NCBI GenBank assembly: GCA_965222605.1
Contig: OZ244960.1
Coordinates: forward strand, 5,760,001 to 5,824,000
DNA length: 64,000 nt
Direction of reading: 5' to 3'
Source of the DNA: Candidatus Latescibacterota bacterium
Lineage (GTDB): Bacteria > Latescibacterota > UBA2968
The notes under the pieces were generated by a model. The model was not told where the DNA came from. It saw only the letters and a program-made list of their open reading frames with translations, and searched no databases. This document shows, one piece after another, positions 1 to 64,000 of this stretch (position 1 is the first letter of the stretch; every line of letters begins with the position of its first letter). The translations under genes and the position numbers were made by a program.

Positions 1-207
1 CTGCTCGGTATTTTTCCCTTATCAGCCGCTGCCGCCGGGCATGCTTTTGCCCCTTTGCCCACTTATCAGCGCATCCTTTTACTCGCCGCTGCCCTTCTCT
101 TATTCCTCACGCCATCGGGAGATACGCGCCTTTATTTACAAGGTATCGCGTTGCTCATCGCTGGCGGCATCGCGGTCTCAAACTATCGATCTGCTAATCA
201 GGACTGA
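1..207 (+). CDS. C-terminal end of a membrane protein, probably a TRAP transporter fused permease (5' end outside the window)
   Basis: Frame 1 is open from base 1 to TGA at 205-207 and reads LLGIFPLSAAAAGHAFAPLPTYQRILLLAAALLLFLTP..., a hydrophobic tail resembling 4TM/12TM TRAP permease C-termini. Confidence 0.55.
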   Translation: MLGIFPLSAAAAGHAFAPLPTYQRILLLAAALLLFLTPSGDTRLYLQGIALLIAGGIAVSNYRSANQD

Positions 208-2465
208 ATGGTCAAATCTTCTGATCCGGATGAGAGAGAAAGAACGGTGCTTTCATCGGGGGACAGGTTGATTTGCGCGGTTGTATTTTCTGCATTAAGC
301 GCGATTTGATTTTCTGATACAGCTATCGAAAAGTCGGGGTCGCTCTCGCCGGGACCGCGAACAGAGAAAATCGCGGCAATTCGACAGCGTTCTACGCGCT
401 CTGTTTCTGCTGTAAGATGCCATCGCTTTTCGGGCAATTCTTTATCGAGTGTCGGATATCCTTTATCTGGTGCTACGGGCCATGCGTCTGTCTGGCTGAG
501 GCGAAGATCTGTTGATCCAAAAAGCTGACCTTTTAAAGAAGCTCCCTTGCGGTTGGATGTGACAGTCGCCAGGTTGAGATCAAATTTTTCGAATGCGTGT
601 AGCAGCCACTGGAATGTCGATGCCTCGGGGGCTTCCAATTCATCGACGAGAATAGTGATCGACGGGCGGACCATCACGAGATGCCGCCTGTATCGGTTCA
701 ATCGATCTCCGTAAGCGTTCTCGGCTTCGCCACAGACATAACCAAACGGATCTGTGGTCTTGAAATCGATAATTTCGCCACCGCGGTTGCCATCCCGATT
801 GATCGCTCCTTCGCCATTGACGAGAACGCAGTTGTGTGAAATCGAATGCTGTGCGTATTCGTTGTGAAATGGCGTACCGTGATGCGGATAGCGAAGGCCT
901 CCGGCACAGATTAAAGCGCGTCCGCCTTTCATGACTGCAAAATCATTTTGGCTCGCATGGCCGTGGCTCACGCCGCCAAAGGGCGATGATCGGAAGAGTA
1001 CCATAAAATCTTTGTCCGGATGTTCTATATCGCTGTGCAATGCGCCCCAACCAACGCCTCGAAAGGCGCGATCTTGTGGCACTGAATCTTTTTGGGGAGG
1101 GATCGGTTTGTCTTCGAGCAGAATGCCGGGGAAGGGGTCGATCTGTGCGGGCTGATCCTCGGGGTCGCGCACCTGATCTGCCCAGGCGCGCAATCGATGA
1201 TTTTGCAATCTGAGACCGTGAAATTGAAGAAAGGTTCTGGCCTGTGAGGCGCGAACGGGCTGATCTTCGGTATCGCCAAATGGCATAAGCTCGCCAACTG
1301 GGGAAACGACGTAATAAAAAAACCACGGCATGTTCTGATAATAGGGTTTGAGCCATATATTGTGCCCGGTCGCCAATTTCCATGAGTGAAAAGGCATCGA
1401 GTCCCGCGAGTTGTAAGACATGCCATAGGGAACCCCCTGCGCCCAGCCTCCTTCATATCCGGCCCAATGGGGGAAATTTGTCGCAATAATTTTGAGCGCG
1501 TATTCCGCCCATGAGGGCGCGCGTTCATCTTCGGCACATGCAATGGCGTGTTCGAGCAAAAATCCGGGCAGACGCCCGTCGTGACTCCCGTCGGGCGTGA
1601 ATGTATAATCGTTTTTCTCCAGTCTTCGAATCATCTGGTCTGCCCGCGCGCCGAGCATGCGGGCGACGAGTTCGCGTTCGTCTTTGGTGAAAATATCGTA
1701 GATCCAGTCATAGACTTCAGCACCCGCCCTGAGCAATCCGAGACCGACTTCATCGCCATAAGGCGCGAGGATGGAGGATATGCCCTCCACATCCCACTGT
1801 GCGGCGTCAACAATAAAGCGCCGTGCGGCCTCGCCATATCGCTTTTCTCCAGTGAGCAAGTAAAACAGGGCAAGACTTCGCATGCCCCCATCGTGAAATT
1901 TGCGCATGGTCGAAAAACACGCATGGTAAGCCAGCCTGCGTTCGGCGGGGTCTTCAATCTGGTCGTACGTAGGCTCTGGCGGTGGCTCGAGTGTGAGCGC
2001 GTGGTCGGCGTCTTTTCTCAGGGCTTCATAAGCTTCGGATCGGGTGGATGTTAGCGAGCATCGCACGTTTTCCAGGTCAGACGCCAGAAAAAAGAGACGC
2101 GGGCGTTCTTTGGGGACGTTTGCCAGCAGTGTAGCGGCGTCTGGGTGAGGTTGTTCGGCAGCGCAATTGGTAATTTTAAAAGATTGGGACTCCGAGCACG
2201 CTCGAACTGCGCCATTTACAATGGCCTGTACATGCCAATCGTAGGTTCCGGGCGCAAAAGCGCGCTCTGGATGATGTATGGGATCGGAAAGGAGTGGAGA
2301 TTCATAATAGGGTTTTCCGTCGCGCGTGACAATGACGCGATACTGACATGCACCCCGATCAGCGGCCCGCCACCAACTAAAGCCGGGAGGCGAGAGTGTG
2401 AGTGTTTCACGGTCAAGGGGACGAATATAATTGGCGCGTGGCGGACGAATTGATGGAAATTTCAT
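198..2465 (-). CDS. DUF4962 / heparinase II/III-like polysaccharide lyase
   Basis: ORF 198..2909, with a likely start at ATG 2465 (MKFPSIRPP) after an AGGA RBS because the upstream extension overlaps the next gene. Motifs ERPRLF, GGWAQG..Y, PFGD, SHGHASQNDF and HNCVLVNG. Confidence 0.8.
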   Translation of the reverse strand: MKFPSIRPPRANYIRPLDRETLTLSPPGFSWWRAADRGACQYRVIVTRDGKPYYESPLLSDPIHHPERAFAPGTYDWHVQAIVNGAVRACSESQSFKITNCAAEQPHPDAATLLANVPKERPRLFFLASDLENVRCSLTSTRSEAYEALRKDADHALTLEPPPEPTYDQIEDPAERRLAYHACFSTMRKFHDGGMRSLALFYLLTGEKRYGEAARRFIVDAAQWDVEGISSILAPYGDEVGLGLLRAGAEVYDWIYDIFTKDERELVARMLGARADQMIRRLEKNDYTFTPDGSHDGRLPGFLLEHAIACAEDERAPSWAEYALKIIATNFPHWAGYEGGWAQGVPYGMSYNSRDSMPFHSWKLATGHNIWLKPYYQNMPWFFYYVVSPVGELMPFGDTEDQPVRASQARTFLQFHGLRLQNHRLRAWADQVRDPEDQPAQIDPFPGILLEDKPIPPQKDSVPQDRAFRGVGWGALHSDIEHPDKDFMVLFRSSPFGGVSHGHASQNDFAVMKGGRALICAGGLRYPHHGTPFHNEYAQHSISHNCVLVNGEGAINRDGNRGGEIIDFKTTDPFGYVCGEAENAYGDRLNRYRRHLVMVRPSITILVDELEAPEASTFQWLLHAFEKFDLNLATVTSNRKGASLKGQLFGSTDLRLSQTDAWPVAPDKGYPTLDKELPEKRWHLTAETERVERCRIAAIFSVRGPGESDPDFSIAVSENQIALNAENTTAQINLSPDESTVLSLSSGSEDLTIQS

Positions 2466-2485
2466 ATTTGGTGTCCTTTCTGTTT

Positions 2486-3646
2486 CTAAGACCACAACTC
2501 TGTGCCATCGGGTAAGTGCTTTAATATTTCTTCTTCGTCTAATTCGATGCCCAATCCGGGGCCATCTGGCACGGTGATGTACCCATTTTGAATCGGATTT
2601 TTGATATTCAACATCGTTGACCAGAGCGGGATATTGGCCGAGTGATATTCCAGAGCCAGGAAGTTGGGTATGGTGGAACAGATGTGTACAGCGGCTATGC
2701 CGGCTACTGTGCTCGCCATATAATGCGGTGCAATCGACATGTGATACATTTCGGCCAATTCTGCAATGCGCCGCGTTTCTATGGCGCCACCGCTGCGCGG
2801 TATATCGGGTTCGAGCAAGTCGCACGCGCCTTTTTCCATGAGTTCTCGAAATAGCTTTGCGCCGTAAAATATCTCGCCGGTACAAATCGGTGTTTCTGTT
2901 TGCATACAAATTTTTGCCAGAGCATCTACGTTACCCCATTCCCAACGAATCGGGTCTTCCAGCCACAATAAGTCGAGATGTTCCACATCTTTGCATATCC
3001 GCAGACCATCAATCGCGTTAAACGATCCGTGTAGATCTATCGACAAATCGATATACGGCCCTATTGCATCGCGCAACGCTTCAATCGTGGTTACGATATG
3101 TTCGTGTTGCCGCCGTCCGACAGACCGATCGTACACATCCATTTTCCAGGGGTTGGGAACGTCCAGATCAAATTTTAAGGCTGTAAATCCTTCGGCAACG
3201 CGCTCTTTTGCCCGCGCTACATAGCTCGATGTTTCATATACGGGATCTAATTCACCCGATGCCCGAACTTCGGCCCAGCGTCGATTATAGTCTTCTTGTG
3301 TCCAGTACGCACCCGAATGGCAATCGCAATACATCCGCACCTTGTCGCGCAGCTTACCTCCCAGGAGATCGCACATCGGTACGCCATAAGCTTTGCCGGC
3401 AATATCCCAGAGCGCGATTTCCACGCCTGCGCCCGCGCCTTGCATGCGCCACAGGTGATCTTGATGCAATTTGTTCACGTTGGTCGGGTCTTGTCCGATT
3501 AGCGTCCACTTCAATTGGTCAACCGATTGTCCTCCGCGCCATTCACCCAATCCTTCAATGCCTTCGTCTGTGATGATTTTTAATAATGACCAGTGCCGGC
3601 AGGCAGCCCCCAGAGAGGGTGTTTTTTGTATGTCTATGATTTTCAC
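2486..3646 (-). CDS. Mandelate racemase/muconate lactonizing enzyme family sugar-acid dehydratase
   Basis: Enolase-superfamily motifs EIALWDIAGK, GFTALKFD, DLH, LEDP, TGE, IAPH and PDGPGLG. AGGAGG RBS. Confidence 0.9.
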   Translation of the reverse strand: MKIIDIQKTPSLGAACRHWSLLKIITDEGIEGLGEWRGGQSVDQLKWTLIGQDPTNVNKLHQDHLWRMQGAGAGVEIALWDIAGKAYGVPMCDLLGGKLRDKVRMYCDCHSGAYWTQEDYNRRWAEVRASGELDPVYETSSYVARAKERVAEGFTALKFDLDVPNPWKMDVYDRSVGRRQHEHIVTTIEALRDAIGPYIDLSIDLHGSFNAIDGLRICKDVEHLDLLWLEDPIRWEWGNVDALAKICMQTETPICTGEIFYGAKLFRELMEKGACDLLEPDIPRSGGAIETRRIAELAEMYHMSIAPHYMASTVAGIAAVHICSTIPNFLALEYHSANIPLWSTMLNIKNPIQNGYITVPDGPGLGIELDEEEILKHLPDGTELWS

Positions 3647-3663
3647 AATTACCTCCTAAAAAA

Positions 3664-5169
3664 TGTCGCAGGAGACCCCCGGTTTTAGACAGGGGAGGCA
3701 TGCGAAGCACAATGCCAATAATGCGACATGTTAACAAATATCTGCATATAGATGTTGACATCCATACCTTTTGTAAGTATAATAAAGTATGAATAGAACA
3801 ATAAAAAACAATATGTTATATCTATTATTCTGCATACCATTCTGCCGATTGGACACTATATTCAGGACGGTTAGTTTTAAATGCCATACCTGACAATAAA
3901 AGCCCGTCTTCGCGGCGCACCTGAACGCTTTGCCATTCTTCGTGACGCAATGTTGTCTGCGACCAAAGTCTATAATGGCTTGATCTTTCATCTGCGTGAA
4001 GAATACGAGCAGCATGGAAAAGTCTGTTATTCGGCCAGCCATCTCAACCGTATCGCACGCGGGTTGCCGCGCCACAAGGAATTGTATTCCGATGTGGTAG
4101 ATACCACGCGACGAGAGGTGGGGCAGGCTTTTCAGTCGTTCTTTACAAGGTGCAAGCGCGACAAGAAGGCGCGGCCTCCAGGTTTCAGGAAGAAGACGCG
4201 ACTCTCTCCGCTGCGCTATTCTCACCCTAACAATGGCTCCATCAAGGTAATCCACAAGCGTGGAATGACCTTTCTTCGCATTTCCCTTGGCACCACCCGA
4301 AAGGACGGTGTGCGTCGCCTCGTCTTTCGTCTCCACACCCGCCCAAATGTTGACCTTTCCCAGTTGAAGAACGTCCAGATCATCTACGATATGCACACAC
4401 GGGATTTCCAAGCCCGTCTGGTGGTCGAAGTGGATGTCGTTCAAAAGCCGGGAGAGGCCACCGTTGGTGTAGATATAGGCGAAGACTGGCTCATTGCCGC
4501 AGATTTCTGTGATGGCTCTCGGTATCTGATCTGTGGACGTGAACTTAAGGCCACACGCCGATACTGGCAGAAGATCAGAGCAAAGGTCAAACCGCCCAGC
4601 CAGGACCATCCCAAGATGTCGAGACGCTATCGCCAGATCGCCCGAAAAGAAGCCCGACAAATCACGCATGCCCTCCATATCGCCAGCAGACGGTTTGTGG
4701 ATATGTGTGCCGAAAAGGGTGTGGGCACTATCATCCTGGGCGACCTGACCGGCATCCGACAGCACATCGCTTATGGCACAAGGATGAATCAACGCCTGCA
4801 CGCCTGGCCATATGCCAGACTCAGCGCAATGATTGAATACAAGGCCGCGCTGCTTGGCATAAAGGTCAAAGTCGTCTCGGAGAAATATACCTCGCAGACT
4901 TGCCCGCAATGTGGTATAAGAAAGAAATCCAATCGCAAGCATCGTGGTTGGTACTCCTGTCGTTGCGGCTTTGAAGGTCAAGCAGACCTTGTGGGTGCGT
5001 TCAATATCCATCGGCAGGTATCTGGGGTTTCCAGTAGTGGGCGTTCGGCGCGCCCCGTGGTCTTGGTGTTTGATCACCATACGGTCCACGAAGCTGCAAG
5101 TTCTCGGGAGGCCGCCTGATAAAGGGCGACTCCCGGAATCCCGTGACTGAAGTCAAGGGAGCACGTCGA
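3664..5169 (+). mobile_element. IS200/IS605-family element of IS1341 type (tnpB only, no tnpA)
   Basis: Left subterminal hairpin CCCCGGTTTTAGACAGGGG (~3677-3695) and right hairpin TCCCGTGACTGAAGTCAAGGGA (~5139-5160) followed by GCACGTC. Both flank tnpB. Inserted antisense between two co-oriented genes. Exact ends uncertain. Confidence 0.75.
3881..5119 (+). CDS. tnpB: RNA-guided endonuclease TnpB
   Basis: RPPGFRKK, RuvC-I VGVDIG, RuvC-II IILGDL with downstream VSEKYTSQ, zinc finger CPQC...CRC, RuvC-III ADLVGAFNI. Confidence 0.92.
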   Translation: MPYLTIKARLRGAPERFAILRDAMLSATKVYNGLIFHLREEYEQHGKVCYSASHLNRIARGLPRHKELYSDVVDTTRREVGQAFQSFFTRCKRDKKARPPGFRKKTRLSPLRYSHPNNGSIKVIHKRGMTFLRISLGTTRKDGVRRLVFRLHTRPNVDLSQLKNVQIIYDMHTRDFQARLVVEVDVVQKPGEATVGVDIGEDWLIAADFCDGSRYLICGRELKATRRYWQKIRAKVKPPSQDHPKMSRRYRQIARKEARQITHALHIASRRFVDMCAEKGVGTIILGDLTGIRQHIAYGTRMNQRLHAWPYARLSAMIEYKAALLGIKVKVVSEKYTSQTCPQCGIRKKSNRKHRGWYSCRCGFEGQADLVGAFNIHRQVSGVSSSGRSARPVVLVFDHHTVHEAASSREAA

Positions 5170-5172
5170 GTC

Positions 5173-6567
5173 TCAGTATCCCCAAATTCGTTTTTTTGGG
5201 CGTTCCATTTCGATCAGCCGTTTGATCAATAGATGCCGATGTTCAATCAGTGCATTGTCTGCATCTTGCGACACATCGCGGTATTCACCCCATTCAGCAT
5301 TCAAGTCATAGAGAAATTCTCGTCCATCGTCATGCGCGATATAGCGATAGTCGGCAGATCGGATCATTTTCCAGCCCGTGGCCTCCATCAATGCCACAGC
5401 TTTGTCCGGGGCGTTCCCCCCGCAGAAAACGGGATATAGCGATTGGCCCTGCAAATGGGGTGGGGTGGGTACACCGCAGGCTTCGAGCAAGGTGGGGAGT
5501 ACATCTACGCCTTCGACGATGCTGGAAACGCGCTGCCCGCTTTCTTTCCCGGGTATGCGCATTAGCAGGGGTACGCGGCTGACACAGTCGTGCCCCGGGT
5601 AGCTTTTGCCATAGCGCAAATGTTCGCCCAGCCATTCGCCGTGATCGGATGTGAAGACTACGATTGTTTCATCTGCAATGCCCAATTCGTCCAGCGCGTT
5701 TAACATGCGGCCCACGTGGTGATCGACTTCGCTGACCATGCCGTAATATCCCTGTCGCGCGAGGCGAAGCTCGCGATCGCCGTAGTGATTTTCACTGCGC
5801 TTTTCATCGACTTCTGGCGGGAAGGATGGCAAGGTAATTTGATCGGGATCGTATAAATTCAGGAAACGCTGTGGCGCGACCCAGGGCGAATGGGGGGAGT
5901 AAATTCCCGCGATGCACAAAAACGGGCTGCCTTCACTTGCACGTTCCGACATATATTGAATTGATCGGCTCGCCACCCACGCCGTGTGTGTGTATTCATC
6001 TTTTCCGCGGAAGGCAATAGGATGTTTGGGAAATCGTTCATCGGGGTGATGCACGCCGTCTTGTACGCCCATCATCTGGTGCCAATGCTCTGCCAATGGC
6101 GGCAATCCCAGGCTCAAATGATCGAGTTGATCCGGTGCTTCCATGCGTACCCAGGCGCGATAAGCATCTTCGTAACAGCCGGGTTCGTCGCTGATTTCCA
6201 GATGATCAAATCCATAATCGGGATGTACTTCGCGGTGGTCTCGATTGGCGTGTGGCAAAAAGTGCAATTTGCCGATATTTGCCGAGTGATATCCCGAATT
6301 GTGTAGCAATTTGGGCAATGTCACAAAGTCCTCGGGCACGGGTACGCCCATGTGTGTAATGCCGAGTGTGGAAGGGTATTGTCCGGTCAAAAAACTCACC
6401 CGACTGGGCATACATACGGGGTTCTGGACAAAGTAGTGATCAAAGTTTATGCCCTCGTTTGCCAGGCGATCCAGATTCGGTGTTTGAATATCGGTATTCC
6501 CATTCACACCCATGGCATCCCATCGCTGTTGGTCGGTGTAAATCAGTAATATATTCGGTCGTTTCAT
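5173..6567 (-). CDS. Sulfatase (choline-sulfatase/arylsulfatase-like)
   Basis: MKRPNILLIYTDQQ, CMPSR formylglycine motif, GKLH, TSDHG. Start moved to ATG 6567 within ORF 5173..6687. Confidence 0.92.
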   Translation of the reverse strand: MKRPNILLIYTDQQRWDAMGVNGNTDIQTPNLDRLANEGINFDHYFVQNPVCMPSRVSFLTGQYPSTLGITHMGVPVPEDFVTLPKLLHNSGYHSANIGKLHFLPHANRDHREVHPDYGFDHLEISDEPGCYEDAYRAWVRMEAPDQLDHLSLGLPPLAEHWHQMMGVQDGVHHPDERFPKHPIAFRGKDEYTHTAWVASRSIQYMSERASEGSPFLCIAGIYSPHSPWVAPQRFLNLYDPDQITLPSFPPEVDEKRSENHYGDRELRLARQGYYGMVSEVDHHVGRMLNALDELGIADETIVVFTSDHGEWLGEHLRYGKSYPGHDCVSRVPLLMRIPGKESGQRVSSIVEGVDVLPTLLEACGVPTPPHLQGQSLYPVFCGGNAPDKAVALMEATGWKMIRSADYRYIAHDDGREFLYDLNAEWGEYRDVSQDADNALIEHRHLLIKRLIEMERPKKRIWGY

Positions 6568-6734
6568 GCTGTGCCTCTCTTTTACGAGATTTGTGATAAG
6601 GTCGTCCATAATACCCAAATTTGCCGTCAAAATCCACTGCCTTTTCCCTTGACACACCGTCCTATTTCGCCTTTTTTGATGCAACATTGATAGACTTTTG
6701 TTGGCCTCCTATTCACTGATTTCAGGAGATTGCA

Positions 6735-8024
6735 ATGCATTATAAAACACCGATTACCGATGTTCAGATTGAAGCCAATTTTAAGCATGCTGCCGAACAG
6801 TACGCCGCTTTTGGCGTGGATATTGGACGGGCTGTGGATAGGGCACTTGAAGTGCCGATCTCGCTCCATTGCTGGCAGGGCGACGATGTGGCGGGTTTTG
6901 AAGTCAAAGACGAAGCCGTTGAAGGCGGCGGCATTATGGCTACGGGCAATTATCCCGGTCGCGCGCGCAATGGGGATGAGCTTCGCCGAGATTTGAAAAA
7001 AGTCGTTGATCTTTTGCCCGGGCCACACAGAGCGAATATACACGCCTCTTATGGTGATACGGGTGGCGAAGTCGTTGATCGCGATGCCCTGACACCTGAG
7101 CACTTTGCGGGCTGGATCGATTGGGCAAAAGCGCACGATATCGGTATTGATTTTAATCCGACATATTTTGCACATCCCAAAGCCAACGATGGTTTCACCT
7201 TGAGCCATTCCGATAAAGGTATTCGCAATTTCTGGATTCAACACGGTATTGCGAGTCGCCGCATCTCTGAAGCTATTGGCAAAGCACTTGGGGATGACGT
7301 TGTCAACAATCACTGGATTCCCGATGGTGCCAAAGACCATCCCGCTGATCGGTGGACGCCCCGCGAGCGTCTGGTGGAAGCATTTGACACGATTTTCGAC
7401 GATGGTCTGGGCATAGGTCCCAAATGCGTTGATGCCGTTGAGGGCAAACTTTTTGGATTGGGTATGGAGGATTATACGGTTGGGTCCAATGATTTTTACG
7501 CCAATTATGCGTTGAGCAGGGGCAAACTGCTCTGTCTCGATATGGGGCATTTTCATCCGACTGAATCGATTGCCGATAAGCTCTCGGCACATTTTGCATT
7601 TCATGACAAGTTGCTCATCCACACGAGCCGTCCCATTCGCTGGGACTCGGATCACGTCGTTCTCTTTAGCGATGATGTGCGCTATGTTTTTCTGGAACTT
7701 GCCCGTCACAATGCGATTGACCGCATGTATCTCGCGCTCGATTTCTTCGATGCGAGCATCAATCGCATCGCGGCTTATGTTATTGGCACGCGCGCCACGC
7801 GCAAAGCCCTCCTCTATGGTCTCGTTGATCCGACTGATTGCCTGCGCCAACTCGAAGCCGAAGGCAAACTGGCACAAAAACTCGCGCTGATGGAAGAAAT
7901 GAAGACTATGCCTTTTTCCGCTGTGTGGGATATGTGCTGCCTCAAAGCCAATGTGCCTATCGGTGCTTCCTGGCTTGATGAGATAGAAGCTTACGAGCGC
8001 GATGTGTTGTCGCAACGCGATTGA
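6735..8024 (+). CDS. rhaA: L-rhamnose isomerase
   Basis: ISLHCWQGDDVAGFE, ATGNYPGRAR, DFNPTYFAHP, WIPDG, DAVEGKLFG, RWDSDHV, LDFFDASINR. Confidence 0.95.
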   Translation: MHYKTPITDVQIEANFKHAAEQYAAFGVDIGRAVDRALEVPISLHCWQGDDVAGFEVKDEAVEGGGIMATGNYPGRARNGDELRRDLKKVVDLLPGPHRANIHASYGDTGGEVVDRDALTPEHFAGWIDWAKAHDIGIDFNPTYFAHPKANDGFTLSHSDKGIRNFWIQHGIASRRISEAIGKALGDDVVNNHWIPDGAKDHPADRWTPRERLVEAFDTIFDDGLGIGPKCVDAVEGKLFGLGMEDYTVGSNDFYANYALSRGKLLCLDMGHFHPTESIADKLSAHFAFHDKLLIHTSRPIRWDSDHVVLFSDDVRYVFLELARHNAIDRMYLALDFFDASINRIAAYVIGTRATRKALLYGLVDPTDCLRQLEAEGKLAQKLALMEEMKTMPFSAVWDMCCLKANVPIGASWLDEIEAYERDVLSQRD

Positions 8025-8033
8025 GATATCCAA

Positions 8034-9008
8034 ATGACCAACCAAAATTTTGGGCATCTGCAAGGGGCCATTGTCCTCGATGTTGAGACAACAGGGTTTA
8101 GTCCGCAATATGACCGCGTCGTATCTGTAGCGGCACTTCAGGTGGATGTTTCGAATCCCAATGAGGAAGTCATCCCATTTGCTTCAAGGGTCAATCCGCA
8201 GCGGCTTATTCCTTGGGGCGCGGTGCAGGTGCATGGCATTACAAATCGCGATGTGAGTGCGGCGCCGACCTTTTTTGACCTCGCGCCAAGGCTGCATGCG
8301 TTTATTGGCAATTACCCAATTATTGGGCACAATGTCGATTTTGATCTCAGATTTTTGCAGGCGGAGTTTGCACGTGCAGGCATAACTGCGCCGAGTTGGA
8401 ATTCCTCTTTTTGCACAATGGCATACTTTCAGCAGCACTTTAATGGGAGGCAACGAAAGGGCAGCAGGTTGGACGATGTCATTAAATATTTCGACATTGA
8501 TGGGCGCACCACCGATCACCACGACGCCCTCGAAGATGTGTTATTGACTTGGGAAGTTGTCAAATATTTTATTGCACATGAAATAGGTGAGCAACGTGCC
8601 GCGAATGAACCTATAAAAATCTACAATCAGGGTCAAAATGGACAGTGTGAAAGGCTGGACAGAATGAGGTCGAATGAACCTATAGAAATTGTCAATTGCA
8701 ATCTGACCTTTGAGATTAACAAAAAATACGGAATTTACAGTCATCCAGTAAGGTACGAATACACGAGACATAAATTTATTGGCATGGAGAAGAACAATGC
8801 TGTGCAAGCTATTTTGGAGATCGATAGCATTTTTGAGGTGTCGTACAAAGGAGGGAAGTTGGAAAAAGTGCTCGTAGCGGGACGGGATACGGATCAGTAC
8901 GACAATGAGATTATAGAAAGTATCGCAGAGATACAAAGGAGGTTGGGTTGGGATGCCAGTCAGTGGCGATTTTTCTGTGGGGAGTGCATAGAAGACTTGT
9001 TTATTTGA
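8034..9008 (+). CDS. DEDDh 3'-5' exonuclease (DnaQ-like) with an extra C-terminal domain
   Basis: Exo I VLDVETTG, Exo II HNVDFD, Exo III HDALED, followed by ~140 additional aa. Confidence 0.85.
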   Translation: MTNQNFGHLQGAIVLDVETTGFSPQYDRVVSVAALQVDVSNPNEEVIPFASRVNPQRLIPWGAVQVHGITNRDVSAAPTFFDLAPRLHAFIGNYPIIGHNVDFDLRFLQAEFARAGITAPSWNSSFCTMAYFQQHFNGRQRKGSRLDDVIKYFDIDGRTTDHHDALEDVLLTWEVVKYFIAHEIGEQRAANEPIKIYNQGQNGQCERLDRMRSNEPIEIVNCNLTFEINKKYGIYSHPVRYEYTRHKFIGMEKNNAVQAILEIDSIFEVSYKGGKLEKVLVAGRDTDQYDNEIIESIAEIQRRLGWDASQWRFFCGECIEDLFI

Positions 9009-9031
9009 TGGCCTGATCGCAATAAAAATAT

Positions 9032-9066
9032 AAAACGGCTGCCAGATTGATCTGACAGCCGTTTTT
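9032..9066. terminator. Bidirectional intrinsic terminator
   Basis: AAAACGGCTG-C-CAGAT TG ATCTG-A-CAGCCGTTTTT between convergent genes. Confidence 0.8.
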
Positions 9067-9090
9067 CATTTTGTGAATAGTTTATCGAAT

Positions 9091-9849
9091 CTAATTGACC
9101 TCTAAATCGTAGTCTTCCAATCGATACCAGAACACATCTCCCGACTGTGTGATGTTCCGTATGCGGTTGTCTATATTTAAGGCAGCGATGGCGGCATGGG
9201 TATTGCGACCTGTGAATTTCTTCAAAAATCCCGCGAACATGATGGCCCTGTCTGTGTCTCTGGCGTCAGCGGTGTAAGAGATTTCCACCGCGATATAATG
9301 CGTTTTGTCCTGAGCGTCAACAGCTTCGATAATTAAGTCCGCGTTGCGGAATTTTCGCAGATCAATTGAGTCAATGCCCGTCGTGTCTCCGTTGGCGATC
9401 ATGCGAAGAAGGTGGTGCATGCTCAGGTTCCTTGTCCACTGGAATCCCATGTCTGAGGCAATGCCGGGAGCCTGTCGGATAGCGGCAGTTCTGGCGTGGG
9501 CCGCCCTGAATCTCGCGTGGTCTCTATCCATCTTGTTGAAGCGTCTGTCCGTTATTTCGATGTACTTATCTACTTTTTTGATAAACTGGTCGAACTGATC
9601 GTGTCTCTGTTCAAAACTGGCTAAACGCTCGTCTGTCTTTTCGATGTACTTATCTACTTTTTTAATAAACTGGTCAAGTCGCTGGTCAAGACTGTCTAAA
9701 CGCCTGTTCGTCGTTTCGGCGAACTCTGCGAATTTTTCGGGCAATTCCAGTAGCTCGCGCGTCAGCAGCCGCGCACGCAAAGCCTCAATCCACTGCGGGT
9801 TTTCGTCCAATATTTCGATAAGCTCTTCTATTGTGTTGAAAACAGCCAT
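9091..9849 (-). CDS. Hypothetical protein: coiled coil plus a PD-(D/E)XK-like C-terminal domain
   Basis: N-terminal ILDENPQWIEALRARLLTRELLELP, heptad repeats, C-terminal ADLII...YIAVEIS...DTDRA. Confidence 0.7.
   Translation of the reverse strand: MAVFNTIEELIEILDENPQWIEALRARLLTRELLELPEKFAEFAETTNRRLDSLDQRLDQFIKKVDKYIEKTDERLASFEQRHDQFDQFIKKVDKYIEITDRRFNKMDRDHARFRAAHARTAAIRQAPGIASDMGFQWTRNLSMHHLLRMIANGDTTGIDSIDLRKFRNADLIIEAVDAQDKTHYIAVEISYTADARDTDRAIMFAGFLKKFTGRNTHAAIAALNIDNRIRNITQSGDVFWYRLEDYDLEVN
9555..9675. repeat. Intragenic direct repeat with an 84-bp period (FIKKVDKYIE x2)
   Basis: TTTCGATGTACTTATCTACTTTTTTRATAAACTGGTC at 9555 and 9639. Confidence 0.85.
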
Positions 9850-10010
9850 TTTTTCTCGCTATCTATCGTCAGGCTTTACAGATAAAGTAAAATGATATCC
9901 GATAATAGTAGGCGTGTCAAGGCGTAATCCGTTAAATAGCGGTCAGTCGTCAGCAGTCGGCTTTATTGGCGTTGTGCTCCGAGTGTAGCTTTTTGCCTCT
10001 CGCTGTTTTC

Positions 10011-10829
10011 TCAAATCGTCAATGTCACATAATCTTTTTTTACGATCTCTTTTTTGTATGTATAGGATTGTGTTTCGATAAGCTCTTGCGTTTCGGGCGA
10101 AAGCCGCGCCAGTACTGGATCGGGGAATTCGTGGATTTGTCGGTGATATTGCGGGCGGTATCTGAGAATAAAGAAGCGGCGATCCCGATCTTTGGGTTGC
10201 CATGCCATTGCCCCGTGTGTCATCAATTCTGTGGTTATGACAATATCGCCAGCCCGAGCCGTGATATTCGCGACACCGAGGGGTACGTCTTTTCCGATCC
10301 ACCCGTCGTTGAACACATCCGCTGGTCGCTTAAAATCGCTTTTGTGCGATCCCGGCACGAGTAGCAATCCGCCATCTCCGGGCAAGACATCCGTCAGGTA
10401 GATAAACACAACCAGATCGTCGCAATAGATTTTGCCATCGTCGCAGCTATATCGGCAACTATACGGGCCAAAACTCTCGCGTGAACAATGCAACCGATGA
10501 ACGGGGTCTTTAGCCGTATTGATCCGCACTTCACCGCTATTTAGCCGCGGGCGTCGCCCAGATACTTCCAGTACAATGGGCCAGAACGAGCGATGGAAGA
10601 CCAATGTTTCCAGTGCTTTGTCAAAAGCAAAGGCGTATTTGAATTGTGTGCGATTTTTGTCAAATAATGAGGTCGAACGCCCAAATCCTTCGGGTAGTTC
10701 ATCATCTGAGGCATTTACGTACCGATTTATAGCTCGTTGCGCGGCTTTCAGTTCAGTTCGTCCCAGTGCTTGTTCCAGATGCAAATATCCCATCATATCG
10801 AATAAATAGCGCTGTGCATCTGTCATCAT
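10011..10829 (-). CDS. Phytanoyl-CoA dioxygenase (PhyH) family protein
   Basis: FDMMGYL, YLTDV..GDGGLLLVPGSHK, AGDIV....MTHGA. Confidence 0.85.
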   Translation of the reverse strand: MMTDAQRYLFDMMGYLHLEQALGRTELKAAQRAINRYVNASDDELPEGFGRSTSLFDKNRTQFKYAFAFDKALETLVFHRSFWPIVLEVSGRRPRLNSGEVRINTAKDPVHRLHCSRESFGPYSCRYSCDDGKIYCDDLVVFIYLTDVLPGDGGLLLVPGSHKSDFKRPADVFNDGWIGKDVPLGVANITARAGDIVITTELMTHGAMAWQPKDRDRRFFILRYRPQYHRQIHEFPDPVLARLSPETQELIETQSYTYKKEIVKKDYVTLTI

Positions 10830-10867
10830 GGTGATCTCCAGGCGAGTAACGGGCTGGGGGTAGGTGC

Positions 10868-11713
10868 CTACCCATAAGCTCCATGATCCAAAAATCCGAC
10901 GAGGCGTCTGAGCCTATCGTTTGCATTGCGATAGACATGTTCTGGCAGGGTGTAGTTCATAAAGGGATAGTATTTGTGGCCGATGAGCCGCCTGCCATAG
11001 GTGATTTGGGTGATGTAGCGGCTGCGATTGCTCTGATTTGGTCCCCCTCTGTGCCAGACCTGATTGTTGAACATGATTACGCTACCGGCTTTGCCGAGGT
11101 TGTAATGGACTTTGTTCTGCCATGTTTTCCATGCATCAGTATTGAAAACCTGAAGTGGGTTTTCACCAATGAGATGTGAGCCTGGTATGACTTCTGTGCA
11201 GCCGTGTTCGATTTCTGTGACATCGGTGAGATAATAATTACAGGTGAATACGAGTACGGGGAGGTGGATATTTGTGGGCGGCTCGCCATCGGTGACAACA
11301 TAATGTGGGGAATCGTCCTGATGCCATGTGGTAATGCCGCCGCCGGGTGGCGTGATAAAGGAGTTGTTGTGTATAACGTGACAATTTGTGGCAACGAGGG
11401 CTTCGGCAAAGCTGGCGATGGGTTCGAGGTCAAATAGATTGAGGTTGGCCGGACTGTGCTCAAACATGCGATGGCACAGGCGGTTGCTGGATTTGGTGCT
11501 TTGTGGGTTGAGTTTGCTATTGGGGTCTTTATCTCGGCTGGTAAAATGCGCGAGGGACCAGTCGAGGTCTGCTTTGAGTTGTGCGACGTGTTCTTGTTGC
11601 AATACATCTTCGAGAAATAGAAATCCGTCTCTGTGAAATTGTTCTACCCATTCGGAAATTTGATCGGTGTCGAGCGGATAGTTGGATTCAAAACGCTGAT
11701 TTTGTGGTTTCAT
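10868..11713 (-). CDS. Phytanoyl-CoA dioxygenase (PhyH) family protein
   Basis: FHRDGFL, WHQD, YLTDV, IPGSH, WHRGG.N.S...R. Confidence 0.9.
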   Translation of the reverse strand: MKPQNQRFESNYPLDTDQISEWVEQFHRDGFLFLEDVLQQEHVAQLKADLDWSLAHFTSRDKDPNSKLNPQSTKSSNRLCHRMFEHSPANLNLFDLEPIASFAEALVATNCHVIHNNSFITPPGGGITTWHQDDSPHYVVTDGEPPTNIHLPVLVFTCNYYLTDVTEIEHGCTEVIPGSHLIGENPLQVFNTDAWKTWQNKVHYNLGKAGSVIMFNNQVWHRGGPNQSNRSRYITQITYGRRLIGHKYYPFMNYTLPEHVYRNANDRLRRLVGFLDHGAYG

Positions 11714-11733
11714 AATGGCCTCCGGTGGTCAGG

Positions 11734-13755
11734 CTACCCAATCACCAGGATCGGCGAGCCATCCTGTATTTTGATCTGTGCGTTGCGAGATACTGTTTCG
11801 ACTTCGTCCGTGCATAAATGATAGATGCGAACAGGGCTGATGTCGAGTGAAAATTCGAGGGTGTTGAGATCGAAAATATTTTGAGCAGGCAGCACCAGAG
11901 CGAGTCTGCGATAGGTATTGTTGAGATACAGGATACGGTTGTTGTTCTGTATTTGTTCGCGAGGATCTGTAAAGGTGGTGGCGTGAACGGGGCTGTTGAG
12001 GAGCGTGTTCAAACAACGCAGCGCGTGAAAAGGTGCGCGGGGGTTGCAGAGGGTGTCGAGCAATCCATGTGTGACATCCATTGTGCGGTCAAAATCGGTG
12101 AGTGGATCGACAAAGAGACGCGCGCCTATCAGGCGGACAATGGCAAATGTGGCTTCGGCAATTCGGCAGGCGTTGGTGTAGTCGTTCTGTGCGTCTAATT
12201 CGAGTGAGACGTCGATGTGGTCAATATTCGAGTATTTGCGTTCGCTCAGGGATTGGATATAAGTCCACGGCGATTCGTTGGGCGGTACGCGACAGAGGGC
12301 GCGCTGAAGGTGAATATCGGCGTTTTGGAGGGTCGCGTTCAGGTTTTCGAGTTCTTCGAGTTGATAACCCATTCGGGTTCGCAAATGTTGTTTGCCGGGT
12401 ACGCGCTCGTTGGGGATGATGGGACAGAGCGAGAGTTCTGCCAGTTCTGCACATCGGTTGAGTATCTCGCAAACTTCATCGGATGGTAGCGCGGGATTAG
12501 ATATTTGAATTTCCCAGTTCTGTACAAAATCGAGGTTGGCTTCAATGTGCTCGGGCAATGAGGCGATGTGGGGTTCGAGGAATGTGGCAATGGGCGTTAT
12601 CCCTTCGGAGCCGAGCATTTCGAGGCGCGTGCGCTGAAAGGGATCGCACAGGTCGCGCCAGGGAAAGCGCGCAAATTTGGCACCGAGTTCTATGCAGGCC
12701 AAAAAATGCTGGTCATTGCGCGTTTTTTGACGCACGGCAGAGGGATAGGCGATTGGGAGCTCTGCAATGGGCGTGATGGGATGGCGAAGGGTGAGTCCAA
12801 TCGGAGAAGACAGATCGGCGGATGTGCAGGTGACGAGGCGGTCGCGGGCAGGGCGTTTTGTTTCGCCTTTTGTGCGGATGAAGTGGATATCGGTGTGATC
12901 GGCGCGTATGCGAAGCAGATAAAATCCCAGCTTGCCAATGTCGTCTCGTCCCTGTTCGGGCGGCGGGGCACTGGCGTAGAGATGGCCGAATCCGGGGCGC
13001 GTAAACGATGTGGAAGGGACGATGAGATAGCGCGTTTTGCCAATTTTGTCGTAAAAAGGATAGTGAACGTGTGCTGCGAAGAGGAGTTCGATCCCGTATT
13101 TTCGAATCAATGCGAAGAGGCGGTCTCGATCAGGTGGGTTGATATTGTCGTAGTGTCCCAATCCCGGTTCATTTTTATCCCAGAGATATAAGGGCAGATG
13201 AAAAAAGAGAAAGAGCCGCTGGTTTTGATGTGTCGCAAGATCGGTTTTAAGCCATTCCCACTGGTCGTCTGCTTCAGCAATTTCGGAGTTGAATATCTGA
13301 GAATTAAGCACGATAAAGTGACACAGATCGTGGTCAAAACTATAATAGGAGGGGCCAAAGAGGCCGTGGAAGAACGCGAGCGATTCTGCGGTTGCCGCAT
13401 GGGTGGGCATGGTGGGATCAGTTTTGTCGCCGATATCGTGATTGCCGGCGACATAGTGCGGAGAAATATTGCAGGCGCGTATCTGTTCGCGCGCTTCGGC
13501 CATCGCGCGTTTGAAATCCGGCGTTTCGGGATATTCCTGGACGAGGTCGCCCATGTGGATGACGAGGTCGGCTCCAATGCCCGCGACCTGTTGCAGAGCT
13601 ATGCCGGCGCGTTGGGTTTGCTTGCGGCGCGATTCAAATTCGAGGGGGTGGTCGCCAACGTCAATCATGTAATGCGTATCGGCGATGACCGCGCATTCAA
13701 ATTGAGCGGGTGGGAGGTGGGTTTTGTCGAAGCTTATTTTTCTTCCGCTTTCCAT
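11734..13755 (-). CDS. Calcineurin-like metallophosphoesterase with a long C-terminal domain
   Basis: Metal-binding motifs ADTH, MGDLV, GNHD, FHLP and AHVH in the N-terminal ~300 aa. Confidence 0.8.
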   Translation of the reverse strand: MESGRKISFDKTHLPPAQFECAVIADTHYMIDVGDHPLEFESRRKQTQRAGIALQQVAGIGADLVIHMGDLVQEYPETPDFKRAMAEAREQIRACNISPHYVAGNHDIGDKTDPTMPTHAATAESLAFFHGLFGPSYYSFDHDLCHFIVLNSQIFNSEIAEADDQWEWLKTDLATHQNQRLFLFFHLPLYLWDKNEPGLGHYDNINPPDRDRLFALIRKYGIELLFAAHVHYPFYDKIGKTRYLIVPSTSFTRPGFGHLYASAPPPEQGRDDIGKLGFYLLRIRADHTDIHFIRTKGETKRPARDRLVTCTSADLSSPIGLTLRHPITPIAELPIAYPSAVRQKTRNDQHFLACIELGAKFARFPWRDLCDPFQRTRLEMLGSEGITPIATFLEPHIASLPEHIEANLDFVQNWEIQISNPALPSDEVCEILNRCAELAELSLCPIIPNERVPGKQHLRTRMGYQLEELENLNATLQNADIHLQRALCRVPPNESPWTYIQSLSERKYSNIDHIDVSLELDAQNDYTNACRIAEATFAIVRLIGARLFVDPLTDFDRTMDVTHGLLDTLCNPRAPFHALRCLNTLLNSPVHATTFTDPREQIQNNNRILYLNNTYRRLALVLPAQNIFDLNTLEFSLDISPVRIYHLCTDEVETVSRNAQIKIQDGSPILVIG

Positions 13756-14159
13756 TCGGCGATTTTTTCATCGGCTTTGCGGCGCAGTTCGCGGCCCTTG
13801 TCCGGGGTGGGGTCTTTGATGAGGCCATAGACCTGGCGGCCTTCGTGATCTTCGGGTAAGTATTCCGTAATGGGCATGCCTTCGGGGGTGACAAAGAGCA
13901 GGCAGTGACAGTATTTGAAAATTTTCATTTCGTCACAGGCACAGACCCATTCGCGGCTGCGTTCGAGTTCGGCCTCTTTGTCGGGATAAAAGTTGCAGGG
14001 GCAAAGCGGGCGACCCAGTTCATCGATGTTCTGCGCAAGGCCATTGATGACCGTGTCGGCGACTTCTCGGGTTGGATGCGGCGATGTCCCGGTTTTTTCC
14101 CAGTACTTTTCCGTGTATATCTGCATTCTTTTGTGGCTTTTTTCTGTGGGTTCAGACAT
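13734..14159 (-). CDS. ftrB: Ferredoxin:thioredoxin reductase catalytic (beta) subunit
   Basis: GRPLCPC...WVCAC...YCHCLLFV, the CPC/CxC/CHC 4Fe-4S and disulfide signature. Confidence 0.88.
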   Translation of the reverse strand: MSEPTEKSHKRMQIYTEKYWEKTGTSPHPTREVADTVINGLAQNIDELGRPLCPCNFYPDKEAELERSREWVCACDEMKIFKYCHCLLFVTPEGMPITEYLPEDHEGRQVYGLIKDPTPDKGRELRRKADEKIAEWKAEEK

Positions 14160-14195
14160 GGCTATACCTCCAGATTTTGGGACTTTATATTTGAT

Positions 14196-15008
14196 CTACA
14201 ACTGGCTGTTGAGATAATCCATAGATTTTCGGAGTTCTGCTCTGTCATCGCCCGAAGGGATGCTGCATTCGAAGCCGCAGTAGTACTCATATCCGATGTC
14301 GGATAGTGCTTTGAGCGCGGGGCCAAAATCTGTGTGACCATAGCCCGGCAAGATGCGATTGCTGTCGGCCAGATGTACATTGGCGATGTGTTTGCCTCCC
14401 GCGTGGATGGCTTCGGCGAGATCGGCTTCCTCAATGCTCATGTGGAAAAGATCAGCCATGGCGGCGATAGACGGACTGCCCACGGCTTCGCAGATTTCAA
14501 CGCCCTGGGCAACTGTGCAGGGCCACCACTGTTCGTAGCGGTTCAAGGGTTCGAGAACCAGACGACTGCCGCACGCTTCGGCATGTGGTGCGATGTCCCG
14601 TTTGAGAATTTCGATGAGGAGATCTTTTTCAAGCGCAGATGTGCTGTACAGAGGGGAGAGGTCGGGGATGCGTTCACCTCCGCCCATTTTGATGCCGATA
14701 AGCGGTGGAAAAATCACGCCGACACCGCCGACTTCGGCACACAGAGTCAGGGCGTCGTTAATGGATTTTATGGCTGTGCGGCGTTCTTGGGGACGCGCGT
14801 CGAGCAGGCGATTGCCGCCTCGAGCAGAGCAAATATTGGGTATGATACCAGTCGCGTCTGTGGCTGCTTTGATCTCATCTGCAAAATCTGCGGTGCTGCT
14901 ATTGGTGATTTCTATGCCGGAAAAGCCGAGTTCTTTGAGCGTCTGAAATTTCTCCATCAGGGTGTTGCCAGGAGCCATGGGTTCACGAAGAGAATATTTG
15001 ATTGTCAT
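14196..15008 (-). CDS. Sugar phosphate isomerase/epimerase (xylose isomerase-like TIM barrel)
   Basis: GFSGIE, LEPLNRYE, DLFHMSIEE, HLADSNR..PG.GH.DF, FEC. Start moved to ATG 15008 within ORF 14196..15167. Confidence 0.88.
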   Translation of the reverse strand: MTIKYSLREPMAPGNTLMEKFQTLKELGFSGIEITNSSTADFADEIKAATDATGIIPNICSARGGNRLLDARPQERRTAIKSINDALTLCAEVGGVGVIFPPLIGIKMGGGERIPDLSPLYSTSALEKDLLIEILKRDIAPHAEACGSRLVLEPLNRYEQWWPCTVAQGVEICEAVGSPSIAAMADLFHMSIEEADLAEAIHAGGKHIANVHLADSNRILPGYGHTDFGPALKALSDIGYEYYCGFECSIPSGDDRAELRKSMDYLNSQL

Positions 15009-15283
15009 AAGTTGAGTCCAAAAAATACGCACGGGGCGTTGGTTGAATTGGGCACTCGCTTCAATACTGCTAACAAAAAGAAAATACGTTGGATACTGAG
15101 AAAAAACAACCTGAAATTGTAGAATGAATGGCGGATTCACACTAAACCACAACGACGCAAAACCCAATGCAAAAAACAGGAGTTACATCTGGCTGCAACG
15201 ATGTTTGAGAACAGAGTCAGAAAAATATATACCTTCAACCTCTAGGATAAGGACTCTAAGCCGTTGTCAAAGTTACAGTAATC

Positions 15284-18200
15284 CTACAAAGCTGTTGGTA
15301 AAGGCATTATGAATCTTTCGCGTAATTGAAATCCTGTCGAAGAACCAGAGTTGATCAACGCATCAAGAAGCTCAACAGTGGCTTGGCGAATTCTTATATT
15401 GCCTCGAATCTCGCTTTCTCGACTCAGAAGGTTATTTCGCAATAGCACCTCAAGATCAAATCGTGTATTAGGCTCTTGAAATATTTTTTTAGCATCTCCT
15501 TGTTGGAGGGCTTTATTAAGCCAAAGTAAGGCATCTGGAAGAAATAATCTTTCAACAGCCGATTTGAGCAAACAGACCAGTGCATTGAATCCAATTGGGT
15601 GGTGCCCTATGTGTGAACAGGCATTTTGTATGAACTCTCGATTATTTGTCAATGGCTCCCACTCTGTTGTATTCTCTTTCCATTTAATATCCGAAAAGAG
15701 CAATGTCCGGATAATTTTCCTTAGTTCTGAAGGAATAGGTCTATCGTCTGCGCGTTGATTTAGGTCTTCAAAAGCTTTAGTCGCAATTGTTGACCAAATG
15801 TTCCAGAACTGTGCATCATTTCTTGACTGATCTTCAGCCTCAAAAAGGTATGGGATGAAATATTCGGTTACTTTGTAGCAGTTCTGCCAGTTATCCATCA
15901 TAAGTTGCATTGCTGATGTTATATATTCATTAGGTTGGTTGAGGATAAATCTTGAGAAATATCCCAAGAACAGACCTGCAAATTCATAAGGATATCCGGG
16001 ATATCCACTTGAATATCTCCTCTCTGTATTTACCTCAACCGATTTTTCAATCAATAGAGTAAAGATTTTTGCATGTAACTCCTGATGATATGCTTGTGTT
16101 GATGTAGGTGGAATCAGCCCAATAGCATACTGGAGGCCGTGATAATCATGGGTCTCCAATGTTATGTCCTCAATATTGGGGTCATCTTGAATTTTACCTT
16201 CTGCAAGTTGTCGCAAGAGCGTTGTCCTACCATTGAAAATTGCCTCTACATGTGTCTGCTGCGCTTGACCTGTGTATAGATTATTAAAATGAGGAATATG
16301 ATCAATTCTCATCTTCGCATTTATGATATGCGCCTTAAGGCAATTTTCAGCAAACACCGGATCCTTTTCCCATAGTGTCTCGTGACATCCACTCACAGCA
16401 AACCATCTCACTTCCCGTGACGGATGCAAGTGGCTTGCAGCTATCCCCACTCTTATTTCCTTTTCACCCTGCTCATCAAACTGGCCCAGTAGTAAGGGCA
16501 GCACGGTTGCTGCTGGTCGAGATCCCGCCATCTCAAATATAGAAACCTCATCTTGATTATCAAGGCTACTGAATTTATGGGCAATTGCCTCAAGGAGAAC
16601 CTGACGACACCACTCTTTTTGTTCATCACTTGTTTCAGCCCAATGGTCTCTTACAATAATAGCAGCTGTATATGCATATCCGCCAGAAAAAATCTGGTAG
16701 CTTTCATCATCTGCATGTTGCAGTATTATACTCTGCGCTTCTTGGGCTTCCTGAAGAGCTTCCTGCCAGTTTGCAAAATAGTTGCTATTGTTGTCCTCTT
16801 TTTTGTATTGGGCTATACCCCAGTCCAAAAGTCTGCGAAGTTTCATTTTTCCTTCAAATTCTGGATATCCTTGTTCCTGAAACTGCTGTAAATCTTGTTC
16901 AAGTTCCTGAGGATTTAGTATGATACGTTGGTTTTCAGTATCTTCTTGCGCATTGTATCGCCGTAGGTCTATTCGGCTTAATACAATTCTCCAGGTCTTA
17001 TCTTCTTCACTTTGATCTTCAAGTGGCGGAAGTTGACTTCTAAAATTATCAAATATGTCAAAGATTTGACTCTGTACCTCAGTTATTTGCAGATTTCTTG
17101 CAAGGTCTTCAAGGCACTTCCCTCGATGGTTTCTTTGAGCTGAAGTTTTCCTTTCGTTGTCGTGGATTTCATGATCTACAGGTGTCAGTAAACCCAACAG
17201 GGATTGCCCTGCACTTATAGATTGTTCCAGAACTAATCTCTGAGTGTCCCAACAATAGAATTCTCTGGTCCTCAATAGAGGCAAGGCATGTTTTTTAAAC
17301 ACCTTTGGGTACGCGGTTGCGATGCTGACCAGCATACTCGTGATGGCTACATTATTGCTCTCAAACAGTAGTTTGTTAAATATATCTATTACGTCATTGC
17401 CGGATTCTATTTGCCTGAATAGCCAGTTTTCAAGAGCCATTAATGCAGATTGTAAAATATCGGGAGCGACAGAAGTTCCGCGATAAAGACACCATAACCT
17501 TTGTCCACCCCATTGTTGTATGGTTCTACCATCATTGAGATGCACATTCACTTGAACAGGTTCGCCGTCGTCAAGGTCTGATTTTGTATAGGCCAATATT
17601 GCGTGGTTTAAGAGTTCAATGATGAAGTCTATACCCTTTTCAGAATTATGTCGAAGTAAATTTGCAAAAGGCCCCTGCAATCCACTTGGGGGATAAAGCG
17701 AATTATGTACATCATCTAACCCAAAATTCTCATCTCTATCAAGATGTCCACTATAGAATCCATCGGAATCAGGTTCCTGATAATACCAAGCCTGCTTTGC
17801 CAATTTGACGACAATATCGGGGTAGTGCTTACAGAGTTCCTCCGAATAGAGAAAGTCCAGAGCTTCTTTTTTAAAAATGTCAAATATTCTCTCGCAAGAT
17901 TCTCCATGAATTCTGGCGTTTGCCAGTTCCGAGATTTCAGAGTTGAGCACCTCGCACACCCTCAGAACCACTCTTATCAAATCTTTGTGATTGTCTCGCC
18001 CATAATGCTCTCTTTTATCGTACAGTCGATGAAGTGCAATTAGACCCACCTTCCGTGCTTCGTCTGGTAAGGGATGATCTCTTTCTATCCCTTGTATCCA
18101 ATCGGATAATACCCCATCAATTGTAAAGTGGTGCTGCTGGCCGATTTTATCATAATGAGCATGGATGAATTCAATAACGTGTTTCCATCCGGATCCAGAT

Positions 18201-20356
18201 GGACGTAAGAACATCAGACTTATTGCGAATAATTCATGCGAATGAAGTCCGTCAAGCTGCTTGAGTGACGAGACATTGGGGTCTTTGCAAGCAATTCTGA
18301 GCAAATGCATTATCCTGTTTAACAACTGACCGTCATTGCGGAGCAATGTCTGGCACTGTTCTTGGAAGAAGGTGCCTGCATTTTCTGATTGTAGTACAGC
18401 GATTATGATATCGTCACTCCAAATTTGTTTCAGGCCATTCTGTGCCAAGCAGTCCGAGATAAAATCGTGAATATCTGGTACGGACTTCTCATTGATTGAA
18501 TCCAAGAGCCAGATACGGAAACTACGCCGAATAGCAAGTTCCATTCCTAATGCATCAAAGAATGCGAGAATATCATTCCCTTTGACTTGATACTGTTCGT
18601 CTATATATCTGATGAGTGCCCAATCCTCAAAAAGATCATGTGCAGGTGCATATCCACCATCTCGTTCGATGATAATATTATCCTGCTTGAGTTTTTCGAT
18701 TGCTTCTGGATCAGAGTCTATGTAAGGCACAGTAACTGTCATTGCTCTGGCTCGTCTGAGTGCTATATCTGTAAAACACTTTTCCCTTTTCAGCGGCAGC
18801 CCACGAATATTTTCCTGTCTTTTTTTGATCACATTTTGCCAGATCACATCTTTGAAATTTTGCTCTGTTAGAGTGGAGGGCGAGTCTGACCAGTCAATTG
18901 AACTGGCGTATTTAAGGTAGAGGGGGATTCTCAAGAGTTTAGCTACACGGTCGTTTGTCGCCAGAGGCGCAATGCTCGGTATCTGGCTTAAAACTTTGCC
19001 AAAATCATCAGCATCTAATGGTGGAATCGTCAATGTTGTCAGGTTATGAATTCTACTCGGATATAATAGATGCTGGTAGGCCATATCCAGTGAATGAATT
19101 CTACAGGTAGCAATAATTCTCCATGTATCATCCTCTGCGATAGTCGTGAGAAATTGAATGATGGTCTCAACAGAATTACTTTCGAAAATTCGCTCTAATG
19201 ACTCAATTAAAAGAACCTTTCGCGGTAATAGCGCAAACCGCGCAGATAGTTGAGGGATAGTGTCACTTATGCCAACGCTTGAAAGAACTACATCAACATG
19301 CGGTTGATTAAATTCCTCTGCTTTGAAGACAAAACAAGGAGTATCCTTTTGCAGTCTCTCCAAGACGTTCTTTGCAAGAGCAGATTTTCCTATACCTGCT
19401 CTTCCTACAATTAAAACTCCCTTCTTTTCCGAAATAGCATCTACTGCCTCAGATATAAGTGCAGATCGCTCAATATGCAGGTCGTGTCTAATTCGATCAT
19501 CTATGTTATTGAGTGTCACTTGCCCGTGTTGTCTTAGCCTCTCGATTGAATCGCACCTCACAACACTTTCATTTGGTCTGAACCATTGTTTGACTTTATC
19601 AGGCAGGGTGTCTTTTGTAATCGTTGCAGAATTGGGATTTGCCCGGGCAATGAAATCTGTTATCTGCGGCCATATAGTGCTTAAAGAGTCTGTGACATTC
19701 GGATTCTTTGCCATTTGTGCCATATTGAGGAACAAGGTTCTATCAGTACTTTCGTCCTGATCTAAGTCATAGTGAAGCCAGTGAAACACTTTGATAAAAC
19801 GCCATAATTCATCATCTGTTATAGCTGATCCTTTAGCATTATCAAGGTGCAGTCGAATAACTCTAAGGAATTCTCTCATTGTATCCGATGCAAATTTGAC
19901 GGTATGCACCTTGTCAATATATTCCGCTGCACTCTCACAATATCTTGCCCATTGGAGCAGGCGGGGAAGATTCTGGGTTATCCTTCCAGCAAGTGGTCCT
20001 GTAATCAAAACAATGGCATCGTGATTTGGGTTAAATACTGATGCATTGTTATAATCTTGCCACGCAAAATTGAGAACACCTGCTAATTTATCATCTGATT
20101 CAGTTATGGCGATTTTGTGCGTAATCTGAGCCAGAAGCTTGTGTTGGTCACCATAAGTATCCACAAGGGAAACCATCATGTCATCTATGCCAATTCCTAA
20201 TTGCCGCGCTTGCACACGTATTGAAGTGATCTCGCCCTCTGGTAAGCATGGGACAGTTCCGCCGACAAGCATATTGACGACGTATCCAGCCTGAATTTCA
20301 CGCTCGAATGTAGTTCCGCCGCCACTAGTTGAAAAAGGGTTGGATACTGTTGGCAT
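15284..20356 (-). CDS. Large STAND NTPase with an N-terminal nuclease-like domain; AVAST-like (probably Avs2-type) anti-phage protein
   Basis: N-terminal SNPFSTSGGG..FE..Q and IDD...Q, Walker A GRAGIGKS, Walker B-like VLLIESLE, HDLFEDWA winged helix, LWCLYRGTSV.P..LQSALMALE and a long helical C-terminus. AT-richer than the flanks. Avs subtype is from recalled motifs. Confidence 0.75.
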   Translation of the reverse strand: MPTVSNPFSTSGGGTTFEREIQAGYVVNMLVGGTVPCLPEGEITSIRVQARQLGIGIDDMMVSLVDTYGDQHKLLAQITHKIAITESDDKLAGVLNFAWQDYNNASVFNPNHDAIVLITGPLAGRITQNLPRLLQWARYCESAAEYIDKVHTVKFASDTMREFLRVIRLHLDNAKGSAITDDELWRFIKVFHWLHYDLDQDESTDRTLFLNMAQMAKNPNVTDSLSTIWPQITDFIARANPNSATITKDTLPDKVKQWFRPNESVVRCDSIERLRQHGQVTLNNIDDRIRHDLHIERSALISEAVDAISEKKGVLIVGRAGIGKSALAKNVLERLQKDTPCFVFKAEEFNQPHVDVVLSSVGISDTIPQLSARFALLPRKVLLIESLERIFESNSVETIIQFLTTIAEDDTWRIIATCRIHSLDMAYQHLLYPSRIHNLTTLTIPPLDADDFGKVLSQIPSIAPLATNDRVAKLLRIPLYLKYASSIDWSDSPSTLTEQNFKDVIWQNVIKKRQENIRGLPLKREKCFTDIALRRARAMTVTVPYIDSDPEAIEKLKQDNIIIERDGGYAPAHDLFEDWALIRYIDEQYQVKGNDILAFFDALGMELAIRRSFRIWLLDSINEKSVPDIHDFISDCLAQNGLKQIWSDDIIIAVLQSENAGTFFQEQCQTLLRNDGQLLNRIMHLLRIACKDPNVSSLKQLDGLHSHELFAISLMFLRPSGSGWKHVIEFIHAHYDKIGQQHHFTIDGVLSDWIQGIERDHPLPDEARKVGLIALHRLYDKREHYGRDNHKDLIRVVLRVCEVLNSEISELANARIHGESCERIFDIFKKEALDFLYSEELCKHYPDIVVKLAKQAWYYQEPDSDGFYSGHLDRDENFGLDDVHNSLYPPSGLQGPFANLLRHNSEKGIDFIIELLNHAILAYTKSDLDDGEPVQVNVHLNDGRTIQQWGGQRLWCLYRGTSVAPDILQSALMALENWLFRQIESGNDVIDIFNKLLFESNNVAITSMLVSIATAYPKVFKKHALPLLRTREFYCWDTQRLVLEQSISAGQSLLGLLTPVDHEIHDNERKTSAQRNHRGKCLEDLARNLQITEVQSQIFDIFDNFRSQLPPLEDQSEEDKTWRIVLSRIDLRRYNAQEDTENQRIILNPQELEQDLQQFQEQGYPEFEGKMKLRRLLDWGIAQYKKEDNNSNYFANWQEALQEAQEAQSIILQHADDESYQIFSGGYAYTAAIIVRDHWAETSDEQKEWCRQVLLEAIAHKFSSLDNQDEVSIFEMAGSRPAATVLPLLLGQFDEQGEKEIRVGIAASHLHPSREVRWFAVSGCHETLWEKDPVFAENCLKAHIINAKMRIDHIPHFNNLYTGQAQQTHVEAIFNGRTTLLRQLAEGKIQDDPNIEDITLETHDYHGLQYAIGLIPPTSTQAYHQELHAKIFTLLIEKSVEVNTERRYSSGYPGYPYEFAGLFLGYFSRFILNQPNEYITSAMQLMMDNWQNCYKVTEYFIPYLFEAEDQSRNDAQFWNIWSTIATKAFEDLNQRADDRPIPSELRKIIRTLLFSDIKWKENTTEWEPLTNNREFIQNACSHIGHHPIGFNALVCLLKSAVERLFLPDALLWLNKALQQGDAKKIFQEPNTRFDLEVLLRNNLLSRESEIRGNIRIRQATVELLDALINSGSSTGFQLRERFIMPLPTAL

Positions 20357-20412
20357 TTGTGTATATCCTCTTTGGTGTAAATATTGCCGTGACAGTCTCT
20401 GGCTACGTCATA

Positions 20413-20442
20413 AATGTGACTACGTTATAAAGTAGTCACATT
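20413..20442. promoter_or_regulatory. 30-bp near-perfect palindrome upstream of the Avs-like gene (candidate operator)
   Basis: AATGTGACTAC-GTTATAAA-GTAGTCACATT, 57-86 bp upstream of ATG 20356. Confidence 0.5.
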
Positions 20443-20509
20443 ACAGCCAATTTGCAATGATACCTTCTATTTTGATGCTCCATTTCACTTTTGCAGTGAA
20501 CACAACTCT

Positions 20510-20599
20510 CTATAACAGTCGCCATAGATCACCACAAAAATTCTCGAATTCTTCCCAAGATTCAGGGGGCGGAATTTGTCTAGTTCGTGAGGAATTCAT
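20510..20599 (-). pseudogene. 29-codon remnant of the N-terminus of a restriction-endonuclease-like (Mrr-type) defence protein
   Basis: AAGGA RBS, then MNSSRTRQIPPPESWEEFENFCGDLWRLL-stop. IPPPxxWxxFExxCxDLW is a recognisable REase-domain start. Confidence 0.6.
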
Positions 20600-20634
20600 T
20601 GGCTATCCTTCTGTTGTATTGAACATTAAACCGA

Positions 20635-20692
20635 CTAAGCCCCCCACACAATCAGTCATCAAATTGAGCAACTGATAGTGAGAGGGGCTTAG
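20635..20692 (-). other. Long imperfect hairpin abutting the 3' end of the tRNA-like element
   Basis: CTAAGCCCCTCTCACTATCAGT...ACTGATTGTGTGGGGGGCTTAG: 22-nt arms with 3 non-Watson-Crick positions, plus an inner TCAA/TTGA stem. Confidence 0.75.
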
Positions 20693-20778
20693 CGGAGAGG
20701 GCGGGATTCGAACCCACAAGGGAACAAGTCCCTGCATCCGATTATCAGTCGGCCGCCTTACCGTTCAGCCACCTCTGA
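20693..20778 (-). tRNA. Non-canonical tRNA-like RNA: tRNA-Ser-type body (long variable arm, G73) with anticodon GAU (Ile); first two acceptor pairs mismatched
   Basis: TCAGAGG TG GCT GAACGGTAA GGC G GCCGA CT-GAT-AA TCGGA TGC AGGGA CTTGT TCCCT T GTGGG TTCGAAT CCCGC CCTCTCC G. No encoded CCA. Confidence 0.75.
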
Positions 20779-20824
20779 GTAAGAACCACTCATGGTTCCC
20801 ATCCAAAATTGGCCGAACAGAGAA

Positions 20825-20853
20825 AACATGACAAACAGATAGCCTAATGTCAA
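20825..20853 (-). promoter_or_regulatory. Putative sigma70 promoter upstream of the tRNA-like element
   Basis: TTGACA-17 nt-CATGTT with an extended -10 TG. Confidence 0.45.
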
Positions 20854-21072
20854 GATTTAACCAACGAAAGTGTTGTGCAGTAGTTTAGTGTTTGCTGATA
20901 TCTTCAGCAATTCAGTGTCTCAAATTTAGTCGGATCTTACAACTCTCCTTGGACGATTTTTTGACAGGGAAGATACGGACACTTTTATAGGTATAGCAAA
21001 AAGCGTAAAGCATGGTGCGATCTTCTGAAAAGGGTTCAATGATCTGATGGGGCTTCTTCGGGAGAACCAATT

Positions 21073-21603
21073 TCAACGCACAGGTGGAGGAGGTGGGGAA
21101 GTGTAGGTGCGGGCGGCTCTACCGTTGCGTCGGATTGCGTCCGCGATAGGTCCAAGCCGCGATGGCCCCGAAAACATCCCGTCGTCCAAAATTCTCTGAA
21201 TCTCGTCCGTTTTCATTGTCGCTATGAACTTGAAAACCCTCGGTATGGCACTGACTCGAGACTTGGATGCAGGTTCATCAATCCCGTAAATCTGGCAGAA
21301 ATTTCTAATGTCGCCAAACGTTGGGAGAAAGGCCTTGTTTTCAAATCTTTTTGCAAGCTCCGTCGCTATCGGCTTTTTTTTCGAAGAAAGTTCCATCTTG
21401 GCAACATACTCCGGAGCATTAACCTTTGCCCTCTTATTAAGGGGCTTTGTTACTGCTTTTTTATCAGATAGCACTTTGCTCTGTTTGGAACTTTTGAGTT
21501 GACGATCAGCAAGGCGAATTTCCCGTAGAGATTGATCAACTTGCTCGAAACCATATTGGCGAACTATCAAACGCAGCGTATCTTTGAGTTTAGCTTTAGT
21601 CAT
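21073..21603 (-). CDS. Hypothetical basic protein, operonic with ParA
   Basis: 176-aa ORF with an AGGAGG RBS, starting 21 bp after the ParA stop. Confidence 0.75.
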   Translation of the reverse strand: MTKAKLKDTLRLIVRQYGFEQVDQSLREIRLADRQLKSSKQSKVLSDKKAVTKPLNKRAKVNAPEYVAKMELSSKKKPIATELAKRFENKAFLPTFGDIRNFCQIYGIDEPASKSRVSAIPRVFKFIATMKTDEIQRILDDGMFSGPSRLGPIADAIRRNGRAARTYTSPPPPPVR

Positions 21604-21624
21604 AAGCTATCAACCCTCCTGCCA

Positions 21625-22479
21625 TCATTCAAGCCCAAGTACTTGGAAGAATTCGCTCGCAAAATTATCAAAGAGAACGGCATCACCACGGTGCGTAAAA
21701 TCTCCACGCATCATTTTGGGGAATCCACGAGAGAGGGGAATCTCGTTCTCGAATATGCGCCATCCGTTTTCTCTGGCTTCCTGAAGTATTTCAAGCCTAG
21801 CTCTACGCCTTTCTGGCCCACCCCTGTTTCCACTGTAATGATAAGATGAATTGTTGATAACGACGCCGATAACGTCAATCCGGTGGCCTCGATTATGTCC
21901 TCTAAACGCGTTAAGGGAATCGTTCAGTAATGGAAAGCCAATAGTTGCAAAATACTCAGGCTTGACGGGAACAAGAATGTAGCCAGAGGCATGGTATGCG
22001 GCTTGGGTGAATATAGATTCGGTTGGCGCGCAATCTATAATGATGAGGTCTTTATCTTGGAAACTATTGGCGATAAGCCGCGCCAGAATCTCCGGATCAG
22101 GCTTAATTGATTCAACCAAGTTGTCGGAGAAATCAAACCTTGAAGGAATGAGATGCAAATTGCGACCGCCCAAGGGAGTATTGCTAACAATCACATCAGC
22201 AATATTAAGTGGTCCTGGCGATGTCATACTAGCAGTTGGCGGCTGATATCCATTAAATATCTCAACAATTGATGGAGAGTTGTCGTTTAGGAACTGCCTA
22301 TAATTTCTATCCCTCATAAAAGCTTGAGAAAGATTAGCTTGTGGGTCCAGGTCAATAGCAAGGACATTAAGATTAAGACGTGATGCCGCATACCGACTCA
22401 GCAACGCCGCAATAGTCGTCTTACCGACGCCGCCTTTCATGTTAATCACCGAGACACAAACAGGTCCCGTTTGGGCCAT
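21625..22479 (-). CDS. Orphan ParA/Soj-family ATPase
   Basis: Deviant Walker A NMKGGVGKTT, IDLDPQANLS, IIIDCAP. AGGAG RBS. Confidence 0.9.
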   Translation of the reverse strand: MAQTGPVCVSVINMKGGVGKTTIAALLSRYAASRLNLNVLAIDLDPQANLSQAFMRDRNYRQFLNDNSPSIVEIFNGYQPPTASMTSPGPLNIADVIVSNTPLGGRNLHLIPSRFDFSDNLVESIKPDPEILARLIANSFQDKDLIIIDCAPTESIFTQAAYHASGYILVPVKPEYFATIGFPLLNDSLNAFRGHNRGHRIDVIGVVINNSSYHYSGNRGGPERRRARLEILQEARENGWRIFENEIPLSRGFPKMMRGDFTHRGDAVLFDNFASEFFQVLGLE

Positions 22480-22569
22480 ATTTATCTCCTACTTTGCGAA
22501 GGCTGAATAGCACATAATACAAGACATTTTACTGATGTTAATATACGGTCTTTAGGATAAAAGGCAAGT

Positions 22570-23961
22570 TCAGGACGGCTGCGCTTTCGCGGCTTCCCAA
22601 CCTTTTTTTATGACTTTCTCCAGTTCGCTTACTGTCTCGGCATAGCGATCATCTCCCGCGGCATTGACGTTTTCCGCCGCATCTTGCCGATGATCGTAAA
22701 GCTCTCGTGCTTTTACGTCTCCCGTTTCTCTCGATTGCCATTCTGTGTAGCGGAAGTCATCCGTCTTGATGGTATAGCCCATCACGTCTTTTCGCGGATA
22801 TTGGCTGAAGGCCGCCTGTTTCCATGTTCTTTCAGGTTCTTCCATCAAGGGGCCAAAGCTCTGGCCCTCGAGATGATCGGGCAGCGGCAGATCGCACAGG
22901 TCGCACAGCGATGGGTACATATCGACGAATTCCGTAAGACCAGATGCCTTTGCGCCCTGCTTGCCGCGTTCTGGCGAACGGATGATCATTGGGGCATGGG
23001 TATCGATGTCGAAGTTCGTGTGCTTGCACCAGCTGCCGTGTTCGCCGAGTTTCCAGCCGTGATCTCCCCACAGAATTACAACCGTGTTCTCTTTGAGGCC
23101 AAGCCGTTCGACTTCGTCGAGCACGCGACCGACCTGCGCGTCCATATACGAGACACACGCGCAGTAGCCGTGGACCAGTGTGCGCGATAGGTCCTCTGGT
23201 ATCGGTCCCTCTTTCGGCATTCCAAAGTAGCCGCGAAGTTCGCCGAATTCAGTCAGAGAATACTCGGTGACGTTTTCTGGCGCGCTGGTATTCAGGGCGA
23301 GTGGCAATGCTACCCGATCGTAAACGTCCCAGTGACGCTTTGGGGCATTGAAGGGCAGATGGGGTTTGTGAAAGCCCACGGCGAGGAAGAAGGGCTGATC
23401 GCGTAATTCGTTGAGCGTTTTGATTGCGTGATCGGCATCCTTGCCGTCGTGATAGGCGTCGTCTGGAACGTCCGCGGCTTCAAAAGCCGGTCCCATACCC
23501 CGTCTCGTGGATCCTTCAGTAGCCATCTGTGCATCTGTTCGCTCGATCACTTCCATCGCTTCATCCGTCAGGTAGCCCCGTCCCTTCCAATCTCCCGTTG
23601 AGACGTGTGGTTCGCCGGACCATCCTTGCAGATCGTCGTTTCGATGGTGATAGATTTTTCCGATGGATCGCGTCTCGTAGCCGTGCTGCTTGAAGTGCTG
23701 TGGTAGCGAGAGGACATCGGGCATCACGGACCGCAAAGGGGTCTGTAGATCGTAAATTGTTGTCGTATCCGGACGGCAGCCACTCAGAACACTCGCCCGA
23801 GAAGGCGCGCACACGGCTTGCTGACAGTAAGCCCGCTCGAAGAGGACTCCCTCTGCGGCCAATTGATCGATGTTTGGCGACTGTACGAAATTCTGACCAT
23901 AACAACCGAGTTGCGGGCGGAGGTCATCTACGGCGATGAATAGCACGTTCATTTTGTTCAC
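22570..23961 (-). CDS. Sulfatase (iduronate-2-sulfatase-like)
   Basis: NVLFIAVDDLRP, CAPSR, GKIYH, GFHKPHLPF, WGDHGWKLGEH. GTG start at 23961 after GGAGG. Confidence 0.92.
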   Translation of the reverse strand: MNKMNVLFIAVDDLRPQLGCYGQNFVQSPNIDQLAAEGVLFERAYCQQAVCAPSRASVLSGCRPDTTTIYDLQTPLRSVMPDVLSLPQHFKQHGYETRSIGKIYHHRNDDLQGWSGEPHVSTGDWKGRGYLTDEAMEVIERTDAQMATEGSTRRGMGPAFEAADVPDDAYHDGKDADHAIKTLNELRDQPFFLAVGFHKPHLPFNAPKRHWDVYDRVALPLALNTSAPENVTEYSLTEFGELRGYFGMPKEGPIPEDLSRTLVHGYCACVSYMDAQVGRVLDEVERLGLKENTVVILWGDHGWKLGEHGSWCKHTNFDIDTHAPMIIRSPERGKQGAKASGLTEFVDMYPSLCDLCDLPLPDHLEGQSFGPLMEEPERTWKQAAFSQYPRKDVMGYTIKTDDFRYTEWQSRETGDVKARELYDHRQDAAENVNAAGDDRYAETVSELEKVIKKGWEAAKAQPS

Positions 23962-24179
23962 AGTACCTCCACATGGACATTGGATTTTCCATTTTGATTT
24001 ATGGATACGGATGAGACGCAGGCAATATACGGTCTTTGGTGTGAAAATCAAGTTCGGGATAGATGAGCGGTGGGGCGCTACCTACACGACAGATCAAATG
24101 TTGACAACACAGGTTTTGTGATGCCATATTACGAGTATGAGATTAGCAATTTTGGGGCGTTAAAAATCAGGAGGATAGT

Positions 24180-25082
24180 ATGGCACAGGATACTGTAAGA
24201 GAGGTCACGACGAGCACGGTCCCCCATAGAGTCCTGGGCAAGACCGGGGAGCGGGTGTCCATTCTGGGGTATGGATCTGCCCCCGGTGGGATGGGGCTTT
24301 CAGATGAAGACGCTATTGCGCTTTGCCATAAGGTGATTGATCTGGGGGTGACGTATATCGATACGGCACCCGGATATGGTCGGGCGCATGTTCAACTGGG
24401 GCAGGTGATGGCGGAGCGGCGAGATGAGGTATTTTTGGTGACCAAGACAGCGGCGGATGACGCGGAACAGGCGTTGAAGATATTGGAGAAGGGGCTAAAA
24501 GATTTGCAGACGGATCAAGTGGATCTGGTTTATGTGCATTCGATGGGCCATAGAGATGCGGATCGGGTGCTGGGATCCGATGGTGCGCTGGCAGGGCTGC
24601 GGGAAGCCCAGCGGCGGGGTTGGACGCGATTTGTAGGGGTTACCGCGCACAATGCACCCTGGAGAACCGCCCGCGTGTTGCGGGAGGCGGATATAGATGT
24701 GGTTATGCTCGCTATGAATCTCGCGGATCGCTATACTTACAATTTTGAGAATGAGGTGTTGCCTCTGGCGTATGAACAAAATGTGGGCGTGGCGGCAATG
24801 AAGGTTTACGGTGGGGCGCAGGGGATGACGTACGAAAAACCCGCTACTTCAGCTTTGGCCGCGCATGGATCACACGATCACGAGGCAGCACTGCGTTACG
24901 CGCTGGGATTGCCCGGCGTTTGTACAGCCGTAATTGGCATGTTTTCGGAGGCAGAGCTCGTGCAGAACCTGGAGTGGGCGCGGCGATTTACACCGCTGAA
25001 TGCAGTGGATGGTATAGCTCTTGAGGGGCTTGGTCGAGAGGTTGCGGCGGAATGGGGACCGCATTACGGTGCAGTGGAGTAG
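24180..25082 (+). CDS. Aldo/keto reductase
   Basis: LGKTG..VS.LGYG, IDTAPGYG, FLVTK, L.TD.VDL..VH, AMK. Confidence 0.9.
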   Translation: MAQDTVREVTTSTVPHRVLGKTGERVSILGYGSAPGGMGLSDEDAIALCHKVIDLGVTYIDTAPGYGRAHVQLGQVMAERRDEVFLVTKTAADDAEQALKILEKGLKDLQTDQVDLVYVHSMGHRDADRVLGSDGALAGLREAQRRGWTRFVGVTAHNAPWRTARVLREADIDVVMLAMNLADRYTYNFENEVLPLAYEQNVGVAAMKVYGGAQGMTYEKPATSALAAHGSHDHEAALRYALGLPGVCTAVIGMFSEAELVQNLEWARRFTPLNAVDGIALEGLGREVAAEWGPHYGAVE

Positions 25083-25090
25083 CGTGAGAA

Positions 25091-27073
25091 ATGGCTGAAA
25101 TCAAAAGGAAACTCTTCCCATCATCTGTGTTGGCTGAGGATAGCTTGCGCTGGACCATTGTGGTGCTTTCCTCGGCCACATTGGTTTTTGCCTGTGTTGC
25201 CGCAACGTTTTTGGAGTTCAAATCTCGTTCTGCACATATGGCGATGGCGAACCTGCCTCTGGCGGTGTTGTTGCCCTTTGTGGCATGGCTTCTGGTGAAT
25301 GCTTTTTTGAAGCGGTTTATGCCCCGCCTGTCTATGACTTCTGCAGAGTTGCGGATGGTGTTGAGCATGCTCTGGGTAGGCGGATCGTTCGCGGGGTATA
25401 ACTGGATTACGCAGTGGGTGGGCGCGATGGCGGCGCCGAGATACTATGCGTCGCCCGAGAACCGGTGGCAGGAGTTGATTTTTGACTATTTGCCCTGGTG
25501 GATGTTCCCTGCGAATTTCCCCGGGGTGACAGAGGGATTTTTTCTGGGGCTGGAGGAAGGCGCGGCAGTGCCGTGGGGGGCGTGGATAGCACCTATTTTT
25601 TGGGCGATGTCCGCCGGGTTGGCAATGACGGCTATTGGGCTGGGTTTGACGGCGGTGTTCCAGAAGCAGTGGGTTCGGCATGAACGGCTGACGTATCCAC
25701 TGGCACAGGTTCCGCTCGATTTGACAGAAGGGTTCGACGGCAAGCGTGGCTGGCCGCCGTTTATGCGGAATTGGCTGTTCTGGGTGGGGTTTGCTGTAGC
25801 TGCTTTCCCTTTGTTATGGAATCTGATCGAATACTGGACGCCGGGTTTTCCCCGGCTGACGATTTTTGACCCTTATTATGGTCCAAGAGGTCCCCGGGGT
25901 GCTGCATTGTCGCGTTATTTACGGCCGTTCTCCTATCGGATATTGCCCCCTGTGCTGGGGTTTACATTTTTGTGCGATCTGAATATCCTGTTCAGCATCT
26001 GGTCTTTGTGGCTGGCGGGACAGGCGGGACTTTACGGGATGTCCAGGGTTGGATTTTCCGTGGGGCTGGCCGGGCAAGAGGCGAAGCCGACTGCGATTTT
26101 GGGCCTGTTCACCCATGGCGTGAGTATGGGGTTGGCGATTTGGGCGATTTGGGTTGCTCGCGGTCATCTGCGGAAGGTTTTTCGGCAGGTGTTACGCCCG
26201 CCCGTAATCGGGGAGGTGGAAACGGCGATTTTGTCTCCCCGATTAGCCGTGTTTGGGATTTTGGGCGGCGGTATTTATATGGTTTTCTGGCTGTACAGCG
26301 CGGGTTATAGCGCGGGGATTGGGCTGGCCTGGCTGTTGCTTTTCTGGGCGAGTATTCTGGTGGTGATGAAGTTTTTGGCGGCCAGTGGGTTTGCGTATCT
26401 GTTTCCGAGTTTCGGTACGTCGATTCTGGATATGACAGTGGGAGCCAGCCAGATGCAGGAATCGACGTTGGTAGGACTTCGGCTGGTGAATTGGCGATTA
26501 CTGGCCGGCTGGCGTTTGCCGGCAGCATTGCCCCATGTAGAACGCCTGGTGAGGCCGGCAAAGCGGGTTGGTTGGGTAGTAATTGGGAGCCTGATACTGG
26601 GGATGCTGGCGGCCATTATTTACACGGTTTCCATCTGCTATGAATCGGGGGGGAGCACTTTCCGCACATGGTCTTTGGTGGGCGCGCCAGTGGGGATGTA
26701 CGAGGGGATTGCCAAGGCGGTTGCAGAGACAGACCGCACTGTAACCGATCCGGGAAAAATTGGGGTGTGGGTTTTGGGCTGCGTGATTGCGGGGATTATT
26801 CAGGTGATGCAGAGCCGGTTTGCCTGGTGGCCGCTTCATCCGCTGGGTGTGATGCTGATGTCGAGCGGTTATGTTCGGCTGTATGTGCTGGATATTTTCC
26901 TGGTGTGGCTGAGCAAATTGCTGGTTCTCAGTTTTGGTGGCATTTCACTTTACCGAAGGATTAAGCCGTGTTGTTATGGGTTGATTGTGGGTTATGTATT
27001 TGCCGTGGGATGTTCTTTTTTAATTGATTTGATCTGGTTTCCAGAAGGTGGGCATTATATCCACGGGTATTAG
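25091..27073 (+). CDS. Polytopic membrane protein, DUF6785/DUF6784-like (putative transporter)
   Basis: Many TM segments; QW..HERLTYPLAQVP and WWPLHPLG motifs. Confidence 0.75.
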   Translation: MAEIKRKLFPSSVLAEDSLRWTIVVLSSATLVFACVAATFLEFKSRSAHMAMANLPLAVLLPFVAWLLVNAFLKRFMPRLSMTSAELRMVLSMLWVGGSFAGYNWITQWVGAMAAPRYYASPENRWQELIFDYLPWWMFPANFPGVTEGFFLGLEEGAAVPWGAWIAPIFWAMSAGLAMTAIGLGLTAVFQKQWVRHERLTYPLAQVPLDLTEGFDGKRGWPPFMRNWLFWVGFAVAAFPLLWNLIEYWTPGFPRLTIFDPYYGPRGPRGAALSRYLRPFSYRILPPVLGFTFLCDLNILFSIWSLWLAGQAGLYGMSRVGFSVGLAGQEAKPTAILGLFTHGVSMGLAIWAIWVARGHLRKVFRQVLRPPVIGEVETAILSPRLAVFGILGGGIYMVFWLYSAGYSAGIGLAWLLLFWASILVVMKFLAASGFAYLFPSFGTSILDMTVGASQMQESTLVGLRLVNWRLLAGWRLPAALPHVERLVRPAKRVGWVVIGSLILGMLAAIIYTVSICYESGGSTFRTWSLVGAPVGMYEGIAKAVAETDRTVTDPGKIGVWVLGCVIAGIIQVMQSRFAWWPLHPLGVMLMSSGYVRLYVLDIFLVWLSKLLVLSFGGISLYRRIKPCCYGLIVGYVFAVGCSFLIDLIWFPEGGHYIHGY

Positions 27074-29116
27074 TCACTCTCGCGAGAGGTGCGGCAAGTA
27101 GCCTTGTTTCTGGAGTATTTGAATTAGTGATTTGGGGTTTGCCGCATTGTTGAGGGTTGCAGTGGTTGGAGAAATGCGGTCGCCCAATGCCTGGGCGATG
27201 CGGGGTTGGGCATAGAGTTCATCGAGCAATTCGCGCGTGGCGGTTTTGATACGTCCGATGGAGGGAATGATTTTGATCTCGCCGTATTTTTCGTCACATT
27301 CGGCAATCAAAGTATCGACCATGTCGGGTAACCCACTTGCGCTGTGCCGCGTCAAAAATGCGCGTATCTCGTCCCCTGACAAGCCGCGTGCTAATGCGCG
27401 GCGGATCGAGTCGCGAGAAAGATGGAAACACGCCATTACATCCTGTGTTTTGAGGTCGCCGAGGACGCACAGTCTGAGATAGTGAGCGCAGGGAAGGTCT
27501 GGCGGGGATAGAACTTCAAAATTGGGCTGTACAACAAATTTTGCATCTGAATTTTGCAGGGGTATTTGTTCGATTAGTGCATCATCATGCGTGTCGTGCA
27601 ATAGGGCGTAGCCCGCAGGGGTGATCTGAAAGACCGCCTGTTTGCTGCGCTGCAATGGTGCAGAGAAATCGGGGAAGTTGCCCACGAGGACAACGCCCAT
27701 CCATGTGAGCGCACCTGTGATGATGCGGCGCAACAATTCATCGGCGGTGGTTCCGGTATGGGCTGGGTTTTTGGCAAAATGCCGAAAAGGTTCTGAAAGG
27801 CGTGTCAGGAATTGATAATACGACGGATATGTTATCCAGGTGTCGGTAGGGCAATGCCGCAGGCTCCGCACGAGTTCACTGCGAATATTTTTCAGTTCTT
27901 GCATTCGGGCACTGGTGGCTTTTGTGCGGTCGGAAGCCCACTCATTCCACCGCTTGCTGTGAAACCAGAATTCAAAGCACGCCTTGCGTATGTCGATGAT
28001 GTGCCCTATCCGGGTGCCAGCATCCGAGGCGGTATGCCAGGCTGCGCCCTGGGGAGTTACCAGCTCCGTTGTTTCGGCAAAGAGCGTGAGAAATTCAATA
28101 TAGCCCGGATCGTTCTGGATATGGCAGTATTTGTTCGCGTCGCGCAAATCGGTTTTGGATATGCCACCGTGTTTGAGTCTGCGGGGCAAGCGTTGTGCAA
28201 TAATGCCGAGCAATGTGGTCAGGTCCCGAGTGAGAAAGGCGGTATTTTCGCATATCGCGGTGGGAGTGATGGTAGAGGTTTTGAGGAGCGTATCGAGACT
28301 GCTTTCGAGTTGTCCTCCCTGAGATTGGGCGATTTTGGATAGGGCAGCGCAAAGGTCTGATGCGAGACATATCGCAGCGTCGGGGGCTTGAAGATTGCGA
28401 TTCGGTGCGTAAAAGATCGGCATTTTCCAGAGCATGTCTTCCAATTCACGGACTGCGGATTCCCCCAATTTGTCGGCGATTTCGCGACGTGTGAGTGCGT
28501 TGGCTGGGAGGAACAAGTCGAGAATGGCGCGGCGATCTTCGCTGAGTGTGTCGAGGTAGGCGTGCAGTGTTTTAATGTCGAGCAGGGCATCTCTTATGGC
28601 GTTGGATACGATGGGTTTGCGCGTGTCTGAAAGGCGCAGGCCAATCTGATCTGCAAAAGCTCGGAGCAAACCCACAGATACGGGTTTCAAGATGACGAGC
28701 AGTCGGCCCTGATCTGCGTCGGGAATGGGAATGGATTTGAGCAGCGATTCGGGAATGCCGATTAGAACGTCTGAATCACCCAATGTATGTACATCTCGAA
28801 ATACAAAACCGGTCAGGTCACTGAGTTGTGCATGGAGACGGGGAAGAAATCCGTTGGCAAATTTTTCAACGGTTTCGGTTTCTAAAAGCTCGCCCCCTTC
28901 GGCAGCAAGGGTCTGTACCATCGCGCGCTGTTCATGCGATAGGGCAGCGAGGCGTTTTGCTACACGCTCGGGGTTGGGGAGTAAGCGGCAAAGCTCATCG
29001 GCGAGGCTGGTTTTGTTGCTGCTGTGGCCCGGATCAACACCCATATCTCGGGCGAGTTGACAGAGCGTGCTGAAGGGATATTGTGTGAGTGCTGCGCGTA
29101 GTTTCATGATGGACAC
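27074..29116 (-). CDS. XPB/Ssl2 helicase-associated domain protein (Helicase_C_3)
   Basis: C-terminal VVQPNFEVL.PP...LSRDSIRRAL..G....I..FL..HS...P. Start GTG 29116 or ATG 29107. Confidence 0.8.
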   Translation of the reverse strand: MSIMKLRAALTQYPFSTLCQLARDMGVDPGHSSNKTSLADELCRLLPNPERVAKRLAALSHEQRAMVQTLAAEGGELLETETVEKFANGFLPRLHAQLSDLTGFVFRDVHTLGDSDVLIGIPESLLKSIPIPDADQGRLLVILKPVSVGLLRAFADQIGLRLSDTRKPIVSNAIRDALLDIKTLHAYLDTLSEDRRAILDLFLPANALTRREIADKLGESAVRELEDMLWKMPIFYAPNRNLQAPDAAICLASDLCAALSKIAQSQGGQLESSLDTLLKTSTITPTAICENTAFLTRDLTTLLGIIAQRLPRRLKHGGISKTDLRDANKYCHIQNDPGYIEFLTLFAETTELVTPQGAAWHTASDAGTRIGHIIDIRKACFEFWFHSKRWNEWASDRTKATSARMQELKNIRSELVRSLRHCPTDTWITYPSYYQFLTRLSEPFRHFAKNPAHTGTTADELLRRIITGALTWMGVVLVGNFPDFSAPLQRSKQAVFQITPAGYALLHDTHDDALIEQIPLQNSDAKFVVQPNFEVLSPPDLPCAHYLRLCVLGDLKTQDVMACFHLSRDSIRRALARGLSGDEIRAFLTRHSASGLPDMVDTLIAECDEKYGEIKIIPSIGRIKTATRELLDELYAQPRIAQALGDRISPTTATLNNAANPKSLIQILQKQGYLPHLSRE

Positions 29117-29126
29117 AGTAAAAATA

Positions 29127-29152
29127 AGACACTTACAAAATTGTAAGTGTCT
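29127..29152 (-). terminator. Intrinsic terminator after tRNA-Ala copy 1
   Basis: AGACACTTACAA-TT-TTGTAAGTGTCT followed by TATTTT on the - strand. A degenerate homolog lies at ~40259-40282. Confidence 0.75.
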
Positions 29153-29161
29153 AAAAAAAAG

Positions 29162-29234
29162 TGGAGCCGAGCGGGATCGAACCGCCGACCTTTTGACTGC
29201 CAGTCAAACGCTCTCCCAGTTGAGCTACGGCCCC
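29162..29234 (-). tRNA. tRNA-Ala (GGC), copy 1
   Basis: GGGGCCGTAGCTCAACTGGGAGAGCGTTTGACTGGCAGTCAAAAGGTCGGCGGTTCGATCCCGCTCGGCTCCA; G3:U70 pair. TTGACA-17-TACCCT promoter upstream. Confidence 0.97.
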
Positions 29235-29299
29235 ACTGCTATGTGTAGTCAAGGGTAACAAAATGGGGTGGGTCTGTCAAGCAAAAAGCCGATTGCGGA

Positions 29300-29608
29300 C
29301 TACGCGTTTTCTTTGTCAATGAGTTCGACAAATTCCTCTTCATTGAGGATTTCGATATTTAGTTGTTCGGCTTTTGTGCGTTTGGAGCCGGCGTTTTCAC
29401 CTGCGATGACGAGGTCGGTTTTGCCGCTAACGCTGGATGTGGGTTTTCCGCCAAGGGCACGAATGAGGTCCTGAGCTTGTTGGCGGCCCCAGCGTGAGAA
29501 GGTACCAGTAACGACTACTGTTTTGCCTTCGAGGGGTTTGGGGGCTGTGGCGGCAGGAGCTTCGGATTCGAGAGCGATACCCGCGGCGCGTAGTTTCATG
29601 ATGGACAC
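29300..29608 (-). pseudogene. Second, diverged ligA 3' end (BRCT domain) behind a borrowed start codon
   Basis: [12 protein letters not shown]...[30 protein letters not shown]; ~77% aa identity by manual alignment to the C-terminus of ligA at 40540-40840. Confidence 0.85.
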
Positions 29609-29674
29609 AGTCGTGAGTTGTGGGGAGATAGGACTGGCTTTGTCTATTTAACCTTTGTTTAAAATAATATGATA

Positions 29675-32600
29675 TTATGACCAAACATAGTCGAAACACA
29701 CCAGATGCAGGTCTTCGCGCCTGAACGGCCCAGACCTTTGGATATTGTGATGTTCTTGCTCAGTTTCGCTTGTTGCAGAAGCAGGCACAGCATTGACCAA
29801 TTGGTGGATATCTTGATGCTGTGAGAAGGCTGTGTAAGCAGATCTTAGCTCTCTAACTGCAACACGCGCCATGGGCGGGGAAAGTTTTTTAATCGCCGAC
29901 CTCACTTCCTGCCTGGAAATGACCGGGCTGTTGAGGTAATTTCGGAGTAGGGTGATAACATTCTGCTGAATAGGATCGAGTATCCTGGGAGCCGCTACCA
30001 CGGCCTGCTGCTCCTGCACAGACCGCAAGATATCCTCTATTACCTTTTCCTGCACGTCGAATAGATCGCAATCGCCTACTACCCTCGGAGTATCTTGAGA
30101 GCAGGTGATTAGGTTGGTAATCAGGAGGCGATTGTCCTGGATTTCGTTCCGTTTCAGGTCGTAGTACCGCCAGAAGTGGCGACGACCTTCGCCGTGAGTT
30201 GCAGGTGCGGTAAAGTAGAAGAATACGCCGCGCTCTCCCTTTTGGGCCAAACCCGAATGGATGCCATCGGGTAGTTCCTCAAGCATCTCCTGAGCACCGG
30301 ACTCCAGCGCATTGCGAAGTTGCTGTAATAGAAATTCGTTGCTCGCTAACTCCGCGAATTGTTCCTGCTCTTCAATAACACTGTCGTCCTCATCCATGAT
30401 GCGATTCAAAGTATTAAAGTTTCGAGGGTGGACTGTTTCACCCAGTACCGAGGCGTCCAGAAATCCAGCACTATCAATATCTTCAATTTTGCGACTCAGG
30501 CTTTCCACCAGTTTCAAGAGCCGCTCCAGCCCTTCTTCGGGAAACATGTTGTAAACCCATAGTGTCTGAAATTCCGAACCTATGCGATCAATTCGTCCGG
30601 CTCGCTGCACCATGCGCGTCGGATTCCAATGCAGGTCGTAATTGACCAATATGCCACAGTCCTGGAGGTTCTGACCCTCAGATAAAACATCCGTAGAGAT
30701 CAGTATATCGATTTCTTGCTCAGAATTGATTAATTCCTCTTTGCCGTTTGAACGTGGCGCAAAAGCCTCAATAAGTCGTCTGCGATTTTTAGGGGGAGCA
30801 CCGCCGTCCATGCGGCGGATGAGCGGATTGCCAGCTTTCTTTCTAAATTTCTCGCTGCGTTCTAACTCTCGGTAAATGTAGCGCGCTGTGTCCCGGTAGT
30901 ATGAAAAAACGATGACTTTCTCGCCTTTCAGATCTTGGGAAAGGAGCGCCTTGAGCATCGTTAGTTTGGCATCCTGCTCTGGTTTAATATCACGGATCAT
31001 GTGCCAAACTTCGGTTAGTGCATCTACATCGTGTTGTAGCGATTCGTGTAGGCGTCCGAGATCGTACTGCTGAGAATCCAGTGTCGGCAGGCTTTCCAGA
31101 ATTTGTCGCGCCTCTTCGTTGCCATCCAACTCGTCGGCTATACTGGAAGGGGTGCTATCGTCCTCTTCGTCCTCGCGCTCGAGGAAGCGCATGGCTTGGC
31201 GGAATGATGTACTATCCAACAGCCTGCCGTCCAAAAGATAACTCTTAAAGGTCGAGGTGAATTCCAGAGCACGTTTTACACTAATGCGGAAGGCTTCTAC
31301 GCTTGACTCAAATCGCTTCAGGTAGCGACTTCTAAAAATGCCAGCCAGTGCTACTTCCCTGCCCAGTTCAAACGTATCTCTCTCGATGCCTAACTTTTTG
31401 TAGGTCTCTAACTGATAGGGAGCAAGGCGCAGATTATCTATGGCGTTAACAATTTTTTCATAGATTCCAGCGTACAAGGACTCCAGATCGTAGCGAATCG
31501 TCTTGAGCCTGCGCTCAGGCCATTGTATAGCATTACCTTGAATGGTGGCTTCGGGATACGTCTTGCGAATGAACACCCTGGTGCGCCTGATCACGACCTC
31601 TTCAAGCAGATTGAAGAGCGCAGTCCCCGTGCGGTGATCGGCTGAATTCTGACGTGCGCGGAGGAAGAACCTGCGTAGATCACCAATTCCAGCACTGGCG
31701 AAGTAGCTTAGATCTCCACCTGTGAACAGGTTTATTTGGTTATACAGATCAAAGATATTGTTGTTGATGGGGGTGGCGGTGAGCATGATCAGTTTCTTGC
31801 GTCCACCATCCTTACTTCTTCTACCATTACCGCTAAGAATGCGCTCAAGATTTTCGTAGCGCTGAGTGTTACTGTTGCGAAAGTTATGGGATTCGTCAAT
31901 CAGTACTACATCTGCATCAGCATGGTGCAGAGTGTCAAAATCAGCCTGTCCAAGCGCTTCTTGAGAGATGATAGCGGCTGATATGGTGGCATCTTGAAGT
32001 TCATTGGTCCACATCTGTCGGAGGGATGCGGGACAGATCACGAGTGCCTTTTGGCGCAGGTGATAGGCATAGTCCTCCAACAATTTCTTGCCGATCCACG
32101 TCTTGCCCAGTCCCACAGAATCGCCGATCAACACACCGTCATAGCGCGCCAGAATTTTGCGAGCTTTTTTAACCGCGTCTTCTTGGAACTCAGACAGCTC
32201 AATGACTGATCGCGTAGAGGTCGGCATATCGGATTCGAGGTCATCTTTGAAATACTCGAAGAGGGCCTTCAAATACACTTGATAGGGCGTGTACTCCCTT
32301 TCGCCAAACTTGGAGGCATCCAACAATTCTATGAGGTCCTCTTTGAAATCACGGGACTGTTCCCAATGCGCTTGGAACCATCTGTCTAATTCGGCGATAG
32401 CCTGAGCACCTACGCCACTTGCCAATTGGCGACGATGCTCCATTTCTTTTTGTCCATCAACCAGCGGTGGACCTATCTGGGCCATTTCTTCTTCGGCAAG
32501 TACTGTCTTGTGGGAGAGGTTGAGTTCTTTGTTGGTAGTGAGGCCAGGGCCAGTAAAATTGCTGGAGCCGACAATGGCCGCGACGGGCTGAAAGCGATCT

Positions 32601-33289
32601 GCACCTCCTAAGGGTAGGTCGCCGTAGAAGAGGTAGGTCTTGGCGTGGAGGAATCCGTTCTGGTAGGCGCGCACCTCTACCAGGTCGCGACGCAAAAAGG
32701 CGATGAGATCTTCAACGGCTCGGAGGGTGGCTTCATCAAAGGGGGTAGCGTTCAGTTCATCTGCCAACCCAATAGCAGCACGGGGACGCAGTCCTACTGT
32801 CTCGCCATCCTTTGGTTCATCACCGAGTAGCAGGCGAAAGCTACCAAGCCCTTTTAAGCCTTCCTGGAGCAAGGTGAAGCCACGGACATTGAAATAGGCA
32901 GTGGCGATATCGAGAGACTTGCCAGAGTGCTTTGCCAAAATCTCATTGAGTACATTGGCCATTCGGTGCTTCTCGTTGTCTATGACGTAAGGTATGTGCG
33001 CGGGCGACTTCGTCCAGAACCGGTAGTTGGATATGTCCTCTCTGTTTGCCAGACGTACCTGAGATGCCAAGACGGTAGCAATGGCAACTGTACCACCATC
33101 TGGATCGAGGAACTCCACATCAAGGACTTTGCCATTACCCTGTATATACACAATTGTACCGACATCGCCAGCTTTCAATCCATCCTTTGGATTGCCATTC
33201 TTGATTAGCGGGCTGCTGGATGGAATATCCCATATATGATCGGGCGGAATTTCAGTTGTAAGCACTACAACGTCTAATTCTTTGAACAT
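29675..33289 (-). CDS. DUF4926 domain fused to a PLD-nuclease/SNF2-type helicase (RM-associated)
   Basis: aa 1-90 KELDVVVL...GLKAGDVGTIV...VEF...G.TVAI (DUF4926-like). PLD motifs HAK and GSSNFT. Helicase motifs DSVGLGKT, DESH, TATP, SEGQNLQD and QRAGRIDR. Confidence 0.85.
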   Translation of the reverse strand: MFKELDVVVLTTEIPPDHIWDIPSSSPLIKNGNPKDGLKAGDVGTIVYIQGNGKVLDVEFLDPDGGTVAIATVLASQVRLANREDISNYRFWTKSPAHIPYVIDNEKHRMANVLNEILAKHSGKSLDIATAYFNVRGFTLLQEGLKGLGSFRLLLGDEPKDGETVGLRPRAAIGLADELNATPFDEATLRAVEDLIAFLRRDLVEVRAYQNGFLHAKTYLFYGDLPLGGADRFQPVAAIVGSSNFTGPGLTTNKELNLSHKTVLAEEEMAQIGPPLVDGQKEMEHRRQLASGVGAQAIAELDRWFQAHWEQSRDFKEDLIELLDASKFGEREYTPYQVYLKALFEYFKDDLESDMPTSTRSVIELSEFQEDAVKKARKILARYDGVLIGDSVGLGKTWIGKKLLEDYAYHLRQKALVICPASLRQMWTNELQDATISAAIISQEALGQADFDTLHHADADVVLIDESHNFRNSNTQRYENLERILSGNGRRSKDGGRKKLIMLTATPINNNIFDLYNQINLFTGGDLSYFASAGIGDLRRFFLRARQNSADHRTGTALFNLLEEVVIRRTRVFIRKTYPEATIQGNAIQWPERRLKTIRYDLESLYAGIYEKIVNAIDNLRLAPYQLETYKKLGIERDTFELGREVALAGIFRSRYLKRFESSVEAFRISVKRALEFTSTFKSYLLDGRLLDSTSFRQAMRFLEREDEEDDSTPSSIADELDGNEEARQILESLPTLDSQQYDLGRLHESLQHDVDALTEVWHMIRDIKPEQDAKLTMLKALLSQDLKGEKVIVFSYYRDTARYIYRELERSEKFRKKAGNPLIRRMDGGAPPKNRRRLIEAFAPRSNGKEELINSEQEIDILISTDVLSEGQNLQDCGILVNYDLHWNPTRMVQRAGRIDRIGSEFQTLWVYNMFPEEGLERLLKLVESLSRKIEDIDSAGFLDASVLGETVHPRNFNTLNRIMDEDDSVIEEQEQFAELASNEFLLQQLRNALESGAQEMLEELPDGIHSGLAQKGERGVFFYFTAPATHGEGRRHFWRYYDLKRNEIQDNRLLITNLITCSQDTPRVVGDCDLFDVQEKVIEDILRSVQEQQAVVAAPRILDPIQQNVITLLRNYLNSPVISRQEVRSAIKKLSPPMARVAVRELRSAYTAFSQHQDIHQLVNAVPASATSETEQEHHNIQRSGPFRREDLHLVCFDYVWS

Positions 33290-33298
33290 ATTTGCCTC

Positions 33299-33634
33299 CT
33301 AATCAGCCGGATACGCCGTAACCAGCTTGGGATAGTCACTCCCCTTGTCAATCTGCCAGACAGCCCTCACGTAAGGGTTCCGTCCATCGGGGGTTTCAAG
33401 TGGTCCGTCTATAATATACTTTATGCCGTGATCGGTTTCGATAGTCCTGACAACTTCGCGGCTCGCTCCATGATCTCGCAATGCGTCCGCCAAAACCTGC
33501 CACTGCTCTATGCGAAAGCCGAATCGAGAGAAAAATTTAGCTTTACTTTGACCATCGAGGTTATTTGTTGAAAGCAGATAGTCTGTAATTTTCTCTTTTT
33601 TAATGTGGGTCTTCTGTGCGCTGGGCAGCCTCAA
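33299..33634 (-). CDS. DUF6883 domain protein (putative toxin)
   Basis: LP.A....I...K...YLL......G.SKAKFF..FGF, G.KY...G....PDGR...V..VW.ID.....P.LVTAYP. TTG start after GGAAGGGA. Confidence 0.78.
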   Translation of the reverse strand: MRLPSAQKTHIKKEKITDYLLSTNNLDGQSKAKFFSRFGFRIEQWQVLADALRDHGASREVVRTIETDHGIKYIIDGPLETPDGRNPYVRAVWQIDKGSDYPKLVTAYPAD

Positions 33635-33848
33635 TATCTATATCCCTTCCCAAGATTTCACGATATTTCTGTGCATCAGACAGCTCAGACACTAGAAAAT
33701 TCACCCATTCATCAGTATATATGAATATCGCATTGGCTGTAAGTCTTACTATAAAGGGTATCTTACTGATATTGCAGCAAACTTGCATTCGTCAAATGAC
33801 AAATGTATCGCTGAATATCATCTCGACCAGCACATTGAGATGTTAGTA

Positions 33849-34749
33849 ACCTTTGGTGCTAGTAGCTAAAAGGTTGTAAGTCGCCAGAAGTTTACCTATG
33901 CTGTATGAGTTAGGGACTCATTCATTCACAGCAGAAAGGTAAACTCCATGACGACTGAAATTCTGATCATTGACCTGTTCTGTCGTGTAGATGATCAAAC
34001 GCACGACCTTGAGAAACATCCTCAAGCCAAGCTCTATCCCAGCGAAGTCATCACGTTGGCCTTGCTTTTTGCGATTAAAGGGGTGGGCAATCGCGCCTAT
34101 TATGACTGGCTGATAAACGATTGGCAGCACCTGTTTCCCAACTTACCCCATCGCACGCGCTTGTTTCGCCTCTTTTTAAGGTATCAACACGCCACAAGCC
34201 GATTCTTGGCGCAAAAGAGCGTGTTGGGCATCATTGATAGCTATGGCATTGAGTTGATTCATCCGATCCGAGAAGGCAGAAGTCCTGCTCAGATCGGGAA
34301 GAAAGGCAAATCGAATTATCGCTGGATTGTCGGTGGCAAGCTGTGTTTGTTGATCAATCAATGGGGTCTCATCGTGGATTGGGACTGTCAGACAGCTAAT
34401 GTTCACGATACCACCTTCCACCATCTCATCAAGCAGGTGCAATCAGATATGGTGGTCTTTGCCGATGTCGGCTTTCAAAAAGTGCAAGACAACCCAGAAA
34501 ACTTAAAAATCTGTCCGCGTGGCACTTGGAATGAGCGCATGGTGGTTGAAACCATCTTATCTATGATGACTTTAGTCTGGCATTTTAAGAAAGTCATGCA
34601 TCGGGTCTGGAACTATTTTGCGATGCGATTGGCGTTTACCATGGCCGCCTTCAATATCTTGGTGCAATGGCAGGGCTTTAAACCCGATGAAGACGGTTTC
34701 TTTAAACTTGCCATCGCACACTTCAGAATTTAACACTAGCACCAAAGGT
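33849..34749 (+). mobile_element. IS982-like insertion sequence (901 bp)
   Basis: Perfect 15-bp terminal inverted repeats ACCTTTGGTGCTAGT / ACTAGCACCAAAGGT. 5-bp target duplication TAGTA at 33844-33848 and 34750-34754. Confidence 0.9.
33948..34733 (+). CDS. DDE transposase (IS982-like)
   Basis: IIDLFCRVDD, KLYPSEVITL, IIDSYGIELIHP, ADVGF, ERMVVET. Confidence 0.88.
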   Translation: MTTEILIIDLFCRVDDQTHDLEKHPQAKLYPSEVITLALLFAIKGVGNRAYYDWLINDWQHLFPNLPHRTRLFRLFLRYQHATSRFLAQKSVLGIIDSYGIELIHPIREGRSPAQIGKKGKSNYRWIVGGKLCLLINQWGLIVDWDCQTANVHDTTFHHLIKQVQSDMVVFADVGFQKVQDNPENLKICPRGTWNERMVVETILSMMTLVWHFKKVMHRVWNYFAMRLAFTMAAFNILVQWQGFKPDEDGFFKLAIAHFRI

Positions 34750-34767
34750 TAGTAACGTCCGAGTATT

Positions 34768-37700
34768 TTAGTCCTCAGAGGCACGAAATTGCTCATCGTA
34801 TTTATCCAAGTATTCGAGTTCTTGCTCAACCAATCCATAGTGCCTGGCCAGATGGCGATCTACTTTCCTCACCGCGTCTCGAGAAAGCCTAGCATGGACT
34901 TCGTCCATTTCTATAACTCGTCCGCCAGCCCGTATTTGCTTTCTGATTGCTTTCTGATAGAAGTCATTCACCAGATTATCGACAGCCTTATGAAATTCTT
35001 TATCAGACACCAAACTGGAAGGAAATGCAAAATTTTCTACTTGCTTACGTAACAGATGAAACTCATCGGATTGAAGCATCCACCAATAGTAAAATAGACT
35101 TGAATTTACTATTCCAACCGCAGATTTTGCTATATCAGGCGATATAGCATTCATTATCACTAAATTAGATGATATTCCTTTTTTGCCGTCTCGTGCAAAA
35201 TAAGGAGGGTTCAAGTATGCTTTTAACCAATACCGCCCCACCGAATGAAAATACCATTTAGAAGGCTCTTGTGTATTAGTACTATCAGCGCAATAGTCTT
35301 TTATGGATATGTCTATCAAAAGAATCTTCTTATAAATCATTGATCCTATTTCATCGCCGACTCTTGGAATGAATCCCTTTTCTAGAATACCCACGTCGCC
35401 AACTTTGGCTTTCAAGACCACATCTTTTTGTTCACCGTCTCTGAATCTATAAAGCTTTGACGAATGTACTTTACACGGACTATGACCGGCACCGGTGCAA
35501 ATGATAATTGATGTTCGTTGATCAACCTCGGGAAAAATCTTGGCAGGACGAATAGAATAATGAGTTGCCCTTATCTTTCCAAAGTGATTATAAACAACCC
35601 GCCGAACGTTTTCAAAGTCTTGTCCACTAGTAACTGATAAGGGGATAATCATCCCTAGGCTACCCATATTGCTGGCCATTGCACATCCCCGAACTACAAA
35701 ATATCCGGCAAGATTTGCACAACCTTTTGCCAAACTCAGGCGGTCCCAAGACGATTCTTGTATGACATCATACGGCGGGTTTCCCACTACCGCGTCGAAT
35801 CCTTGGTCTTCCTTGCGCTTCCATCTACTTCCCTCCAAGTCAACAAAAGCCTCTGGGAACTCCAGGTCCCAATGGAAAAAGCCTTTCTCTTTACCTATTT
35901 CGACTGCCTTGTTGATGGTTTCGAGGTATTTAGGCGGCGGAGTACTGCGCCCTGCTGGACGTATCTGTTCCACTAAATCAGACCCTGATAAGGTCAAGTA
36001 TTCCTCTGCGAGTTTATTGCCAAAGTGACGGGTGACCCAAATGTCGAGCGCAATTTTGTAGGGGGCCTGGCTCTGTTCAAAGTCTGCAAAGAGGTTGCGG
36101 CTATTCTCGACTTCAGCAGCCGTGGCGTCGGGAATACGTCTCAGTTCCTCAATGGTTGCCGTAGCTGTGAGAAGCCCTTGGAAGGGGCCACCGAATAGGT
36201 CGGCCTGATTGTCCAGTTCCGTTTGTACTTCCTGTACCGTCGTACCGATGAGCGCGTTGCCGCACTTGAGGTGGTGATCCAAGAATGATAGCGGTGCGCC
36301 TATGGTGAAGCAGTCCAACCACAGCGACACCTTGGCCAACTCTACGGCCATGGGAGTCAAATCAATACCATATACACAACGCTTGAGCACATGACGTTTT
36401 AACAAGTTGATGTCAGTCAGACGACTGGCGTCAACCGAAACTCTCTGTCGCTCCATCTCCGAAATGACAGCCTGGCGAGTATTATCGAGAAACTTCGTCA
36501 CAGGATTCCAGGGAAATGCCCGCAAAAAACCCTCGCGTTCTCCGAGGATGTGGTCGCATATAAAGTCCACCGCTTCTACCAGAAAGTGCCCTGAACCCAT
36601 TGCAGGATCGAGAACCCGCAGGTCGAATAACTCATCTACAAGAGGTTGGTAAGTATTTGCAACCTTGTTTGGGTCGTCTGGTTGCAAACCTTGTTTTTTG
36701 AGAACCTCTGCTTGCTGGGACTTTTTGCGGTATCTCTCCTGAGCTTGTCGGAACTTGGGGCGCAGTTTTTCGAACTTATCTTCGAGCACAGGCCCCACCG
36801 TGTTTTCGACGATGTACTTCACAACATGTTCGGGGGTATAATACGAGCCGGTAGCTTTGCGCTCTTGCTGATCATTTTCGAGGTACACATCACCGGGCAG
36901 GTACACACGTTCTTGGGCGTTGCGCGCTCTGCCCTTTTTCAAAACTTTCTTCTTAGATTTCGCCAAGTCTTTGTAGGGGATGACCTCTTCGGTCCGCTTG
37001 CCCTTGACTACAGCCATCTTCTCAGAAGCAATACGGATTTTGAACTCCAATAGCCCCTCATATATAGAGCCAAGCTGCCGCACACCTAAAGATTTGTAAT
37101 CAATGAAAACAAGGTCTTGCCGCTTGTCGTCCAAATCCCTCGTCAGCAAATCCAACCCCTTGGCCAGGTAGCGATCAGGAATTTTGTTCTTTTGCAAAAA
37201 ACGGGCGTTTTTCGCTTCCGAACTACTATCTTCAGGATAAGGCTCTGTAATGAAAAGGCCACCATTATACAGAGGAACGTTTAATTCCCGGTTTCCCCGA
37301 TCAATGGTTGCAAACAATTTCATCAGTCTGTCGTACAGGTCGGTGGTGTCGGTGCGATAGGCTGTATCGAGCTTTGTGGGAGCTTCGTCGTAGATTTTTC
37401 CCGCCTTCTCTGCTATATCCTCTTTTAGCCTGGTGAGGCTATGCTCATAGTATCCTCGCTGTTCTCGAACCGGCAGTAGGCCACGAGCCTCTGCGTAGAG
37501 CAAGAACAACAGGCGGTAAAGCAGGATCAGTGTCCCTTCGAACACTAAACGGCGAAATGTCTCATTCGGTTCCTGTTTAAGAGATAATTGTTGTACAATT
37601 GGAAACAGCATTTTCTGCTGAGGATCGGCGATACCTGGTTGCCTTTTCAGGTGTTCGATAAATCCTTCAGCGAAGTGTGGAAATACCTGATCGAATACGC

Positions 37701-38925
37701 GTACTTTTAGACGATCACCAAGGCCCTTAGCATAGGTCTCACTTTCTTCAAGAAGTTTATCCAAAAAGCATATTTGCTGAGGTTGGCCATCGCGTATCTG
37801 TTCTTCGGGCACAAAGGCGGCGGCGCGGAAGAACAGATAGAAATAGCGGAATGGTTCATTGGGATCATCCATTGCCAAAGTCTCTTCAAGGTCAATCTCA
37901 TAGTAGTTGGTTGCACGAGAATGTGTGCGTGCGGAGTAGAGACGCCAGAGTTTGCCATTAGTCACGATAGCCCAGGGAACTTCGCCCGATTCGAGGACAG
38001 TGACCACACGCGCGCCGGGATTTTCTTCAGGAGAATCTGTGTCGCGGGGCTCATCGCGTCCGTCGAGGTAGCGATTCCAATTATAGGCCAGACAGAGAGC
38101 AATGGGATTGCCGGAATTAGAAGGGGTAAATAGAGAATAGCCGGCTTTTTGCTCTGAGCTATCATCCTCTGGGACAGCATGGAAACCAAGAGCTTTAAAA
38201 GCTGGCTCTAAGAGGTTTTGCTTTGTGGTTTGGGTATCAGCGGCTAAGTACGCGCGCAGGTCTGTGAATAGTGCTCGCAAACTGTGGTATGTCGTCTCAG
38301 GGCGCTCCCGCCACTCTGGTAGGTCGGGGAGTCGCTCATTCAGATAATAGTCGGAAAATAGGGCGCGGTTGTTGAACAATGGTTCAGACCATTCAGCGAT
38401 AGTATAGGCAGATAGCAGTTTATCGTACTGAGCATCTGAGTCCGCCTCGGTACAGGTGAACCGCCTGAGGACTCGCAGATCGACTTTCGATGGGTTTCGT
38501 CGATTGACCGTAAGGGTGCGTGGCATAACGGATACCTGGCTTTGGGAGAAACTTGAACTACTCAGTTGGGGCAGGATTCTTTCGAGCAGAACGAAGTCTA
38601 TCCTCTCATAGTCATTCGTGAGGACGAGAAGGTAGTTGCCCATTCTGTTCCTGAGGGCACGAGCCAGACTCTGCGTAGCCGCAACCGTGACGGAGGTCAA
38701 TTCCACGAGATAAACGTAAAGTGGTTCCGCTCCATCATCTTGAACGGCGAGTTGCTCTATATCCTTGATCTGACGCTGAAGCGATGCCGCCGTGATACCC
38801 AGGGCGGTAGCTGTCTGCGGCAAACGCGCTTCTGTGTCATAACCGAGTGTGGCAAAGAAAGCTGCTATGCCTTCCTTACTACTTAATGTCTGAATATCTT
38901 TGGACTTCAGATCATTGTCGTTCAT
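34768..38925 (-). CDS. Type IIG/Eco57I-like restriction-modification protein (N6-adenine MTase with N-terminal REase-like and C-terminal TRD regions)
   Basis: VTNGKLWRLY, YNGGLF, LGSIYEGLL, RKATGSYYTP, motif I LDPAMGSGHFL, motif IV GNPPY. Start ATG 38925 after GGAGG. Confidence 0.9.
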   Translation of the reverse strand: MNDNDLKSKDIQTLSSKEGIAAFFATLGYDTEARLPQTATALGITAASLQRQIKDIEQLAVQDDGAEPLYVYLVELTSVTVAATQSLARALRNRMGNYLLVLTNDYERIDFVLLERILPQLSSSSFSQSQVSVMPRTLTVNRRNPSKVDLRVLRRFTCTEADSDAQYDKLLSAYTIAEWSEPLFNNRALFSDYYLNERLPDLPEWRERPETTYHSLRALFTDLRAYLAADTQTTKQNLLEPAFKALGFHAVPEDDSSEQKAGYSLFTPSNSGNPIALCLAYNWNRYLDGRDEPRDTDSPEENPGARVVTVLESGEVPWAIVTNGKLWRLYSARTHSRATNYYEIDLEETLAMDDPNEPFRYFYLFFRAAAFVPEEQIRDGQPQQICFLDKLLEESETYAKGLGDRLKVRVFDQVFPHFAEGFIEHLKRQPGIADPQQKMLFPIVQQLSLKQEPNETFRRLVFEGTLILLYRLLFLLYAEARGLLPVREQRGYYEHSLTRLKEDIAEKAGKIYDEAPTKLDTAYRTDTTDLYDRLMKLFATIDRGNRELNVPLYNGGLFITEPYPEDSSSEAKNARFLQKNKIPDRYLAKGLDLLTRDLDDKRQDLVFIDYKSLGVRQLGSIYEGLLEFKIRIASEKMAVVKGKRTEEVIPYKDLAKSKKKVLKKGRARNAQERVYLPGDVYLENDQQERKATGSYYTPEHVVKYIVENTVGPVLEDKFEKLRPKFRQAQERYRKKSQQAEVLKKQGLQPDDPNKVANTYQPLVDELFDLRVLDPAMGSGHFLVEAVDFICDHILGEREGFLRAFPWNPVTKFLDNTRQAVISEMERQRVSVDASRLTDINLLKRHVLKRCVYGIDLTPMAVELAKVSLWLDCFTIGAPLSFLDHHLKCGNALIGTTVQEVQTELDNQADLFGGPFQGLLTATATIEELRRIPDATAAEVENSRNLFADFEQSQAPYKIALDIWVTRHFGNKLAEEYLTLSGSDLVEQIRPAGRSTPPPKYLETINKAVEIGKEKGFFHWDLEFPEAFVDLEGSRWKRKEDQGFDAVVGNPPYDVIQESSWDRLSLAKGCANLAGYFVVRGCAMASNMGSLGMIIPLSVTSGQDFENVRRVVYNHFGKIRATHYSIRPAKIFPEVDQRTSIIICTGAGHSPCKVHSSKLYRFRDGEQKDVVLKAKVGDVGILEKGFIPRVGDEIGSMIYKKILLIDISIKDYCADSTNTQEPSKWYFHSVGRYWLKAYLNPPYFARDGKKGISSNLVIMNAISPDIAKSAVGIVNSSLFYYWWMLQSDEFHLLRKQVENFAFPSSLVSDKEFHKAVDNLVNDFYQKAIRKQIRAGGRVIEMDEVHARLSRDAVRKVDRHLARHYGLVEQELEYLDKYDEQFRASED

Positions 38926-39027
38926 AAGTCCTCCGAATGTTCTTGATGGACTCCGGGATGCAAGCACAGACTGTAGGATAAAACTGAGAAATGTCTAAGT
39001 CTTTGTAATAGCAGCGAATAATAGGGA

Positions 39028-39056
39028 AAAATAGTCCAAAGCATGGGTGTTGTCAA
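39028..39056 (-). promoter_or_regulatory. Putative sigma70 promoter of the MTase operon
   Basis: TTGACA-17 nt-TATTTT on the - strand. Confidence 0.5.
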
Positions 39057-39204
39057 GATATTGGGGAGTGGGGTTGGGGAAGCGTTAAGAGATTGAATTT
39101 ATGGGGAGGATTATTGTAATGTAATATGTACAGGAGATATGATTAGCAAAGATAAATACGCAAGTCACGTTTCGTATTGTCTCATTCTCATCAAAATTCC
39201 CAGC

Positions 39205-40239
39205 TTATTGTCGAGGTGGTGTCTGGGGAGATGTAATCGTACGTGAGAGATTATCAACTACAACTTTTGGGACTTGGATTGATTCGTCCTCTTTTCGGAG
39301 AATGCCTGAACTACCAAAATGGGCAATAGAATCGACCAATTGTGCCAAAATCAGATCTCTTTGTTCTGGTGTAACGGCAGATTCAACAAAAGCCTCAATG
39401 CTATTTGCGACCCTTTGTCGATGTTGGTTGTGTTGTGCCATATGCATGTGCGCCCGTAACATCCTTAAACAGAAAGCGACAATTCCCCCCAATGCTCCAA
39501 TAATTGTAATGCGAACAGCCGAAAAATATAGTATTGACTTTGTTTCTCCTTCAGGTAGATCGACAAAGAAAAATATCACAGCGACGCCAAAGAAGAAAAA
39601 TATGCTGATGCCATTTAACCAAGTCCAAAGCTTTACCCGTTTGTCGTGATCTTGTTGAGCAAGATGAAATTGTTCCTGGGCCGCTTCAACAGAAATCCCA
39701 GACGCTGTGCGTCTCGCCCTATTTTCTATCCCTTCGGCTAATGTGCGTGCTTCCTCGATAGTCTTATTTGCTTCTACCTTTACACGGTTAAGAGCATTTT
39801 CTGATTCTTCCTTCATTGTCTCAATGGCTTGATTGTATTCTTTTTTAATTCCTTCATCTTCTAAGAAGCCTCGGGATTCAATTGTTGCGGCAATGATATG
39901 CGGCCAATATTGGCTAACTCCATCAAATTGTGTTTGGAAATCACGGAGAAAATTTTGTTTTTCTGCAACGTATGCCGCTTCAGCTCTACCAGCTTGGTTG
40001 CTCATATATTCGTAAATGGATGAGAGGTTATTACTTAAATTATTTACTACATCATCGGGAAGATCTGAAGTAGATTGGAGGATAAGATCAACTCTTTTGT
40101 CCAGGGCGTCCAGCTTAGGTATCAGGTCTTTTTCCAGAGAAGCGGTTCCAAGTGATGACCGTAACAATTGTTCTCGATCAATAGATCTTAGTTGTCCCAC
40201 AGTTTGTATCAGAGTAGCGATTTGTCCTTCGTTTGCCAT
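39205..40239 (-). CDS. Hypothetical coiled-coil protein with two C-terminal TM helices
   Basis: Helical N-terminus, hydrophobic segments WTWLNGISIFFFFGVAVIFFF and ILYFSAVRITIIGALGGIVAFCL, then HNQHRQRVANS. GGAG RBS before ATG 40239. Confidence 0.75.
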   Translation of the reverse strand: MANEGQIATLIQTVGQLRSIDREQLLRSSLGTASLEKDLIPKLDALDKRVDLILQSTSDLPDDVVNNLSNNLSSIYEYMSNQAGRAEAAYVAEKQNFLRDFQTQFDGVSQYWPHIIAATIESRGFLEDEGIKKEYNQAIETMKEESENALNRVKVEANKTIEEARTLAEGIENRARRTASGISVEAAQEQFHLAQQDHDKRVKLWTWLNGISIFFFFGVAVIFFFVDLPEGETKSILYFSAVRITIIGALGGIVAFCLRMLRAHMHMAQHNQHRQRVANSIEAFVESAVTPEQRDLILAQLVDSIAHFGSSGILRKEDESIQVPKVVVDNLSRTITSPQTPPRQ

Positions 40240-40291
40240 CTTGATCTCCATAAAAATAAGACACTTACAAACGCAAGTGCCTAAAAAAAAG

Positions 40292-40364
40292 TGGAGCCGA
40301 GCGGGATCGAACCGCCGACCTTTTGACTGCCAGTCAAACGCTCTCCCAGTTGAGCTACGGCCCC
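40292..40364 (-). tRNA. tRNA-Ala (GGC), copy 2
   Basis: Identical to 29162-29234, with its own TTGACA-17-TACCCT promoter. Confidence 0.97.
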
Positions 40365-40539
40365 ACTGCTATGTGTAGTCAAGGGTAACAAAATGGGATG
40401 AATGTGTCAAGTAAAAAGCCGATCACGGATTTTGCAGATTACGGGATGGCGCGGATTAAATTCTGTGCTCAGTCTTTGATGAAGATGCAGATGAACTGCT
40501 GTCGCAGTCATGCACGAATGACACGCCTTCATACATTGC

Positions 40540-42639
<2,100 letters not shown>

Positions 42640-42650
42640 TTAAGGGTTGG

Positions 42651-42722
42651 TCAGGTCCGAAGCGATGGATTCTCCCGGTCTTTTCCCCAGCGGGCGGGGT
42701 TGTCCATGATGTATTGACGAAT
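42651..42722 (-). pseudogene. C-terminal remnant of a REP-associated tyrosine (Y1) transposase
   Basis: Translates to IRQYIMDNPARWGKDRENPSLRT-stop, matching the Y1/RAYT catalytic-Tyr tail YIxxNPxxWxxDxxNP. Confidence 0.65.
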
Positions 42723-42820
42723 TCAATGCTGCGTTTAGTATAGCCAATTTTGTCCGCATATTCAAGGTGGGCGCGGTGTTTACCTGCCAATAATCTTAGC
42801 CAGCAACCCCACGTTAGTTC

Positions 42821-43660
42821 TTAAGCAAAAAGAAAAGCGGAGAGTCCAAGTAGCATCCCGGCCTTGAGGAGTTTGTTCAAAAACCCGAGTGCGCTGTTTT
42901 GCCAGAGGCGGATGAGGACGAAGATGAGCAAAAAATTGAGGAGGAGAATCAGGCTGAGATAAATCGAGCTGTAAACGCCGAGGAGCGCGGGTAAGGGGGT
43001 TGCGATGATGAGGATTGTAAAGATGCTGGTGATCAGAATGCGCGCGCTGTTTTCGCCCCAGGAGATGGGTACGGTGCCGCCGGATAACTGGCGGTCGCCC
43101 GCACTGTCTTCGAGGTCTTTGAGAAGTTCGCGACCCAGGTGAAATAAAAAAGCAAAGCCCGCAATGAGATAGGGGGCAGATATGTTCTTAACGGCTGCGC
43201 CTCCGTAGAGAAATGCCAGACCGCCGAGCGCACTTATTGTGAGATTTCCGACGAGGGGTACGCGTTTGAGATAGATATTGTAAAAGATCAGGCTTGCGAT
43301 GGCGGTGAGGGCAATGGCGATGGCGGGCGTTGGCAAAGGGAGGGCGAGGAGAATGCCTGCGAGGAGGAAAATACCCATTTCTAAGCGTGCGATGCTGGGG
43401 GATAAACGCCCTGAAGGGAGTGGGCGGTGTGGTTTGTTGATGCGGTCTTCGGTTATGCCGCACAGGTCATTGAGCGCGTTGCCCCCCGCGGTGATGAGGG
43501 CGGCGGACAGCGCGGCAAAAAGCAGAGGTTCGGTGATCCTGTGAATCCCCATCCAGCCGCCGAGGAGTACCGAGGCAAAGGTTATGAGACAATTGATCGG
43601 ACGAGGTAGCTCAATCGCGGCGTAAAATCTGGTCTTGCGGAAGGCCATCGCGGGGGTCAT
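42821..43660 (-). CDS. UbiA prenyltransferase family (DGGGP synthase-like)
   Basis: RPINC, GNALND....EDRINKPHRPLPSG, RELLKDLED..GD. Confidence 0.85.
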   Translation of the reverse strand: MTPAMAFRKTRFYAAIELPRPINCLITFASVLLGGWMGIHRITEPLLFAALSAALITAGGNALNDLCGITEDRINKPHRPLPSGRLSPSIARLEMGIFLLAGILLALPLPTPAIAIALTAIASLIFYNIYLKRVPLVGNLTISALGGLAFLYGGAAVKNISAPYLIAGFAFLFHLGRELLKDLEDSAGDRQLSGGTVPISWGENSARILITSIFTILIIATPLPALLGVYSSIYLSLILLLNFLLIFVLIRLWQNSALGFLNKLLKAGMLLGLSAFLFA

Positions 43661-43723
43661 TTTATTTCTTATACCTCACACAAAGGCACAAAGACACAAA
43701 AAGGGATGAGGACATCTTACGTC

Positions 43724-45412
43724 TCACGCCTCTCCAAAGACATCGTCTGCGTCTCGAATGGTGTAGCGGTAGCCCTGTTCGGTGAGGAAGGTCTGGCGGT
43801 TTCGGGCAAATTCTTGTTCGCGGGTATCGCGCGTGACAAGGGTGTAAAAATGAGCCAGGCTGCCATCGGATTTGGGACGCAATATGCGCCCGAGACGTTG
43901 GGCTTCTTCCTGGCGCGATCCGTACGTGCCAGAGAGCTGAATGGCGACGCTGGCGTCGGGCAGATCGACGGCAAAATTGGCGACTTTGGACACGACGAGG
44001 ATCTTGATTTTGCCCTTTCGAAATTCTTCGTAGAGGTGATCGCGATCTTCGGTGGGAGTTTTGCCCATAATCAACGGCGCGTCGAGTTCTCGTGCCATAT
44101 ATTCGACCTGGCGGATATATTGCGCAATGACGAGGATTTGGTCGCCTTTGTGTTTTTTCAGCAGGTGTTTGACCAGGTGGATTTTGTCGGCATTTTCCGA
44201 TGCGATGCGGAATTTGGCGCGTCTATCTGCTATGGCATAGCTGAGCCGCTTGCCCTGTGGCAATGGCAGGCGAATTTCACAGCATTCTGCAGTTGCTATC
44301 CAGCCGCTGGATTCAAGCTCTCGCCAGGGCACGTCGTAGCGTTTGGGCCCGATGAGTGAAAAGACATCGGTTTCGAGGCCATCTTCGCGCACGAGGGTGG
44401 CTGTGAGGCCCAGACGACGCCGGGATTGCAATTCGGCGGTAAAGCGAAATACGGGTGCGGGAAGCAGGTGAACTTCGTCGTAAATAATGAGGCCCCAATT
44501 GCCCTGATTAAAAATGCTGAAGTGGGGGAAGTCTTCCTCCCGGCTTCTGCGATAGGTCAAGATATTGTAGGTGGCAATGGTAATGGGCCGAATTTCTTTG
44601 CGCTCGCCGGAATATTCGCCAATCTGGTCGTCGGTGAGGCTCGTTTTGTCGAGGAGTTCTGCTTTCCACTGGCGCGATGCCGTGATGTTGGTGGTCAGGA
44701 TCAGGGTTTCGCACTGGAGGGTATTCATCGCGGCCATGCCCACCATGGTTTTACCCGCGCCGCAGGGCAAGACTACCGTGCCGCTTCCGCCATCGGGACC
44801 TCCGCCCGCGTGGAATATATCGACGGCTTCGTGCTGATAATCGCGCAATGCAAAGGGATTCCCCGATAGGGCAATCTGGCGATGTCGAAATTTGAGTGTT
44901 CTGCCTTTGAGATATCCAGCGCGATCTTTGACCGGGAATCCGATGCGCGTAAGAGCCTGTTTGAGGTGCCCTCGATAGAGGGGCAAAATGCTGATGCGGT
45001 GGGCGTCGAGTCGCTTTTCAATATAGGGCTGGACGGCTTTTTGGCGACAGATTTCAAGGATGATCAGTGGGTCTTCAGAAGACAGGATGAGCGCGTCGTC
45101 TTCTTTGTCGAGATAGACTTTGCCATAGCGGCTCATGGCCTCGCGGATTTCGACGCCCACATTCTGAGGGATGTCGTATTTGCCGTAGGTTTCGAGGGTG
45201 GTGATGATTTCTTCGGTGGAGACGCCGGCTGCGGCTGCATTCCAGAGCGAGAGGGGATTGATGCGGTACGTGTGTATGTGCTCGGGACTTTTTTCTAACT
45301 CGGCAAAACGCACGAGCCGGTCTCGCGCCGCTTCGTATCTGGGCGAATTGACTTCGACGAGAACCGTGAGGTCGCTCTGGATGATGAGGGGATTTTCTGG
45401 GTTATAGGTCAT
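43724..45412 (-). CDS. DNA repair helicase XPB (Ssl2/Rad25 family)
   Basis: NPLIIQSD, ELEKSPEHIHTY, LPCGAGKT, DEVH, GLTAT, SRQEEAQRLGRILR. Start ATG 45412. Confidence 0.95.
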   Translation of the reverse strand: MTYNPENPLIIQSDLTVLVEVNSPRYEAARDRLVRFAELEKSPEHIHTYRINPLSLWNAAAAGVSTEEIITTLETYGKYDIPQNVGVEIREAMSRYGKVYLDKEDDALILSSEDPLIILEICRQKAVQPYIEKRLDAHRISILPLYRGHLKQALTRIGFPVKDRAGYLKGRTLKFRHRQIALSGNPFALRDYQHEAVDIFHAGGGPDGGSGTVVLPCGAGKTMVGMAAMNTLQCETLILTTNITASRQWKAELLDKTSLTDDQIGEYSGERKEIRPITIATYNILTYRRSREEDFPHFSIFNQGNWGLIIYDEVHLLPAPVFRFTAELQSRRRLGLTATLVREDGLETDVFSLIGPKRYDVPWRELESSGWIATAECCEIRLPLPQGKRLSYAIADRRAKFRIASENADKIHLVKHLLKKHKGDQILVIAQYIRQVEYMARELDAPLIMGKTPTEDRDHLYEEFRKGKIKILVVSKVANFAVDLPDASVAIQLSGTYGSRQEEAQRLGRILRPKSDGSLAHFYTLVTRDTREQEFARNRQTFLTEQGYRYTIRDADDVFGEA

Positions 45413-45417
45413 ATTTT

Positions 45418-47106
45418 TTATTCGCGCTCTACCGTCACGTAATACGCACCGGCGAGGCGATTGCCTTTCGCGTCTATCCACCACGTTTGCAAAGTCGCGG
45501 GACCACTCGACAAATCCACTGTAAATGTTACGGATAGGTCATCTGGGCGCACGTCCATTTCATGTTCAGAGCCGCCGATCTGCATCCACGCCCGATCTAC
45601 GGGGAGCGCTTTTCCAGCCATCAATGTACCGTCAACGCCTTCCATCACGGGAGCCGGTGCTGTAATTGCGAGATTCGATTCTCGGGGCCAGCGCCGCAAG
45701 GTGATGTCGTATTTTCCGGACTGTGCAACCGCAAGTTGCCAGATACCGCTGTCCATCACACACCCGCGCACGCCCCCGGGATTATCGCAATAAACGCCCA
45801 TCCAATCGCAACTGGACAATCGCGAGGAGTTTTCTTCGTCTGTCCCGATGGAAATGGGGAAGTAAATATCGAGATTTTCGCCAACCTCCTCCCACCACGC
45901 ATCGTAATGCGCCCGCATATTTTGCACGACATTGGGGTGTTGGTCGGCGATGTTGTGTTCTTGTGCGGGATCGCTGTCGAGGTGATACAGTTCGGTATAA
46001 TCCACGAGACGCCATCGATTCCACAAAACTGCGGCATTGCCTTTGCGCGTGGTTCGATTCCCCTTTGGGACATTGTGACCGTATTGTACGACGAGCATCC
46101 GATCTTCCAATTCTTCTCGTTCGCGCAAGAGGCCGGTTAGAGAAACGCCATCACAGGCAGTGTCCTGGGGTTCGTCGAGACCGCAGAGGGAGATCAGGGT
46201 TGGCAACACATCTGTACCGTGCGTGGGATCGGGTATATCACGGGGGTCTCCCAACTGCCCTTTGGGCCAGCGAATAAAGAACGGAACGCGGTGACCGCCT
46301 TCATAGAGCGTGGTCTTTTTTCCGCGCATGCCGGCGTTGTACACCGTTTCTCCGTTTGCCGTCCCATTATCGGTCATAAAAATCAAAATGGTATTGTCGC
46401 GCAGTCCGGTTTTGCAGAGAAAGTCGTCGAGTTTGCCCATGTTTTCGTCGATATTGGCAATCATTCCGTAAAAACTGGCGACATTATATGCGACATGCTC
46501 GAGATAGGGCTGGCGGTATTTGTCGGGAACCCACAGCGGGGTATGGGGTGCGTTGGTAGCGATGTAAGCAAAAAACGGCGCGTCGCCCTGTTTCTCGATC
46601 CAGTTCATAGCTTCGTCAAACCACACATCTGTGCAATACCCTTCAAAAGCTTTAATTGTTCCATTGTGCCGATAGTAGTCGTCGAAATAGTCATTTCCAA
46701 AATAATCCGCAGCGGATGTAATTCCCCAGGCGGGATGGTGAATCGTTTCGTGAAAACCCCTATCCTGTGGGCGGTAGGGATAATTGTCGCCGAGGTGCCA
46801 TTTGCCAAAATGCCCCGTGCGATAGCCATTCATGGCGAAAATATCCGCCATGGTCGGCAATTCGGGATTCATCAACGACCGCCCCATGCACACAAATGTG
46901 GCGCCATTTCGGAGCGCGTCTTGGCCTGTCAACAATTCGCCGCGCGTTGGCGTACACATGGGTGCGACGTGGAAATCTGTGAATCGGATGCTCTCGTCGT
47001 GTAATACATCTAAATTCGGTGTTTTAATGATCGGATTGCCATGGCAAGCGAGATCGCCATAGCCCTGATCATCGGTGAGAACAAAAACCACATTGGGTTT
47101 GTTCAT
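45418..47106 (-). CDS. Arylsulfatase
   Basis: PNVVFVLTDDQGYGD, CTPTR, GKWHLG, TDNG, EGGHRVP. Confidence 0.93.
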   Translation of the reverse strand: MNKPNVVFVLTDDQGYGDLACHGNPIIKTPNLDVLHDESIRFTDFHVAPMCTPTRGELLTGQDALRNGATFVCMGRSLMNPELPTMADIFAMNGYRTGHFGKWHLGDNYPYRPQDRGFHETIHHPAWGITSAADYFGNDYFDDYYRHNGTIKAFEGYCTDVWFDEAMNWIEKQGDAPFFAYIATNAPHTPLWVPDKYRQPYLEHVAYNVASFYGMIANIDENMGKLDDFLCKTGLRDNTILIFMTDNGTANGETVYNAGMRGKKTTLYEGGHRVPFFIRWPKGQLGDPRDIPDPTHGTDVLPTLISLCGLDEPQDTACDGVSLTGLLREREELEDRMLVVQYGHNVPKGNRTTRKGNAAVLWNRWRLVDYTELYHLDSDPAQEHNIADQHPNVVQNMRAHYDAWWEEVGENLDIYFPISIGTDEENSSRLSSCDWMGVYCDNPGGVRGCVMDSGIWQLAVAQSGKYDITLRRWPRESNLAITAPAPVMEGVDGTLMAGKALPVDRAWMQIGGSEHEMDVRPDDLSVTFTVDLSSGPATLQTWWIDAKGNRLAGAYYVTVERE

Positions 47107-47122
47107 ATCCTCTCCAGAAATA

Positions 47123-48136
47123 TCATTTGTCTTGAAAAAACGCGCGGTTGATTGTAAAAGATTTGGCGACGAGATCTACCCGTCTCAAGATGGGAGCCTT
47201 TTTTTTATTGGGCGCGTAGAGTCCTATATCGATAAAGAAAAGTCGGTTGAGATCGACATCGACAAAAGCATAGCTTTTGAAGGGACCACCTTTCCACTCG
47301 GCTTCGTTTTCCCAAAGGCCCTGAAGTACTACGGCGAGTTTGCCCGCAAATTCGACCTGCCGAACAGTAACTTCGCCCAGGACAATGCGGTCGCCGCCAA
47401 ACCACTGCCCCATGATGTCGTCGCGCTTTTGAATAACCCAGTCTTCGGTGAGTTGATCGGGGTGTACATCGTCTTCCCAATAAACGGAAAGCCAGCGGTT
47501 GGGGTTGTCTCTGGCGAGTACGATAAAGTTGGGATAGGTTTCGAGGATGCGATAGCCAAAGGGCACACGCACATTCCAACCATAGGTCTCGGCGAGTTCC
47601 TGGGTGACATCTTTGCGTTCGCCAAAGCTGTAAACATTTTCTCGCACACTGTGATCAACGGCATTTTCCAGAGTGCTATACAAACGATCAGATTCCACAT
47701 AGAGGTTTTCAACGGTGGTCTCTATATCTTTTCCCGATACGATATAGAGGGTTTGATCTTTGGCCCACACGTCTTCTTTCCAGGTTACACCCGCGCGACC
47801 GTCCAAAATGGTTTGTTGCACTTCGGGGCTGAGTATTTCTTTGACGAATTGCGCGGTGGGGTGATTGGCATTGAGGGGCGCGATAACCATGAGGCTTTTG
47901 CGCTGGTCGTGTTTGTGTGCCCTGAGGAAATTGACATCGCCCTGTGCAATTTCATAAACGCGTTCGGCCTGGGGCGTATAGATAACGGTTTCAAAAATTT
48001 CGCGGAGGGGGTCTTCCAGGGTTTGCCAATCGGTGGAATCGGCCAATACGATGATTTTGCGAGCAGGACCGAGGGATTCGGGTAAGTGGTCGCCACATCC
48101 GATGCACAAGAGGAAAAAAAATAGAAAAAGGCGCAT
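47123..48136 (-). CDS. DUF4837 family lipoprotein
   Basis: Signal peptide MRLFLFFFLLCIGC, DVWAKDQ, GLWE......GGPF.SY, YAPNKKK. Confidence 0.75.
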   Translation of the reverse strand: MRLFLFFFLLCIGCGDHLPESLGPARKIIVLADSTDWQTLEDPLREIFETVIYTPQAERVYEIAQGDVNFLRAHKHDQRKSLMVIAPLNANHPTAQFVKEILSPEVQQTILDGRAGVTWKEDVWAKDQTLYIVSGKDIETTVENLYVESDRLYSTLENAVDHSVRENVYSFGERKDVTQELAETYGWNVRVPFGYRILETYPNFIVLARDNPNRWLSVYWEDDVHPDQLTEDWVIQKRDDIMGQWFGGDRIVLGEVTVRQVEFAGKLAVVLQGLWENEAEWKGGPFKSYAFVDVDLNRLFFIDIGLYAPNKKKAPILRRVDLVAKSFTINRAFFQDK

Positions 48137-48216
48137 AACAATATCGAAAAAAAGGTGGTTGAGTATAACAAAAAATAAAGATAACAGGATTTGGAGACAG
48201 AAACAATGTTCAAGTT

Positions 48217-49332
48217 TTACGGAATATAGTGCCGGGGAAGACGCGCGCCGAGCAGAGAAACAACTTCGTGTGAAATACAATTTCCCCATTGGGCGAGGTC
48301 GTTCACGGTGATTTTGCGGTTACCCTGTTGTCCGAGGAGGACGACTTCTTCGCCGACGGAAACGGGCGGTATATCGGTGACATCGATCATGATGATGTCC
48401 ATGCAGATTGCACCGACAACCGGGCAGGGTTTTCCGCAGATGAGGACATGGGATTTATTGGACATGCGGCGGTTGTAGCCATCGGCATACCCCAGGGGCG
48501 CAAGGGCGATGCGAGAGGGGCGCGCGAGTGTGTATGTGCCGCCGTAACTGAGGGTTTGGCCGGTAGAAAAATTTCGCACTTGCGCGATCCTCGCTTTGAT
48601 GGTTAGCGCGGGAGAAAGCGAGAGCACGCCTACACCTTGCGTGGGGGGAATGCCATAGGTGAGCAATCCCACGCGCACGAGATCAAAATGCGATTCGGGC
48701 ATGTGAACGGTCATGGCGCTGTTGGCGGCGTGGCGCCAGGGAACCGAAATGTCTGTGAGTTTGGACAGGCATGAGGCAAATGTTTTTATTTGATGGCGCG
48801 CCTTGTCCATGTCTTCTGCGCGTTCCCATGCCACATGTGTTGTGATACCCTCGAGGAATAAGTAGGGATTTTCGGCGATTTTTTTTACAAAGGCGGGGAC
48901 CTCGTCGGATAATAGGCCAAGGCGCCCCATGCCGGTATCGACTTTGAGATGTATGCGGGCGCGTGTATTGTGGCACTTGGCCGCGGCTTCCAGCGGTGGT
49001 ATCGCGGCGGGATGACCGATGGTTTGAGACAGGTTGTGGGCAACGATGCTGTCGGCCTGTTCGGGCATGGTGGGGGCGAGTACGACAACTGGCGCTGTGA
49101 TGCCCGCACTGCGAAGGGCAACGCCTTCTTGTAGCAGGGCAACGCCGAGTGCAGATGCGCCGCCTTTTATGGCTGCTTTTGCAGCGGGTATGAGACCATG
49201 GCCGTAGGCATTGGCTTTGACAATGGCCATGACCTGCGTTGTTGGCGAGACGAAATGGCGGACTGCGGAAATATTGTTCGCAATGGCCGATAGATTTACT
49301 TCGAGCCATGCGGGTCGGTCGGGTTGGGGCAT
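48217..49332 (-). CDS. alr: Alanine racemase
   Basis: AIVKANAYGHG PLP site, HLKVDTGMGRLG, GYADG, CMD. Confidence 0.96.
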   Translation of the reverse strand: MPQPDRPAWLEVNLSAIANNISAVRHFVSPTTQVMAIVKANAYGHGLIPAAKAAIKGGASALGVALLQEGVALRSAGITAPVVVLAPTMPEQADSIVAHNLSQTIGHPAAIPPLEAAAKCHNTRARIHLKVDTGMGRLGLLSDEVPAFVKKIAENPYLFLEGITTHVAWERAEDMDKARHQIKTFASCLSKLTDISVPWRHAANSAMTVHMPESHFDLVRVGLLTYGIPPTQGVGVLSLSPALTIKARIAQVRNFSTGQTLSYGGTYTLARPSRIALAPLGYADGYNRRMSNKSHVLICGKPCPVVGAICMDIIMIDVTDIPPVSVGEEVVLLGQQGNRKITVNDLAQWGNCISHEVVSLLGARLPRHYIP

Positions 49333-52300
49333 TTAGTAGAGTACCTCAAAGCGCGATCCCAGATCGGGATATTTGGTGACTTCGATGCGTACGGGAAATG
49401 CCTGTTTGAGCGATTCAATGTGGGTAATGACCAAAATTTTTTCAAAATCCCCGCTGATGGCCTGTATGGCTTCCACAAGGTGGTCGAGTCCTTCGGCATC
49501 CTGGGTGCCAAAGCCCTCGTCAATGACCAGGGTTCGCAGGCGCGTGCCCGTGCGGCGGGCAAGGAGTTTGGACAGGGCAATGCGGATAGAAAAGTCAATG
49601 CGAAAAGCTTCTCCACCCGAATAGAGTTCGTAGCTGCGTTCGCCGAGTTCGTCGCTAATTTTAATGTCGAGGGTTTCGCGCGTTCCCCCGGTTTTGAGAT
49701 CCCGCAGAGATTCCAGGGCGATTTGGGTGCGGTTGTCTGTCAGGCGCGCGAGAATGCGATTGGCTTCTTCTTCGATTTCTGGAATGGCTTGTTCGATGAT
49801 GAGTGCCTGAATGCCGTCTTTGCCAAATGCGGTGGTCAGTTCGCGGTAGATGCGGATATCGCGTTCGCAGGATTTGATTTTTTCTTTAACTGCGTTTTGT
49901 TCTGCGCTGAGTGCATCGCAGTGTTCAATTTGAGATTGCAGAGCGGCATTTTTTTGTAGCAGGCTGTCGCGTTGGGCACGCATCTGTGCAATATTTTTTT
50001 CCAGAGTATTGGCTTCTTCAAGGGTTGATTCGGCGCGGTTGATGGCTGCGGCGATTTCTGTCAGGCGTTGCCGCGCTTGCTCGTTGCGCTCTGTGAGTTC
50101 CGAGAGGCGTTTTTGGGCGGTTTTGAGTTGCGTTTGTGCATTTTCGAGGTCGCGTTCGGCTACTTGAAGGCGTTCGTATTGTGCTGGGGCATCTTGCAGG
50201 GCGGCGAGTTGCTGAGAGATGCGCTGGTGGTGTTCGGCATTGTAATTCAGGGTGTGGATACGATGGCGCACCTGTTCGCGTTCTGCCCGTTCATTGGGCG
50301 CGTATTTGGCTTCGTCCAGCCATTGTTGTGCGAGGTCGCGTTTTTTGCGAAATGTGGGCAATTCCACGAGGATTTTTTCTTTTCGTTCTTCGGCGAGTTG
50401 GAGTTGGGCATTTTGCGCTTCAACAGAATCGAGTGCTTTGAGTTTTTCGCGCAGGGTGCGGTGTTCGGCCGGGTTATAGCTCAGGTTTTCAAGCGCACTG
50501 CGGGCCTGGGATAGGGCACGTGCATCCGGGCTGTTCTGGGTTTGTTCGCGCAATTGGATTTTAAGGGCGCTGATTTCAGCCGACAATGACTCGCGGGTTT
50601 GCACGGCATTTTCGGCTTCTTTTAGTGCGGCTTCGGCTTCGGCGAGGCGTTGGGCGATGCCTTCGCGCTGTGCGAGTTGATTTTTAATCTCTTGATAGCG
50701 ATGTCTGTGTTGTTCGCGTTCTGCTTCGGCTTTTTGAATATCCGATTCCAATTTTGTGGTCAACGTCTGTTGTTCTCGCAACTGGTTTGAGAGTTTTGCA
50801 GCTACTTCTTCGCGGTGGGTCTGGTCGAGTTCGCTGCCGCACAGGGGACACGAAGCGTCCTGAACATTTTGCAGAATTTGCTGCTGTTGGGCGATGTCTT
50901 CACGGGTTTGGCGCAGGGTGTTGAGGCGATCGAGATCGTTTTCGATCTGAATTTTGAGGGCACTGCCTTTATTGCGAATCCCATCGCGTTCTGCTTCGAG
51001 GGATTGGATTTCTTCGGCTTGTGCGCGGAGAGATTGCCGCGTTTCTCTGCGCGCTTCATCGTCGGCTATCAGTACATCGGTTTGCTGTCTGTGATGTGTG
51101 CGGGTGTTGATATCTACTTTTATATTTTCAACAGCACTATCTATTTGTCGCTCGAGGTCTCGAATATTGCGTTCAATGCGCTCTCGGTTTTCGCGTATGT
51201 CTTCCCATTCGCGGTCCTGTTGCCTGGCTTTGTGCAATGCTTCGACCTGGGTTTGAATGGTTTGGCGATCGGATAGAAGTACTTCTGTTTCTCGCAATGA
51301 GCGTTCTGCATCCCCAATGCGTATTTGCCATTCGCCGAGGCGGCGTTCCACTTCGTGACGCTGGTCGGCGATTTTTTGATCGAGTTCTCCTGCGCGTTTT
51401 TCAAGCGGTCTCAAGGCGTGTAGTTTTTTTTGCAGGTCTGCGTCTTCTTGTTGGAGTGTCCGATATTTTTCGGCGGCGTTTGTGACTTCGGCGCTTCTGT
51501 CGAGGATTTCGCGATAGGCCGACACGTCTTGCCGCGCTTTTTCACATGTGGTTTGTTGTTCCCGCATGTCCGATTCGATGCGGGATACATCCTTTTGAAG
51601 GGCCTCGCTCTCGGCTTCATGGCGTTCGCGTTGGGTGCGTATTTTTCTCAGTGCTTCGCGGCGATTTTCCGCGCTTTCCAATTCGCTATTGCAGGTATGG
51701 AGTTGTGCGTTGACGCTATCGCGCTGTGCTACAAATTCATCGCGTTTTTCAATGGTTTGCGCAATGTCATCTCTTTTTGCGCGAGCAGTTGCAAGTTCTA
51801 TATCTCTCTTGCGCGCGTGTTCTCGCGCAAGAGAAGACAGGTCGTCGTAATGCGATAAACCGAGAATGTCTGAGAGGAGGGCTTTTCGCTGGCTCGCTTT
51901 GCAGCGCGTAAATTCGTCTGCGCGACCCTGAAGCAGAAAGGCCGAGTTGATAAAGGTCTCGTATGTCATTCGCAACAGGGTATCGATGCTGGCCTGTGTT
52001 TGGCGTATAGCACTTTCTTCCGAGAGGGTTTTGTATGCGTTCGTTTCTGGGGAGTAAATTTGAAATTCGAGACGAGTGGTCGCGCTTTTGCCAGTTTTGC
52101 GAAAGCTGCGGCTGATGCGATAGCGGTCATTTTCGAGGAAAAATTCAAAATCGACCCGCATTTCAGTGGCGCCAATCCGCAGCAGACCGTCGCTGGGACG
52201 ACGTTCACTGCCGGATTTGCGGGCTTCTCCCCACAGTGCCCAGGTGATGGCATCGAGCAGGGCAGATTTGCCGTGCCCATTGCGTCCAGATATACAGGCG

Positions 52301-52383
52301 ACGTGAAAGCCCGAAAAGTCGAGCGGGGGCACGTTTTCGCCATAGCTGAGGAAGTTCTGGAGGGAAAGGCTTATGGGAATCAT
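49333..52383 (-). CDS. sbcC: SbcC (Rad50-like SMC ATPase)
   Basis: GRNGHGKS, zinc hook CPLCG, YSGGE, LVIDEGFG, long coiled coil. Confidence 0.93.
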   Translation of the reverse strand: MIPISLSLQNFLSYGENVPPLDFSGFHVACISGRNGHGKSALLDAITWALWGEARKSGSERRPSDGLLRIGATEMRVDFEFFLENDRYRISRSFRKTGKSATTRLEFQIYSPETNAYKTLSEESAIRQTQASIDTLLRMTYETFINSAFLLQGRADEFTRCKASQRKALLSDILGLSHYDDLSSLAREHARKRDIELATARAKRDDIAQTIEKRDEFVAQRDSVNAQLHTCNSELESAENRREALRKIRTQRERHEAESEALQKDVSRIESDMREQQTTCEKARQDVSAYREILDRSAEVTNAAEKYRTLQQEDADLQKKLHALRPLEKRAGELDQKIADQRHEVERRLGEWQIRIGDAERSLRETEVLLSDRQTIQTQVEALHKARQQDREWEDIRENRERIERNIRDLERQIDSAVENIKVDINTRTHHRQQTDVLIADDEARRETRQSLRAQAEEIQSLEAERDGIRNKGSALKIQIENDLDRLNTLRQTREDIAQQQQILQNVQDASCPLCGSELDQTHREEVAAKLSNQLREQQTLTTKLESDIQKAEAEREQHRHRYQEIKNQLAQREGIAQRLAEAEAALKEAENAVQTRESLSAEISALKIQLREQTQNSPDARALSQARSALENLSYNPAEHRTLREKLKALDSVEAQNAQLQLAEERKEKILVELPTFRKKRDLAQQWLDEAKYAPNERAEREQVRHRIHTLNYNAEHHQRISQQLAALQDAPAQYERLQVAERDLENAQTQLKTAQKRLSELTERNEQARQRLTEIAAAINRAESTLEEANTLEKNIAQMRAQRDSLLQKNAALQSQIEHCDALSAEQNAVKEKIKSCERDIRIYRELTTAFGKDGIQALIIEQAIPEIEEEANRILARLTDNRTQIALESLRDLKTGGTRETLDIKISDELGERSYELYSGGEAFRIDFSIRIALSKLLARRTGTRLRTLVIDEGFGTQDAEGLDHLVEAIQAISGDFEKILVITHIESLKQAFPVRIEVTKYPDLGSRFEVLY

Positions 52384-53621
52384 TCGCTACCTCTGAGTTC
52401 GGCTTCGAGTCGCGCGCCGTAATTCTGAAGGTCTTTTTCCATTTCTTTGAGGTCGGGGTGGTTTTGCAAGTATGCGTGGAGCGCGTCTTTGATGCCCATA
52501 TCTTCTGAAATGCTGGCTCTGCGCTGCTGTTTTTGGACTCTGGGCTTGGGCGCAATGCTGGCGATCATGAACGCGTCTTCGAGCGCGTTTTTGACGGCTT
52601 TGAGGTCAACGGTATCTGTGTGGTCGCCGGGCAAATCGTAGATGACGCGCACAATAGCATCGGTCAGGGTGTGTTTGTCGATGGCTTCGAGTATGGCTGT
52701 TGTAGGGTCCTGATCTGGGGCGATATCAACCGATATCGTGGAAAAGGGACGGGCCGGTGTGCGTACAAATTTGTAAGATGTCGTCCTGCCTGTCTCCTGA
52801 GTCTCAATTGTGACCATGACGACGCCTTTGGTTTCTCGCTCTTCGCCAAAATCAATGCGTTCAATGCTGCCGGAATACACGACAGGGGGTTGAGCATTGG
52901 GGTTGAGGTCCTGAAATTTGTGGATGTGGCCCAGGGCGATGTAGTCAAAGGCGAGATTGGCGAGTGTGCTGGTGAGAAAAACGGGATCTCGCCCAATTAT
53001 TGCGGTTTGTTCAGAGCCGGATAAGGTGGCGTCGGCAGCGGCGAGATGGCCCACGAGAACGGAGGGGATAGCGGGATTGACCTGTGCGGACAGACGGTCA
53101 ATCAGGAGGGCACCCAGGTCTTGAAGTTTTTCGACAACTTCTTCTTGCGACAGGTTGTGATAGGGCCCCTGGGTTAACAGGCGGCTGCGGTGCAGCCAGG
53201 GCAAGCAGGCAACTTGAATGGGGCCAGATTTTGTGTCAATGTCGATGAGGCGGTCTCCAGAGGCAATATAGACGCCTTTAGTGCCCAATGTGCCAAAGAT
53301 GTCAACAGATGAGGCTTTGCCATAAGATACGGGGCTGTCGTGGTTGCCGGTGATCATGACGATGGGTATGTCGCGGGCGCTGAGCATGTGAATGAGGGAT
53401 GCAAATTCGCGCTGGTGCGTGGGCGTGGGATCGCATGAGCGATAGGCGTCACCGGCGAAGAGGACGAGATCGACCTCTTCTTTCAGTGCTTCTTCAAACG
53501 CAAACCGAAGGCTTTTGATAAAGTCTTGCAAGCGCGTGTGAAGGCCCGTGCCCGAATCGAGACGGCCGTAATTTTCAACGCCAATATGGGTGTCAGCAAC
53601 GTGTAGAAATTTGATGGACAT
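52380..53621 (-). CDS. sbcD: SbcD (Mre11-like nuclease)
   Basis: HVADTH, AGD, GNHD, ALGHIH, YSGS.ER.DFGE. Start ATG 53621. Confidence 0.93.
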   Translation of the reverse strand: MSIKFLHVADTHIGVENYGRLDSGTGLHTRLQDFIKSLRFAFEEALKEEVDLVLFAGDAYRSCDPTPTHQREFASLIHMLSARDIPIVMITGNHDSPVSYGKASSVDIFGTLGTKGVYIASGDRLIDIDTKSGPIQVACLPWLHRSRLLTQGPYHNLSQEEVVEKLQDLGALLIDRLSAQVNPAIPSVLVGHLAAADATLSGSEQTAIIGRDPVFLTSTLANLAFDYIALGHIHKFQDLNPNAQPPVVYSGSIERIDFGEERETKGVVMVTIETQETGRTTSYKFVRTPARPFSTISVDIAPDQDPTTAILEAIDKHTLTDAIVRVIYDLPGDHTDTVDLKAVKNALEDAFMIASIAPKPRVQKQQRRASISEDMGIKDALHAYLQNHPDLKEMEKDLQNYGARLEAELRGSE

Positions 53622-53704
53622 GGTAGATAGGTTATTATGGGGAGGAAGAAGGTAGGGGAAATTTAAGGAAGAAATAGGAAGGTGAAAAGAGCAAAGTGCT
53701 ACCA

Positions 53705-55522
53705 CTACGGTCTTACCTCTGGCGAGAGTTTTACTTTAATCTGCAGAGTTGTGACGTCTGTAAAGTGAATCGCCAGTTTTCTGCGGCCTGTGTTATCGGC
53801 TTGTTTGGGATTGGGGGAGGTGGGCAAGGGGGTTGCGTCGAGAACTGTGAATACGGCTTCTGATGGTGATAAAATTTCCGCTTTGAGATGCTTGCCCCTG
53901 CGCGTTAGAAGGGCGGTTTGACCGTCGAGTTTGACGCTGGCTCTCGTGTGCATAAACCACCAGAGTTCAGACGGAGATTTGGCTTCAATGTCGTCGGTAA
54001 TCACGACATGATTTTGGTCTATCATCTCAAAGGTGCGCTGTGCGCGCGTTGCATCATCGGCATAAACGTCGGTGAGGTCGAGAATAGCCGTCGCGTGATT
54101 GGCCTCGGATTTGAAGGATGTGATGGGGCATTTGGCTTTGGGATTCTGATCCGGGCCATTGCCGGGGTTGAACACGAGGGTGTTGTGCCCTTCGGCGCGG
54201 ATGCGATAAAATTCCCACCGTTGGCGTTTGTTGCGATGTCTTTGATAGGTTTCGCGTTCCGTGCCCGAGTCGATAGCCCATCGCTCGCCAAGTGCTTCAA
54301 GGATGAATGTGCCTTGATCGAGGTGCCGGTGCATGCCCAGATTGTAATTGCCGCCAGCCTGAATGCCCAGGACCAGCGCATTGGGGTCGGTCCACGATGT
54401 GCGGAGAGTGGCAACATCAGCTTTGCGAAAGTGTTTGTTGAGGGGGAGGGTGCTCGGATCAAAGTCTTTTGCGCGGTCATCGAACCACAGCAAGTCGAGC
54501 ACAGTTCCCCTGCCGTATTGTCTGAGCGTATCGTAGCGAAACCAACTGTAGTGTTGTATGTCGTAGTGCTTGCCCATCCAGAAGTGCATGGGGGAACTCA
54601 CGCGCCGAAACCCGCAATCGGCAAAGTCAAAACTGTAGCGATCTGCCCCCGAAATGTAAATCTGATAATCTCCGCTTTCTTTGAACCCGGGGGTGGCTGC
54701 GAGATCAAAATCTGTGCCGAGTGCGCTGAACAGGCTGGACAAAAAGAGCACGTTGTAACGCGCACCATAATCCCAATAGGTGACGCCTTCGATACCCGCG
54801 CCATCCGGGGCGTAAAAATGCATCGCCAGAGGAATGCTTTTGACGCCCGCGTGGAGAATTTCGCCGGCGAGTTCTGGTTCTTCATCGGCTATGACGAGCG
54901 CGCCCATGCCAAGTCCGCCGTTGCAGACCTGGTTCCAATTGTTGTGATTGCGCGTCCACCAGGCGTTTTCGCGATAGGCCATCAAGCCGGGTTTGAGACC
55001 CTTTTCCGCTATGGCTGTGCGAAGCACGCGCCGCTGCTCTTCTGTCCAATGGTTATACAACCAGTCGTATCCAACGGCAAAGGCATAAGTCATTTCTGCG
55101 GTGTCGAGAAAGTGATCGGGATTCCAATCTTTGAATTGCGCTGCGGCTTCGAGTTCGGCCCAGGCGCGTTCCAAATGGCGTTGTTCGCCCTCCATGAGAT
55201 AGAGAAAGGCGAGTTGTCGCACCCGCTCTTTCACGCGGCGGCTGGTGGAGAGCAACCGCCTTCCATCCGGGATGCTGTATTCCGAAGGTTTTTGCGTGAG
55301 TATTTTCTGGGTTTCTCGCTTGATCCTGCGATAGATTTTTGCGGCAACAGTGTCCTGGGCAATTTGTTTTTTGATGCGTACGAGGGTGTTTGCATCCATC
55401 ATCAGGCGCGGGTGGCCAGGTTTTAAGGTCATTAGAATCTGATCCCTATCCGGAGGGGTGAATGCTTCTGCGTGAGTTTGGATACTCAGTGCGAGGATGA
55501 TTATTGAAATGATTGATTTCAT
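53705..55522 (-). CDS. Secreted heparinase II/III-like polysaccharide lyase
   Basis: Signal peptide MKSIISIIILALS, HPRL, WNPDHFLD, NNWNQVC, EG..YW.YG, H.HLD.G.F, GHNTL. Confidence 0.85.
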   Translation of the reverse strand: MKSIISIIILALSIQTHAEAFTPPDRDQILMTLKPGHPRLMMDANTLVRIKKQIAQDTVAAKIYRRIKRETQKILTQKPSEYSIPDGRRLLSTSRRVKERVRQLAFLYLMEGEQRHLERAWAELEAAAQFKDWNPDHFLDTAEMTYAFAVGYDWLYNHWTEEQRRVLRTAIAEKGLKPGLMAYRENAWWTRNHNNWNQVCNGGLGMGALVIADEEPELAGEILHAGVKSIPLAMHFYAPDGAGIEGVTYWDYGARYNVLFLSSLFSALGTDFDLAATPGFKESGDYQIYISGADRYSFDFADCGFRRVSSPMHFWMGKHYDIQHYSWFRYDTLRQYGRGTVLDLLWFDDRAKDFDPSTLPLNKHFRKADVATLRTSWTDPNALVLGIQAGGNYNLGMHRHLDQGTFILEALGERWAIDSGTERETYQRHRNKRQRWEFYRIRAEGHNTLVFNPGNGPDQNPKAKCPITSFKSEANHATAILDLTDVYADDATRAQRTFEMIDQNHVVITDDIEAKSPSELWWFMHTRASVKLDGQTALLTRRGKHLKAEILSPSEAVFTVLDATPLPTSPNPKQADNTGRRKLAIHFTDVTTLQIKVKLSPEVRP

Positions 55523-55544
55523 GATGCCTTTTATTTTTAACAAC

Positions 55545-55580
55545 AACGAGTTCGCCCAGTCTCCACTGAGCGAACTCGTT
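55545..55580. terminator. Intergenic hairpin (possible terminator)
   Basis: AACGAGTTCGCCCAGT-CTCC-ACTGAGCGAACTCGTT; weak U tract. Confidence 0.45.
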
Positions 55581-55620
55581 TGGTTATGATCTGAGATTTT
55601 CACAGGTATCTCATTTGTCT

Positions 55621-56391
55621 TTAGTCCATGGACTCCATGGCGTCCATGTTTACCTTAACGCCTTTTTTCTTCAAGGCGGCAACATGCGTGTTCATTGACA
55701 TGTCATTCAGAGCATTGCGCCTGATATTTAGTGTTGCCAGGTTGGCCAGGCCCGCGGCTGGCGCTATATCCATGACTTTGTTGTTGTTCAGCCCTAAGGT
55801 TTTCAACTCAGCCATGCCCGACACTGCCGAAATATCTGCGACTTTGTTGCCGGAAAGATTCAGATTTCTCAGTTTGGTCGCCTCAGAAAGTGCCGAAATA
55901 TCAGAGATGTTGCGGTTCACACTGAGATTCAGTATTCTCAGATTTTTCAAACCGGAAAGTGCCGATATGTCGGATACATTATTGCGGGTCAGATTTAGCG
56001 TTCTCAGTTTTTTCAAACCTGAAAGTGCCGAGAGGTCAGAGACGGCGTTGCTGTTGACGACCTTGTTTTCCACGCGCGTAGCACCAAGATTCAGTAATGT
56101 CAAATTTTTGGCATGCTCGAGGCCGCTCAAATCGCTGATGTTTGCATTTTGCGCAACAAGACGCTTCAGTTTAGCCATGTCAGCCGTGGTGATCACCGCA
56201 TCGCTCGCCATGCCCAGAGAATCTGCAATGACTGCGCGCAAATTGGCGTCGGCAATCATGACTGGTTTTGGCTCCATTTGTTTAGCGCTTTCGCTTTTTT
56301 GCTCGTTGGCTTTGTGATGGGCGGCGTCACTCGCGCCATAGCTGCATGCAACGAGGAGTGCGAGAATAAAGAGAAGATGTCGATACGTCAT
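55621..56391 (-). CDS. Internalin-like leucine-rich-repeat lipoprotein
   Basis: Lipobox LVAC, DANLRAVIAD cap, 22-aa repeats N.VSDISALSGL..L..L.L. Confidence 0.85.
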   Translation of the reverse strand: MTYRHLLFILALLVACSYGASDAAHHKANEQKSESAKQMEPKPVMIADANLRAVIADSLGMASDAVITTADMAKLKRLVAQNANISDLSGLEHAKNLTLLNLGATRVENKVVNSNAVSDLSALSGLKKLRTLNLTRNNVSDISALSGLKNLRILNLSVNRNISDISALSEATKLRNLNLSGNKVADISAVSGMAELKTLGLNNNKVMDIAPAAGLANLATLNIRRNALNDMSMNTHVAALKKKGVKVNMDAMESMD

Positions 56392-56456
56392 GGGTAGTTC
56401 CTCCAAATGGATTTTTCGTGTGACGGTGAATGGAACTGTGAACTTCTCACAGATAT

Positions 56457-57332
56457 TTAGCTGTCGGTATTTACCTTAACGCCTCTTTCTTTCAAGGCGG
56501 GAATTTGCGTGTTCATTGATGTCTCACTCAGCGCGTTGCGCTTGAGATTGAGTGTTTCCAGCTTAGCCAAACCGGCGATCGGCGCGAGGTCCGCGACTTT
56601 GTTGTTGTTGAGACTCAAGGTTTTCAACTCAGCCATGCCCGACAGTGCCGAAAGGTCAGAGATTTTGTTGACATTGAGCGTCAGTTGTCTCAGATCGGTT
56701 AGACCCGATAGCGGCGCGATATCCGAGATGCCGGTGTTGCTCAGACTCAGGTTTCTCATCTTGGTTAAGCCCGATAGAGACGAAACATCGGCTATCTTTT
56801 TGTTGGCGAAAAACGACAGTACTCTCAACCTGGTCAAGCCCGACAGGACTGAGATGTCAGATATCATGTTGGCACCAAGACGCAGTTGTCTCAGATCGGT
56901 TAGACCCGATAGCGGCGAGAGGTCGGATATTGAGGTGGCGCGTTCAAGGTCCAGGTTTCTCAGCTTGGTCAAACCCGACAGCGGCGAGAGGTCGGATATA
57001 TCATTGCTGTTGACGGCCTTATTATCCACACGCGCAGCACCGAGGTCCAGATGCATCAGGCCGGTTGCATGCTCTAAGCCAGTCAAATCGCCGATGTTTG
57101 CATTTGGCGCTACAATACGCGTCAATTTTGCCATTTCAGCCGCGGTGATCGCCGCATCGCTCGCCATGTTCAGGGAATCTGCAATGACCGCGCGCAGGCT
57201 GGCATCGGAGATGGTCACTGTTTCGGTGCTTTCACTTTTTTTCTCGCTCATTTTGTGATGGACCGCATCACTCGTGCTATAGCTGCATGCAATGAGGAGG
57301 ACAAGAACAAAGGGGAGATGTCGATACATCAT
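56457..57332 (-). CDS. Internalin-like leucine-rich-repeat lipoprotein (paralog)
   Basis: Lipobox LIAC, DASLRAVIAD cap, 22-aa repeats ISDLSPLSGLT.L..L.L. Confidence 0.85.
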   Translation of the reverse strand: MMYRHLPFVLVLLIACSYSTSDAVHHKMSEKKSESTETVTISDASLRAVIADSLNMASDAAITAAEMAKLTRIVAPNANIGDLTGLEHATGLMHLDLGAARVDNKAVNSNDISDLSPLSGLTKLRNLDLERATSISDLSPLSGLTDLRQLRLGANMISDISVLSGLTRLRVLSFFANKKIADVSSLSGLTKMRNLSLSNTGISDIAPLSGLTDLRQLTLNVNKISDLSALSGMAELKTLSLNNNKVADLAPIAGLAKLETLNLKRNALSETSMNTQIPALKERGVKVNTDS

Positions 57333-57539
57333 TGAAATTTCCTCCAGAAGAGGGTGAATGAGACACGCAAAGTGCCCGTGCCAAATGGATGTGATATTGA
57401 GCACAACAACTTACGAGAGATTTCCTCCTTTCTGTTGTGGGTGCGTGTTCTTGTGTGCTCTAATCTGAGGTATGATAATATAAAAGCGGTTGATTAGTCA
57501 ATAAAAATAAGAGGTAAAATGTAAGAGAAGAGGGGATGG

Positions 57540-59288
57540 CTAACGCTTGAGGTCGAGTTGTGCTGACCACGAGGAGGTGCGGTGGTGGCTGTAGCGCGTT
57601 GACAGGCGGAAATGCGCGTTTGCCCAGGTGAGGCGCAAGCCGCGATTGGTGCCGTCTCCTGAGAGGGTGAGCAGGCGTATGCCGCCCCAGACATGGGGTT
57701 CAATGTCGTAGATACGCGCGTTGTAGGATGAGATTTTGTGGTGGGTGGCCCAAAGTGCGAGGGAAAAGCCCGTTGATTTGCCGAGTTGCATGCGAAGTCC
57801 GGCGGCGTTTCCCGAGGTACCGGCGTGAGCGCGCTGGAGCCATGCGGTCATGGTGCGTGCGGGGCGTTTGTAGATGAATGCAAGGCGAAGACTTTGGCGG
57901 GGTACGCGATTTGTGGCACTTCTGGCATCGGCGGTTAGACGTGCAGAAAATCCCCTGCTGAAGCGGTGGGTAAAATTGAGCCGCAAGCGAGCACCTCGTT
58001 CTGGCAGTGCGCTTTTCTCTGAAAGGAGATGGCCGTAGCGGTCAAGGGCGATATCGAGGCGTTTGCGTTTTGATACGCGCCAGGTCAGGCCAAAAAATGC
58101 GCCCCATTCGTTGTTTGGGGGGGAGCCGTATGCGGCATAGGGTGCGCCGTGCAAGCTGTGAAAACTGGTACCATAGTATCTGCCAATGAGGTGGAGACGC
58201 AGGATAGGCGTACCGGCGACGAGGCCGGTTATAAAAGCTCTGGGGGCGATTTCACCAAACAGGGCGATACGGTTGGTGCGGTAGAGGCCGTTCAGGCTGA
58301 ATAACATGCCTGCCTGAGCAGTGCGCGGTACGGCGGAATCACTGGCTATGTCAGACGCGATGGGTGTAAAGGCCGTGTTGAGGAATGCCAATCCAATGTG
58401 TTTTTGCGAGGAGCCAATGGCTATGTTCGCGCCTGTGAGGCGTTCGCGGAGTGCGTTTTTGCGCGCTTGTGAGGTTTCGGTGTGGTGAAGGCCGCTGGTG
58501 TAGATGCGCGTGTCAGAGCCAAAGGTCGCATCCCATGTCATTCGGCCATACATCAGGCTCCAGAACAAATGAGTGTGTGAGCCGCTCAGGTAAATGCCGC
58601 GCAGGGCACCGTGTTCTGTGCTGGTGCGATTGCCCGATTGCGTGGCAGTGCGGGCGCGTGCATAGCTCAAGCCGGTCGCGCTGCGGGTGCGGCGAGAAAA
58701 GAGCAATCCCTGTCCCCATTCTGGACGCACATCTCCGAGGATGATATCGATGTGAGAAAGGGGCAGGGCAATATATCCGGTGACGTGATCGGTAAGGGTC
58801 GGTTCTTCTGGGTCGCGTTCGGTCAGGAAAAAGGCAGAGAGATGTGCGGGTGAAGAGATTTCGAGTCGTTGATAGAGGCGCATGTCGCCAAAGCTATTGG
58901 CGCGTTTAGAAGGGCGCGTGACGCGGGATGTATATTGCAAACGCCAGGGGCGCGAGGGTGCGATGGACAGATAGGGCGCGATGAGGTCGATATGTTCTTC
59001 CGATAAACCCTGTACCTTGGCGAGTTCTGCAAGGGCGCGATAGGGGCGACGGGCGATGATCCGCCGGACGAGTTCTGGGGTGAGACCGGGCAAAATGAGC
59101 AGGTCTTTCGCGCTTGCGCGATTGAGTTCGAGGCTTATGCCTTCGAGGTCGCGCAACAAGTCATTATACGCTTCGGCTTCGTTTTCGGTGTAGATGGCGG
59201 GCGGTTGCGCGAATAGGAGCGCGGGAAGGCACAGGGTGAACACAATGTGCCATGCGAGCGTGCGGATGTGAAAGATGTGTTCTGGCAT
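57540..59288 (-). CDS. ComEA-like helix-hairpin-helix protein with a predicted beta-rich outer-membrane domain
   Basis: LNRAS..DL..LPGL.....RII..RPY....EL..V.GL, WGQGLL, NNEWG.F.G. Confidence 0.7.
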   Translation of the reverse strand: MPEHIFHIRTLAWHIVFTLCLPALLFAQPPAIYTENEAEAYNDLLRDLEGISLELNRASAKDLLILPGLTPELVRRIIARRPYRALAELAKVQGLSEEHIDLIAPYLSIAPSRPWRLQYTSRVTRPSKRANSFGDMRLYQRLEISSPAHLSAFFLTERDPEEPTLTDHVTGYIALPLSHIDIILGDVRPEWGQGLLFSRRTRSATGLSYARARTATQSGNRTSTEHGALRGIYLSGSHTHLFWSLMYGRMTWDATFGSDTRIYTSGLHHTETSQARKNALRERLTGANIAIGSSQKHIGLAFLNTAFTPIASDIASDSAVPRTAQAGMLFSLNGLYRTNRIALFGEIAPRAFITGLVAGTPILRLHLIGRYYGTSFHSLHGAPYAAYGSPPNNEWGAFFGLTWRVSKRKRLDIALDRYGHLLSEKSALPERGARLRLNFTHRFSRGFSARLTADARSATNRVPRQSLRLAFIYKRPARTMTAWLQRAHAGTSGNAAGLRMQLGKSTGFSLALWATHHKISSYNARIYDIEPHVWGGIRLLTLSGDGTNRGLRLTWANAHFRLSTRYSHHRTSSWSAQLDLKR

Positions 59289-59435
59289 TGGGCGCGTTTG
59301 CGATATAAAGGTCTGAATTTACAGTAAGTTGCTTTGTTGTTGCAATAGACCTTATGCAAACGGTATGCCAGCACAGTGAACTGGTCTGGACTGCGACCAG
59401 TCATGCTCGATTTACTCGCCTTCATACACCGATCC

Positions 59436-61280
59436 TCATTTTTGATACAGTTCTATTCTGCGATTGCGGATGGTGAGCATATACATCCATGCATTTTCCC
59501 GATGGCCTTTGCCAAAGGATATTTGGCCGGTTGCACCGGGTATGTCGGTAAGGGTTTCAAGGCGGTCTCGCAGGCGGTCTCGGGTGGTGCCGCCCGCGTT
59601 TATACCGTGCAGGATGGATAGCATGGCATCGTATCCGAGGGCGGCAACGATATTCTGTTCTTTGCCAAAGCGCGAGCGGTAGGCGTTGACGAAATTTTGC
59701 ACGGATTCGAGGTGGCTCTGGTCGTAATATTTTGCGACAAAAACAGCACCATCGACATAATTGCCTCCGTCGCGAGCCACTTGATCGTGGTTCCAGCCAT
59801 CGCTGCCGAGTACCTGCGAAGAGACGAGGGCGGAGTGAAATTGAGGCGCAATGAGTAAGATGTCTTCTGCACCGCCCGCAATGAGGATGCCGTCCAGGGC
59901 TTTGACAACTTCGAGTTGCACTGTGTCGGGGTCAACTACGACGGGCGGTGGGGGGGCGATGTGTATGTTGCCGAGGATTAAGGAGTCAATTTCCGAAGCG
60001 AGACTGTCGGGTACTTGAAGTGCCAGTCCCGCGCTGCGGATGCGTTCAAATTGGCGGCGATAATCCGTGGTGCCCGGTTCATACCATTCTTGAATGAGCA
60101 CTTCGGCACCGAGATCTTCGGCTCTGGTGGCAAATTCACGGGCGATGGTCCGGCCATAATCATCTCGAGATGCGAGTGAGGCCAGCGTTCGCAAGCCCTG
60201 TTTATTCACGGCGTGTTCTGCAATATGCCTGCCCTGCGCGCCCGGTGTTGCGTTGACTTGAAAAACATAGGAACTGAGGGATGCAATGCCATCGTCTGAG
60301 GCTGTTGGAGCCACCAGAGGCACTTTTTTGGCACTGAGCATGGTTGCGATAGGCGTGGTTTCCGCGCTTGTGAGAGCGCCGATGATGGCGAGTACTTCGC
60401 GTTCTTCAACAAGGTGCTGTGCCGCGCGTGCTGCGCGAATGGGGTCGCCTTCGGAATCTTCAAATATTAATTCGATCTGGTCGTGAGATACGAGTGCATT
60501 GCGGTCTCTCGCAAGTGTGATACCGTTGCGAAGGTTTTCGCCGTTTGGGGTGCCCAATGGGGCGATGACGCCAATTTTATAGCGCGCATTTTTGGGTTCT
60601 GGAGCGGGTTGGGACGATGGAGTAGCGCGCGCGCGTATGAGGATTTGGCGCGCGTGTGCGGCAAATTGTCCGTTTGGATGGTGATCGAGAAAGAAGGACA
60701 GGTGTTTGTTGCCCGTTTTGAGGTTGCCGAATTTTATGTGCCAGTGCGCTTTGCCAAAGGCAATGGCTTCATCGATGATGGCGCGATTAAAGTCGATTTT
60801 CAGATTTTCGACCTCTGCATCGGTCAAGTTTTCGCTGCCAGATAATTGGCCCAGGCGGTCGGCTGCACGCGCTTTGGTGCGTATGTCGGCGCGGCTGGTG
60901 AGTACGCGCACATATTGTGTGGCAGCATTGTAAATCTGGTGCTGGTGAAAATAACAGTCGCCAATGATCAGGTCGGTTTCGGAGACGTATCGGCTGCGCG
61001 GGTAGTGATGTTGAAGCGCGATGGCCTCGTCCAGAGCCAGATCGTAAGCTTTCAATTTGTAGTGCGATTTTGCCAGCAGAAATCGCGCGGCAGAGGTGCG
61101 CTGGTTGGGGGGGTGTTGTTCGATAAGTTCGATAAACCCATTCCGGGCGTCTGATAATTTGTCCTGGTTATAATGGGCAAGTGCGCGTTGGAAAAGGGTT
61201 TCCGCTTTCTGACTGAAGATCTCACCCGATATTTGGGCAGAGAAGAGCAGGATAAGAAGGAGTATAGATAATTTTTTCAT
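59436..61280 (-). CDS. TPR plus periplasmic-binding-protein type 1 protein (LpoA/penicillin-binding protein activator-like)
   Basis: Signal peptide, TPRs, KIGVIAPL, V.AIIG.L.S, ALGYDA, PGATG.I.F. Confidence 0.75.
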   Translation of the reverse strand: MKKLSILLLILLFSAQISGEIFSQKAETLFQRALAHYNQDKLSDARNGFIELIEQHPPNQRTSAARFLLAKSHYKLKAYDLALDEAIALQHHYPRSRYVSETDLIIGDCYFHQHQIYNAATQYVRVLTSRADIRTKARAADRLGQLSGSENLTDAEVENLKIDFNRAIIDEAIAFGKAHWHIKFGNLKTGNKHLSFFLDHHPNGQFAAHARQILIRARATPSSQPAPEPKNARYKIGVIAPLGTPNGENLRNGITLARDRNALVSHDQIELIFEDSEGDPIRAARAAQHLVEEREVLAIIGALTSAETTPIATMLSAKKVPLVAPTASDDGIASLSSYVFQVNATPGAQGRHIAEHAVNKQGLRTLASLASRDDYGRTIAREFATRAEDLGAEVLIQEWYEPGTTDYRRQFERIRSAGLALQVPDSLASEIDSLILGNIHIAPPPPVVVDPDTVQLEVVKALDGILIAGGAEDILLIAPQFHSALVSSQVLGSDGWNHDQVARDGGNYVDGAVFVAKYYDQSHLESVQNFVNAYRSRFGKEQNIVAALGYDAMLSILHGINAGGTTRDRLRDRLETLTDIPGATGQISFGKGHRENAWMYMLTIRNRRIELYQK

Positions 61281-61759
61281 TGAACAAAGTTGATAAAATC
61301 TTCTGGATGCAGTTTTTGGAGTCGCTGTTGAAGGCGTCCGGGGGGGTGTTTTTTGGATAGTTCGGCACTTTTTTTCATCACTTTTTCATCTATGTAGATT
61401 GGCGCGTCAAATTTGAGTGCCATCAAGATCGCGTCGCTGGGGCGTGCGTCGAGTTCCAGAGGGGTTCCAGGGGAGGTGAGATGCAATTGCGCGCGATAGA
61501 TGTGGTCTATGATGTCTGTGATGAGTGCGTGTTGAACGCTGGCTTGCAGGTTTTTAATGACTGTTCTGATCAAATCGTGTGCAAATGGACGCGGCGGTTT
61601 GTAGTCATCGCCTGAGATATGAAGGGCAAGTGAGAACATTTCGCCCATTTGAATCCATATTGGCACGCGGTGGTCGCCGTCTTTTTCTTTGAGCATAATG
61701 ACCGGTTCTTCGAATTGGCGGTCGATAAATATGCCTTCGATTTGGGCTTCATAGACCAT
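61277..61759 (-). CDS. Bifunctional nuclease family protein (DUF151)
   Basis: P.I.LKE, VPIWI, RPFAHDL, LDARPSDAI.MAL....PIY. Confidence 0.88.
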   Translation of the reverse strand: MVYEAQIEGIFIDRQFEEPVIMLKEKDGDHRVPIWIQMGEMFSLALHISGDDYKPPRPFAHDLIRTVIKNLQASVQHALITDIIDHIYRAQLHLTSPGTPLELDARPSDAILMALKFDAPIYIDEKVMKKSAELSKKHPPGRLQQRLQKLHPEDFINFVQ

Positions 61760-61868
61760 GGACGCGACCTCTGTGAGTTTTACCAAATATAAAGGAGGGC
61801 AATGGAAGGGTCAAGCGGTCAGTCTAAACATACCGAGAATGATGCGGTAGTAATTTTAAGACATTTTT

Positions 61869-62315
61869 TTAGACATCAACGGTTTTTGGATGAGTTTGTG
61901 GATGTTCTTTGCGCCATTGGTCAATTTTCTGTGCATCTGCTTCTGTCAAGACAATATGCCCTTTCGCGCTGTTTGGGAGGCCAACCCCAATACCTGCTTT
62001 CGCCATGGATTTGATAATTTTTTTAATGGTGTGAGGGGAGACATTCCAGGATTTTGCCAGGCTCGATACTGTGAAAATTTCTGAAGCCTGTCCGTTAATC
62101 GTATTTTCAGGATTTTGTATGATGTCTGACAAATTCACAGCCTGGGTCGCTGCATCAATTGTGATAGATACGAGCCTCCCCTGATCGTCGTATGAAAAGA
62201 GAATATTGTCATGTTCACCATCAACACCGGCATTTTCGGTTTTGGATACGAGGCCCTGAGCCAGCGTAATTTCCAGGGTATCTGAATCGGGGAAATACAT
62301 AAATGGCTCTTTCAT
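61869..62315 (-). CDS. DUF2283 domain protein with a C-terminal HTH (antitoxin-like)
   Basis: YFPDSDTLEI.L, YDDQGRLVSITI..A, then TVSSLAKSWNVSPHTIKK. Confidence 0.7.
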   Translation of the reverse strand: MKEPFMYFPDSDTLEITLAQGLVSKTENAGVDGEHDNILFSYDDQGRLVSITIDAATQAVNLSDIIQNPENTINGQASEIFTVSSLAKSWNVSPHTIKKIIKSMAKAGIGVGLPNSAKGHIVLTEADAQKIDQWRKEHPQTHPKTVDV

Positions 62316-62318
62316 GGT

Positions 62319-62426
62319 TTACTCCATATTTCCACTGTCAACTGCATCGATAATTGTCCGCAAATTTCTCAGTGTTTCAGGATGTTTTTCGAGCAGCACG
62401 GTGACAAAATAATTCGTGACGTTCAT
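62319..62426 (-). pseudogene. 35-codon ORF, possibly the truncated toxin partner of DUF2283
   Basis: GGAG RBS, MNVTNYFVTVLLEKHPETLRNLRTIIDAVDSGNME-stop, ending 3 bp before the DUF2283 start. Confidence 0.4.
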
Positions 62427-62508
62427 GCTCCAGCCTTGTAGCAAATTTACGCAACTACGAGAGTTATGACAACTGTAGATGGGATGTTCGCAGATGTGAA
62501 CGGCACAT

Positions 62509-63153
62509 TTAGTCCAAAACGAGTGAGACGGCGAGCCAGCCGCCTACGGGTATGATGTTGGATATGAGTTTGGGGTGGTTGGCAACGCGGCGGTTGTAGT
62601 CCTGTATGCCTCGGCGACCATCGCCTTCGGATAGTGCGCGGTGTGCGTGCCCGTGTCCATTGGCATTGTCGGCGATGATGAGGCCGCCCGGGCGCGTGTT
62701 TTCAAGGGCAAAGTCGAGGTATTTGGGATAGCTTTCTTTGTCCGCGTCGATGAAGATGAGGTCAAAAGGTCCGTCCTGCGCCGCGTTTTTCATGAGTTCT
62801 GCGCCGTCGCCCAGGCGCACGTCTGTTCGGTCTGATAGCCCGGCTTTTTCGTAGTTTTGCTGCGTGACCTCGGCGTGTTTGGGCTCAATTTCCAGGGTGA
62901 TGAATTGCCCGTTTTCGGGCAGTGCGCGGGCGAGCCAGATACCCGAATAGCCAGCGAGCGCGCCAAATTCGAGAATTTTTTTTGCGCCGATTGTCCTGGC
63001 GAGCAAATACAGGGTCTGCCCGGCTTCGGGGCTGACGGAGATTCGCGGAATACCCTGTTCGGCAGCGTTGGGCATGATGCTTTTGAGCAAGTCGTCTTCG
63101 CGGGCAAATACTTCCCGTTTATATGTGTTGAGATCGGGATAGGTTTGTTGCAT
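62509..63153 (-). CDS. Caffeoyl-CoA-type O-methyltransferase
   Basis: ILEFGALAGYS, FDLIFIDADK..Y, GGLIIADN. Confidence 0.9.
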   Translation of the reverse strand: MQQTYPDLNTYKREVFAREDDLLKSIMPNAAEQGIPRISVSPEAGQTLYLLARTIGAKKILEFGALAGYSGIWLARALPENGQFITLEIEPKHAEVTQQNYEKAGLSDRTDVRLGDGAELMKNAAQDGPFDLIFIDADKESYPKYLDFALENTRPGGLIIADNANGHGHAHRALSEGDGRRGIQDYNRRVANHPKLISNIIPVGGWLAVSLVLD

Positions 63154-63180
63154 TGGATTATCCTTTCACTTTTCGCGCTT

Positions 63181-64000
63181 TTAGAATGTGATTCTTCTGC
63201 CTTCTTTAGCGGATTGATACGCGCCGAGGATCATTTCGACGGAGATGCGCCCCTCTTCTGGGGAGACGCGCTCATTGCTCAGACCGCGGATATAGTTGAT
63301 AAATGGACGGGGTATGGCGGCGATGCGCTCGCCCTGCCCTTTGGGTATGTCCATTTTGAATTCGGTCCAGCGATCTTCACCGAGGCGGATGTATTTGAGT
63401 GGTACGGCGTCTTCTGGTCGCGGTGCAGAGGTGGAAGGCGCGTCGCCGTAGTCCTGGATTATGGTTCCCTTGTCGCCGTAGATTTCAGTGGTGTTGACGC
63501 CTGCGACGGTGGTGGAGCCGTTGAACAATATGCCCATCATGCCAGTTTCAAAGCGGAATATTGAGACGCCGTTATCATCGGGCGCAGTATCTGTCACGAT
63601 GTTGTCGATTTCGGCCATTACTGAGACGGGGCGGCCAAAGATCCAGTAGAACCAGTCGACGGCATGGGTGGCGTCGTCGAAGTACATTCCGATATTGGCA
63701 ATGGGGTCGAGGTGCCATCTGGACGCGCCAGTGACAAAGTGGGGATTGAGCAGTACCGGGATGCAATGTCTTCGGCGAACAACCGCGATATTCCCCACTA
63801 TGCCTGTGTCAACGAGTTCTTTGATTTTGCGGTTGACCGGGTCCTGCCGCATCTGAAAGGCCATGCTAAATTTGACGCCCGATTTATTTACGGCCTCAAT
63901 GATACGATCGCAATCTTCAAGGGTGGTGGCCATGGGTTTTTGGAGCAGGATGTTTTTGCCCGCCTGAGCGGCCATCAGCGCGTATTCTGCGTGGCGATTG
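63181..64000 (-). CDS. Gfo/Idh/MocA oxidoreductase (5' end outside the window)
   Basis: AGKNILLQKPMA, D...H..D, EIYGDKG. The frame stays open to the window edge. Confidence 0.85.
   Translation of the reverse strand, partial: NRHAEYALMAAQAGKNILLQKPMATTLEDCDRIIEAVNKSGVKFSMAFQMRQDPVNRKIKELVDTGIVGNIAVVRRRHCIPVLLNPHFVTGASRWHLDPIANIGMYFDDATHAVDWFYWIFGRPVSVMAEIDNIVTDTAPDDNGVSIFRFETGMMGILFNGSTTVAGVNTTEIYGDKGTIIQDYGDAPSTSAPRPEDAVPLKYIRLGEDRWTEFKMDIPKGQGERIAAIPRPFINYIRGLSNERVSPEEGRISVEMILGAYQSAKEGRRITF

Follow-up and report, generated by a model that had tools for sequence, protein, structure and literature searches.

A putative tRNA-Ser-derived small RNA gene inside an Avs4 defence island of a Latescibacterota bacterium

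Among the described systems that come close to the RNA reported here are the allo-tRNAs, which are defined by a 12-bp acceptor branch in an 8/4 or 9/3 arrangement, as stated in excerpts of PMC5389517. The same excerpts (Mukai et al., PMC5389517) describe the allo-tRNA(UAU) group as irregular Ser-type tRNAs with AUN-box anticodons that lie near conflict or mobile genes and carry stem-destabilizing mismatches. According to these excerpts, the authors judge most of them to be unused in translation, and the species tested did not translate; in E. coli, translation does take place with Ser-type tRNAs that bear a non-Ser anticodon. Our literature searches found no RNA partner of EcAvs4 and no link between a tRNA-like RNA and Avs anti-phage systems, and nothing relevant to tRNA-like noncoding RNAs in defence islands was present among the matches listed. 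SerRS depends on G2-C71 and G73, and listed criteria for tRNA-Ser also include G1-C72. A mismatch at 1-72 blocks EF-Tu binding. For their part, tRNA-Ile and tRNA-Met are of class I, their variable region being short, and carry A73.

Here, we analyse a locus within a window of 64,000 nucleotides (the whole stretch of DNA studied), where a leader, a small hairpin, a tRNA-like sequence and a long hairpin, together called the module, precede an Avs4 gene on the minus strand. In our judgement, the chances are evenly balanced that this module is a tRNA-Ser-derived small RNA gene of an Avs4 island, under selection for RNA structure, and not a normal decoding tRNA. The host genome (G000) is compared below with G005, a genome of the same genus with an orthologous locus (flanks 91% identical). 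The features are as follows.

15011..22539, minus strand: accessory island of low GC content (∼42% versus 51% for the genome), from the composition profile
15284..20356, minus strand: Avs4 STAND NTPase of 1690 aa with a predicted N-terminal Cap4/LmuA-like nuclease domain (PADLOC, PDB, Foldseek)
20416..20439, minus strand: palindrome GTGACTAC-N8-GTAGTCAC in the Avs4 upstream region, conserved in the G000/G005 alignment
20513..20599, minus strand: 29-aa ORF, N-terminal remnant of a TPR/PIN-type conflict protein (sequence similarity within the genome)
20635..20692, minus strand: long imperfect 3' hairpin of 58 nt and ∼25 pairs, starting one base after G73 (folding)
20692..20778, minus strand: tRNA-Ser-derived tRNA-like RNA of 87 nt with anticodon GAU at 20744-20746 (ARAGORN, Rfam)
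20780..20801, minus strand: small leader hairpin of 9 bp with loop UGAG, showing a G-C to A-U double change between alleles (folding)
20803..20820, minus strand: leader strand (GUUCGGCCA, UUUUGG), pairing with tRNA positions 1-18 (20761-20778)
20825..20853, minus strand: promoter-like site TTGACA-17-CATGTT, with TTGACA at 20848-20853 (read from the sequence)
21073-21603, minus strand: orf176, conserved in G005; no family by Pfam and only unnamed clusters in Atlas
21625-22479, minus strand: ParA-like ATPase, conserved in G005 (Pfam, PADLOC, Atlas)

The island measures ∼7.5 kb and contains the ParA-like gene, orf176, the tRNA-like module and Avs4, so that the defence-linked setting proposed in the preliminary description is borne out. 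An empty site is found in the DNA run X10, in which a contig population with a depth of ∼90 joins 15010 to 22540, and the island-bearing contig has a depth of 14; the ends are approximate, because the shorter side of this joint is only 30 nt. Judged from the joint, 1.8 kb of island separate the module from one end and 5.7 kb from the other. A second, low-depth joint in X10, from 18835 to 20692 (depth 2, side 25), was set aside as probably another organism's tRNA. The window's own tRNA-Ala(GGC) is duplicated whole and flanks an 11-kb island.

The gene downstream of the module, first seen as Avs-like, is a clear Avs4 (PADLOC E 1.5e-231; PDB 8dgf E 1.3e-227). With an AF2 model (pLDDT 86.6) and Foldseek matches to LmuA (9hr5_C, E 1.3e-6), the Avs3 N-terminus (8dgc_A) and Cap4 (6wan), its N-terminal effector is predicted to have a Cap4/LmuA-like nuclease fold; a Pfam search of the Avs4 N-terminus, the 29-aa ORF and orf176 gave no match. 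The 29-aa ORF had been taken for the remnant of a restriction endonuclease domain. Instead, its 29 aa share 69% identity (E 3e-10) with the beginning of a TPR/PIN protein of 1313 aa that is encoded elsewhere in the genome, and neither Pfam nor a PDB sequence search, which gave only a chance match, called a restriction endonuclease. It sits in a stretch of ∼130 nt that G005 does not have. The palindrome upstream of Avs4 overlaps a -10-like hexamer (TATAAC in G000, TATAAT in G005) and looks like an operator.

ARAGORN calls the tRNA-like RNA at 20692-20778 on the minus strand as a tRNA-Ile(gat) of 87 nt. The Rfam tRNA model (RF00005) gives 39.7 bits for G000 and 41.5 bits for G005, against a gathering score of 29; since this local match is limited to model positions 3-68, it does not extend to the last two pairs of the acceptor. 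Genuine tRNAs from relatives, six in number (five tRNA-Ser and one tRNA-Gln), reach 50.7-60.2 bits over positions 1-71, that is, 10-20 bits above the two alleles. The cloverleaf has a 7-position acceptor stem, a 5-bp T stem and U8 and G9 before the D stem (ARAGORN, Rfam). In G000, mismatches at 1-72 (U.C) and 2-71 (C.C) leave just 5 effective base pairs in the acceptor stem, and another mismatch is present at 27-43 (G.A). The anticodon loop, CU-GAU-AA, is intact, with 7 nt, U33 and A37; the long variable arm contains a 5-bp stem, the T loop is canonical, the discriminator is G73 and CCA is not encoded. The cloverleaf, its incongruous anticodon loop, the two broken acceptor pairs and the missing CCA had all been noted in the preliminary description and are confirmed here. 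At a relaxed threshold, Rfam supported no family other than tRNA, and a plastid 3'UTR family that matched weakly on the other strand had merely picked up the T arm in antisense.

The tRNA-Ser architecture read earlier from the sequence also holds. The body and the long variable arm are those of a tRNA-Ser isoacceptor, the T arm and the 3' acceptor strand match the host tRNA-Ser at 25 of 26 positions, and all 17 BLAST matches that span the body in relatives are genuine tRNA-Ser genes (13 GCU, 3 CGA and 1 GGA). The module is present once in the 6.34-Mb genome, which carries its own tRNA-Ser(GCU), tRNA-Ile(GAU) and three CAU tRNAs elsewhere; because of these separate tRNA-Ser(GCU) and tRNA-Ile(GAU) genes, the tRNA-like RNA is not a housekeeping tRNA, which agrees with the preliminary description. 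By its determinants it is not a tRNA-Ser isoacceptor, given the anticodon GAU or CAU, the mismatches at 1-72 and 2-71 and U73 in G005. Nor can it be assigned to tRNA-Ile or tRNA-Met, with which it has no more than the anticodon in common, given its long variable arm and a G or U at position 73 (for comparison, the tRNA-Ile(GAU) of the host belongs to class I and has 77 nt).

Could the RNA nevertheless decode? It might be a mistranslating Ser-tRNA that reads AUY in G000 or AUG/AUA in G005, or an extra Ile/Met tRNA for the low-GC genes of the island. The intact anticodon loop (7 nt, U33, A37), the canonical T and D loops and the long variable arm would suit such a role, and excerpts of PMC5389517 report translation of Ser-type tRNAs with non-Ser anticodons in E. 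coli. The missing CCA is not diagnostic, because 6 of the 48 other tRNAs called in the host genome, all six genuine, likewise do not encode it and a gene of the PolyA_pol family (CCA-adding type) is present; the host can add CCA. However, both alleles have mismatches at 1-72 and 2-71, the discriminator of G005 is U73, the acceptor is masked by the leader by 17 kcal/mol (see later in the text), the host already possesses a tRNA-Ile(GAU) and three CAU tRNAs, and the allo-tRNA(UAU) species tested did not translate (PMC5389517, excerpts). We therefore regard a working decoder as very unlikely. Charging with serine, raised in the preliminary description, appears doubtful from the two alleles, because the 2-71 pair is lost in both and G005 carries U73.

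The comparison with G005 speaks for selection on structure. The order of leader, small hairpin, tRNA-like RNA and long hairpin is kept there, next to the same Avs4. Because its anticodon is not a serine one (CAU), the G005 homologue is not the ordinary GCU tRNA-Ser gene that would have spoken against the initial proposal. This allele has U73 and a rewritten variable arm without a single broken helix; the derived defects common to both alleles are C2.C71 and the NAU anticodon, and 1-72 and 2-71 are mismatched in each. In the 67 alignable tRNA columns, 12 substitutions break none of the 17 intact pairs, whereas 3.5 are expected (P = 0.009), and in the leader fold, including the small hairpin, 10 substitutions break none of 25 pairs (P = 0.007); the two permutation P-values share columns 45-62 and are not independent. 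Double compensatory changes occur in the tRNA-like RNA at 5-68 and 7-66, while 27-43 goes from G.A to C-G and 50-64 from U.G to C-G between G000 and G005. The leader fold shows one double compensatory change, U-A to C-G, at acceptor position 5, which also covaries with 68. The variable arm is identical at only 6 of 20 positions but still folds into a stem in each allele, with 5 bp in one and 6 bp in the other. Paired cells amount to 97.1%, versus 36-50% when the partners are slid. All this covariation comes from just two sequences, which belong to a single genus and a single island, and the shuffle control of the covariation tool was not significant (64/500 and 130/500 shuffles reach the observed value). 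The tRNA columns outside the variable arm diverge about as much as silent sites (18% and 14%, respectively; four-fold degenerate sites of Avs4 are 86% identical between the alleles), and therefore the pairing is conserved and not the sequence itself. Deletions have occurred on either side of the surviving module: G000 no longer has a type I R-M system, and G005 lacks the 130-nt remnant.

These data bear directly on a serious rival, namely that the module is a passenger or att-derived pseudogene, a tRNA-Ser copy carried along with a larger block that moved an Avs4 cassette integrated beside tRNA-Ser, and now redundant and decaying without function, its anticodon mutated and its first two pairs gone. 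Such an origin is plausible because islands of the window carry whole tRNA copies, as the tRNA-Ala(GGC) around the 11-kb island illustrates, and distant Avs4 islands sit at tRNA-Ser genes. In the metagenome loci L010 and L063, tRNA-Ser 3' fragments lie 2-2.6 kb downstream of Avs4, and in 3 of 80 loci (L048, L052 and L072) canonical tRNAs precede Avs4 by 170-240 nt and share its strand. The near identity of the T arm and 3' acceptor strand to the host tRNA-Ser (25/26), the lowered Rfam score, an overall divergence close to neutral and the confinement of the module to one island lineage are also in line with a passenger. However, the alleles share derived defects and, since their split, 0/17 cloverleaf pairs and 0/25 leader pairs have been broken, with several double compensatory changes; the variable arm has been rewritten and is still a stem; and the module, which is full-length, lies within the island and has a conserved leader on one side and a conserved hairpin on the other. 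Functionless decay thus seems to us rather unlikely, and the specific case of an att-site remnant of this island was ruled out, as the sequence is full-length, lies 1.8 and 5.7 kb inside the ends and has no second copy in the genome. A small RNA gene under structural selection may itself descend from a tRNA-Ser beside which islands of the Avs4 type insert.

The leader pairs with the 5' strand of the acceptor and with the D arm. This masked fold is the minimum free energy structure in both alleles and, as long as the leader stays attached, exceeds the cloverleaf in stability by ∼17 kcal/mol. With a leader/tRNA duplex energy of -22.4 kcal/mol, the module ranks first among 49 tRNAs, the next value being -21.2. 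The sense strand folds better than the antisense strand (-94.6 versus -72.8 kcal/mol; -103.6 versus -92.2), and a 241-nt region has a fold z of -8.4 relative to shuffles. The small hairpin reported upstream of the cloverleaf was recovered at 20780-20801. As for the TTGACA promoter claimed there, the hexamer is present at 20848-20853, but the -10 sequence CATGTT is weak and a promoter scan made no call at the site; the homologous G005 site, TTTACA-17-TATATT, matches at 10/12 positions, with 1.6 such sites expected by chance in the region. Initiation from the TTGACA site would place the 5' end of the transcript where the leader helix begins.

In two separate studies, metatranscriptome contigs, X15 (20691-20843) and X17 (20704-20886), each one base different from the window, cover the leader and the tRNA-like RNA and end at the 3' end of the tRNA or close to it, where a DNA contig runs on. 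The RNA contigs of X15, three pieces of comparable depth, span 21365 to 20691 and leave Avs4 almost uncovered. Since these contigs have a depth of ∼3 and no strand information, with DNA carry-over possible, they give weak hints of transcription of the module, as postulated earlier. Read-through is possible, because the RNA contigs begin upstream of the TTGACA site. Neither X15 nor X17 covers the 3' hairpin, and a third RNA run, X19, contained Avs4 pieces of a related strain and nothing over 20464-21883 at a likeness of at least 88%; these being contig data, both absences prove nothing.

The ∼58-nt hairpin said to abut the cloverleaf was found at 20635-20692. It is 90% identical in G005, and its substitutions show no excess of pair-keeping changes (P = 0.48). 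It fails as an intrinsic terminator of the type GC-rich stem plus U tract, as the scans of G000 and G005 called none and the tail is GUCGGUUUAAUGUU; it is possibly a terminator or a processing site. An alternative is that the tRNA-like RNA and the hairpin act in cis, either as an element that separates the upstream operon (orf176; hsdRMS in G005) from Avs4 by processing, 3'-end formation or insulation, in the manner of tRNA-like processing signals such as mascRNA, or as a leader that adjusts the expression of Avs4. The end of the X15 contigs at the tRNA 3' end, the scant cover of Avs4, the position of the G005 module ∼100 nt after hsdS and the conserved hairpin sequence would fit this explanation, as would the complementarity, in both alleles, of the 3' acceptor strand CCUCU to the Avs4 Shine-Dalgarno sequence AGAGG. 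Against it, no U-tract terminator is called, the alignment suggests that a region resembling a promoter and an operator lies between the hairpin and Avs4 and serves this gene alone, and 0/80 other Avs4 genes have such a leader. Moreover, the T loop, the GG of the D loop and the U33..A37 features of the anticodon loop are kept, which a mere cleavage signal does not need. We consider a cis-acting role unlikely.

The preliminary description had envisaged a general module heading varied defence genes; the distribution does not support this. The module is present in 2 of 168 genomes of the phylum, both of which share one island. A BLAST search with the 271-nt module against 60 relatives and the 168 phylum genomes matched only G005. 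A model of the module (R1) scores 196.6 and 207.8 bits on the two copies and, in 151 phylum genomes and 82 sources, found nothing else than ordinary tRNAs at ≤70 bits (the next best in the phylum genomes being 70 bits). The module was absent upstream of all 80 distant metagenome Avs4 homologues, 72 of which have at least 300 nt of upstream sequence; ARAGORN -ps85 matches on these loci, many of them within coding sequence, were judged false. A plasmid search gave no module match, a phage search only a T-arm match to a phage tRNA-Ser, and two IUPAC patterns had 0 matches in IMG/VR. This Avs4 occurs in 2 of 31 family genomes and the module accompanies both copies, a co-presence explained by the single island lineage. 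Thus, the module was rejected as a component of the Avs4 family, and the RNA is not a general Avs4 component.

For a structured small RNA gene, the following course of events can be proposed. Transcription would begin at or upstream of the TTGACA site. The leader would fold first and pair with the emerging acceptor 5' strand and D arm, so that the cloverleaf is masked; the anticodon, variable and T hairpins could form in the masked or the unmasked state, and the long hairpin after G73 would end or process the transcript. The cloverleaf, with its 5 effective acceptor pairs, would appear only once the leader is cut away or opened. The released RNA would act as an uncharged tRNA mimic bound by a host or phage factor that recognizes tRNAs, with no insertion of serine at Ile/Met codons. 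Extended to anti-phage defence, the module may be a masked 'pro-tRNA': the leader would close a non-chargeable mimic, infection-linked cleavage or unwinding would free an L-shaped RNA, and the fast-evolving variable arm, acceptor stem, discriminator and wobble base would form the contact surface of a decoy, a sensor or a ribosome-jamming uncharged tRNA that works beside Avs4 but independently of it. This extension is speculative and we hold it to be quite improbable. If more alleles confirm the pairing, the locus would offer a compact system for studying tRNA mimics in defence islands; if they do not, it would illustrate how an Avs4 island can capture a copy of a tRNA.

Compared with a canonical tRNA-Ser(GCU), the tRNA-like RNA has the same core AGAGG/CCUCU, 3-bp D stem, long variable arm, T arm GGGUUCGAAUCCC and loop CU-NNU-AA, and G73 in the G000 allele only. 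It differs in its GAU or CAU anticodon, the loss of G1-C72 and G2-C71, the absence of CCA, a score 10-20 bits lower, its location on an island and its fast evolution. The tRNA-Ala(GGC) pair and the L010 and L063 fragments are examples of island-borne tRNA copies or att remnants, in which tRNA-derived sequence likewise accompanies a defence island. However, the tRNA-like RNA is full-length and island-internal, has no identical host tRNA, keeps its helices by compensation and is accompanied by a conserved leader and hairpin. The mascRNA of the MALAT1 3' end resembles it as a tRNA-like fold within a longer transcript in which leader pairing is relevant to processing, but, in excerpts of PMC8457004, mascRNA is eukaryotic and processed by RNase P and RNase Z. 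With EcAvs4 (PDB 8dgf), the neighbouring gene shares a clear Avs4 identity, whereas its N-terminal Cap4/LmuA-like effector is not covered by the 8dgf match and the module is absent from the 80 homologous loci.

The likeness to allo-tRNA(UAU), as described in excerpts of PMC5389517, extends to the Ser-type body, long variable arm, AUN-box anticodon, stem mismatches and conflict or mobile neighbours. Identity with the allo-tRNAs, a link that the preliminary description had drawn, is nevertheless ruled out by the acceptor and T stems (ARAGORN, Rfam), which are 7/5 with two terminal mismatches and not 8/4 or 9/3 (PMC5389517, excerpts). Further differences from allo-tRNA(UAU) in these excerpts are the masking leader, the 3' hairpin, the GAU/CAU anticodon and a neighbour that is Avs4 and not a toxin-antitoxin system. 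What would be new relative to allo-tRNA(UAU) is the combination of an ordinary 7/5 scaffold, a leader that masks the acceptor and covaries with it, and rapid change at the positions read by proteins while all helices are kept.

The module lies on the minus strand upstream of the Avs4 gene, and the 241-nt region has a folding z-score of −8.4 relative to dinucleotide shuffles. One copy is present in the 6.34-Mb genome (51% GC) of the window (G000). The following features were delimited.

20848–20853, minus strand: TTGACA hexamer, upstream of the tRNA-like sequence
20780–20801, minus strand: small 9-bp hairpin, upstream of the tRNA-like sequence
20692–20778, minus strand: tRNA-like sequence of 87 nt, tRNA-Ile(gat) by ARAGORN
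20635–20692, minus strand: long imperfect 3' hairpin of 58 nt with ~25 pairs, starting one base past G73
20513–20599, minus strand: 29-aa ORF, a gene remnant

The ARAGORN call was obtained as the preliminary description had proposed, and the tRNA-like sequence scores 39.7 bits with the Rfam tRNA model (gathering score 29) in a local match covering model positions 3–68 only. Its acceptor stem has 7 positions, pairs one and two being U.C and C.C; U8 and G9 are followed by a 3-bp D stem and a loop with G18 and G19; the anticodon stem has G.A at 27–43 and the loop reads CU-GAU-AA. The variable arm forms a 5-bp stem, the T arm is canonical (GUGGG UUCGAAU CCCGC), the discriminator is G73 and CCA is not encoded. 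ARAGORN, Rfam, folding and sequence reading thus bear out the anatomy first described, with two qualifications. The absence of CCA is true but common to 6 of the 48 other tRNAs of this genome, which has a CCA-adding-type gene. The TTGACA hexamer proposed as a promoter is present, but its −10 (CATGTT) is weak and the site was not called in a promoter scan.

The stretch around the module has 42% GC. In DNA run X10, contigs of depth ~90 join 15010 to 22540 and the island-bearing contig has a depth of 14, which suggests an accessory island of 7.5 kb. The tRNA-like sequence would then lie 1.8 kb from one end and 5.7 kb from the other, the island ends being approximate because this joint has just 30 nt on its shorter side. 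Similar short sequences (TTATCCTA.AG ... GTATAT) at 22541–22560, just beyond the right end, and at 15222–15249, ~35 nt past the Avs4 stop, may be a direct repeat from island insertion. Upstream of the module are orf176 (no family) and a ParA-like ATPase. The downstream gene (1690 aa), originally termed Avs-like, is Avs4 by its PADLOC (E 1.5e-231) and PDB 8dgf (E 1.3e-227) matches. Its residues ~1–255 lie outside these matches; an AlphaFold model of the N-terminus from 32 sequences (pLDDT 86.6) resembles LmuA, the Avs3 N-terminus and Cap4 (Foldseek E 1.3e-6 to 2.4e-4), from which the effector is predicted to be a Cap4-type DNA nuclease, nothing tRNA-directed. The 29-aa ORF, previously read as a REase-domain remnant, is indeed a gene remnant: it matches the first residues of a TPR/PIN-TPR-GreABC protein of 1313 aa, encoded at another place in the genome, with 69% identity (E 3e-10). 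None of the tools applied identified it as a restriction endonuclease. The 1313-aa protein (G000:C1:382880–386818, minus strand; locus L102, 180–4119) has TPR repeats and a PIN-TPR-GreABC domain; its N-terminal ~150 aa have no Pfam call and, by our reading, a D..QxK-like motif.

When 185,579 species genomes were scanned with this Avs4 protein as guide, one close relative (89% identity) emerged, at locus L001 of a Candidatus Latescibacterota MAG. This is G005, a genome of the same genus: L001 and G005 have coinciding Avs4 contig ranges and the same tRNA-like sequence. The host genes flanking the island are collinear at 91% identity, which indicates that the two loci are orthologous. Upstream of its Avs4, G005 has the leader, small hairpin, tRNA-like sequence and long hairpin, all as in G000, the tRNA-like sequence being tRNA-Met(cat), 90 nt (ARAGORN). 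Between orf182 and the module, G005 contains a complete type I R-M operon (hsdR, hsdM, hsdS; L001 4460–9566); G000 has only an apparent hsdS 3' end (..QGEL*, ~20912–20960, read from the alignment), and on this basis the operon was deleted from the window's genome. The 130-nt stretch bearing the 29-aa ORF remnant is absent from G005. The module has thus outlasted deletions on both its sides. At the homologous promoter place, G005 has TTTACA-17-TATATT (10/12), which alone carries little weight, 1.6 such sites being expected by chance in the region. A perfect 8-bp inverted repeat at 20416–20439 (GTGACTAC-N8-GTAGTCAC), kept in G005, overlaps a hexamer (TATAAC or TATAAT) that lies ~60 nt before the Avs4 start; the repeat looks like an operator.

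The proposed Ser-type body was confirmed, since all 17 body-wide matches of the tRNA-like sequence in relatives are genuine tRNA-Ser genes (13 GCU, 3 CGA and 1 GGA); its acceptor core, AGAGG/CCUCUCC-G, is that of tRNA-Ser in the phylum. Two loci with distant Avs4 homologues have a tRNA-Ser 3' fragment 2–2.6 kb downstream of that gene (L010 11019–11046 and L063 8400–8428). Each fragment consists of T arm, acceptor 3' strand and CCA, has a terminator after it, and resembles an att remnant left by an island that integrated at tRNA-Ser. At three others (L048, L052 and L072), canonical tRNAs lie 170–240 nt upstream of Avs4 on the same strand. We infer that the module descended from a tRNA-Ser gene beside which an Avs4 cassette had at some time integrated. 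Elsewhere in the window, a whole tRNA-Ala(GGC) gene is doubled (29161–29234 and 40291–40364, minus strand), within repeats (29119–29299 and 40251–40429) that are 93% identical over ~180 nt and 82% identical over another 300 nt. Between the copies lies a segment of 11 kb with lower GC. It codes for a PLD-SNF2 helicase protein (1204 aa), a DDE transposase and an Eco57I-like methyltransferase protein (1399 aa), contains a 348-aa ORF without a family, and has the look of a second defence island, one that carried in or duplicated an entire tRNA gene.

Between G000 and G005, identity is 83% in the leader, 90% in the 3' hairpin and 69% in the tRNA-like sequence (6 of 20 columns in the variable arm), with 86% at Avs4 four-fold degenerate sites as a neutral yardstick. 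The 12 substitutions over 67 alignable tRNA columns break none of the 17 intact pairs, where 3.5 were expected (P = 0.009; 100,000 random placements). They include the double changes A5-U68 to G-C and G7-C66 to A-U (G000 first); G27.A43 and U50.G64 are each exchanged for C-G, and the variable arms have little common sequence, yet both fold into a stem (5 or 6 bp). Among unpaired positions, the alleles differ at 1 and 26; G005 also has G in place of A15, two extra nucleotides in the D loop, C for G at the wobble base and U for G as the discriminator. This covariation rests on two sequences only, and the covariation tool's shuffle control was not significant for the cloverleaf (64/500); a slid-partner control gave 97.1% paired versus 36–50%, a comparison that favours any structure derived from the same sequences. 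The 3' hairpin is conserved in sequence only: 2 of its 25 pairs are broken (P = 0.48), with no excess of pair-keeping. Both alleles have C2.C71, a mismatched 1-72 and an NAU anticodon, so these defects are older than the split, with pairing kept since. A passenger tRNA copy in decay is a less likely but serious alternative.

With the leader attached, the minimum-free-energy fold of neither allele is the cloverleaf. Through its strands GUUCGGCCA and UUUUGG (UCCUGG in G005), the leader pairs with the acceptor 5' strand and the D arm (tRNA positions 1–18), and this masked fold exceeds the enforced cloverleaf in stability by ~17 kcal/mol (−56.0 vs −38.3 kcal/mol in one allele, −60.7 vs −43.4 in the other). 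Ten substitutions break none of its 25 pairs (P = 0.007), in a test that has columns in common with that of the cloverleaf and is not independent of it. A leader U-A5 to C-G5 double change involves the same acceptor position that covaries with 68, and two U.G or G.U pairs become C-G or G-C. At −22.4 kcal/mol, the leader/5'-half duplex surpasses those of all other tRNAs in the genome (49 in total; next −21.2; mean of the others −11.9, sd 2.9). In both alleles the fold of the sense strand is more stable than that of the antisense, consistent with many G.U pairs, which argues for a structure at the RNA and not the DNA level. The tRNA-like 3' acceptor strand (20694–20700; CCUCU, UCCUCU in G005), which would be single-stranded in the masked fold, is complementary in both genomes to the Avs4 Shine-Dalgarno AGAGG(A) (20363–20369); this may be a coincidence of tRNA-Ser sequence.

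Decoding is doubtful because G2-C71 is lost in both alleles, the G005 discriminator is U73, the double terminal mismatch should prevent EF-Tu binding and the leader sequesters the acceptor. tRNA identity rules on G2-C71, discriminator 73 and terminal mismatch in EF-Tu binding are part of the basis for this doubt. The host already has tRNA-Ile(GAU) and three CAU tRNAs, and a functioning tRNA, mistranslating or supplementary, seems very improbable. With moderate confidence, we favour the reading of a small RNA gene of tRNA-Ser origin that is retained for its structure, is masked by its leader and does not decode.

By a sequencing-run index, the stretch occurs in samples associated with sponges. 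Two metatranscriptome runs, each belonging to a separate study, yielded contigs at 20691–20843, 20862–21111 and 21152–21365 (X15) and at 20704–20886 (X17), with one base different from the window. In both, leader and tRNA-like sequence occur together and end at or near the tRNA-like 3' end (20692), where the DNA contig continues; Avs4 is barely covered. This hints, weakly, that the module is transcribed and that the tRNA-like sequence marks a 3' end, the contigs being strandless and of depth ~3, with DNA carry-over possible. Since contigs of both runs begin upstream of the proposed promoter, read-through from upstream genes may feed the module. A cis-acting structure, processing or insulating, is unlikely in our view. 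At 20812, X15, X17 and X10 have A where the window has G (plus strand), a C to U change in RNA that turns a leader C-G into U.G, with pairing retained in the masked fold. A low-depth X10 contig (depth 2, side 25) connects 18835, through 34 other letters, to 20692, exactly where the tRNA-like sequence has its 3' end; this is probably another organism's tRNA.

The module is not general. BLAST detected it in 2 of 168 phylum genomes, and a model of the module RNA (R1) gave the two copies 196.6 and 207.8 bits; its scores elsewhere in 151 phylum genomes, on ordinary tRNAs, did not exceed 70. This Avs4 occurs in the same two among 31 family genomes. The module was absent (ARAGORN, BLAST, R1) from 80 metagenome loci with Avs4 homologues (27–39% identity), 72 of them with at least 300 nt of upstream sequence, and none was found in plasmids, phages or IMG/VR. 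A covariance-type search had been suggested for modules heading varied defence genes; across the 151 phylum genomes and 80 Avs4 loci, only G000 and G005 emerged. The G005 homologue is not an ordinary GCU tRNA-Ser gene with hairpin and defence link lost, having a cat anticodon with hairpin and Avs4 present. The feature is real and odd; the evidence of function is suggestive but thin, all from one island lineage, and it does not yet amount to the undescribed system for which the preliminary description made the feature the window's best candidate.

A literature search found no paper linking a tRNA-like RNA with Avs. Among the closest known RNAs are the Ser-type allo-tRNAs described by Mukai et al. 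(PMC5389517), whose anticodons are mostly non-Ser. There, UAU is the most abundant group, with stem-destabilising mutations and toxin-antitoxin or transposon genes nearby; of six UAU variants tested, none supported translation and two killed cells. An allo-tRNA identity was rejected for the module RNA, which failed the defining 8/4 or 9/3 test and is therefore not filed with them; its likeness to the allo-tRNA(UAU) group is one of theme.
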